From NCBI GenBank assembly GCA_965602375.1, contig CBFCZG010000003.1, forward strand, positions 1 to 39,964: a stretch of DNA of 39,964 nucleotides. Direction: 5' to 3'. Shown piece by piece: positions 1 to 39,964 of this stretch. The DNA is from an uncultured Phycisphaerae bacterium (GTDB taxonomy: Bacteria; Planctomycetota; Phycisphaerae; UBA1845; DATKUK01). Within the stretch, counting starts at the first letter, position 1. Each line of letters begins with the position of its first letter. The translations under genes were made by a program, and so were the position numbers. The notes under the pieces were generated by a model. That model had not been told where the DNA came from, ran no database searches, and saw only the letters and a list, made by a program, of their open reading frames with translations.

Positions 1-173
1 CGATCTGGCACCCGGGGGTGCACGACGATCCGTTCGGGATGCGCCTGACGACGCTGATGATCTCGAAGAAAATCGCCGACAGCGCCGTGCCCATGTCGCT
101 GCTGGCGCTGCATCCCAACGTGCGATTCAACTTCCTGCAAAGCGGCATCGGCACGTGTGAGCTTGGAATCTAG
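1..173 (+). CDS. 3' end of a gene entering the window, possibly glucosamine-6-phosphate isomerase/deaminase-like
   Basis: Frame 3 reads [44 protein letters not shown]...* with TAG at 171-173. The VPxSLLxxHPNV C-terminus resembles NagB-like proteins. It ends 5 nt before the next ATG. Confidence 0.5.
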
Positions 174-178
174 CGGCC

Positions 179-1189
179 ATGGCAGCGCTCACCCGCCTGG
201 ACAGCGACGAGCCGCACAGCGTCGACGCTATCCGCGCCGCCGAACTGGCGCGAGGCGCCTTACGTCTGCCGCAAGAGATGGACGTGACGGCCTCGCCGCT
301 TGGCGGGGGCAAGTTCAGTCAGACGTTTCTCATCGAGGCCGACACCACCGAGTACGTACTGCGGATCGCCCCGCCGGACAACCTGCTCCAGCTCTTTTAC
401 GAGTATCGCATGATGCGACAGGAGCCGGGTCTGCATCGACTCATCCAGAAGCACACTCAGATGCGAATTCCATCGATTCTGGCACACGATTTCACGCGCA
501 AACACATCGCCCGCGACTACCTGGTGATGAATCGTCTGCCGGGAACGCCCCTGAGCGAGGTACGCGGCCGCCTGAGTGCCGAGCAGATCGAACGTATTCT
601 GTTCGAGGTCGGGCGCGAGGTAGCCCAGCTTCATTCGATCCGGCTGCGACGCTACGGGTATCGCGGGCCACACCGCCCGATGGAGCCGGAGGCGCGGTGG
701 GACGACGCGTTCGCGGTCATGTGGGAGAAGATGCTGGACGACTGTGCCGCCTGTGGCATCTACACAGATCAGGACAAGGCGATGGGGATGAAGCTGTGGC
801 GCGACTATTGCGGTGCGTTCGATCCGCAGTGCCCGTGCGTTCCCTGTCACATGGACCTGTGGGTGGCCAACGTGCTGGTTCACCAGGGCCGGTTTGGCGC
901 GCTGTTCGACTTCGACCGCGCGTGCTACGGCGATGTGGAGAATGAGTTTGCCGTGGCCGAATACTGCGGCCTGACAACGCCGGCGTTTTGGGAGGGATAC
1001 GGTCGCCGCCCCGAACGGACGCGCGAGTGGGCCATCCGCCGGTGGTTCTACCTGCTCTACGAGCACCAGAAGTACATCGTCATCAGCGTGTCGACCCGCC
1101 GCAACAACAGGCCGATGGCCCGCAGCTACGCCGACCAGTGTCTTGGGTCGATGCACAGTTTCCGTCGCACGGGTCGACCTGAGTTCTGA
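179..1189 (+). CDS. aminoglycoside phosphotransferase / choline kinase-like family kinase
   Basis: 336 aa with a Gly-rich loop (LGGGKFS), YVLR, the Brenner motif HMDLWVANV and LFDFD. Confidence 0.85.
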   Translation: MAALTRLDSDEPHSVDAIRAAELARGALRLPQEMDVTASPLGGGKFSQTFLIEADTTEYVLRIAPPDNLLQLFYEYRMMRQEPGLHRLIQKHTQMRIPSILAHDFTRKHIARDYLVMNRLPGTPLSEVRGRLSAEQIERILFEVGREVAQLHSIRLRRYGYRGPHRPMEPEARWDDAFAVMWEKMLDDCAACGIYTDQDKAMGMKLWRDYCGAFDPQCPCVPCHMDLWVANVLVHQGRFGALFDFDRACYGDVENEFAVAEYCGLTTPAFWEGYGRRPERTREWAIRRWFYLLYEHQKYIVISVSTRRNNRPMARSYADQCLGSMHSFRRTGRPEF

Positions 1190-1250
1190 ATCGCGTGCTG
1201 CTGACCCGGCATGCTTGAACGGTAGCGTGCCGGCAACTGTTTGAGGCGAT

Positions 1251-2030
1251 CTATACCGAGGCCCAGTCCTCCCTAAGCCGATCGATCCCCACGGCGGCAA
1301 TGCGGTCGGCCGTCTGCTCGCCATCGACGTACTCGATGGATGCAAAGCCGTCCCACCCGTCGCGCTTCATGCACGCCAGCCATCTCTTGGTCTGCTCGTT
1401 CTTGACCGGGTCGGCCCACCAGCGGTAGTGGAAGTGCGCAACACGATCCTTGAGGCGCTGCCAGATCGCCTCGGGCTCCATGTTCGAGAGGGCAACCATG
1501 TCGTCAAGCTGAAGATTGAGGAGCATCCGACGTGACGGCACGGCCTGGAGCAGTTTCTCGATGCCCTGCACCGAGTCCACCAGCGACTCCATGTGGGTCT
1601 CGATCAGAATGTCGATGTCGGCCTGCTCGGCCATGGCGGCGTACTCGAGGAATCCGTTGATCGCATAGCCCCAGTTCGCGTCGTCACACGTGGCCGAACT
1701 GATTTCGCACACGAACCCTGCAAAGCTGCGAAGCTGTCTGACGCGCATCACGCGAGCAATCTCGATGAACCGGGCGCACTGCTCGACCATGTCCTGATAG
1801 TTCGATTTGCCCAGATCGAAGAAGCCCATGTAAGGGGAGATCAACGGCACGGTGAGTCCGGCCTGGTCGCAGGCCGCACGTATCTGGGTGAGACGGTTGG
1901 CGTCTGCCTTCTCGAGGAAGCCGCCCCATAACTCCACACCGTCGAACCCCAGCCCGGCCGCCAGATCGATAGCTTGCTCAGCCGTCCACTCTCCGCTCTT
2001 GCAGGCGATTGTGCAGCAGCACGTTTTCAT
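1251..2030 (-). CDS. sugar phosphate isomerase/epimerase (xylose isomerase-like TIM barrel)
   Basis: GFDGVELW, IETH and C-terminal GWDGFASIEY motifs typical of the AP_endonuc_2 family. Confidence 0.85.
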   Translation of the reverse strand: MKTCCCTIACKSGEWTAEQAIDLAAGLGFDGVELWGGFLEKADANRLTQIRAACDQAGLTVPLISPYMGFFDLGKSNYQDMVEQCARFIEIARVMRVRQLRSFAGFVCEISSATCDDANWGYAINGFLEYAAMAEQADIDILIETHMESLVDSVQGIEKLLQAVPSRRMLLNLQLDDMVALSNMEPEAIWQRLKDRVAHFHYRWWADPVKNEQTKRWLACMKRDGWDGFASIEYVDGEQTADRIAAVGIDRLREDWASV

Positions 2031-2324
2031 TGCGAGGTCTCCATCGGGCTACCACCGCGATGGTACGCGACTCCGTCGATGCGGACAACCGCCACAAGCC
2101 GCTTGCACCCTACGCATCGCGCTGACCAGGAGAGATCGACCAACCTGGGCATACAAGTCCGCATATCGCATGCGGTCGAGTCAAAACGTCCGGTATTCGC
2201 ACGCTCTGAGTCGGTTGGCTGAATCTGGTTTGTGTTCCCGGTTTGCCTCTAAGGATTGATCTTCGCCCGGCCGATGCAACCACCTGCCCAGGACAACGCC
2301 CTACTATCGAGCAGGAGTTCAAGC

Positions 2325-2699
2325 ATGTCCAGATTGCACCTGTCGACGACGTTCACCGTAACCGTTTGCCTCGTACTGGCGGCCTGCCCCGCATGCGCAC
2401 CACCCTCTCCCGAGGTTACGGGCCTGGCCAAGCTCGCGTCCGGAAACATGTCGGACCTGACAGGCGAGGAGATCCAGGCGGTGGCCGAACGATTGGCCGG
2501 CGCGTCGCTTACCGACGAGCAGGCTGAAACCATCGCCGACCTCCTGGACGAGTACGACGTCAACTCGCCCAGCGACATCGAGGCGTTCATCGAGCAGGCC
2601 GAGCAGGGCGAGATCCCCGTCGATCAGGAAGATCTCGACGCGCTCCGCGACATGTTCGAGAACATGGATCCGTCCGAAATCCTTGCCTTGCTCGAATAG
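2325..2699 (+). CDS. hypothetical acidic helical protein, putative lipoprotein
   Basis: AGGAG RBS before ATG 2325. Hydrophobic N-terminus ending in LAAC, followed by a very D/E-rich helical body. Confidence 0.65.
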   Translation: MSRLHLSTTFTVTVCLVLAACPACAPPSPEVTGLAKLASGNMSDLTGEEIQAVAERLAGASLTDEQAETIADLLDEYDVNSPSDIEAFIEQAEQGEIPVDQEDLDALRDMFENMDPSEILALLE

Positions 2700-2789
2700 C
2701 GGTCGCCAGAATCCCAGCCGACACACGGCGCCGACCGAAGCGTCTGGCCATTGGGGCCAGGCGCGTGGTGCCGTCGCGTGCCCATCCGG

Positions 2790-2818
2790 TTGACACCACC
2801 AGGCGGCAGGGCTAGCAT
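2790..2818 (+). promoter_or_regulatory. sigma70-type promoter of the ribE-pdxA-EamA-rsmA operon
   Basis: TTGACA-17 nt-TAGCAT, about 50 nt upstream of ribE. Confidence 0.65.
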
Positions 2819-2867
2819 CGGCCTGTGAAAAGGTCGATAGGAGAGCCCGTAACTTTTTGGGCACGCG

Positions 2868-3518
2868 ATGTTTACAGGTATCGTCGAGGCTATTGGCAAA
2901 GTCGTGGCCATCCGTCCCGGCCAGGGTGGAATCAGGCTGGTGGTGGACGTGGCCGCGCTGACGCGCCAACCTGAAATCGGCGCGAGTCTATCGGTGAACG
3001 GGGCGTGCCTGACGGTCGCGGCGATCGGGTCGAAAGCCGCCGAGTTTGATGTCGTGGCCGAGACCTGCGCTCGCAGCAATCTCGGGCGACTGCAAGTGCA
3101 AGACGCCGTCAATCTGGAGAGTTCCCTGACTCTGGGTGACGCGATCGACGGCCACTTCGTTCAGGGCCACATCGACGGAACGGCTACGGTCGAGCGAGTC
3201 GAAACGGACGCCGGGCAGTGGACGGTGTGGTTTACGCTCGACCAGCCGCAGCAGCTGGCGCGTTACCTGGTACCCAAGGGGTCGATAGCTCTCGACGGGG
3301 TCTCGCTGACGCTGGCTGACGTCCAGTCGGAGCGCTTCAGCGTGGCGGTCATCCCGACGACGTTGCAGCGAACGACCTTTGGCCGCCTTCAAAGCGGCGA
3401 CAAAGTGAATGTGGAGACGGATATTCTGGTGCGAGCCGTAGTGCACCAACTATCATTGATTGACGGGCCGAACCAGGGATTGTCCATCCAGGCACTCGAG
3501 CAGGCTGGTTTTGTGTGA
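2868..3518 (+). CDS. ribE: riboflavin synthase (alpha chain)
   Basis: Diagnostic MFTGIVE N-terminus, plus VNGACLTV, GHFVQGHIDG, KGSIALDGVSLT and VNVETD. Confidence 0.97.
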   Translation: MFTGIVEAIGKVVAIRPGQGGIRLVVDVAALTRQPEIGASLSVNGACLTVAAIGSKAAEFDVVAETCARSNLGRLQVQDAVNLESSLTLGDAIDGHFVQGHIDGTATVERVETDAGQWTVWFTLDQPQQLARYLVPKGSIALDGVSLTLADVQSERFSVAVIPTTLQRTTFGRLQSGDKVNVETDILVRAVVHQLSLIDGPNQGLSIQALEQAGFV

Positions 3519-4612
3519 TCGGTGACGATGTGGAAAAAGATCAGGACACCAACATTGAGCCCGCACCGACCGATGCCGCCGAGTTGGCGCCCAAGCCCGT
3601 CATCGCGGTGACGATGGGCGATCCGGGGGGCATCGGCGCCGAGGTGGTGGTCAAGGCCCTGGCCGATCCGCAGGTGCGCGAGAGCGGCCGTTTCATCATC
3701 TATGGACTGAACGAGCTGATAAGCTACGCCGCCGATTCGGCCGAGATCTCGCCTTACTGGTGGCGGCAGCCTCACGAGGCGGTGCGGAAGATTGAAAGCG
3801 GTGTGGTGGTAGCCGACTTCGACGAGTTCGGGCTGCCGGGCCCGCGAAACGCCCAGCCCACGGCGCAGGGCGGCCTTGCGTCGATGCGGTTCCTGGAGGA
3901 AGCGGTCGCGTCGCTCAAGGCGGGTCGAGCACACGCCCTGGTCACCGGGCCGATCAGTAAGACCAGTTGGCACATGGCGGGGTACAAGCGCTGGCCCGGT
4001 CACACCGAGTGGCTGGCCGAACAGTTTCGTACGCGCCGGGTGACGATGATGTTCGAGGCGGGTCGGCTGCGCGTCGCCCTGGCCAGCACCCACCTGGGCC
4101 TGTTCGAGTTGCGAAACCGGTTCACCATCGGCCTGGTCTATCAGCCGATCGATCTGCTCGATCGAGCGCTGCGCGAGTGGTTTGGCATCGAGTTACCGCG
4201 CCTGGCGGTCTGTGCGCTGAACCCGCACGCTGGAGAAGGCGGCCGATTCGGTGACGAGGAGACGCGCATCATCGAGCCGGCCATTACGATGGCCCGCGAG
4301 AACGGCTGCCGCGTGGAAGGCCCCCTGCCCGCCGATACGGTGTTTGGCAATGCTTTGGCCGGCAAGTACGACGGGGTCGTGGCGATGTATCACGATCAGG
4401 GACTGATTCCGATCAAGCTGCTGGCTTTCCGTCGCGCGGTCAACGTGTCACTGGGCCTGCCCATAGTCCGCACCAGCCCCGACCACGGTACGGCGTTTGA
4501 CATTGTAGGGACCAACGCCGCCGATCCGGGCAGCATGAAGTCGGCGATCCTGCTGGCGTGTCGTCTGGCCCGCTTCAAGATGGCCGCGGCCGCAGCGGTA
4601 TCTGCCCCATAG
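3515..4612 (+). CDS. pdxA: 4-hydroxythreonine-4-phosphate dehydrogenase
   Basis: TMGDPGGIGAE, PGHTE, LNPHAGE, AMYHDQG and RTSPDHGTAFDI motifs. GTGA overlap with ribE; the exact start is uncertain. Confidence 0.96.
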   Translation: MIGDDVEKDQDTNIEPAPTDAAELAPKPVIAVTMGDPGGIGAEVVVKALADPQVRESGRFIIYGLNELISYAADSAEISPYWWRQPHEAVRKIESGVVVADFDEFGLPGPRNAQPTAQGGLASMRFLEEAVASLKAGRAHALVTGPISKTSWHMAGYKRWPGHTEWLAEQFRTRRVTMMFEAGRLRVALASTHLGLFELRNRFTIGLVYQPIDLLDRALREWFGIELPRLAVCALNPHAGEGGRFGDEETRIIEPAITMARENGCRVEGPLPADTVFGNALAGKYDGVVAMYHDQGLIPIKLLAFRRAVNVSLGLPIVRTSPDHGTAFDIVGTNAADPGSMKSAILLACRLARFKMAAAAAVSAP

Positions 4613-4626
4613 CGCAGCGGCCCTCG

Positions 4627-5505
4627 ATGCCGATTCTGGCGATATTCCTGGTACTGCTGTCATGCTTCGGCCACGCGGCGTGGAATCTGCTCGCCAAGCG
4701 ATGCCCCGACCCGGTGGCGGCACTCTGGCGGGCGCTGCTGCTATCTGTCGTGTTGCTTACTCCGTTCTCGCTGACGTTCCTGCTGAGCGCGGCGGGCGAC
4801 TGGCCCGAGCAAGTCTGGTACTGCCTGCTGATAAGCAGCATCAGCCAGGCACTGTACGCGTACGCCCTGGGCCGAGCCTACCGCTCTGGCGATCTCTCGC
4901 TGGCCTACCCAATCGCGCGCAGCGCACCGTTGTTTGTCGCCCTATGGGCCCTGGTGTGGCTGGGTGAACCCATCGACACGGCCGGCGGAATGGGCATTGT
5001 CACGGTCGTGGCCGGAGCGGTTCTGCTGTCGCTGCCCTCAGGCCGACGGCCACGCCACGCCGCCGTGGCACGCACCATAGGGTGGGCGGTTCTGACTGCT
5101 CTATGCACCAGCGTCTACAGCGTGGCCGACCGGGCGGCCATGCTCCACGTCTCGGGCGGGCTGGGCCGCACGGCTTATCTGCACTTGGAGTTTGTCGGCA
5201 TGTGGGCGGGACTGACCGTGCTGATCGCCCGGTCGCATCCGTGGAGGTCGCTGGCCATCCGTACGGAACTGATCTCAAGCGCCGCAATCGGGGTGCTCCA
5301 GCCTGTCACTTATCTGCTCGTGCTGTTCGCGCTGGCCATGCCGGACGCGGGCGTCAGCTACGTCGTTGCGCTTCGCCAGTTCAGCGCGGTCATCGGGGTC
5401 ATCCTCGGCTGGCGGCTGCTCCGCGAACGCCGCGGCTGGATGCGCCTGCTGAGCGCCGTGATAATGGTCGTCGGGCTCGCACTTGTGGCCGGGCCACAGC
5501 GGTAG
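4627..5505 (+). CDS. EamA/DMT family transporter
   Basis: About 10 hydrophobic segments, with HAAWNLLAK, AYRSGDLSLAYPIAR and YVVALRQFS motifs. ATG 4627 follows the pdxA stop. Confidence 0.9.
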   Translation: MPILAIFLVLLSCFGHAAWNLLAKRCPDPVAALWRALLLSVVLLTPFSLTFLLSAAGDWPEQVWYCLLISSISQALYAYALGRAYRSGDLSLAYPIARSAPLFVALWALVWLGEPIDTAGGMGIVTVVAGAVLLSLPSGRRPRHAAVARTIGWAVLTALCTSVYSVADRAAMLHVSGGLGRTAYLHLEFVGMWAGLTVLIARSHPWRSLAIRTELISSAAIGVLQPVTYLLVLFALAMPDAGVSYVVALRQFSAVIGVILGWRLLRERRGWMRLLSAVIMVVGLALVAGPQR

Positions 5506-5513
5506 CGGCAGTC

Positions 5514-6401
5514 ATGTTCCAGACCAAGACACAGATCGAAGGCCTTCTTGAAGCAGCCGACCTGAAGCCGCAGAAGCGCTACGGCCAGCACTTCCTGATC
5601 GACCGCAACCTTATGGATCGGCTCGTCGACAGTGCCCGCATCGGACCCGAGGACATGGTCCTCGAGGTCGGGCCGGGCACGGCGAGCCTCACGTCGCTGC
5701 TGGCCGCCAGGGCCGGCGCCGTCGTGGCCGTGGAGGCCGACCGGGCACTGCTCGACATCGCCGCCCAACAGTTGCGAGCCCGGGATGTCGGCAACGTAAA
5801 CCTGATCCACGGCGACATTCTTGCAGCCAAGCACAGAATCCAGCCGGAGGTGCTGGCCGCCCTCGCACGACAGCAGGCCTCCCTGGCGGGACGCGCCATG
5901 CTGGTGGCGAACCTGCCCTTCGACGTGGCTTCGCCGCTGCTGATCAATCTGGTGCTCGACCACCCGACGATCGATCCGCTGCTATTCACGGTTCAGAAGG
6001 AGGTCGGCTTGCGAATCCTCGCCCGCCCCGGCCAGCGTGCGTACGGAACACTCAGCGTGTTCGTTCAGGCACTGACCGATGCTGTACGCCTGGCGAACGT
6101 TCCCCGCCAAGTCTTCTGGCCACAGCCCAACGTCGACGCCGTCATGCTGCAACTGACGCACTCACCCGGCAAACGTGCCGCAGCCGGCGACGTGTCCCAT
6201 CTCGCTGTGACGGTGAAGAACCTGTTCGGACATCGGCGCAAAACGCTGCGCCATAACCTGCGAATCCACTACCCGCAGGTCGCGACGGAGGCACTGGAAT
6301 CAGCCAGCTCAATTGACCTGGGACGCCGACCGGAAACGCTGGCGGCGGATGAATGGGTCCGCCTGGCTGGACAGCTGCCCCCACGAAACGGCGGGGACTG
6401 A
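5514..6401 (+). CDS. rsmA: 16S rRNA (adenine-1518/1519) dimethyltransferase
   Basis: GQHFLID, LEVGPGTASLT, VANLPF, F.PQPNVDA, RRKTL and RPETL motifs. Start taken at ATG 5514 inside the 5082 ORF. Confidence 0.95.
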   Translation: MFQTKTQIEGLLEAADLKPQKRYGQHFLIDRNLMDRLVDSARIGPEDMVLEVGPGTASLTSLLAARAGAVVAVEADRALLDIAAQQLRARDVGNVNLIHGDILAAKHRIQPEVLAALARQQASLAGRAMLVANLPFDVASPLLINLVLDHPTIDPLLFTVQKEVGLRILARPGQRAYGTLSVFVQALTDAVRLANVPRQVFWPQPNVDAVMLQLTHSPGKRAAAGDVSHLAVTVKNLFGHRRKTLRHNLRIHYPQVATEALESASSIDLGRRPETLAADEWVRLAGQLPPRNGGD

Positions 6402-7157
6402 TCCAGCGGCCGCCCTGGCTCCTGGGGACGGGCCTGCACCGGCCCCCGACATCACATGAGCGGCGATGTAGCGCCGCACGAAGGGTTCGCTGGTGCAATC
6501 GGTGTGAGCCCCCGTCCACCCGTACCGCTGGTACTGCGGTGCCCAACCTATATTGACAATCTTGCCCTGGCCTCCGCCACGTGGATGCAGCCCGACCAGC
6601 CCGGCTGCGTCCACATCCATCTTTCCGTCGATGGTACCGAGCACGCGGACCGGCCCATCGAGAACGGTGTCGTAGCGTGAGTAGTAGACGTACACGTGCC
6701 CTTTGATCCTCGTCACCGCCCTGCGCATGTCGTAATCGCTGGAGAGACTCGAGCCCAACAGCACGAGATTATTCACTCTGTAGGGGGCCTCCAACGCCTC
6801 AACGGCCCAGACGGCGATGCCCGTACCGGCCGACAGGGCGATGATGTTCACTTCGTTGCCCGGGTGGTTTCTCAGGTAGTCCTGAATCTTCTGCGTGAGG
6901 ATGGCGGCTCGCAGATGGGCCGCCGGGCGGTTGACCTGATCGATGGCTGGGTTGAATGACGTCGTCCACAGATAGGCCTCGACGTGCCCGCGATAGCCGG
7001 CAGCCTGAAGGCCTTGCGCCACCTCCGCCACCCCGAAGCCCCAGTTGCCCGCACCGTCGATGTAGTACGTCTTTCCGAAGTCCTCACGCGGATCCATGCA
7101 GCCCGCAAGTGGGGCCAACCCCAACAGCAAAGCCCAGCACATCGTTGCGCGTCGCAT
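6309..7157 (-). CDS. putative lipoprotein with alpha/beta-hydrolase fold
   Basis: AAGGAGG RBS before ATG 7157, lipobox LAGC, nucleophile-elbow-like IIALSAGT, VLLGSSLS, and a late His (GAHTD). Confidence 0.7.
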   Translation of the reverse strand: MRRATMCWALLLGLAPLAGCMDPREDFGKTYYIDGAGNWGFGVAEVAQGLQAAGYRGHVEAYLWTTSFNPAIDQVNRPAAHLRAAILTQKIQDYLRNHPGNEVNIIALSAGTGIAVWAVEALEAPYRVNNLVLLGSSLSSDYDMRRAVTRIKGHVYVYYSRYDTVLDGPVRVLGTIDGKMDVDAAGLVGLHPRGGGQGKIVNIGWAPQYQRYGWTGAHTDCTSEPFVRRYIAAHVMSGAGAGPSPGARAAAGSVPAVSWGQLSSQADPFIRRQRFRSASQVN

Positions 7158-7304
7158 GCACGCCTCCTTCAAGGCACCCGCCATCCGGACAGGTCAGTCT
7201 ACTGCCGAGCGAACACGGGTCAACGACATGTTATGCCCAGCCGTCTCCCGGGCCAAGTGCACGACCGAAAATCGGGCCGTTTGCCACCCCCCCGAGGAAC
7301 GGGT

Positions 7305-8618
7305 TCAGTAAAGGGGGTTGATCACCAGACCCGTCGCCAATTTCGGATAGAAGAAGGTACTCTTCTGCGGCATGAGCTCGCCGGTTTGGCAGACCGCCCG
7401 CATCTGAGCCATCTGGGTCGGCTGCACCAGCAGGGCCAGCCCGTCGGTCTCGGCCGCAACCGCCACCGCGTGGTCCGCCACACTCGTGTAATGGATGACG
7501 GGCTCGCGGCTTAGAGTGGGGGCGATCATCCGGTCGATCAGGAACCGATGCAGGATCGCCGCCGGCAGTCTCCGCCAGGCCTCGCCGTGCTGCGGCTCGA
7601 GGTCGTCCAGCACGTCGGGCCTTTGCAAGACAAGGATGGTGCTGGCGCCGGTCGACGGCTGGACCACGGCAACCGAGCCCGGTGCACACCGTGCCGCCGC
7701 ATCCGCCAGTTGCTCGGGATCCGCCACCGGGGCGTCGGTCGGGGTAAAAACGGGCTCACACCGCGACACAAGTTCCGACAGCTCCAGCGGCACGTGCTCG
7801 ACCGTTCGATGGTACGGCAGCATCAGCAGGCCGGGATCCTCCATGGCGCACAGCCCCACCAACACGTAGTGAGCGGGGTGATTGTCGGGCAGCTCGCCCT
7901 CCCGCGCGGCAAGCCAGTCACGATACATCAACGCCGTCTCATACCGGTGGTGCCCATCGGCGATGTAGATCGGCTTGCCCGCCAACGTCTGACGCACTCG
8001 CGCGACGACAGAGGAGTCGGCGACATACCACAACCGGGCATCCACGCCGTTCAGTACGGCGACGGCGTCGGGATCACGCCCCGCCGACCCCATCGCGGCG
8101 AGCACCCCGCCATCCGGATCGCTGTACAAGCCGAAGACAGCCGACAGGTTGCAGCGCGTCGCCTGCATCAGCTTCAGCCGATCCTCCTTCGGCCCACCGA
8201 ATGTCTGCTCGTGAGGCACGACGCGCCCCTCGCCCAGCGGACTCAGCCGCAGCCGCGCGAACAGGGCCGTGCGCGTGAAATCTCTCCCCCGATGGGTGTA
8301 GCGCTGCTGGTAGAGGTACAGCCCGGGCTCGGGATCGCGCATCAGCACGCCGTCGGCGAGCCACGCCTCAAACGTGTTCGCGGCCCGCTGGTATACGGCA
8401 TCGGGTCCGGCCTGCTTTGGCGGCACGTGCGGCAGATCGATCGCCACGACGTTGCAGGAATCCTGCGTGAGCAGGGCTTCTTTGTCGGCGCTGTCGAGCA
8501 CGTCGTACGGCGGCGCAATCACCCTCGATACATCCTGTCCGAAGCGTTGCGCGTCGTACCGGATACCCGTTAGCGGCGCAATGGCACTGTCAACTTCGGT
8601 TGCGAGTCGTTCGGTCAT
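7305..8618 (-). CDS. DUF1015 family protein (ParB/Srx-like fold)
   Basis: APPYDV, PHEQT, YIADGHHRYETA and MPQKSTFFYPKL signature motifs. Start uncertain. Confidence 0.9.
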   Translation of the reverse strand: MTERLATEVDSAIAPLTGIRYDAQRFGQDVSRVIAPPYDVLDSADKEALLTQDSCNVVAIDLPHVPPKQAGPDAVYQRAANTFEAWLADGVLMRDPEPGLYLYQQRYTHRGRDFTRTALFARLRLSPLGEGRVVPHEQTFGGPKEDRLKLMQATRCNLSAVFGLYSDPDGGVLAAMGSAGRDPDAVAVLNGVDARLWYVADSSVVARVRQTLAGKPIYIADGHHRYETALMYRDWLAAREGELPDNHPAHYVLVGLCAMEDPGLLMLPYHRTVEHVPLELSELVSRCEPVFTPTDAPVADPEQLADAAARCAPGSVAVVQPSTGASTILVLQRPDVLDDLEPQHGEAWRRLPAAILHRFLIDRMIAPTLSREPVIHYTSVADHAVAVAAETDGLALLVQPTQMAQMRAVCQTGELMPQKSTFFYPKLATGLVINPLY

Positions 8619-8646
8619 GAGCTGCCTCATCCACAAGCAGGAGGGG

Positions 8647-10071
8647 TCAATAGCGGTAGTGATCCGGCTTGAACGGTCCTTCTACCGGCACGCCGATATA
8701 CTGCGCCTGCTTCTGGGTAAGTTGAGTCATTTTCACACCAAGCATATCCAGATGCAGTCGGGCCACCTCTTCGTCCAACTCCTTTGGCAACACGTACACC
8801 TTCTTGTCATACTTGCCGGCATCGCGGTTCTGCCAGAAGTCGATCTGGGCCAGCACCTGATTGGTGAAGCTGTTGCTCATCACGAAGCTGGGATGGCCGG
8901 TCGCGCAGCCGAGGTTCACCAGGCGTCCTTTCGCCAGCATGATGATTCGCTTGCCGTCGGGCCAGATCACGTGATCGACCTGCGGCTTGATCTCTTCCCA
9001 TTGCAGACCCGCCAGGCCGTCCACGTCAATCTCGCTGTCGAAGTGCCCGATGTTGCACACGATCGCCTCGTTCCGCATGCGGTCCATGTGCCGGCGCGTG
9101 ATCACATCGACGTTCCCGGTGGCCGTCACGAAGATGTCGCCGTACGCGCACGCCTCGTCCAGCGACACGACCTGGTAGCCTTCCATGGCCGCTTGCAGTG
9201 CACAGATGGGATCGATCTCGGTGACGAACACCGTTGCGCCCAGTCCCCGAAAGGCCTGGGCACAACCCTTGCCCACATCGCCGTAGCCGCACACCACGCA
9301 TTTCTTACCGGCGATCATCACGTCGGTCGCACGCTTGATCCCGTCCATCAGGCTCTCGCGGCACCCGTACAGGTTGTCGAACTTGCTCTTGGTGACCGAA
9401 TCGTTGACGTTCATCGCCGGGAAGAGCAGCTCTCCTTCACGCTGCATCTGGTACAGTCGGTTCACACCGGTGGTCGTCTCCTCGCTGACGCCCACGATCC
9501 GCGGTGCCATTCGATGCCAGAACTGCGCGTCGCGCTCGAGCTGCGCGCGCAGCAATCGATCGACGACCTCGATTTCCTTGTTATCCTTGCAGACCGGCGG
9601 CACCTTGCCCGTCTTGGCATATTCGGCCTCCAGCGCGTAGCCACGGTGGACCAGGAGGGTCGCATCGCCGCCATCGTCCACAACGCCCGTCGGGCCGTCC
9701 GCTTCGGGAAACGTGAGCGCCCGCAACGTGCAGTCCCAATACTCCTCCAGCGTTTCGCCCTTCCAGGCGAAAACCGGCGTGCCGCTGGCCGCGACGGCCG
9801 CGGCCGCATGGTCCTGCGTCGAGAAGATGTTGCAACTCGCCCAGCGCACGTCGGCGCCCAGCTCCACCAGTGTCTCGATCAACATGGCCGTCTGGATCGT
9901 CATGTGTAGAGAGCCGGTGATCTTCGCGCCGGCCAGCGGCTTGCCGGCCGCATACTTCCGGCGAATCGCCATCAAGCCGGGCATTTCCGACTGGGCGATT
10001 TCCATTTCTTTCCGGCCCCAATCGGCCAGCGAAATGTCCTTGATCTTGTAATCATGCACCGCTGTTGCCAT
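8647..10071 (-). CDS. ahcY: adenosylhomocysteinase (SAH hydrolase)
   Basis: [34 protein letters not shown] and [11 protein letters not shown] motifs. AAGGAG RBS. Confidence 0.98.
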
Positions 10072-10149
10072 CGATCGTCACTCCTTCGTTCGCATCACAA
10101 GACGAAATTCAGTCGTCGGACAACCAGCCCTGAGTGTCAGGCAAACTTC

Positions 10150-10177
10150 ATTATCTCACACACATCGCTGATTGCAA
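10150..10177 (-). promoter_or_regulatory. sigma70-type promoter of ahcY
   Basis: On the minus strand, TTGCAA-16 nt-GATAAT with a TGn extended -10. Confidence 0.45.
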
Positions 10178-10249
10178 GCGCTCCAGCGACGGGCTCAGTC
10201 GGGCAGCAGGTGCGTGTACGCTGCGTACGCAAGGACCTCAACGCCAACC

Positions 10250-10900
10250 TCATGGGTCGAGCGCGCGTCGCACCTCAACCACAAACCGCTTGACCTTTTC
10301 CGTATCCTTTCGGCCCGGTTCGGCCTCCACCCCACTCGATACATCCACCGCATAGGGCCTGACGACTCGAACGGCCTCGGCGACATTGTCTGGGCGCAGA
10401 CCACCCGCCAGGATCACCGGCAGTGCCGCGCCACTCGAACGCTGAAGGTCGGCCGCCAGCGACCAGTCGAAGCTCCGCCCCGTTCCTCCGTGTTGGCCTG
10501 CCACGGCCGTGTCCAGCAGCACGGCCGCCAGATTGGCCGGACGCTCTCCGCGCGCCCAGGATGACGGCGCTTCAAGTGAGTCCGGCCCGACGACACGTAC
10601 GGCCTTGACGACGCGCAGCGGCGACAACGCGGCGACATACTCCAACGGCTCGTCGCCGCTGAGCTGCACCGCTCCCAGGTGCAACCCCGTCGCCATTTCG
10701 CGCACCCAGTCGAGGGGGGCGTCGACGAAGACCCCCACCGCAGCCACGAAAGGGGGCAGGACCGAGATGATCTGCTCGGCCGCGTCTCGATCGATCTTGC
10801 GCGGGCTTGGGGCAAACAACATACCGATCGCATCGGCCCCGGCGTGGACCGCCAGGGCAGCGTCTTGGGGGCTGGTGATGCCACATATCTTGACTCGCAT
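10250..10900 (-). CDS. trpF: phosphoribosylanthranilate isomerase
   Basis: MRVKICGIT, GGTGRSFDW, ILAGGL and VDVSSGVE motifs. Confidence 0.96.
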   Translation of the reverse strand: MRVKICGITSPQDAALAVHAGADAIGMLFAPSPRKIDRDAAEQIISVLPPFVAAVGVFVDAPLDWVREMATGLHLGAVQLSGDEPLEYVAALSPLRVVKAVRVVGPDSLEAPSSWARGERPANLAAVLLDTAVAGQHGGTGRSFDWSLAADLQRSSGAALPVILAGGLRPDNVAEAVRVVRPYAVDVSSGVEAEPGRKDTEKVKRFVVEVRRALDP

Positions 10901-10931
10901 TCCCACCGATCTCCTGCCAAGCCTCACTATC

Positions 10932-10960
10932 ATGCTAGGGCCTCGAGTGAGGCACGGCAA
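10932..10960 (-). promoter_or_regulatory. sigma70-type promoter of trpF
   Basis: TTGCCG-17 nt-TAGCAT on the minus strand. Confidence 0.5.
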
Positions 10961-11087
10961 TCCACCCCATGGCCGTCACCGCGGATGGCACGGCCGGTTG
11001 TGGACTTCGCCACCCAAGTCGGCCATACTGTCGGGCGACGTTCCGAACGCCGTACATGCAGGGTTTGTGTTGCGCAGGACCTGAACC

Positions 11088-12185
11088 ATGAAATTGAAGT
11101 CGGTAAAAGCCCACTGCCTCGTGGAATACCAGCGATCGACATCCACCGTCATCGACGATGCGGCCCGCGCCATCCGCAAGGACCCGGAGTTCCGCGGCAA
11201 ATTCCATGCCTTCACGTGCATGGTCTACGACGCCAATCGCAAGCTGCTGTTCTGCGGCACGACGAACTTCGGCAACGATCTGCTTCAAGCCTTCGATCCG
11301 GCAACCGGCCGTTTTGAGTGCATGCGCTATCAGGACTTCGGCGAAACTTACGAAATCAAAATCCATCGCGCGTTGGATTTGGGCGACGACGGCATGGTAT
11401 ACGGGGCCACCAGTTGTCTGCACGACGTCGACGAGAGACACCGTGGGCCTGGAGGCAAGGTCTTCCGCTTCGACCCCGACCGGCGCAGGTTCGAGCTGCT
11501 GTGCATCCCCAAGGAGCACGACTATATCCAGACCATTACGTTGGACAGCAAGCGGCGGATGATCTACGGGATGAACTACCCGGTGTTCGAGTTCTTTGCC
11601 TACTCGATCGACAAGAACGAAGTGGTGTACAGCCGGTACATGGGCAGCATCACACACATCGGGGCCGTCGACGACGAGGGCGGTTACTGGGGCACGTGGG
11701 GGCACGGCCACAAGCTGTTCCGTTACGACTCTGCCAGCAACGAGGTCGATTTCCTCGCGCACGGCCTGCCCACTGGATGCGACAGCCTCATGTACAAAGG
11801 CGCCGGACCGATCGATTGCATGATCAACGGGCAGGACGGGTTCATGTATATAGGGGGCGAGAAGGGCGAGCTGTTCAAGCTGGACCCCGCGACGGGAGAG
11901 GTGACGTATCTCGGCCGGCCCGTGCCCGCGAACCGCCTGCCGGGATTGGCGCTGGGCCCCGGCGGGGTCATCTACGGCGTGGGCGGCGACGACGATCGGA
12001 CAACCTTGTTCGCCTACGATCGGAGCACCGGCGCGTTCACCGTTCTCGGACCCGTACACGACCCGCAGCGAGGTGCATGCTTTCGGCCGCACGACCTGAA
12101 GCTTGTCGATGATACGTTGTTCGTCGGCGAAACAGACAATCCCCGCCGCACGTGCTACCTCTGGCAGTGCACGCTGGCGGGGTGA
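11088..12185 (+). CDS. hypothetical beta-propeller protein without obvious signal peptide
   Basis: Repeated blades (LQAFDPATG, VFRFDPD, LFRYDS, LFKLDPATG, LFAYDRSTG). Upstream TGGACT-17-CATACT at 11001-11029 and AGGA RBS. Confidence 0.75.
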   Translation: MKLKSVKAHCLVEYQRSTSTVIDDAARAIRKDPEFRGKFHAFTCMVYDANRKLLFCGTTNFGNDLLQAFDPATGRFECMRYQDFGETYEIKIHRALDLGDDGMVYGATSCLHDVDERHRGPGGKVFRFDPDRRRFELLCIPKEHDYIQTITLDSKRRMIYGMNYPVFEFFAYSIDKNEVVYSRYMGSITHIGAVDDEGGYWGTWGHGHKLFRYDSASNEVDFLAHGLPTGCDSLMYKGAGPIDCMINGQDGFMYIGGEKGELFKLDPATGEVTYLGRPVPANRLPGLALGPGGVIYGVGGDDDRTTLFAYDRSTGAFTVLGPVHDPQRGACFRPHDLKLVDDTLFVGETDNPRRTCYLWQCTLAG

Positions 12186-12233
12186 AATGGCGGGGCTGAT
12201 ACAGGTGGCGCGTTAGACGCAGGGCAGGTCGAG

Positions 12234-12431
12234 CTATCCTGCGCTATCCACCGCGTCGATGATCACGTTGGACACCCACCACGCTCTTTGACCGATATAC
12301 TGTACTGTGCCAACGCACACCAGGATGATCAGCGCGAGCATAACCCCGTACTCTACCGCGCTAGGCCCGGCTTCATCGCGAAGGAAGCGAGTCGCGCCCT
12401 CGACCACATGTCGTATTGCACGCATTATCAT
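12234..12431 (-). CDS. flp: Flp family type IVb (Tad) pilin
   Basis: RFLRDEAG|PSAVEYGVMLALIILV: cleavage Gly, the conserved EY pair and a hydrophobic helix. GGAGG-like RBS; about 65 aa. Confidence 0.88.
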   Translation of the reverse strand: MIMRAIRHVVEGATRFLRDEAGPSAVEYGVMLALIILVCVGTVQYIGQRAWWVSNVIIDAVDSAG

Positions 12432-12690
12432 CTCGCCCTCCCTAGCTGCCTTTCCTTCTGCCACACGCTGACAGCTAGAAAGAATGTACAATTCGATGGG
12501 TAGCTGGGCAAAGATTTCCGCGGGCGCAGTGCGGTTCTTGCCGGTTACCGGACGGTCTGCGAGAGTTATCCGCTCAATCTCATTTGCCTGCGGCGCTTAC
12601 CTATCTTACTTTTCTCTAGTGCCGTGTTGTATCTCGCCGTTGCTCGGCGAAACGCCGTACGGACGTATCGATCGCGAAAGGGGAAAAGCC

Positions 12691-15174
12691 GTGAGCAATC
12701 AAGCCACCACCATACCGGCAGCGCATCAGGCTCGTCGCGTGAGCTTGCCGGAAGGGGCACCCAGGGTCCGTATAACGGCGGGTGTCGGCTCGGCGTCGCA
12801 AAAGACGTGGAGCCTCCGCCGGCCGGTGGCCATGGTAGGCAGCCGACGAACCGCTCTGGTACACCTGAGCAACCCGGAAGTATCCAAGGCTCACTGCCTG
12901 ATCGTCAATACAGGCACGGACGTCCTGCTCCGCGATCTGGCAAGCCGTAGCGGCACGTTCTGTGACCAACGTCCCGTGGAACTCGAGCCCCTACGAGATG
13001 GCTCGGTCATTCGCGTCGGGCCGACCACGATCCAGGTAGCCATTCAGGCCTCAGCCGAGGGCAACGAAGACACCGAGACAGGCTATCAGTATTCGGACCC
13101 GACGAAGCTGCCCACGACCCTTGTCCTGGTCGATCCTCAGGGGCGAAAACACCCGATCGAGCGCAGCATCGCGGTCATCGGTCGGCGAGGCAACTGCGAC
13201 GTGCCCATTGACAGCGACGAAGTCTCGCTGGCGCATGCAGCCATCTTCCACATCAATGGGAAACCGATCCTGTACGATCTCGGCAGCCGCAACGGAACCT
13301 TCATAAACGGGCAGCAGGTCTCCATTGCACATATCGGGCACGGTGACGTGGTGCGAATCGACGACACCGAGTTCACCGTTGAGGGGTCGCCCCTCGGCGA
13401 GGAGGCCGAGCAGGAAACCGACGAGCCGACCCAATCCGACGCCGCACAGACCGAAGGCGACGGCGGGTCGGAGGCGCCGGACGCCGCGGACAAGGCGTCG
13501 CAGGATGACCCGACCCCGTCGGACTCCCAGGACGTGCCGGCGGGAGACGACTCGGCCGCCGAGACGCCCCCACAGGCCGACGAGCCCGGTGAGGATCAAG
13601 CCGACCCGAAAAACCAGCAGGACACCGGCGCGGGTGCTGATGAGCCCGCACAGGAGGCGGAAACCCAACCGGCCAATGGATCGCCCGAGGGCCAGGAAGA
13701 AGCCCCGGCAGAAATAGTGGACATCGTAGCGAGCGAGCCGCGGCCTCAGCGGCCGCCGAGGCCCGACCGCGGCCACGCCGCCGACTCGCTCTCGGATCTT
13801 CAGACCAAGATCGTCGGACTACAGGAGAACATCCTCAACTGGTGGGACCAGCTCACCGATTGGCAGAACCGACTCGAGCAGAATACCCACCAGCTTCAGA
13901 AACGGTCCGCCCATTTGGAGCAGCGCGACCAGCAGGTCGCCGAACGCGAGCAGGCCCTTCAGGCCGAACAGCAACACGTCGAGCAACAGAAGCAACAGCT
14001 TGAAAACACCCAGCAGGAGCTCGACGCCCGGCAGCAAAACGTGCATGTTCAGAAGCAGGAACTGGACGCCACGCAGCAAAAGCTCGACGACACAAGGAAA
14101 GAGCTCGACGCCCGCGAGCAGCAGATCGAGGAGCGCCACGGCCAGCTCGAAGCCCAGCAGGCCCAATTCGAGCAGCAGAAAGCCGAGCTCGAGGACCTGC
14201 GCGGGCAGTTGGATGCCAGTCAGAAGGAACTGCAACAGGCCCGCGGCGAACTCGAAGACGCGCAGGCCAAGATCGAGGACGAGCGTCGTCAGCTCCATGA
14301 ACAGGGCGAACAGTTAGAATCGAAACAGAAGGAGGTCGAGGACGAACATCATCAGCTCCATGAACGGGGCGAGCAGTTCGAGTCGAAAGAGAAGCAGATC
14401 GAGGACGAGCGTCATCAGCTCCATGAACGAGGCGAGCAATTGGAGTCGAAAGAGAAGGAGGTCGAGGCGCGAGCCGCCGAGCTCCAACAGCGAGAATCCG
14501 AGTTGCAGCAACGAGAGCAGGAAGTACAGGAGCAAGCCGCCGCCATCGAGCAAACCGAGAAGGTTGTCCAGGCTGAGCAGGCGGTGTTCAGTCAGTTCCA
14601 GCAGGCCATCAATCAGGCGAACGACGCGTTCCAGCAGTCGCTCACTCAGCGTATATCCACGATGCAGGCGTTAATGGAGAACGCCGCGGCTGCCCAGGAG
14701 AGTGCAGACAGTCCACAGGCCAGCGAGGCCGAGCCCGTCGTCGAGCCGCCCGCCGATCAGCAGCCGCGGCCTGAGGACGCACCCGCCTCCGACTCCGAGA
14801 GCACCCCTGACCAACAGAGCGGCGACCAACCGCAAGACGCCGCCGAGCCCGAACCGGAGGCATCTGCTGACGCTTCCGATGACCGGGATGTCGCCGACGC
14901 CCATGCGGAAGACCAAGGCGAGTCCGCTGACGCCACGCCCGATGAAAAACCTGGAGCCGAAGCGCCGGCAGATCGGCCGGAGACCCCACGCACCACTCTG
15001 AATCCCACGTTCTCGATGGACCTCGAACCCGAGGTGGCTGACAAGCTCCGCACACTTCGCCGTTTGACCAACGGGAAGAAGTCGGACGAAGAGCTACTCG
15101 CCCAGATTCAGGCCGAAGCCCAGGCGCAGTCGTCCGAGCAACGCAAGAAGCGGAGGTGGTGGGGCGGCAGCTAG
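12691..15174 (+). CDS. tandem-FHA domain protein with acidic linkers and long coiled coil
   Basis: Two FHA domains (VSKAHC...DLASRSGT and IGRRGNCD...VSLAHA...DLGSRNGT), D/E/P linkers and a Q/E-rich heptad region of roughly 300 aa. GTG start at 12691 after a purine-rich RBS. Confidence 0.85.
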   Translation: MSNQATTIPAAHQARRVSLPEGAPRVRITAGVGSASQKTWSLRRPVAMVGSRRTALVHLSNPEVSKAHCLIVNTGTDVLLRDLASRSGTFCDQRPVELEPLRDGSVIRVGPTTIQVAIQASAEGNEDTETGYQYSDPTKLPTTLVLVDPQGRKHPIERSIAVIGRRGNCDVPIDSDEVSLAHAAIFHINGKPILYDLGSRNGTFINGQQVSIAHIGHGDVVRIDDTEFTVEGSPLGEEAEQETDEPTQSDAAQTEGDGGSEAPDAADKASQDDPTPSDSQDVPAGDDSAAETPPQADEPGEDQADPKNQQDTGAGADEPAQEAETQPANGSPEGQEEAPAEIVDIVASEPRPQRPPRPDRGHAADSLSDLQTKIVGLQENILNWWDQLTDWQNRLEQNTHQLQKRSAHLEQRDQQVAEREQALQAEQQHVEQQKQQLENTQQELDARQQNVHVQKQELDATQQKLDDTRKELDAREQQIEERHGQLEAQQAQFEQQKAELEDLRGQLDASQKELQQARGELEDAQAKIEDERRQLHEQGEQLESKQKEVEDEHHQLHERGEQFESKEKQIEDERHQLHERGEQLESKEKEVEARAAELQQRESELQQREQEVQEQAAAIEQTEKVVQAEQAVFSQFQQAINQANDAFQQSLTQRISTMQALMENAAAAQESADSPQASEAEPVVEPPADQQPRPEDAPASDSESTPDQQSGDQPQDAAEPEPEASADASDDRDVADAHAEDQGESADATPDEKPGAEAPADRPETPRTTLNPTFSMDLEPEVADKLRTLRRLTNGKKSDEELLAQIQAEAQAQSSEQRKKRRWWGGS
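14272..14460 (+). repeat. 3 x 63-nt (21-aa) intragenic tandem repeat
   Basis: IEDERRQLHEQGEQLESKQKE / VEDEHHQLHERGEQFESKEKQ / IEDERHQLHERGEQLESKEKE; tcagctccatgaac recurs every 63 nt. Confidence 0.9.
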
Positions 15175-15299
15175 ACGTCGGATCGTCACCGCCGCGTTGA
15201 GTCCGGGCGGGCGTTCGGTTACTTTCGCTGCGACTGTGGACACTACCGCGCCAGGCCCGACGACTGCCTGGGTGCGATCCGCTATCCGACGAGCGTCGC

Positions 15300-16910
15300 A
15301 TGCCGCTGCTGTTGCGCAATCTCGCACTGGACCTGGATGAACCTGAAGATGAGCTTCTGCAACAAGCCGTTTCCCGTCTCCACGTTCCGCAAGAGCACGT
15401 CGGCGTATACGGGGTCGCTCGTCGCGCCATCGACGCTCGCCGAGGCCGTGTCCGTTTCGCCTACAGCATCGAATTGAGCCTACTCGACGGCCCGGAATAC
15501 GAGCAGGCTCTTGTCCAGCGCCTCGGCCGAGCCGATGTGACCGTCCTGCGGCGTCAAGGCCCGCCCCCCGTCGAGCCAGGCACCGAACCGTTGCCGCACG
15601 CCCCCGTCGTGGTCGGGTTCGGGCCCGCCGGTATGTTTTCGGCACTGGCGCTGGCCGAGGCCGGCTACCGACCCACCGTGCTGGAGCGCGGCCCCGACGT
15701 GGCCACCCGCACGCACGACATCGTCAGCGACTACTACCGCCGTGGACAGTTTCATCCGGAGAGCAACCTGCTCTTTGGTGAGGGCGGCGCGGGCACGTAC
15801 AGCGACGGCAAGCTCTACACTCGCGTCGGCGACCTGCGTGGCCAGCAGGTGCTCGAGACTCTCGTGCGACACGGCGCCAGACCTCAAACCCTCATCGACA
15901 GTCACCCCCACATCGGCAGCGACCGACTGCCAAGCATCTGCCGCCGCATCCGCAGGCGGATTGAGGAGTTCGGCGGGCGTGTGCTCTTCGGTCATCACGT
16001 CGTCGGGCTGACTATCCACGATAGCCGTCTGGTCGGGCTGTCAGTGGCGGGACGTCCACCCATCGACGTCGGTCCGACCATCCTGGCGATCGGACATAGT
16101 GCCCGGGACACGTACCGCGCGCTGCGCGACGCGGGCGTGCCGCTGGCGGCCAAGCCGTTCCAGTTTGGGCTGCGCGTCGAACATGCGCAGGAGCAGGTCG
16201 ACCGTTGGCAGTACGGACGACACTTCGATCATCCCCGCCTCCCGCCGGCGTATTACCGATTAGTCGCCAAGGGCGTGGCGGATGGCGGCGATGTATACAG
16301 CTTCTGTATGTGTCCGGGCGGCATGGTTCTGCCGGCACACGAAGCCCCCGAAGCCCTGTCGGTAAACGGAGCCAGCAACTCCCGGCGCGACAGCGGCTTT
16401 GCCAACAGCGGCCTGGTCGCAACGCTCGACACCGCGCACTTCGGGAACGACCCGCTGCAAGGGGTCGCCCTGCAACAGCGCCTGGAACGCGCCGCCTTCG
16501 ACCTGGGCGGCGGCCACTACCGTGCTGCAATCCAGCGTGCGGCCGACTTTGTCGCAGGCCGGCTGTCCAAAGGGACGATGAACAACACCTATCCCCTGGG
16601 CACCGTCTGGGCCGATCTACACCAACTCCTGCCGGCCGAAATCGACAGGGCAATCGCCGCCGCACTAGGCACCTTCGATGCCGCCATGCCCGGGTTTGCC
16701 GGTCCGGAGGCTATACTCTTCGGCCCGGAGAGCCGGGCGAGTGGACCGGTTCGCATTCCGCGCGACCCGCACTCGATGCAGTCGCCCGCCGTGGTGTGCC
16801 TTTACCCCGTCGGCGAGGGAGCGGGCTACGCAGGCGGCATCGTCTCGGCGGCCATCGACGGTCTCAGGGCCGCCGAAACCGTCATCGCGCGGTATCGCCC
16901 GCCCGACTGA
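15300..16910 (+). CDS. NAD(P)/FAD-dependent oxidoreductase (uncharacterised FAD-dependent dehydrogenase family)
   Basis: VVGFGPAGM, FGEGGAGTYSDGKL, GHSARD, YSFCMCPGG and GEGAGYAGGIVSAA motifs. Confidence 0.9.
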   Translation: MPLLLRNLALDLDEPEDELLQQAVSRLHVPQEHVGVYGVARRAIDARRGRVRFAYSIELSLLDGPEYEQALVQRLGRADVTVLRRQGPPPVEPGTEPLPHAPVVVGFGPAGMFSALALAEAGYRPTVLERGPDVATRTHDIVSDYYRRGQFHPESNLLFGEGGAGTYSDGKLYTRVGDLRGQQVLETLVRHGARPQTLIDSHPHIGSDRLPSICRRIRRRIEEFGGRVLFGHHVVGLTIHDSRLVGLSVAGRPPIDVGPTILAIGHSARDTYRALRDAGVPLAAKPFQFGLRVEHAQEQVDRWQYGRHFDHPRLPPAYYRLVAKGVADGGDVYSFCMCPGGMVLPAHEAPEALSVNGASNSRRDSGFANSGLVATLDTAHFGNDPLQGVALQQRLERAAFDLGGGHYRAAIQRAADFVAGRLSKGTMNNTYPLGTVWADLHQLLPAEIDRAIAAALGTFDAAMPGFAGPEAILFGPESRASGPVRIPRDPHSMQSPAVVCLYPVGEGAGYAGGIVSAAIDGLRAAETVIARYRPPD

Positions 16911-16927
16911 GACCTCCAGCCAGCCCG

Positions 16928-18205
16928 CTACCGAGTATGTCCGTCACCGGTCACAACGTACTTGTATGTTGTCAGGTCGGACGCCCCCATGGGCCCCCGG
17001 GCATGCAACTTGTCGGTGCTGATGCCGATCTCCGCCCCCAAACCGTAGACGCCTCCGTCGCTGAGTCGGGTCGAACAGTTCACCATCGTATTGGCCGAGT
17101 CCACGCCTTCCACGAAGCGCTGGGCCGCCGCGACGCTGTCGGTGAGAATCGCGTCGGTATGTCCCGACCCGTACTTGTTGATATGCGCGACGGCCTCATC
17201 CAGCCCGTCCACGATTCTCACCGCTACAATCAGATCGAGATATTCAGTATACCAATCCTGCTCCGTGGCCTGCTTGACCCTCTCAAGCAGCTTGACCGTC
17301 CTGTCACAGCCGCGGATCTCGCAGCCGGCCTCGCCGAGCTTGCGAGCAATCGAAGGCAGGAAACGGTCCGCGATGCTCGCGTCCAGCAGAATCGTCTCGG
17401 CTGCGTTGCAGACAGCCGGCCGCTGTAGCTTGGCGTTGAGCACAATCGCCTCGGCGCGGTCATACGGACACTTTTCGTGAATGTAGACGTGGCAGTTGCC
17501 GGCATAGTGCTTGATGACTGGAATGGTGGATTGCTCCACGACGGTGCGGATCAGCCCCTCCCCGCCGCGAGGCACGACCAGGTCGATGTATTGGTTCTGC
17601 TTCAGCAGCAGAGGCACCAACGCCCGATCGGTCGTGCCGACGATCTGCACCGCCTCGCGGACGACGTCGCTGCATTCGAGCGCATCACCAATGACCCGGC
17701 CGATCGCCGTGTTGCTGTGGAAGGACTCGCGCCCGCCGCGAAGGATGCACGCGTTGCCGCTCTTGAGGCACAGCGCAGCCGCATCGGCCGTTACATTGGG
17801 CCTCGCCTCGTAGATCACCGCCACGACCCCGAGCGGAACCCGGCGCTTCTCGATCCGCAAGCCGTCCGGGCGAACGTGTGCCGAGAGCGTCTCGCCGATC
17901 GGGTCGGGCTGGGCGGCCACCTCTTCCACGGCCTCGGCCATCTTCTCGATCCGTGAGGCGTCGAGCCGCAGCCGGTCCGCCATCGCATCGCCTATGCCCG
18001 ATTCGCGGGCCTGTCGCATATCTCCTTCGTTCGCAGCCGCGATCGTCGACGACTCGGCCCGCAACCTCGCCGCGACGGCCCGCAGCACGTCGTTCCGACG
18101 CTGTCCGTTCAACCTCGCCACTACGTACGACGCCTGCCGCGCGCCGCGCGCCAGGCGCTCGATATAGGAGTGCAAGTCATCAACCAGCTGCTCTGCAACG
18201 ACCAT
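16928..18205 (-). CDS. proA: gamma-glutamyl phosphate reductase
   Basis: IYEARPNVT, LKSGNA, PRGGEGLI, CNAAET and GAEIGISTDKLHARGPMG motifs. Confidence 0.97.
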   Translation of the reverse strand: MVVAEQLVDDLHSYIERLARGARQASYVVARLNGQRRNDVLRAVAARLRAESSTIAAANEGDMRQARESGIGDAMADRLRLDASRIEKMAEAVEEVAAQPDPIGETLSAHVRPDGLRIEKRRVPLGVVAVIYEARPNVTADAAALCLKSGNACILRGGRESFHSNTAIGRVIGDALECSDVVREAVQIVGTTDRALVPLLLKQNQYIDLVVPRGGEGLIRTVVEQSTIPVIKHYAGNCHVYIHEKCPYDRAEAIVLNAKLQRPAVCNAAETILLDASIADRFLPSIARKLGEAGCEIRGCDRTVKLLERVKQATEQDWYTEYLDLIVAVRIVDGLDEAVAHINKYGSGHTDAILTDSVAAAQRFVEGVDSANTMVNCSTRLSDGGVYGLGAEIGISTDKLHARGPMGASDLTTYKYVVTGDGHTR

Positions 18206-18243
18206 AACTCACGCTCTTCACCGCATCGCAGGCGGCTACGATT

Positions 18244-19227
18244 CTATCCCGGCCGCAGCGACACGGACCTCTCTACAAGTCGGAACTCGATCGTCGGCGG
18301 ATCCTGGTCCAGCTTCACGCCGGGTGGGAACGTAAACGCCACGGGACGGGTGACCGACGTTCCGTCCGGCCGGTAGTCGTCCACCGACACCGTTACCCGC
18401 GCGTCGACGTCCTGGGGCTCCAGATCATCGATGAGGTGATGCGGACCGACCACCGCCACGTCCACCACATCGTTGGCTGTCTGGGGCACGTACTTGCCCA
18501 TAAGGCTTTGGCTGGCACTGAAAAACACCACCACGCCGGTAAGCTTCTTTCTTTTGAGGCTGATTCTCAAGCGAACCGTCACCCGGTCGGGATCCACAGC
18601 GACGGCCTTCATCGCGCGGTCCGCAGTCACCGGCACGCCGTTTAGCTCCACCACCTTGTCGGCCGGCTGCCCTTGCAGCAGCTCGCGCAGATCGGCCGTC
18701 ACCTGAAGTCTCTGCGGTTGCAGCGTCGTCAACACCGACTCCGGCAGCCGCACCCTGACCCGAGCGGGCTCGATCAGCAGATCCGTGTCGGTCACGCCGT
18801 ACCGGCCCGTCTCCAGCTTCACCGGTACCTCGCGCCACAGCAGCCGATCCACCTGAAGTTTGACACGCGCGGGCGATACACCTCGCACGATCACGCCCTT
18901 CAGCCGCGGATCGGCCAATAGGGCCTCGCGAAGCAAGACCGTGTGCGAGCCGGTCGGCACTTCGTCGCCGATCCAGTACTCGATCGGGCTCATGCCGGAT
19001 GTCAGCTCGGCCTCCAGCTCGCCGATCAGGCGGTTCGGGCCGCCCAGGATGGCCGTCACGTCGAGGTCCTCCGGCACGCCCGAGACAATCCGGTCGCTGC
19101 CGGCCCGCGGTGCAATGCGAACCTTGAGCGTACGCCGCAACTCCCCTTGGTTGTACTGGTCAGCCACAAACCAGATCAGACAGGTCAGCACCACCACCGT
19201 TGCCGCCGTCTTGATCCTGTCCAGCAT
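18244..19227 (-). CDS. cdaR: CdaR/YbbR-like membrane-anchored protein
   Basis: N-terminal TM helix (VVLTCLIWFVA), repeated beta domains with P..V.V motifs, and position directly downstream of cdaA. Confidence 0.65.
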   Translation of the reverse strand: MLDRIKTAATVVVLTCLIWFVADQYNQGELRRTLKVRIAPRAGSDRIVSGVPEDLDVTAILGGPNRLIGELEAELTSGMSPIEYWIGDEVPTGSHTVLLREALLADPRLKGVIVRGVSPARVKLQVDRLLWREVPVKLETGRYGVTDTDLLIEPARVRVRLPESVLTTLQPQRLQVTADLRELLQGQPADKVVELNGVPVTADRAMKAVAVDPDRVTVRLRISLKRKKLTGVVVFFSASQSLMGKYVPQTANDVVDVAVVGPHHLIDDLEPQDVDARVTVSVDDYRPDGTSVTRPVAFTFPPGVKLDQDPPTIEFRLVERSVSLRPG

Positions 19228-19284
19228 GGGCCTTCCTCTAATCCGGCGGCGCCGCTTGCCCGCCGAAAGCACCTGACAAGTTGC

Positions 19285-20085
19285 CTACGTCTTCTCGACG
19301 AGCGAACCCATCAGCGTGATCCGCAGTTCATTCAGATCAAGCCCCTGACGAAGGCGGCCACGCTCGGCCACCGACAGGCTGCCCGACTCCTCACTCACCA
19401 CAATCACCACCGCATCCGAATCGCTGGACAGGCCCACCGCAGCCCGATGCCGCCCACCCAGCGACCGATCCAGCTCGCCACTCTCGGCCAACGGGAACTG
19501 ACACCCCGCCGCCGCCACGCGCCCGCGCTGAATGATCACACCCAGATCGTGTAGCGCCGAACCCGGCCAGAAAAGCGTCTTGAGCAGATCGGCCGACAGG
19601 TCCGCATCCAGCCGCGTTCCCGACTCGATGAGCGAGCCCAGCCCCACTTCGCGCTCGATGGCAATGATCGCCCCGATCTTGTTCTTCGACAGGTACTCGA
19701 CCGCCTCAACAAGGTGATCCACTACGTCGCTCACCTCGCGCGACCAGGGCCGCAGCCACCTGGCCTCACCCAGCCGCATCAATCCCCGGCGCAGCTCCGG
19801 CTGAAAAACCACCAGCGCCACCAGGAACATCCCCGCCACAAACGGCGTGTACAACACCTCGATTCGCTCGAGCATGAACTGCTTGGCCAACACCCTTACC
19901 AGAAGCGTCGTCACCACCAGTACGATCACCACGCCGGAGAACAGCCGTTCACCGCGCGTACCCCGAAGGAAGCGAAGGCACAGGTACACCACCAACCCGA
20001 TCAGTATCAGTTCCACAGCCACGTGGATCGGGTTGTATGCGGGACTTGCCAGCCGCCCCAGATAGTTCCGCACCGCTTCAAACAT
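19285..20085 (-). CDS. cdaA: diadenylate cyclase (CdaA/DacA type)
   Basis: Three TM helices, VVFQPELRRGL, GAIIAIER, LHDLG, RHRAAVGLS and VVSEESG. Confidence 0.93.
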   Translation of the reverse strand: MFEAVRNYLGRLASPAYNPIHVAVELILIGLVVYLCLRFLRGTRGERLFSGVVIVLVVTTLLVRVLAKQFMLERIEVLYTPFVAGMFLVALVVFQPELRRGLMRLGEARWLRPWSREVSDVVDHLVEAVEYLSKNKIGAIIAIEREVGLGSLIESGTRLDADLSADLLKTLFWPGSALHDLGVIIQRGRVAAAGCQFPLAESGELDRSLGGRHRAAVGLSSDSDAVVIVVSEESGSLSVAERGRLRQGLDLNELRITLMGSLVEKT

Positions 20086-20118
20086 CGATCTCTTCGCTCG
20101 CCCGGCGATCGAACCACT

Positions 20119-20146
20119 AGTATAATCGCCTCGGTTATACCTGCAA
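20119..20146 (-). promoter_or_regulatory. sigma70-type promoter of cdaA-cdaR-proA, overlapping a divergent TATAAT
   Basis: Minus strand TTGCAG-16 nt-TATACT; plus strand TATAAT at 20121-20126. Confidence 0.5.
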
Positions 20147-20207
20147 ACTCCGTGGTTCATCGACGTTGAGAGGGCCCGCCCTCCAACGTCCGATCGGGAA
20201 TCTCGCC

Positions 20208-21236
20208 ATGCAAGCAGCCGTCTTTGTCGAGGACCACCGGATCGAAGTCCGGGACCTGCCCAAGCCCGCACCGGGGCCTGAAGAAGTGCTCGTTAAGGTA
20301 GCCGCCTGCGGCGTCTGCGGCACCGACGTGCACATCTATCACGGTCACCTCCAACACGAGGTCCAGCCACCCGTCGTCCCCGGTCACGAGATCGCCGGCG
20401 CGATCGAGTCGGTCGGCTCCGAGGTGACCCATTTTCGGAAGGGCCAGAACGTCTGCGTCGACCCGGTCGTCTCCTGTGGATGTTGTCGCTACTGCCGCAT
20501 GGCCCGACCCAATCTCTGCCCCAACCTGGCCACTATCGGGTACGTCCGCAACGGCGGGTTCGCCCAGTTCACCGCCGCGCCGGCCGCCAATGTCTACCCC
20601 CTCGCTGGCGACACGCCGGCGACGGCCGCCATCCTCGTCGAGACCCTCGCCTGCGTGCTCAACGGGTACGATAAGCTCTCGCTGCAACCGGGGCAGACGG
20701 CCATGGTCCTGGGCGCCGGCACGGTCGGACTGCTTTGGACGCAACTGCTGCGGCGAAGCCCTGTCAGCCTGTTGATCGTCTCCGAGCCGGTGGCCTTCCG
20801 CCGCGACCGGGCAGCGCGGCTCGGACCGGATCTGGTCGTCGACCCGGCCAACGAAGACTTGCCGCAAAAGGTGCTGAACGTCGCGCCCGAAGGGATCGAC
20901 TGCATCATCGACGCCTCGGGCGACCCGGCCGCCGTCGCCCAGGGCATCGACCTGGTGGGCAAGAGCGGCACCTTTGTCGTCTTCGGTATCTGCCCGCCCG
21001 AAGCCGCCGTCGCGATCAACCCCCATCAAATCTATCAGAAAGAGATGCGCATCGTCGGCTCGAAGATGCCCCCCTACAGCCTCCAGCGGGCCTCACAGAT
21101 GGTCCAGGCCGGTATGATCGACCACGAGAACATCGTCACCGACCTCATGCCGCTGTCGGAACTGCCCGCAGCGCTCGACCTGTTCGAATCGGCCCGCGAC
21201 CGGCACGTCAAGATGGCGATCGATCCCTGGGCGTAG
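20208..21236 (+). CDS. zinc-dependent alcohol dehydrogenase family (sorbitol/threonine dehydrogenase-like)
   Basis: CGVCGTD, GHE, structural Zn site CxxCxxC...C, and GAGTVG Rossmann motif. Confidence 0.92.
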   Translation: MQAAVFVEDHRIEVRDLPKPAPGPEEVLVKVAACGVCGTDVHIYHGHLQHEVQPPVVPGHEIAGAIESVGSEVTHFRKGQNVCVDPVVSCGCCRYCRMARPNLCPNLATIGYVRNGGFAQFTAAPAANVYPLAGDTPATAAILVETLACVLNGYDKLSLQPGQTAMVLGAGTVGLLWTQLLRRSPVSLLIVSEPVAFRRDRAARLGPDLVVDPANEDLPQKVLNVAPEGIDCIIDASGDPAAVAQGIDLVGKSGTFVVFGICPPEAAVAINPHQIYQKEMRIVGSKMPPYSLQRASQMVQAGMIDHENIVTDLMPLSELPAALDLFESARDRHVKMAIDPWA

Positions 21237-21258
21237 CATCGCCCGGCGCGCCGCGTTT

Positions 21259-21873
21259 CTACGGAGCCGACCAGACCACCTTGCCCTCGCCCTCGGCTGC
21301 GTAGAAAATCGCCTTCCCCTGTGCGTCCACACCCACCGCAACGCGTGGCCTCGCTTGTTTGTCCTGCACCATCAACCCCGAGACCCCGTCGGCCGGCAGA
21401 CTCAAGCTCAGCCGATTCTTACCGTCCGGCTCGAAGAATCCCAGGCGCGGCGAGCCGTCAGGCATAATCGCCAGCATCGCCCGCGCCTTGGCGGCTGCGT
21501 CGAGCAGTTCCACGCTGCAGATCCCGGTATCGGACGCGCGCAGGGTCAGGCGCGTCGTGCCGTCTTTGTCGACGAACGCGAGCGCGGCCCCACCGTCGGG
21601 CATCAAGCCCAGACCGGTGCGCACCCTTCCCTCCTGGTCGAAGAGGTTCACCGAGGGATTGCCGGCAGCCGACAGCCCAAACACGCCTCGCATCTTTCCC
21701 TGGGCGTCGACCACTCGGAACTCGCTCGCTGTGCGGACCCTGGCTGGACGGACCGTCCCCTGGGCCATGACCCGACGCGGCGTCCACAGAAGGCTCGTCA
21801 AGCCGCCCCCCACCAAGCCCGCCACCGCCATGACCGCCACCGCAAACCCATACTGTCTTGTGCTCATGGTCAT
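21259..21873 (-). CDS. exported/membrane-anchored protein with six 23-aa beta repeats
   Basis: Hydrophobic N-terminus, then repeats of hxhxDxxGxxRhxhxhxxDGxx with period 23, ending in VVWSAP. Confidence 0.75.
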   Translation of the reverse strand: MTMSTRQYGFAVAVMAVAGLVGGGLTSLLWTPRRVMAQGTVRPARVRTASEFRVVDAQGKMRGVFGLSAAGNPSVNLFDQEGRVRTGLGLMPDGGAALAFVDKDGTTRLTLRASDTGICSVELLDAAAKARAMLAIMPDGSPRLGFFEPDGKNRLSLSLPADGVSGLMVQDKQARPRVAVGVDAQGKAIFYAAEGEGKVVWSAP

Positions 21874-21915
21874 ACCTTTTTCGCTCGCCCCGCCACGGTA
21901 CGGCGGCGTGAGGCC

Positions 21916-22986
21916 CTACTCGTACGAACCCAACTCCTTGGCCAGCTCGACGAACCGACGGAAATCCTCCAAACCGACCGACTGAGGCACCGAGTGATCC
22001 GAGCTGATGCAATAGCCCCCGTCTTGCTTCATCACAGGGACCACCGCACGCATCTGTTCGGCCATCTTATCCATGTCATCGAACAGCACCGCGTTCAGGC
22101 CGCCGTGAAACGCCATCCTGTCGCCGTACTTTGCTTTTAAGACCGGAGGATTCATCCCGGCCTTGACCTCCAGCGGATTCAGCATGTCGATCCCCACCTC
22201 CAGCAGGTCGGGTATCAAGGGCTCCACGTACCCACACGAGTGCAACTGCACCTTGACGCCCTTGGCGTGCGCCCAGTCGGCGGCCCGCTTGTGCACCGGC
22301 TTGAGCAGCTCGCGGTACATCGCTTGCGAGAAGAACTGCGACTGCTTGTACCCCATGTCGTCCGGCCAATGGATCTCGTCGAAATGGTACCCCTCCTGCC
22401 AGACCATCTCGAACAGGGCGATGTCGACGTCCAGAAACGTGTTGAACATGTCCACAACCCAGTCCGGGTCGGTCGCCATCGCCATCAGCAGACGTTCGGT
22501 GCCCACCGTCCAGGAGTGCGTCACGTCAAAGCCGAACCAGAAATCGGCCGAGATCCACGACCCCTGCTCGCGCCATCTCTTGTAGTTCTGCCTGAGCGAA
22601 CCCCAGTCGATCCGGTCGCGCGAGGGTTTCATCCGCGCTTTGGCTTGAGCCCACTTGTCCGGCCCGGTGATCCTGAAGTCGAGAAACTCCGGCACGCCGC
22701 CGGCGTGACGCCAGTTCTTCAGCGTTGCCCCCCACTTGGTCGTCCAGATGGTGTACTCGTCGGTTTTTTCGAGCACCTTCTCCGGATATTGCGGGCTGTT
22801 GTCGGCCTTGATGGAGACGAACCTGTCGAGCCCGAAGTAGACCTGGAACGGCACGCCTTCGGGTAAACCCTCGCTCTGCCACCGCTCGATCGTGGCAGCC
22901 CACGGCGTATCGGTGATCGGCACCCGATCGGCCTGCTTGTGCCCGTACATCCGTGTCATACGTTCGTGCGTCGTCGGTTCAGTCAT
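21916..22986 (-). CDS. uroporphyrinogen decarboxylase (URO-D/MtaA-like) family protein
   Basis: DRVP, DDMG, LHSCG, GIDMLNPLE and GGYCISSDHSVP motifs. GAAGG RBS before ATG 22986. Confidence 0.9.
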   Translation of the reverse strand: MTEPTTHERMTRMYGHKQADRVPITDTPWAATIERWQSEGLPEGVPFQVYFGLDRFVSIKADNSPQYPEKVLEKTDEYTIWTTKWGATLKNWRHAGGVPEFLDFRITGPDKWAQAKARMKPSRDRIDWGSLRQNYKRWREQGSWISADFWFGFDVTHSWTVGTERLLMAMATDPDWVVDMFNTFLDVDIALFEMVWQEGYHFDEIHWPDDMGYKQSQFFSQAMYRELLKPVHKRAADWAHAKGVKVQLHSCGYVEPLIPDLLEVGIDMLNPLEVKAGMNPPVLKAKYGDRMAFHGGLNAVLFDDMDKMAEQMRAVVPVMKQDGGYCISSDHSVPQSVGLEDFRRFVELAKELGSYE

Positions 22987-23238
22987 ATTCGTACCTTCCC
23001 TCGCGGGGACCGCCGGACACGCTGCCAAGTCCGGGCACACCCGTGATCGACTCAAGCATATCGGCGGCCGCAGCCTTTGCCAGCCTGCTATCCCGTGTGG
23101 CCGGGCGGTTGCATCGGGCAGCCAGTCCGCATAGAGTGGTGGCCAACCACACGGGCTTTTGCTGTCTGCGGGCTACCGTCGTGTAGCAGGAATTCTTTAG
23201 TCGGTGGAAACCGGAAGTCTCAAGACGAGGAGTTGAGC

Positions 23239-24345
23239 ATGAGAGTTGTTGCTGCTGTGACCACGCTATTCGCCCTTGCCGTCTTTTTGACCGCGTGCAC
23301 CCCCGAGGAGACCACCCCGGCCGTGTCGCAGCAGAAGGCCGATTCGACGGCCGCCGCCAGCCACAACCAACCCGCGCCGCAGCCCGAGGCCGAGACCGAT
23401 CTACCCAAGGCCCAACCTGTCACCGAGCAGGACCCGGCTGAGGAACCCGCCGAATCTGCTGCCCAGACCGAGGCCGAACAGCCCGCCGCCGAGGAAACGT
23501 CCGAACCTCCTGCCGACGAGCCCACCGCCGAGGCCCCGGCAGAGGAGCCTATCGCCGAGGAACCAGCGGAGGAGCCCGCAGCCGAGCCGGGCATCTCGCC
23601 CGAACTTGAGACCGAACTGGCAAAGGTCAGCTACGTGCTGGGGATGGACATCGCCAACCGGCTCAAGAGTCTGGAAACCGACATCGACCTGGATCTGTTC
23701 TGCCGCGGCCTGCGCGACAAATACGCCGACGAGGACGTCCTGGTCACCAGCGAGCAGGCCAGCAAGATTCAGCAGGATTTCTTTACCCGCCTCCAGGCCG
23801 AGCGAGCCCGTAAGCAGCGTGAGCTGGCCGACAAGAACAAGAAGGAGGGCGACGAATTCCTCGCCGCCAACAAGGAGAAGGAAGGCGTCCAGACCACCGA
23901 TAGCGGTCTGCAATACATGGTGCTGAAAGAAGGTGACGGGCCGAAGGCGACCGCAAGGGACCGCGTCAAGGTGCACTATCGCGGCACCTTCATCGACGGC
24001 ACCGAGTTCGACAGTTCGTATAAACGGGATGAACCGAGCACGTTCGGCGTCCGCGGCGTGATTAAGGGCTGGACCGAGGGGCTCCAGCTCATGAACGTAG
24101 GCAGCAAGTACAGATTCTTCATCCCGCCCGATCTGGCCTATGGCCCGCGCGGCTCGAGAAACAACATCGGCCCCAACGCGACGCTCATCTTCGAGATTGA
24201 ACTCCTGGAGATCGTCCCGCCAGCTACGCAGCCGGCCCGCCGCCCCCCACCTCGCCGCCCGACCGCCCGACCAGCCGCTCAGCCCAAGGCCGAGCAGCCG
24301 GCCGAAGAACCAGCGGCCGAGCCCGGCGACGAGGCCACCGAATAA
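23239..24345 (+). CDS. FKBP-type peptidyl-prolyl isomerase (FkpA/Mip-like), lipoprotein
   Basis: GAGGAG RBS, lipobox LTAC, E/P/A linker, FKBP_N (SYVLG...FLAANK) and FKBP_C (VHYRG, FDSS, VIKGW, IPPDLAYG). Confidence 0.95.
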   Translation: MRVVAAVTTLFALAVFLTACTPEETTPAVSQQKADSTAAASHNQPAPQPEAETDLPKAQPVTEQDPAEEPAESAAQTEAEQPAAEETSEPPADEPTAEAPAEEPIAEEPAEEPAAEPGISPELETELAKVSYVLGMDIANRLKSLETDIDLDLFCRGLRDKYADEDVLVTSEQASKIQQDFFTRLQAERARKQRELADKNKKEGDEFLAANKEKEGVQTTDSGLQYMVLKEGDGPKATARDRVKVHYRGTFIDGTEFDSSYKRDEPSTFGVRGVIKGWTEGLQLMNVGSKYRFFIPPDLAYGPRGSRNNIGPNATLIFEIELLEIVPPATQPARRPPPRRPTARPAAQPKAEQPAEEPAAEPGDEATE

Positions 24346-24362
24346 CGGAGACGCGCCTTACC

Positions 24363-24401
24363 GCATGCACTGGCGGCTTTGACGTACCCGCCAGTGCATG
24401 C
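24363..24401. terminator. perfect 14-bp stem-loop after the FKBP gene
   Basis: GCATGCACTGGCGG-11 nt-CCGCCAGTGCATGC. There is no long U tract, so terminator function is uncertain. Confidence 0.55.
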
Positions 24402-24624
24402 TTGCGCGCAATCACCACCGGCAACCTACCCGCCACCGCCCGACATGCCTGCTACCCGCCAGGAGACCTCGCCGCACAGCAGGAACCGCGGGCGCCGGGG
24501 CGTTCGACTGGCCTGAAGCCCGAACTGCGCAATCCGCCCACGGCCAGAGTGGCTTCCGGGCAAGCCGGGAATGACCGTGCCAATCGCCCGGGTCCGCCTG
24601 CCGGCATTTTCGGACATTTTTTTC

Positions 24625-24653
24625 TTGCCCTTGCAGACATTCACACGTATAAT
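24625..24653 (+). promoter_or_regulatory. near-consensus sigma70 promoter
   Basis: TTGCCC-17 nt-TATAAT, preceded by a T tract (UP-element-like). Confidence 0.7.
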
Positions 24654-24659
24654 ATCCTT

Positions 24660-24890
24660 GAGTTCATGGGGCGGTCTGTTCGTCCGCCGGCGGGCGTGTC
24701 GGCTTTGCCGGCAGTCCGGTACCTGATAGGTTCCGGTCCTCGTCCGCAGTATGCGACGTCATTGCCGTTGTTGTTCTGCTTGTTGCGTGTGTGTTCTTTG
24801 TGGTGTGTTGGCTCCAGGCGAAATGGGGCTGCTGCCGAACGTGGGGCACACGGGGACATGTCGCCGGCTTGAGCCGACGGAAAGGCGGAA
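24660..24890 (+). ncRNA. candidate structured sRNA / long 5' leader with GU-rich tract
   Basis: Starts at the predicted TSS and contains a hairpin, a three-way junction, 54 nt without adenine (24762-24815) and further hairpins. G-U pairs favour the plus strand. Confidence 0.35.
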
Positions 24891-24894
24891 TCCC

Positions 24895-25311
24895 ATGGCA
24901 GACCGAAGAACCGACGTCGCGCCGTGCGGCAGCTACTGCGCAGGATGCCTGCACTACCTGGCCCTTGTCCGCCATGACGGCGCCCTTCTCATAAACGTTG
25001 CCGCTGCCATCAAGAAAAAAACAGATACGGTTGTCTCTCTGGATCAGGTTGGCTGCGAGGGATGTTGGGGTACGATTCATCACCCATGGTCTGCGTCCTT
25101 GACGTGCAGGATACGGCGGTGTGTCAGTTCAAGCGGGTTCGCCACTTGTGCCGAGTGCCAGGATTTTTCCTGCGACTTGTACCTTCGGCAGTTCGACGAG
25201 GACAGCGAACAGGCAAGAAACATCAGGGCTATCAGAGCTCAGGGAGTCGACGCCTGGCTGGCCGGCAAGAAACAGAGTCCCCAGTCCATAGCGCCAGGCG
25301 ACACGCGCTAG
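24895..25311 (+). CDS. DUF3795 domain Cys-rich protein
   Basis: APCGSYCAGC...CEGC...CRIRRC...TCAECQDFSC pattern and C-terminal NIRAIR..GVDAWL. GGAAAGG RBS. Confidence 0.85.
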   Translation: MADRRTDVAPCGSYCAGCLHYLALVRHDGALLINVAAAIKKKTDTVVSLDQVGCEGCWGTIHHPWSASLTCRIRRCVSSSGFATCAECQDFSCDLYLRQFDEDSEQARNIRAIRAQGVDAWLAGKKQSPQSIAPGDTR

Positions 25312-25648
25312 CGCGTGCCGCGCCTCATGCCGAAGTGGAAGACGGACTCTCGGGCGGTGTGCCCAAGTGTGGCACTGCTCTCGAGCAGTGTTTGAGATGC
25401 CGCGTGTGGTGGGACTCACGCCTGCGCTGGGCGAGCAACGCGAGCTGAGGCGCCGCCGCGCGGTGCGGGCATGTTTGCCACCCCATGGGTGATCGTCCGT
25501 CAACGTCAATCGGGGGCAGGTCTACGCCATCCCGGAACCTTTTGGCCGCAACGGCGTCAGAAAGAAGACGACCTAGACCCAAGCCGTGGGCCTAGGCTGC
25601 AACGACGCGTTTCCCGGGCCGGTCATCTGTGGCGTCAAAGGGCGTGAT

Positions 25649-26134
25649 ATGGGAAGAATGAGGGTGCTCGTCTCCATCACATCTGCTGCGCTGCTGCTCA
25701 CCGGTCCATCTTGCGATCAGCGAGGGCAGCGACGCAGTGGACCGAAGTACGGCAAGAACGATGTTGAAGTGTTTTTACCCAACTCGATTCTTGGTTCGAC
25801 CAACTGCTTTGTCCGGGGCTTTGGCGTCCCATGGTACCAGGACAGTCGGGCCGCCAGTATCATCCTCACAGCCAGCCAACAGCAGCGAGAGACGATCGTT
25901 CGGCTGCGAAGCCGGGGCGTCACCCATGATGTAATCAGGTTCGGATACGCAGTCGATGAGATCCTGGAAGGCGATTTCTCCGAATCTGTCCTGTCCTTTC
26001 TGACCTTTGAAACACTTCAGGACGGCGTCTTCTATAGGGCGCTTGTCCTCCCAAAGCAGTGCAAGTTCTTTCTGGTAGATGGGGAAGAGCAATTCAGAAT
26101 AGTGAGTATAGAGTTGAAGGAGACTCCTGGCTGA
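25649..26134 (+). CDS. hypothetical exported protein, possible lipoprotein
   Basis: Hydrophobic N-terminus ending in GPSC. Visibly more AT-rich than the core genes. No recognised family; start 25649 or 25658. Confidence 0.55.
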   Translation: MGRMRVLVSITSAALLLTGPSCDQRGQRRSGPKYGKNDVEVFLPNSILGSTNCFVRGFGVPWYQDSRAASIILTASQQQRETIVRLRSRGVTHDVIRFGYAVDEILEGDFSESVLSFLTFETLQDGVFYRALVLPKQCKFFLVDGEEQFRIVSIELKETPG

Positions 26135-26397
26135 GAGATGAAGCTGCCCAGGTTGCTCTACCCAGTATGGATGCACTCCGTTAGTTGGCTTCCGTCCCTC
26201 ACGACCGGCCACCCTTTCAAATCAGTGCTATACCGGCCCGTGCACTACCCTCACCTACCCTCAGCTCCCCAACGCCAGACCTTTCGGCCGGCCCGGCCTG
26301 TTCCTACTGAGGATTACCGCTGGCAAAACACCGCCCGACCGCATAGGGTGCTAACAGACCGGAAGCCAACGCACCGACGCTATAGGAGGTGCCCGCC

Positions 26398-27066
26398 ATG
26401 CTCGAACTGGCAAGACTCGTGCGATGGATCGCAGCCGGGGCGATGGCCGGCTCGCTGGCCGGTTCGGGGGCCGACAATCCCACCACGATCAACCTGCCCA
26501 AGCCAAAGCTCACCGGCGAGATGTCGCTCGAACAGGCCATCAGCCAGCGCAGGTCGGTCCGCGAGTTCGCCAAGGACTCGCTCACACACGAGCAACTGGG
26601 CCAATTGTGCTGGGCGGCCCAGGGCATTACCGACGCGCGACAGGGCTTTCGCGCAGCGCCGTCAGCCGGCGCGCTCTATCCGCTGGAGATCTATCTGGTC
26701 ACGCCCGACGGACTGTTCCACTACAAGCCCACCGGCCACAAGCTCGAACGGCTCGACGCCAAGGACCTGCGCACGCCCCTGTATCGCGCTGCGCTGGAAC
26801 AGGCCTGGATAGCCGGCGCGCCGGCCACCATGGTCATCACCGCCGTCGTGCAGCGAACAGCCGCCAAGTACGGCGATCGCGCGGGGCGCTACTGCCTGCT
26901 CGAGGCCGGCCACGCCGCTCAGAACGTACTGCTTCAGGCGGTGGCTTTGGGACTGGGCGCCGTGCCCGTCGGCGCGTTCGAGGACAAGCGCGTCGGCGAG
27001 CTTTTGCACTTGCCGCAGAATCAGAATGTGCTTTACTTGATTCCGATAGGCCGACCGACCGGGTAG
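26398..27066 (+). CDS. SagB/ThcOx-type nitroreductase family protein
   Basis: RRSVREF, RAAPSAGALYPLE, KYGDRA.RY..LEAGHAAQN and GAF motifs. AGGAGG RBS. Confidence 0.92.
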   Translation: MLELARLVRWIAAGAMAGSLAGSGADNPTTINLPKPKLTGEMSLEQAISQRRSVREFAKDSLTHEQLGQLCWAAQGITDARQGFRAAPSAGALYPLEIYLVTPDGLFHYKPTGHKLERLDAKDLRTPLYRAALEQAWIAGAPATMVITAVVQRTAAKYGDRAGRYCLLEAGHAAQNVLLQAVALGLGAVPVGAFEDKRVGELLHLPQNQNVLYLIPIGRPTG

Positions 27067-27078
27067 GATGATGCCATC

Positions 27079-27948
27079 ATGGAACTCGACGCCCTTCGCG
27101 TATTCACCCAGCCAAAACTCACCGACACGCGCCTGCTGATAGGCCTGTCGGGCTGGATGGACGGCGGCGACGTCTCGACTGGAACGATCGAATGGCTCGT
27201 CCGCGAGTTCGGCGCCAAGGCGATGGCCGACCTTGATCCCGAGCCGTTTTATATCTACAACTTCCCCGGCTCGATGGAGGTATCGGCCCTGTTTCGGCCG
27301 TACACGAAGATCGAGGACGGCCTGATCACCGCCTATGTGCCCCCGCGCAACACGTTCTACTGTAGCGAGGCCGGCAATCTGATCCTCTTCGAGGGCAAGG
27401 AGCCCAACTTCGGGTGGGACGCTTACGCCGAGTGCGTCTTCGCCGTCGCGTCGATGTTCGATGTAAAAATGATCTACTTCGTCGGCAGTGTCGCGGGCAC
27501 CGTGCCCCACACGCGCGACCCGCGGGTGTTCAGCTCGATCTCGGATGCGCGCCTCAAGGACGAGTTGCGGCAATACGGCATTCGCTTTTCGAATTATCAA
27601 GGTCCGGCCAGCTTCGTCACGCTGCTGCTGAAGATGGCCGCCGAGCGCGACGTGCCGATGGCCACGCTGGTCGCCGAAATCCCCGCCTACGTGCAGGGAC
27701 GAAATCCACGGTGCATCGAAGCCGTCGCCCGCAAGCTCGCGGGCACCCTGGGCCTACACGTCACGCTCGACGAGCTGCGAAACGTCAGCGACGCGTTCGA
27801 ACGCAAGCTCAACGAAGTGGTAAAGAAGAAAGACGAGTTGGCCGAGCTTGTCCAGAAGCTCGAGAGCGACTACGACAACGAAATATTCGACACCGAACTG
27901 GGCGACCTGAAGGACTGGCTGCAACAGCGCGGCGTCAGTCTCGACTGA
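27079..27948 (+). CDS. PAC2 (proteasome assembly chaperone-like) family protein
   Basis: GLSGWMDGG, RP.TKIEDG, GKEPN..W, VPHTR, YQGP and IPAY motifs. Confidence 0.88.
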   Translation: MELDALRVFTQPKLTDTRLLIGLSGWMDGGDVSTGTIEWLVREFGAKAMADLDPEPFYIYNFPGSMEVSALFRPYTKIEDGLITAYVPPRNTFYCSEAGNLILFEGKEPNFGWDAYAECVFAVASMFDVKMIYFVGSVAGTVPHTRDPRVFSSISDARLKDELRQYGIRFSNYQGPASFVTLLLKMAAERDVPMATLVAEIPAYVQGRNPRCIEAVARKLAGTLGLHVTLDELRNVSDAFERKLNEVVKKKDELAELVQKLESDYDNEIFDTELGDLKDWLQQRGVSLD

Positions 27949-27994
27949 AACGGATACCGCCTGACCCGTTGGCCTGCTTTCGCCAACTCCAGTA

Positions 27995-28624
27995 CTATCG
28001 CCTTCGCCTCAGACCCGCCGCCGCGCCGAGAATCAGCAGCGACAACGCAGCCGGCTCGGGAACGTATCGGTCGTCCGGGGTCAGTTCCACCGTCGCAGTG
28101 GCCGAGAAGGGACTGCCAAAATCGTCCAAATCCAGATCCAGCGTGAACGTGATCTGACTGTTGGTGAAGCTCGCCCCGGGCCAGTCGTGCGCGTCCACCA
28201 GCAGCCCAGCCGCGTTGCTCAGCGAGCCGATGCCCACCAACTCGCCTGACGTGTCCTCAGCCGCACGGTACCAGTCGACGTCGCAGGCCAACAGGTCGTC
28301 GCCGCCATAGGCCAGGGCAAAAGAGCCGTTCTGGAAGTAGCCGTCCGCCATCTGGCCGCTCGACCAGTCGTTGGTCAGCACCATCGACCAATCGAACTCG
28401 CCCCAGAACGTGTCGATCGACGAGTCTGCATACTGCACGGCCACCTGGCTGGGGTGGGCGGCAAAGGTCAACGCGCTTCCCGCTCCACCCGGCGCCAAAC
28501 TCACGGGCACGTCGGCCACCGTAATTCCGCCGATCAGCCCGCCCCCGTACCCCGGCGGCAACTGGGCCCGCGCCACACCGGCCAGGGCAACCACCAACAC
28601 GCTGCACATCGCACTGGTTCTCAT
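27995..28624 (-). CDS. PEP-CTERM sorting domain protein (unit A)
   Basis: Signal peptide (…AGVARA), beta-rich body, C-terminal VPEPAALSLLILGAAAGLRRRR. GGAGAGG RBS. Confidence 0.92.
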   Translation of the reverse strand: MRTSAMCSVLVVALAGVARAQLPPGYGGGLIGGITVADVPVSLAPGGAGSALTFAAHPSQVAVQYADSSIDTFWGEFDWSMVLTNDWSSGQMADGYFQNGSFALAYGGDDLLACDVDWYRAAEDTSGELVGIGSLSNAAGLLVDAHDWPGASFTNSQITFTLDLDLDDFGSPFSATATVELTPDDRYVPEPAALSLLILGAAAGLRRRR

Positions 28625-28737
28625 CCTCTCCACCTCTGAATTGCACCCAAGATACCGACCACCAACGGCAGCGTCGACGCTTCGACCCCTGCCGTCGGAA
28701 CACGAGTCCGTGCCGACACCCGCCGGGCCTGCGACAT
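28621..28737 (-). pseudogene. 38-codon relic: PEP-CTERM-like start fused to a degenerate PEP-CTERM tail
   Basis: MSQARRVSARTRVPTAGVEASTLPLVVGILGAIQRWRG*. Its end aligns with AVPEPSTLSLLALGVLAAIRRRR, its start context AAGATGTCG matches gene 32661, and its stop overlaps the next start (ATGA). Confidence 0.4.
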
Positions 28738-28790
28738 CTTCGGCCTTCCCCTCGCTGCTCCCACCACGTTTGGGATCGCGCCTCTTCCCG

Positions 28791-28885
28791 CAACTCTCCG
28801 TCACCCCAGGCAGAACGTCACTCAGCCGGGCCCCTCACAGCCCCACCGACTCTTTTAGTCTACTGAGTGGGCCCTGCCGGTTCAA
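28791..28885 (-). promoter_or_regulatory. promoter plus conserved leader motif, copy A
   Basis: TTGAAC-17-TAGACT followed by GTCGGTGGGGCTGTGAGGGGCCCGGCTGAGTGACGTTCTGCCTGGGGTGA; colinear with 32731-32825. Confidence 0.75.
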
Positions 28886-29143
28886 GCCCGCCCCCAGGCC
28901 TGGAAACCAGCCGGCCAACCGTCTGTCAATCAGGGCGTTGTCTTGACACGACACGATATGGCGCATACGAATGCTGTCGCGCAGTGTCCTGTAAATGGGC
29001 TGATCCGCCGCTGAGAGGATCAGCCGAGTGTCTTTGGGGCAACGGAGGCAGCCGCCTGACTGCCGGCGGCGTCTTAAGTAACTGGATAACAGGCTTTTAC
29101 ATCTGAGGTCGACGGGGGACAGACAGTTTTTCCCAAGTACTTC

Positions 29144-29172
29144 TTGAAAATGTCCGATCCGTGAGTTAAGCT
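29144..29172 (+). promoter_or_regulatory. sigma70-type promoter, probably giving a leaderless mRNA
   Basis: TTGAAA-17 nt-TAAGCT ending 4 nt before ATG 29177; no Shine-Dalgarno. Confidence 0.5.
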
Positions 29173-29176
29173 TCCT

Positions 29177-29437
29177 ATGGCAAGAGTCGTATGCTTCGAC
29201 GTGCCGGGCATTGAAATGTGGATACCTTCGGGAGACCACGAGCCGCCGCATTTTCACGCCAGGCGGCCCGGCCACTGGCGGGTGCGAGTGTTTTTCCTCG
29301 AGCCGGCTGGCCGGATGATTCGGGACATCAGGCCCGCGCGGGCACAGATTCGACCCAACGTCCGAAGAGCCATAGTGACTGGAGCTGAACAGAACCGACA
29401 AGCCCTGATCGAGCAGTGGCAGGCATGCCAAGGCTAG
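29177..29437 (+). CDS. DUF4160 domain protein (putative toxin, DhiT-like)
   Basis: 86 aa with DHEPPHFHA motif and C-terminal LIEQW. Confidence 0.85.
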   Translation: MARVVCFDVPGIEMWIPSGDHEPPHFHARRPGHWRVRVFFLEPAGRMIRDIRPARAQIRPNVRRAIVTGAEQNRQALIEQWQACQG

Positions 29438-29456
29438 CAGGGCATGAGGAGGAACC

Positions 29457-30344
29457 ATGGTGGGCGCAGCGCCAACTCTAGTATCACGTTGTGCGGTCAT
29501 CTTTCGAGATGCCGGACTCTGGCGTCTTGCCCGCCCGCAGCTATCGCGCCGGCTTGGCCGGCAAGGGGCATATCCGCGTCTTCTCCGCGATTGGCGTGAC
29601 GTCAAGACTCGAAACACCGGCGACCTCTACGTTGTCGCGTTTCAGCGTGCGTTCCTTGATGAGACGGAGGTGAGCAGCGCTCGACAGGCCCGAGTCAGGG
29701 GACAGAAAAGGTTTCTTGTCCTGCCCGACGAATCGCCCCAGCCGTCGCTTCCTGAAATCCTTCTCAAGCTGAGAATCCGGTCGCTCAATCGCATTCACAT
29801 GCCAGAAGAGCAAACAGATATCAAATCGCTCGTGCGTCGCTTTGTGGCTGCGTTGGCGCGAATGTCGACCGAGCCGACCATTGCCGATGCGTGGTGGGAA
29901 GACGATACGTTCATCGTGCTCTCGCCGACGTTCGAGCGATTGAGAGTACCAGCCGGTGATATCCCCAAAATCCGCGACGCTTCGGACGACGAGCGCCAAG
30001 GGTTTGAGATCGACTCATACGGCGAGTACGTCTACTGGCCCGCGCAGGATGTTCACATGGGGTGGTCTCAGTTCGAGCAGGCGGTTGCCCCCCAGGCCAG
30101 GCTGCGAGCACAGCAGCGGTCAGATGCCTTCAATAAGAGGTACGGCCAGGCCATTCGGCGTGTGCGAGAAAGGGCGGGGCTTCGGCAGTCTGACGTTGGC
30201 GGTCTGGCCGATCGAACGGTGCGTCGAATCGAGCAAGGCCGGACCAGGGCAACCGTCAAGGCGCTGACCAAACTGGCAGCCGCTCATGGCATGAACACGA
30301 ATGACTATCTGGCTGCGCTGGCGGCCGAGTTGGGCAAAACGTGA
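29457..30344 (+). CDS. DUF2442 + XRE-HTH protein with long N-terminal extension (putative antitoxin)
   Basis: RLRVP..IPKIRDASDDERQGFEIDSYGEYVYWP (DUF2442) followed by IRRVRERAGLRQSD...TVRRIEQG (HTH_3). AGGAGG RBS. Confidence 0.82.
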   Translation: MVGAAPTLVSRCAVIFRDAGLWRLARPQLSRRLGRQGAYPRLLRDWRDVKTRNTGDLYVVAFQRAFLDETEVSSARQARVRGQKRFLVLPDESPQPSLPEILLKLRIRSLNRIHMPEEQTDIKSLVRRFVAALARMSTEPTIADAWWEDDTFIVLSPTFERLRVPAGDIPKIRDASDDERQGFEIDSYGEYVYWPAQDVHMGWSQFEQAVAPQARLRAQQRSDAFNKRYGQAIRRVRERAGLRQSDVGGLADRTVRRIEQGRTRATVKALTKLAAAHGMNTNDYLAALAAELGKT

Positions 30345-30505
30345 CGAGACCGCCCCTGAGGCTTTCAGGCTATAGTCTACGTGAAGGGCAACCAGCGGCT
30401 CGCCAAAGCACAATCAGTGCATCGCAGTCGCCCCACGCATGCCACAACCTGCGGCGGGGGTGGCACGGTCCGGCGCGGCCGGGCCGTTAAGCTTGGAAAC
30501 GGCTA

Positions 30506-30528
30506 GGACGGGTTCCCCCCGCCTTTTT
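30506..30528 (+). terminator. putative intrinsic terminator of the TA-like operon
   Basis: GGACGGG-TTCCC-CCCGCC (one bulge) followed by TTTTT. Confidence 0.45.
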
Positions 30529-30545
30529 CCCCGTCTCCCTGTCGC

Positions 30546-31571
30546 CTACCGCCTCCGTCTGATCGCCGCTAGGACCCCGAGGGCCAGCAGCGACAACGTA
30601 GATGGTTCCGGCACTGCTGCAAGTCGAATGCCGGCGTACGGGCTCTCCCAGGTTGGGAAAGCACCCCCACTGCGGCATGCCGCTACTTGGCCGTCCTCGT
30701 CCGACCAACCGCCGCCCCGAGTACGCGCATAGAGCCGACCGTAGACGTCCACAAATCTGACTTCAAGCCACTCCCACATGTTGCCGTTCTGGTCGTACGT
30801 ACCGTACCCACTCACCGACATTGCGTAGGCCCCCACGTCAGTCGCGAGGTATGGCGGCCCGACAGCGAATCCCTCCGGGTATCCCGCAGCTTCGTCGAAA
30901 TGGTTAGTTGAATTGCCGGTGTCGGCTGACGGAGGGTTGTTATCCGGTGCGACGTCGCTCTGCGTCGCATAGTCCCAGTATCCCGCGTCTGTACTACCCC
31001 CCTTGTAGTAGGCTGCCTTGTACCACTCGTTCTCGCCAGGCAGAAAGACCTTTGCGCCGGGCTTGCGAACGGCGTCGGCGCCCAGCGAAAGGTCGTACGC
31101 ACCATCCTCGGTGGTGGAGGCATCCTGCAAGCCCGTCGGCTGGCCATTGTGGAGCCAATTCGCGAATCGGATGGAGTCATACCAACTCACGTAGTTCACT
31201 GGCTTGTTCAGCCAGCCGAGATCCCCACCCTTAGGACCATAGTGGCAGTTACCCGGCATGCCAAAACGCTCAATTCCATATCCAGTTTCCGTGCTGTTGT
31301 ACAGACCGTATGAATCTTCCACCCTGGCCACCGCGTTGAGAAACTCGATATACTGCGCGTTCGTGACCTCGAACTTCCCAATCTGGTACGTGTAGCTGAC
31401 ACTGCCGTAGCCGGTAGTACCGTCGATCATGATCTCCGTATCGGGAGCATTCCCCGCATCGCCGACGTTGACCCATTCCATGACGACTTCTGCCTGCACG
31501 CCAGAGACGCAGGACACCAGAGCACCAAGCGAGAGTGTGATCAATACCATACGAGCATCTGAAGGGCGCAT
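30546..31571 (-). CDS. SUMF1/FGE-sulfatase-domain PEP-CTERM protein (unit C)
   Basis: Signal peptide, VGDAGN, IGKFEVTNAQY, PVNYVSWYD, EWYKAAY, DQNGNMWEW, RGGGW and tail VPEPSTLSLLALGVLAAIRRRR. GGAGG RBS. Confidence 0.93.
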   Translation of the reverse strand: MRPSDARMVLITLSLGALVSCVSGVQAEVVMEWVNVGDAGNAPDTEIMIDGTTGYGSVSYTYQIGKFEVTNAQYIEFLNAVARVEDSYGLYNSTETGYGIERFGMPGNCHYGPKGGDLGWLNKPVNYVSWYDSIRFANWLHNGQPTGLQDASTTEDGAYDLSLGADAVRKPGAKVFLPGENEWYKAAYYKGGSTDAGYWDYATQSDVAPDNNPPSADTGNSTNHFDEAAGYPEGFAVGPPYLATDVGAYAMSVSGYGTYDQNGNMWEWLEVRFVDVYGRLYARTRGGGWSDEDGQVAACRSGGAFPTWESPYAGIRLAAVPEPSTLSLLALGVLAAIRRRR

Positions 31572-31636
31572 GCCGTCACCTCCGTTCTCAGAAGCCCATC
31601 GACGTGCCCCTTCCAGACGCCGCCCCATGCGACCCC

Positions 31637-31672
31637 AAACGAAAAGAGAGCACGCGTTCTGACGTCTCTCTC
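31637..31672 (-). terminator. terminator-like hairpin between PEP-CTERM genes B and C
   Basis: GAGAGAG...CGCGTGCTCTCTTTTCGTTT; the 3' half is shared with 32713-32732. Confidence 0.55.
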
Positions 31673-31713
31673 ATCTCCCTCGACCGATTGTCTTACGGCA
31701 GAGACAGCGCTCC

Positions 31714-32661
31714 CTACCGCTTTCGCCACAACGCCGCCAAGCCGCCGAGGGCCAGCAGGCAGAGCGAGGCAGGCTCAGGAACGATCAACATACACCACGA
31801 TCCGGACGTGTGGGCGCCCGCCGGATCAAGTACTCTCAGCAATTCACCGGTGTCCGCGTCAAGATGAACGATCCCTGGCTCGCGATGGCCCGTAATATAC
31901 AGGGTCCCATCGGCGGCAACTGCGAGGCCAGCTGTCTCGTCTATATCCGGCACGGGTATGCGCCCCTTCGTTGCCCCGCTCAGTCCGTCGAAGCGATAGA
32001 CCCAAGAGTCATTGCCCACAAGATGAATGTCTCCGTCGGGTCCGATCTCCATGTTCCCAATCCGACTGGCATCATAGCTTTCGGCGAACACCCCGTCGAA
32101 CGCCAAGGATACGGCGTCGAATGCGAGGATATTGTGTCGTTCGTAGTTGCTCATAAGAAGCTTGCCGTCAGCGTTGACCTCCGCATCCACCGGCCACCAC
32201 ACCGATGCCCCATCGGGGTACGGCTCCGTCTGGCCAGTCACCGCCCCTGTGTCGGCATCGAGCCGATATATGGCCATATCGGCCCGAGCGGGTACATAGA
32301 ACTGGTCGTCGGCATAGGTAATACCCGTTGGTATATCGAAGCCGGATGCAAAGACCCCCAGGAACTCGCCGGAGTTCAGGTCATATTTCAGGATGTTGCC
32401 TCCCCAAACGTTCGCTACGTACAGCGCGCCGTCTGGGCCGATCGCCATATCCGCCGGCTCGTCGAGTCCGCCGTACCCGGGTGGCACAAGCGTCCGAACG
32501 TACTGGCCTGAGTCCAGGTCGAACTCGTGGATACTGTCACCGAAAGTGTCGCCCACAAGGAGTCGTTCCGTGCCAACGCCCGATGCGAGAGGCGCTAGAA
32601 ACAGGCTACTCAGAGCGAACACCCCCGTTATCGCGACGGTCGTTCGTTGGGAGGCCGACAT
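31714..32661 (-). CDS. beta-propeller (NHL/Vgb-like) PEP-CTERM protein (unit B)
   Basis: Signal peptide, repeated blades (IGPDGALYV, ILKYDLNSGEF, IGPDGDIH) and tail IVPEPASLCLLALGGLAALWRKR. Confidence 0.92.
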   Translation of the reverse strand: MSASQRTTVAITGVFALSSLFLAPLASGVGTERLLVGDTFGDSIHEFDLDSGQYVRTLVPPGYGGLDEPADMAIGPDGALYVANVWGGNILKYDLNSGEFLGVFASGFDIPTGITYADDQFYVPARADMAIYRLDADTGAVTGQTEPYPDGASVWWPVDAEVNADGKLLMSNYERHNILAFDAVSLAFDGVFAESYDASRIGNMEIGPDGDIHLVGNDSWVYRFDGLSGATKGRIPVPDIDETAGLAVAADGTLYITGHREPGIVHLDADTGELLRVLDPAGAHTSGSWCMLIVPEPASLCLLALGGLAALWRKR

Positions 32662-32715
32662 CTTAGACCCTCCGTGGCCGCGTAGGTTTCCCCTTGGGTG
32701 CCCCCTGCGGCCACG

Positions 32716-32739
32716 AAAAAAGAGAGCACGCGGCTCTCT
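32716..32739 (-). terminator. intrinsic terminator inside the 5' leader of PEP-CTERM gene B (attenuator-like)
   Basis: AGAGAGC-CGCGT-GCTCTCT followed by TTTTT, lying between the promoter and the ATG. Confidence 0.65.
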
Positions 32740-32825
32740 CTCGCCCCAGTCAGAATGTCGCTCAGCCGGCTCGCTTACAGCCCCACCGACACATAGAGTC
32801 TACTACGCAGGCCATCCGCATGCAA
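32731..32825 (-). promoter_or_regulatory. promoter plus conserved leader motif, copy B
   Basis: TTGCAT-17-TAGACT followed by GTCGGTGGGGCTGTAAGCGAGCCGGCTGAGCGACATTCTGACTGGGGCGA. Confidence 0.75.
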
Positions 32826-32969
32826 GGATGTCCTGGCAAAACCGTCCCTCGCCTGAGACTCGATCGCGCAAGTCGCCTTAGGAACTGTTGTTACGGCGCA
32901 CAGACAATGCTGACGTCACGGCAGGCCGCTCAACCTAGACTACCTGAATCGCCGCCCGGAAATGAAAAA

Positions 32970-33041
32970 AGCCGACGGAGGGACTCGAACCCTCAACCTC
33001 AGCTTTACGAAAGCTGTGCTCTACCATTGAGCTACATCGGC
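32970..33041 (-). tRNA. tRNA-Thr(CGT)
   Basis: GCCGATGTAGCTCAATGGTAGAGCACAGCTTTCGTAAAGCTGAGGTTGAGGGTTCGAGTCCCTCCGTCGGCT folds as a cloverleaf with anticodon CGT and GTTCGA T-loop. CCA is not encoded. Confidence 0.97.
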
Positions 33042-33054
33042 TGCGCGACGTGCA

Positions 33055-33084
33055 ACTTTACCCCGCCGACGGCCCGGCCGTCAA
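33055..33084 (-). promoter_or_regulatory. promoter of tRNA-Thr
   Basis: TTGACG-18 nt-TAAAGT, 13 nt before the tRNA 5' end. Confidence 0.6.
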
Positions 33085-33280
33085 GCACCCCACCTGCCCA
33101 CAGCCAACCGGGCTGGTCGCCACTCGCCTGACTTATCGCCCCCAAAGCCAGGCGCCTTGAGTAACGAGGGCCCACGAATCGCCCACAGGCATCGTCAACG
33201 CTGGCAAACGCTGTTACGCCGACTGGATAGAGACCCCGAAACCATGCAGTCTGTGGACGGTCAGGAAAGCGTGATCGTCA

Positions 33281-34846
33281 TCAATCCGCCCCCGCGGACT
33301 CACCCTCGACCACGTCACTTTCGATCGTGCCCCCACGCGTGTCGGTGCGAATGCGCGTCCCGGCGGCCACATGGCCCGGGTCTGTCACAATCGCCCCATC
33401 GTCCGCGCGCCGCGTGATCGAAAAACCGCGATTCAAAACGCTCTTGTGGCTGCCGGCCTCCAGACGCTTGGCAAACCCGGTCACCCCTTCACCCGCTCGG
33501 TGCATGCGAACGTCGACCCCCCGCGCCAACCGCGGACCGATATGCTCCAGCATCGCCTCATGCCGTGCGACCACCTTCATCGGCCACGCCCGCACCAGCG
33601 CCGCCATAGCCGCTTCAACCTGCCGCGACGCAGCCACCTGCCGCGCCCACTGCGCCCGGTACAGCCGATGCTCGGCCTCGGCCAGCGCCCGACCCTTACC
33701 CGCCACGTAGGCCTGCGGCTGAATCCGCGCCACGCTCATCGCACACTCGTGCAGCCGCCGTCGGACCCCCTCCATCCGATGCGCCACCGCCAACCGAAGC
33801 CGCCCCACGACTTCGTCAACCTGCTGGTCGCGCTGCCGGATTCGGGCGAGCGGATCGCGCAGAAACTCGCACCGCCCCGCCGCCTTCACACGCCCATCAG
33901 CTACCTGCACAGCCGACCGCACCGCCCGCGTCAGCCTGCCGCCGTGTTGGACAAGGTCTTCGACCAGATCGGCCAGCACCGGCACGACCAACTCAGCCGC
34001 CGCCGTCGGTGTGGCCGCTCGCACGTCGGCCACCAGGTCGGCCACCGTCGTGTCGACCTCGTGACCCACCGCGCTGATCACCGGAATCGAGCATGCATGG
34101 ATCGCCCGAGCCACCACCTCCTCATTGAAGGCCCACAAGTCCTCCAAACTGCCGCCGCCGCGACCGACAATCATTACGTCGACCCCGCCCAGGCGCTGCC
34201 GCTGGCGATCGAGCCGTCCGATGGCTGTCGCGATCTCGCCGGCTGCCCCCTCGCCCTGCACCCGCACCGGCGCAAGCAGCAACCGCACGCAAGGAAAACG
34301 CCGCTGCACTGTTCGGATGATGTCGCGTATCGCCGCTCCGGTCGGGCTGGTTACCACCGCAACCGTCGCGGGGTAACGCGGCAAAGCCTTTTTGTGTGCC
34401 GGGTCGAACAGTCCCTCCTTGGCGAGCTTCTCGCAGAGCTGACGGAAGGCCAACTCCAACGCCCCCACCCCTCGCGGCTCGAGCCTGCGCACGTAAAGCT
34501 GATATTGCCCGCGAGGCGGGTACACGTCGACGTAGCCGGTGGCGACCAGCTCCATTCCGTCCTCGGGGCGAAAACGCAGGCCCACCGCAGCCGACCGCCA
34601 CATCACACAGCGGACCTCGCTCTCGCTGTCCTTCAGCGTGAAATAGAGATGTCCGCTGGCCGGTCGGGCGACATTGCTCAGCTCGCCCACTACGTGAAGC
34701 GTCCGCGGCAGCCCGCCGGCAAGCACCGTTTGAATCAGCCGCGTCAGTTCGGCCACACGGAGAACGCGCGCCGCCCCCGCCGACGTGAAGGGCAACTCCT
34801 GTTGAGGAACTTCGACTAAATCGGGATCAAACGGCTTGCGAGCCAT
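33281..34846 (-). CDS. xseA: exodeoxyribonuclease VII large subunit
   Basis: GELSN, SGHLYFTLKD, VTSPTGAAIRD, RGGGSLEDLWAFN, GHEVD and ATPTAAAE motifs. Confidence 0.97.
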   Translation of the reverse strand: MARKPFDPDLVEVPQQELPFTSAGAARVLRVAELTRLIQTVLAGGLPRTLHVVGELSNVARPASGHLYFTLKDSESEVRCVMWRSAAVGLRFRPEDGMELVATGYVDVYPPRGQYQLYVRRLEPRGVGALELAFRQLCEKLAKEGLFDPAHKKALPRYPATVAVVTSPTGAAIRDIIRTVQRRFPCVRLLLAPVRVQGEGAAGEIATAIGRLDRQRQRLGGVDVMIVGRGGGSLEDLWAFNEEVVARAIHACSIPVISAVGHEVDTTVADLVADVRAATPTAAAELVVPVLADLVEDLVQHGGRLTRAVRSAVQVADGRVKAAGRCEFLRDPLARIRQRDQQVDEVVGRLRLAVAHRMEGVRRRLHECAMSVARIQPQAYVAGKGRALAEAEHRLYRAQWARQVAASRQVEAAMAALVRAWPMKVVARHEAMLEHIGPRLARGVDVRMHRAGEGVTGFAKRLEAGSHKSVLNRGFSITRRADDGAIVTDPGHVAAGTRIRTDTRGGTIESDVVEGESAGAD

Positions 34847-34868
34847 CGGCCGACACCCGTCCCCCTCG

Positions 34869-35693
34869 TCATGAATCCGACGGCTGCGCCTGCTCACCCT
34901 CCGGCGACGCCCGCAGCATGATTCGCCGGATCTTCAGCGTCTTGCCGGTTTCCGAGTCGATCTGGGCCAGAATGCCCGAAAGTCGCGCGTCGCCGTCGGC
35001 CACCTCGAAACGCGTCGGCATGCCCGTCAGCAGGTGTTGCAGCACCCGATCCTTCCTTCGCCCCAGCACCGACTCGTAAGGCCCGGTCATGCCCAGGTCG
35101 GTGATATACCCCGTGCCGTGCGGCAACACCGTCTCGTCGCCGGTCGGCACGTGCGTGTGCGTACCCACCACCAAGCTCACGCGTCCATCCAGGTGCCAGC
35201 CCATGGCTACTTTCTCGCTCGTGGCCTCGGCGTGAAAATCCAGCACCACGATGTGCACGTCGCGCGGCACCTGCTCGAGGACGCGATCGACCGCTCGAAA
35301 CGGCGAATCGGCCGACGGACGCATGTACAACTGCCCCAACGCCGATAGCACCGCCACCCGCGGGCCGCGACGCGTCTGGAAAATCGCCAGCTCCTTGCCG
35401 ACCGCGGCGTTCGGCAGGTTCACCGGGCGCATGATCCGATCCGATTGCTCCAGCACGCCCACCAACTCGCGCCGCTTGTAGATGTGGTCCCCCATCGTCA
35501 TCACGTCGACGCCGTGCTCCAACAGCTTCTCGTACAGCGCCGGCGTCAGGCCCGAGCCCTGGGCCGCGTTCTCGACATTGGCTATGACGCAGTCAATCTG
35601 CTCGTCGCGCACCAGTTGCGGCAGCAGTTCCGACAGGACCAGCCTGCCCGGCCTACCCACAACATCGCCCACGCACAGCAGGTTGATCTGCAT
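34869..35693 (-). CDS. ymdB: YmdB-like metallophosphoesterase (TIGR00282 family)
   Basis: GDVVGRPG, NVENAA, DFHAEATSEK, GTHTHV and DLGMTGP motifs; lies downstream of rny. Confidence 0.94.
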   Translation of the reverse strand: MQINLLCVGDVVGRPGRLVLSELLPQLVRDEQIDCVIANVENAAQGSGLTPALYEKLLEHGVDVMTMGDHIYKRRELVGVLEQSDRIMRPVNLPNAAVGKELAIFQTRRGPRVAVLSALGQLYMRPSADSPFRAVDRVLEQVPRDVHIVVLDFHAEATSEKVAMGWHLDGRVSLVVGTHTHVPTGDETVLPHGTGYITDLGMTGPYESVLGRRKDRVLQHLLTGMPTRFEVADGDARLSGILAQIDSETGKTLKIRRIMLRASPEGEQAQPSDS

Positions 35694-35846
35694 TCAGATC
35701 GGGCTTTCCATACGCCGTGGTATGACCGACCAATCTCGCGCCACGTCGACGCTCGGGCGGACGCCCGCAGCACGATCCGCCCTCCCTGTACCGAGACATC
35801 ACCGTAGCAGCCAATGTTCGGCCGCCGCCGAACCCATTCTCCCCGG

Positions 35847-37439
35847 CTACCGTGCGTAATCGACCGCGCGGACCTCGCGAATCAGCGTCACCTTCACCTC
35901 GCCGGGATAGGTCATTTCCGATTCGATACGCTTGGCGATCTCGCGGGCCATCTTGTACGACAGCCCGTCGTCCACCGAGTCGGCGTCGACCAGCACGCGG
36001 ATCTCGCGGCCCGCCTGGATCGCATACGCCTGTTTGACGCCCTTGAACTCGGTTGCCAGTTCCTCCAACTGCTGGAGACGCTTTATGTAGCGTTCGAGCG
36101 ACTCGCGCCGCCCACCCGGCCGCGCCGCACTGATCGCGTCGGCCGCCGCCACCAAAGGCGTGTACAGCGACGCCGCCTGGATGTCGTTATGGTGCCCTTC
36201 GATGGCATTGAGCACCTCGGCCCGCTCGCCGAAGCGCTTGCAGATGTCGGCCCCGATGCTGGGGTGGCCGCCCTCCACCTCGTGATCGACCGCCTTGCCG
36301 ATGTCGTGCAGCAGCCCGCAGCGGCGCGCCAACGACCCATCCAGCCCGAGTTCGTCGGCCATCGTCTGGCAGAGGTAGGCCACCTCCACCGAGTGCCGCA
36401 AGACGTTCTGCCCGTAACTGGTGCGGTAGTGCAGCCGTCCCAACAGATCGAGCTGCTTGCGATGCAGGCCCGACACGTTGGCGTCCATGGCGGCCTTGCG
36501 ACCCAACTCCAGGATGTCCTTCTCGACCTGACGCTTGGTCTCTTCGACCACCTCTTCGATCCTGGCCGGGTGGATCCGCCCGTCCTGCACCAAACGCTCC
36601 AACGCCTGCCGGGCCACCTCGCGGCGGACCGGGTCGAACGCGCTGACCACCACCACGCCCGGCGTGTCGTCGACGATGACATCGACGCCGGTTGCCTTCT
36701 CGAAGGCGCGGATGTTACGGCCCTCCCGCCCGATCACACGTCCCTTCATGTCATCGTTGGGGATGTCGACGGTGCTGACCGTGCTGTCGCAGGTATGTTC
36801 GGCCGCATAGCGCTGAATCGCGGTGACGACGATCTCGCGCGACTTCTTCTCGGCCGTCTCGCGCGCGTCGGTGATCGTCCGCTCGATCAGCTCGGCCGCC
36901 TTTTTCTCCAACTCCTCGCTCAAGCGGGTCAGCAGCACCTCGCGTGCCTCGTCCACGCTCATGCCGGAGATCTTCAGAAGCTGCGACCGCTGCTGCGCGA
37001 CCACCTCGCGCAGTTCCTGGTCTCTCGCCTCTACCTTCTTCTCACGGTCGCGGACCTGTTTCTGCGCCTGTTCGAGCCCCCGCTCCTTGGTCGCCAACGT
37101 CTCGAGTTTGCCCTCCAGATTATCTTCTCGTTTGCCCAGTCTCCTTTCGGCGTCTCTCAGTTCGTTCCGAGTCTCCGCTGTTTCCCGCTCAAACTGCTCC
37201 GTACGTTTGATGTACTCGGCCTTCGCGTCCAGCTCAGCCTGCTTTAAGAGTTGTCCGGCCTCCCGCTTGGCCTCGCTCAACATGCGCTGAATTTCCTGTT
37301 CGGCCGCCGCCCGCTTGGCTTTGCCGAAGTAGTGCAGAAAAGCGAAGGTGCCGCATATGGCGGCGACGATCGCCAGCACGAACAGGCCCAAGACAGCCCA
37401 GTCCGACGAGGCCGTCGACACAAGTGTTAACGGTCCCAT
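35847..37439 (-). CDS. rny: ribonuclease Y
   Basis: N-terminal TM helix, coiled coil, KH domain ([13 protein letters not shown]), HD domain (LLHDIGK) and [10 protein letters not shown]. Confidence 0.98.
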
Positions 37440-37482
37440 GGCTAGTCCCTTGTCCGTATGTATAGAGCTTCATTCAGGCTTC

Positions 37483-37669
37483 CACTTTGTGCTGACCCTG
37501 CGCCGAAGAAACCGATAACCCGAGCGCGCAAGGATCGCACCGTCACCTGCTGATCCATTCCTAATCTGGAGACAGACCCTAACTTGGCGAGGAAGCGACT
37601 GACTCGCTGATGCCCCCAGGGGTCAATTCACGCCGCAATCGGACCGGCTGTCAGGTGCCAGCCAAAGTA
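37483..37669 (-). ncRNA. ssrS: candidate 6S RNA
   Basis: 187-nt rod. UACUUUG-GCUGG-CCUG pairs with CAGG-UCAGC-CAAAGUG, then GCCGG/UCGGC and CCGAU/AUCGG, an open centre, and an apical CUGGGGGCA/UGUCUCCAG stem. Located directly upstream of rny-ymdB. Confidence 0.55.
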
Positions 37670-38053
37670 AAACACGCTCCAACATGAGCCTTACGCTTAC
37701 TTTCCCACCCTATCGATACTACTGGTGGCACCTCCGCACTCCCCGGTCTACGAAGACCTAACACTACGCACCGGGCGGGACCCGCGGTGCGCAACACCGC
37801 CGGTCACCATGTCAGCCCGTCTCACAGCAAGATCGGCTTGCCGCGCGCCTGCCGCTCTCGATGCCAAGCCTGCTCACCTCTACCGACAGACACCGACGCA
37901 CGCCGACAGACCACTGCACCTACACGTGTCGTCGCCCCACTTGGATGGGGCCTGCCAAAACCGCTTAACGCTCCTTCCAGTTGCGACCCCAATCACATGG
38001 ATCGCAAACTTCGGCTGCTACAGGGCACAGGTACCCACACCTACGCCCAACCT

Positions 38054-38081
38054 ACTATAATTCCATTCCTGCACACGTCAA
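38054..38081 (-). promoter_or_regulatory. sigma70-type promoter facing the 6S candidate and rny
   Basis: TTGACG-16 nt-TATAGT on the minus strand. Confidence 0.55.
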
Positions 38082-38312
38082 GAACAAACCCGTCGAGCAC
38101 CGCTCCACGGCCTGTCTTGGGCCTCACTGTAACTTACGCTGTCAAGGTAGGTTAGTTCACCATAGCATCGTTAACTGGCCGGCCATTGTTGCCAGGCACT
38201 TGGCCTGACGGGCCCCTTCGGGCTACAATTGCCTGCCCTATAAGGGGTTGGCGCTCGCGGGCGTGACGCGGAGCGGCACGTGCGGCCTATCACACCGACC
38301 AGAGGTGCAGCC

Positions 38313-39964
38313 ATGTTCGTAGGGGACGTCATCGGGTACCCACGCAAAGGCGTTCGGATGCTGTTGTGGCTGGCTTTGGCCGGAATCGCCTCAGCAGCAA
38401 TACTCGGGGGCGGTCTGGCCACGCAGGCTCGAGGTCAAACCCCCTTCGGTGGGCTGTCGCCCACACTCGCACCGGCGCGTGCAAACGAGCCGGTTGCGGC
38501 CAGACTGCTCGCTGACACCACGGCCATCGTGCCCGGTCGACCTTTCCGCCTGGCCGTAAGTGTCGATTTGGCAGGGGGTTGGCACATCTACTGGAGCAAT
38601 CCCGGCGGCCCCGGCCTGCCCACGCAGATTGCCCTGAGTCTGCCTGAAGGCTTTACGTCGGAGCCCGCGCAATACCCTGTGCCTACAAGGTTTACGACGC
38701 CTCCCGACATCGAAAGCTTCGGGTATGAGCATGAAGCGACGTTCCTGGTCGAGGTGACACCCCCCGATACGATCAGCCTGGCGACGGCGCAGATCGGAGC
38801 TGAGCTGACGTGGTTGGCCTGCAAAGACGTCTGCATCCCGGGCAGCCAAAAGCTGGCGCTGAAGCTGCCCGTGGCTTCCGAGCCGGCAAAGGCGGCGCCG
38901 ACTAACGTCGATCTGTTCGGCAAGGCTAAGCAATCCATTCCAGCGCCAGTCGGCCAAGCTGGGCTGATCACGGTCAACGCGTATTTGAGCGTGGATCGTG
39001 TCCGGCCGGGCGACCGGGTTTTCCTGGCCGTTGTGGCCGAAGGGTCGCCGAAGGCGGCGTTGGCCGAGAACCTGGGCGCCCAACTGTTTCCTGCCAAGAG
39101 CGAGGGGCTGTCGTTCGGGAAGGTCACCTACGAGTTGTCGACCGGCCAGGACGGCTGGCGGCTGGCAGCACGTGTGCCGGTTGACGCGGATGATTCGCTA
39201 CCCTCCGGGCCGCTGAGCATTTCGGGCGTGCTGGCGTTCCGCACCGTGCCGGCCGGGACGGACGAGCCAGTCAGGAGAGGGCTGACTTTCGAGCTTACCG
39301 CCCAGGCAGCCGAGGCCGGGGCGGTTGTCAGCCCTGCGCATCCGGAGATTTTCGGCACGGTGCGTCCTGGCGAACCGATGGCGGGTGCTGCCGCCGCGGA
39401 ACCGCAAGCCATCGAACAGGCTGGGGGCTTCCTGGGGTTTCTGCGAAGACTGGGCCTGCCGGGCCTGCTGATCGCGTGTGCGCTCTACGGTCTGGCGATC
39501 AACGCCACGCCCTGCGTGCTGCCCATCGTCTCGATCAAGGTGGTCAGCTTCGTGCAGCAAGCACAAGACCGTAGCGGGCGGGCGGCGGTGCTGGGCATCT
39601 CCTTCGGCGTGGGCGTCGTGGTGGTGTTCGTGCTACTGGGGTTTCTGGCAGCCAGCGGCAAGAACCTGCTTCAGTTTCCGGCGGCGGTGATCGGCGTGGG
39701 CGCGGTGGTGATGGTGTTGGCGCTGAGCATGCTTGGTGTGTACACGCTGCGTGCCCCGACGGTGGCCAGCGAGTTGGACGCCCGTTTGGGCAACGAAACG
39801 GTGGCCGGCTCGTTCGGCAAGGGGATGCTGGCCCCGGTGTTGGGGTTTGCGTGCACGGCTCCGCTACTGGCGGGGGCGCTGGCATGGGCGACGCGTCAGC
39901 CACCGGCGACGGCGATGCTGGCCTTTGTGGCGGCTTCCCAGGCCCAGTCGGAGCCGGGAGGCAC
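38313..39964 (+). CDS. dsbD: DsbD-like thiol:disulfide interchange protein (runs off the window)
   Basis: GAGG RBS and ATG 38313. In-frame GWHIYWSNPG and WLACKDVCIPG (N domain), NATPCVLP and ACTAP (TM-domain cysteines). Missing from the ORF track because no stop is reached. Confidence 0.9.
   Translation, partial: MFVGDVIGYPRKGVRMLLWLALAGIASAAILGGGLATQARGQTPFGGLSPTLAPARANEPVAARLLADTTAIVPGRPFRLAVSVDLAGGWHIYWSNPGGPGLPTQIALSLPEGFTSEPAQYPVPTRFTTPPDIESFGYEHEATFLVEVTPPDTISLATAQIGAELTWLACKDVCIPGSQKLALKLPVASEPAKAAPTNVDLFGKAKQSIPAPVGQAGLITVNAYLSVDRVRPGDRVFLAVVAEGSPKAALAENLGAQLFPAKSEGLSFGKVTYELSTGQDGWRLAARVPVDADDSLPSGPLSISGVLAFRTVPAGTDEPVRRGLTFELTAQAAEAGAVVSPAHPEIFGTVRPGEPMAGAAAAEPQAIEQAGGFLGFLRRLGLPGLLIACALYGLAINATPCVLPIVSIKVVSFVQQAQDRSGRAAVLGISFGVGVVVVFVLLGFLAASGKNLLQFPAAVIGVGAVVMVLALSMLGVYTLRAPTVASELDARLGNETVAGSFGKGMLAPVLGFACTAPLLAGALAWATRQPPATAMLAFVAASQAQSEPGG

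Follow-up and report, generated by a model that had tools for sequence, protein, structure and literature searches.

An apparently undescribed family of terminator-like leaders ahead of PEP-CTERM genes in one order of Phycisphaerae

A leader family that appears to be undescribed, and restricted to one order of Phycisphaerae, was recognised in the untranslated regions ahead of genes for PEP-CTERM (exosortase-sorted) proteins. Two of its members, copy A and copy B, lie in the window, by which we mean the whole analysed stretch of 39,964 nucleotides from an uncultured Phycisphaerae bacterium (GCA_965602375.1, contig CBFCZG010000003.1, positions 1 to 39,964). Judged by sequence, A and B are copies of a promoter plus an untranslated mRNA leader, and the part conserved across genera and families appears to be a terminator-like hairpin downstream of the 50-nt stretch in which the two copies are most strikingly alike; copy A has half of this hairpin. 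The 50-mer itself appears to be a lineage-specific add-on and not the functional core, namely the genus-specific front part (a 5' hairpin, P1, and a linker) of a wider leader family. We favour, at a probability of about one half, a promoter-proximal attenuator module in which a factor acting in trans would permit read-through at the conserved hairpin and so switch surface-protein genes together. The features of the locus are as follows.

32969..33042, minus strand: tRNA-Thr(CGU), which has a terminator of its own, immediately upstream of promoter B; synteny anchor with genome G001
32797..32825, minus strand: predicted sigma-70-type promoter of copy B, TTGCAT (32825-32820), 17-nt spacer, TAGACT (32802-32797), read from the sequence
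32741..32790, minus strand: copy B 50-mer, 5' hairpin P1 (about 32790-32757) and linker (32756-32743), from sequence and fold
32716..32742, minus strand: copy B terminator-like hairpin and U-run, a short-top variant of the family core, fold -14 kcal/mol
31714..32661, minus strand: NHL-repeat PEP-CTERM gene behind leader B (ORF; Pfam NHL and PEP-CTERM)
31642..31672, minus strand: second full core hairpin and U-run, past the stop of the NHL gene and ahead of the PEP-CTERM gene that follows
30546..31628, minus strand: FGE-sulfatase-domain PEP-CTERM gene downstream of the second hairpin (ORF, domain search)
29457..30344, plus strand: HTH gene, divergent from copy A
28857..28885, minus strand: predicted promoter of copy A, TTGAAC (28885-28880), 17-nt spacer, TAGACT (28862-28857), read from the sequence
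28801..28850, minus strand: copy A 50-mer, P1 hairpin and linker, from sequence and fold
28789..28800, minus strand: remains of the purine 5' arm of the hairpin in copy A, which lacks the pyrimidine 3' arm and the U-run
27995..28624, minus strand: 209-aa PEP-CTERM gene behind leader A, which is about 230 nt long (ORF, domain search)

The gapless 42/50 match at an offset of 3940, first reported in the sequence-only reading of this DNA, was confirmed between 28850-28801 and 32790-32741 on the minus strand, with 8 mismatches. That reading had also placed a TTGNNN-17-TAGACT promoter ahead of both 50-mers, and these predicted boxes are there, the motif starting 6 nt after the second hexamer, at the 7th base. 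The best local alignment of A and B spans 71 nt, from AGTAGACT to GAGAG, with a score of 72, and the likeness ends sharply at both borders: the downstream flanks score 22, no better than shuffles (13 of 300 as high), and the upstream flanks 15.5, a value reached by 177 of 300 shuffles. Within the 4.44-Mb assembly the sole BLAST partner of each copy above noise is the other (47 nt, 85%, E 0.003). An nhmmer profile of the two 80-mers found A and B in the same assembly at E about 1e-21, with the next matches only at E 0.34 (inside a coding frame) and E 0.71; the marginal match at C19:17469 was rejected because it lies inside a coding frame, and that at C45:1050 (E 0.71), a TAGACT-type promoter before a secreted non-PEP-CTERM protein, is not significant. 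Apart from the sorting tail, the proteins encoded downstream of A and of B show no relationship, as had been seen from the letters.

Between copy B and its syntenic counterpart in G001, a genome of the same genus, 22 of 29 promoter positions are identical, the two hexamers and the GTAGTAGACT block being unchanged. As a second hexamer TAGACT is frequent in the bacterium's own genome, where 49 TTGNNN-16..18-TAGACT sites occur. A simple consensus promoter and terminator scan listed neither the A and B promoters nor the copy B terminator, the latter probably because extension of the stem into the U-run leaves too few T in the tail window. A sigma-54 consensus (-24 GG/-12 GC) with up to two mismatches gave 44 matches in the window against 45 expected, with none in 28625-29100 or 32662-32970 and none upstream of A or B.

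In G001 copy B occupies the syntenic position behind the same tRNA-Thr, complete from promoter through P1, linker and hairpin to the U-run, and there precedes an unrelated PEP-CTERM gene. Since this sister genome carries at least four B-like copies in total, among them further copies at 75% and 68% identity, the possibility raised at the outset that only these two copies exist does not hold. BLAST with 80 nt of copy A against 60 relatives gave nothing better than E 0.009 and missed the G001 copies, which synteny and a copy B query recovered. The shared promoter-plus-leader of the sequence-only reading is real, and the leader is conserved above the neutral proxy: over the stretch that follows the -10 box and closes with the U-run, copy B and its G001 orthologue are identical at 72/81 positions, as compared with 112/149 in the adjacent upstream spacer and 245/304 at four-fold sites of xseA. 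For a second pair of orthologous leaders, C184 (own genome, G000) and C142 (G001), 167/178 positions are identical against 385/537 in coding sequence and 43/74 at four-fold sites, and it is the entire leader down to the ribosome-binding site that is conserved, not the hairpin alone.

These comparisons bear on whether A and B are duplication leftovers that decay neutrally and have no function of their own. Only two 50-mer copies are present in the bacterium's own genome, copy A has lost half of the hairpin, and the downstream proteins are unrelated beyond the sorting tail, all of which would fit. However, the sharp borders and unalignable flanks misfit a recent segmental duplication, copy B was kept in the sister species better than its adjacent spacer, and the core hairpin was kept across several families before the same gene class. 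We therefore consider this explanation very improbable; it appears largely refuted for copy B and would stand for copy A alone. No terminator forms in copy A, as the pyrimidine arm and U-run are missing, and neither the terminator regex nor the covariance model matched it. The 209-aa protein behind it is 57% identical to a paralogue on contig C344 and 48% identical to a homologue in G001, neither of which has leader A; a purine-rich resemblance of the C344 leader to copy A was dropped because the G001 orthologue does not keep it.

The front part varies far more than what follows it. The first 34 nt of the 50-mer (P1) change wholesale between copies (for example among copies of the C113, C63 and C184 type), and in some members P1 is absent, the hairpin following the promoter-like box at once or nearly so (G001:C90, G010:C25, G365:C46, G024:C68), which speaks against the 50-mer as the unit that defines a regulon. 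P1 nevertheless keeps its hairpin potential while its sequence drifts: in five copies all 25 cells of the outer helix are paired, with one compensatory change that is not significant (92 of 500 shuffles as high). A P1-based pattern with up to three mismatches matched twice in 400 class genomes, a sample from which G001 was absent, and twice with the reversed control, as expected by chance. In metagenomes a P1 pattern gave five loci, one of them from the same organism, with 100% identity to the region of copy A, and four by chance; one of these chance matches sits inside a eukaryote-like coding frame. An AUUCUGA-type linker word was rejected as a general feature: 8 of 60 other members have it, against 0 of 60 downstream, and these 8 belong to one lineage.

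A structured 5' part followed by a terminator does resemble transcriptional riboswitches, and the 50-mer might be read as an aptamer, perhaps of a cyclic dinucleotide, to which the hairpin would supply the expression platform. The sequence-only reading had seen no likeness to the c-di-GMP-I/II or c-di-AMP aptamers, and no Rfam family matches the leader. At the Rfam 15 gathering threshold cmscan of the whole window gave only tRNA, and at E<=10 the region 28500-33100 gave only tRNA-related noise, with no c-di-GMP-I/II, c-di-AMP or eps-associated RNA; at E<=1 twelve member loci gave only a piece of group II intron elsewhere in one locus. The proposed riboswitch lacks a conserved aptamer, as P1 and linker vary or are missing in members, the four nearly frontless ones included, and by eye no conserved alternative (antiterminator) pairing was seen in folds and alignments. 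We regard a riboswitch as highly improbable.

The core hairpin consists of a purine arm GAGAGAG and a pyrimidine arm CUCUCU, followed by a U-run. In copy B the 50-mer runs directly into it, as had been proposed, and the copy is matched by the covariance models at 59-68 bits; the second full hairpin of the locus is matched at 55-61 bits and folds at -15 kcal/mol. Two covariance models were used, R1 built from nine seed copies and R2 from 33 aligned copies. Among 151 genomes of the order, R2 matches 22 at E<=1e-3 and finds as many as 11 copies in one genome, while outside the order, in a 151-genome class sample, five genomes had one weak match each and none of these lay before a PEP-CTERM gene. 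An exact degenerate hairpin pattern gave 37 sites in 185,579 species genomes, all but two of them in metagenome-assembled genomes labelled Phycisphaerae, Phycisphaerales, Sedimentisphaerales, Phycisphaeraceae, 'uncultured Planctomycetales' or unlabelled bacterium.

Standard pairs form in 94.4% of the 376 pair cells of the R2 alignment, which was itself fitted to the covariance model. The stems hardly covary, the lower stem being nearly invariant and only 2 of 12 pairs changing on both sides, and the hairpin structure therefore rests on pairing potential. Hairpins of the family fold at -14 to -22 kcal/mol (individual folds -14, -15 and -21.9 kcal/mol, these three with U4-U6), followed by U4-U7, and the U-run is kept in most of the 33 aligned copies. 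By sequence and fold the core hairpin would thus qualify as an intrinsic terminator, a stable G+C-containing hairpin with a U-run at once. Fold z-scores of the whole leader are unremarkable (-0.3 to -1.6 for A and B). The hairpin sits at +55 to +90 inside the predicted transcript and 20-130 nt ahead of the start codon; in other genomes the start codon follows the model match by 0-177 nt.

Two nearly invariant arms with little covariation would also be expected of a DNA site recognised by a protein, and the inverted repeat could be an operator for a dimeric repressor or a roadblock protein, the more so as the HTH gene stands divergent from copy A. Against an operator, one of the readings offered at first, 31 of 33 copies have G-U at one stem pair, which would mismatch on the other strand, and with the C-G to U-G changes in the stem this fits only pairing of a single RNA strand. 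The internal loop is asymmetric, a conserved U-run follows, and the element keeps a fixed orientation well inside the transcript. An operator is accordingly disfavoured, and we would give it hardly any weight.

These leaders appear to lie almost always directly before genes for PEP-CTERM or other secreted proteins. For 46 R2 matches in 14 other genomes (E<=2e-5), the next ORF within 350 nt carried a PEP-CTERM tail in 30, a different ORF followed in 8, the locus ended first in 7 and there was no ORF in 1; the mirror control gave 0/46. Among the 39 determinable strong matches a non-PEP-CTERM ORF was thus found in 8. The 37 pattern sites behaved alike, with 21 PEP-CTERM, 2 other, 10 running off, 4 without an ORF, and none on the mirror side. 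The PEP-CTERM regulon suggested earlier is therefore upheld as to the tie with these genes (30/46 vs 0/46), but the element covers only part of them: the bacterium's own genome has three full copies plus copy A among 24 PEP-CTERM ORFs, and single genomes carry 5-11 elements against at least 10-55 PEP-CTERM matches, that is, a minority. A miniature mobile repeat (MITE- or REP-like) was considered and rejected, there being two 50-mer copies and four to five hairpins in the own genome and a fixed orientation and position relative to PEP-CTERM genes.

In the attenuator that we favour, an ordinary sigma-70-type promoter would be followed by P1 from about the first transcribed base, a short purine-rich linker, and the hairpin with its U-run. 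Transcription would stop at the hairpin unless a trans-acting factor, recognising the invariant purine strand and a GGGA-type run just before the hairpin, lets RNA polymerase pass, and the set of surface-protein genes would thereby be switched together. The analysis shows the sequence family and its limits, its tie to PEP-CTERM genes, conservation beyond that of neutral sites and the potential to pair; the transcript start, the termination, the regulated read-through and the identity of any factor are inferred. P1 would most likely only shield the 5' end of the RNA. The ATG of the NHL gene at 32661 lies 54 nt past the copy B U-run with no promoter-like box between, and this lack of room for a separate promoter means that the downstream gene would need read-through. 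Copy A kept promoter, P1, linker and purine arm; with the pyrimidine arm and the U-run gone, read-through should be constitutive there, and any function of copy A would do without the terminator.

The same spacing bears on whether promoter, P1, linker and hairpin form a small RNA gene of about 85 nt, with sibling sRNAs acting in trans and downstream read-through secondary. The predicted promoter and terminator of copy B do bound an RNA of roughly 85 nt. A related unit on contig C351 (orthologue G001 C67) shares the linker and the purine tract, has a promoter-like box of its own and carries a strong terminator of another kind, with a further promoter-like box ahead of the next gene. Yet copy B and many members leave no promoter room between U-run and start codon, conservation is lowest in P1 and linker, the candidate seed region, and Hfq was not found in the 91%-complete own genome, so an sRNA gene seems to us improbable.

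A somewhat better case, though still an unlikely one, can be made for a post-transcriptional role, in which the hairpin and its GGGA-type flank would bind an RNA regulator such as CsrA or tune mRNA stability or translation. A few members have the hairpin without a good U-run (for example G024:C68, G465:C254 and a second site on G001:C82), so that it may act in another way, and in some members it is predicted to lie at the very 5' end of the transcript. Orthologue conservation across the whole leader to the ribosome-binding site would also fit. In a set of 70 sites, a few of them reverse-strand images, 41 have GGA within 10 nt before the hairpin, as compared with 77 of 490 control windows. CsrA genes were found in all five carrier genomes examined; however, only carrier genomes were searched and this presence discriminates nothing. 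Most members, moreover, keep a U-run that a pure protein-binding site would not need, and copy B has no GGA before its hairpin. CsrA is the only candidate regulator seen.

Comparison with known systems places the attenuator reading in context. Promoter-proximal terminators under RNA-binding antiterminators include the RAT targets of BglG, SacY and LicT, ANTAR targets, and those of TRAP and PyrR; the present leaders resemble them in that unlinked genes of one functional class have a terminator hairpin in their 5'UTRs, and the conserved sequence hints at a common trans-acting reader. What is conserved in those systems is an antiterminator hairpin or a repeat overlapping the terminator, and terminators vary, whereas the present leaders conserve both arms of the terminator itself and showed no competing structure. 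A search for ANTAR domains gave no match in five carrier genomes, but the control genomes gave none either, which makes this search uninformative. The leaders differ from c-di-GMP-I/II riboswitches in having neither an Rfam model match nor a conserved aptamer. Stem-loops at the 5' terminus stabilise bacterial mRNAs, for example in the ompA and aprE leaders, and P1 is similar in starting at about the first transcribed base and keeping hairpin potential despite drift; unlike them it is missing in some members, and a stabilising role for it is only putative. CsrA-controlled leaders of polysaccharide and biofilm genes such as pgaA have their classic sites in hairpin loops. Our leaders share GGA-containing purine tracts near the leader structure and at the ribosome-binding site, in genomes with CsrA genes, but the GGA stands before the hairpin, and in copy B there is none there.

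The openly searchable literature on PEP-CTERM together with RNA motifs, leaders, terminators and Phycisphaerae was found to describe no such leader. For Proteobacteria, an upstream site composed of a motif 1 and a sigma-54 motif 2, with PrsK/PrsR/PrsT, was described by Haft et al. (2006, PMC1569441), who found such motifs only in Proteobacteria and left others elsewhere to be found. Outside Proteobacteria, where it works through the sigma-54 box, regulation of PEP-CTERM/exosortase substrates is not known to have been described. Like that site, the Phycisphaerae leader is non-coding, recurs in the long regions ahead of many, but not all, PEP-CTERM genes and would mark a co-regulated set; the proteobacterial site is DNA, an activator box with a -24/-12 promoter, whereas ours would be a -35/-10-type promoter with a transcribed hairpin and U-run.

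The family would offer a searchable mark for a co-regulated subset of surface proteins in the largely uncultured Phycisphaerae, a candidate new RNA family for Rfam, and a simple hypothesis, namely termination at a sequence-invariant hairpin relieved by a factor. A bolder and rather doubtful extension is that, in this order of Phycisphaerae, some of the exosortase substrates are governed by an RNA-level switch dedicated to them, in which an RNA-binding regulator would recognise the invariant purine strand (GGGA run plus GAGAGAG), license read-through and so couple surface-protein output to the state of envelope or polysaccharide. If true, the conserved leader at the 5' side and the PEP-CTERM tail at the 3' side would serve as handles for swaps of passenger genes, and the same syntenic leader does head unrelated genes in the two sister species.

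Copies A and B of the 50-mer lie on the minus strand, begin 6 nt past the TAGACT hexamer in both cases and differ, without gaps, at 8 of 50 positions by pairwise alignment. The features concerned, with promoters predicted by reading the sequence, are as follows.

Features around the two copies
Immediately upstream of promoter B: tRNA-Thr
32825-32820 (TTGCAT), 17 nt gap, 32802-32797 (TAGACT), minus strand: predicted promoter of copy B
32790-32741, minus strand: copy B
32742-32716, minus strand: hairpin and U-run into which copy B leads
31714-32661: NHL-repeat PEP-CTERM gene behind leader B
31672-31642: second hairpin and U-run, after the NHL gene stop and before the next gene
30546-31628: FGE-sulfatase-domain PEP-CTERM gene behind the second hairpin
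28885-28880 (TTGAAC), 17 nt gap, 28862-28857 (TAGACT), minus strand: predicted promoter of copy A
28850-28801, minus strand: copy A
27995-28624: 209-aa PEP-CTERM gene behind leader A

The 42/50 likeness behind TTG...-17-TAGACT promoters, which the sequence-only reading had described, is real and exceeds chance. Across the 4.44-Mb assembly each copy's sole BLAST partner is the other (47 nt, 85%, E 0.003), and with an nhmmer profile built from the two 80-mers both score about 1e-21, the runners-up standing at E 0.34 and 0.71. The E 0.34 match was rejected as a third copy, as it sits within a coding frame. The resemblance spans 71 nt, from AGTAGACT through GAGAG, and has sharp borders, the flanks giving shuffle-level scores. 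TAGACT is a common second hexamer in this genome, where 49 TTGNNN-16..18-TAGACT sites occur, and the copies' promoter is therefore ordinary in itself. Simple consensus scans called neither promoter, nor the terminator-like hairpin into which copy B was rightly said to run.

Initial attempts to find relatives were fruitless. BLAST with copy A recovered no relatives among 60 related genomes, a pattern for the 5' hairpin at the front of the 50-mer (P1) gave 2 matches over 400 genomes of the class vs 2 control matches, and a metagenome scan returned the same organism and chance matches, nothing else. Synteny and copy B as query succeeded in a same-genus sister genome. There the whole of copy B's unit, from promoter through P1, linker and hairpin to U-run, recurs past the orthologous tRNA, and the copy B query found more copies at 75% and 68% identity together with partial matches to the hairpin block. 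In the genome under study this block recurs before a PEP-CTERM gene on contig C184, before a 667-aa non-PEP-CTERM ORF on C84 and between two genes of the window. BLAST homology between the window and the sister genome (loci L056, L058) ends at about 32859 and 27953, on two separate sister contigs; window positions 27954-32858 are thus beyond its limits, yet on inspection the leader B region is still common to both. The syntenic leader of the sister genome precedes a PEP-CTERM gene from an unrelated family, which suggests that gene cassettes may have been exchanged behind a conserved leader. On that sister contig (C19, locus L056/L084) the gene is split between two frames, a 104-aa piece followed by an ORF that bears the tail; it is a pseudogene, or else the assembly is in error.

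Between C184 and its sister counterpart C142, the leader is identical at 167/178 positions, coding DNA at 385/537 and four-fold sites at 43/74. For copy B and its orthologue, the stretch from after the -10 box to the U-run end matches at 72/81, the promoter at 22/29, the upstream spacer at 112/149 and xseA four-fold sites at 245/304. These counts, and the sister copies themselves, argue against only two copies decaying at the neutral rate.

Comparison of the members yields a common layout that opens with a promoter-like box. At the transcript start comes a hairpin whose sequence varies, then a purine-rich linker, a core hairpin and a U-run, with the start codon 20-130 nt past it. In the core hairpin the lower stem reads GAGAGAG/CUCUCU and is joined through a small, asymmetric internal loop to a G+C upper stem of four pairs; a short-top variant occurs in copy B and in sister contigs C19 and C113, and copy A holds only the purine arm. 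Next to nothing separates the promoter-like box from the hairpin in sister contig C90 or in contigs of three other genomes (G010:C25, G365:C46, G024:C68). On these alignments the terminator-like hairpin is the conserved core and the 50-mer, earlier taken as the defining unit, a variable front. No member tested matches any Rfam family. G010:C25 (loci L121, L097, L116, L083) has four hairpin elements in about 6 kb between successive, mostly PEP-CTERM genes, as if leader-gene cassettes were arrayed in tandem.

Covariance models were built first from 9 copies and then from 33. At E<=1e-3, 22 of the 151 genomes of the order had matches (by family, f1 1/1, f6 8/32, f7 6/32 and f10 1/1, with weak matches in f2 and f5). 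In a class sample of 151 genomes, five outside the order had one weak match apiece; these were rejected as ordinary terminators or because no PEP-CTERM gene follows. An exact degenerate hairpin pattern found 37 sites among 185,579 species genomes, their record labels being Phycisphaerae (12), uncultured Planctomycetales (11), a single unlabelled "bacterium" MAG (8), Phycisphaerales (2), Phycisphaeraceae (1) and Sedimentisphaerales (1), plus single contigs in MAGs labelled Dehalococcoidia and Alphaproteobacteria.

The tie to PEP-CTERM genes was assessed by classing ORFs that start within 350 nt downstream of 46 model matches (E<=2e-5, 14 other genomes). Thirty carried a PEP-CTERM tail and 8 were other ORFs, one of these being a PEP-CTERM gene that a frame change has disrupted; 7 matches ran off the fetched DNA and 1 had no ORF, whereas the mirror side gave 0/46 by the same procedure. 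The 37 pattern sites likewise gave 21 PEP-CTERM and 2 other ORFs, with 10 run off, 4 without an ORF and 0 PEP-CTERM on the mirror side. The proposal of a candidate new cis-regulatory leader linked to these genes holds. The link is one-way: in the genome under study the full element stands before 3 of the 24 PEP-CTERM ORFs, with a partial one at copy A, and two other genomes hold 7 elements vs at least 55 PEP-CTERM matches (G465) and 5 vs at least 48 (G431). Haft et al. 2006 (PMC1569441) place a sigma-54 box before PEP-CTERM genes in Proteobacteria only, and regard further upstream motifs as yet to be found; their phylogenetic profiling nominated PrsR. Unlike that system, copies A and B have no match to the -24/-12 consensus upstream, and we found no account of such a PEP-CTERM leader in the papers searched.

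In the 33-copy alignment, which was fitted to the model, standard pairs fill 94.4% of 376 pair cells. The lower stem is near-constant, the upper stem changes chiefly between C-G and U-G, and one pair is G-U in 31/33 copies, a pattern that fits an RNA hairpin on the gene strand with little true covariation. In 5 copies compared, the P1 outer helix is paired in 25/25 cells; it shows a single compensatory change, which falls short of significance. Whole-leader fold energies are unremarkable (z +0.4 to -1.6), except for the C184 leader (-2.7).

A hairpin and U-run before the start codon have the predicted anatomy of a transcription attenuator. Behind copy B the U-run lies 54 nt from the ATG with no promoter-like box between, and transcription of the gene must therefore cross the hairpin; spacing is likewise short in other members. 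Alternatively, the hairpin may act post-transcriptionally, or the leader units may act as small RNAs. Under attenuation, RNA polymerase would pass through the putative hairpin to reach the gene, and control would lie with a reader acting in trans, not with an RNA that binds a ligand. Such a reader is pointed to by the cross-family conservation of both arms, by a GGGA-type run just 5' of the hairpin, where GGA is present at 41/70 sites vs 77/490 control windows, and by the finding of neither a conserved aptamer nor a competing helix among the members compared. Since the front part is also variable, and nearly missing in some members, the riboswitch first suggested becomes unlikely: judged from sequence, the leader is most probably not one. 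The original observation was real, and its interpretation partly right but wrong in emphasis. As candidate readers, genes for CsrA are present, the organism having two paralogues, and Hfq was not found in the genome under study; an ANTAR-domain search drew a blank in five carrier genomes and in its control genomes alike.

Several further features should also be recorded. Leader A contains a 38-codon ORF (28621-28737, minus strand) with an AAGG-type box upstream and a start context, AAGATGTCG, similar to that of the copy B gene; its stop overlaps the PEP-CTERM gene start as ATGA, and it may be a signal-peptide relic or a coupling uORF. The plus-strand gene at 29457-30344, divergent from leader A, could be a local regulator: its C-terminal domain is of the HTH_3/HTH_31 type, and it weakly matches DUF2442. 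On G365:C46 Rfam places a group II intron domain (RF00029) at 2633-2693 of locus L077, about 1.1 kb from a leader element; its 44.7 bits exceed the gathering threshold. C351:49-138 (L067) in the genome under study and C67:7269-7358 (L062) in the sister genome combine a promoter-like box, the family linker and purine tract, and a different strong terminator, with a second promoter-like box between terminator and next gene; each may be a small RNA in its own right, with the leader core in common. At C45:1026-2290 (locus L068) of the genome under study, a TTGCGT-17-TAGACT box precedes a secreted protein of 387 aa whose repeats are rich in aspartate. A Cys-Cys-Gly motif, a hydrophobic helix and a basic tail mark the C-terminus of this protein, which lacks a PEP motif and may carry another sorting signal.
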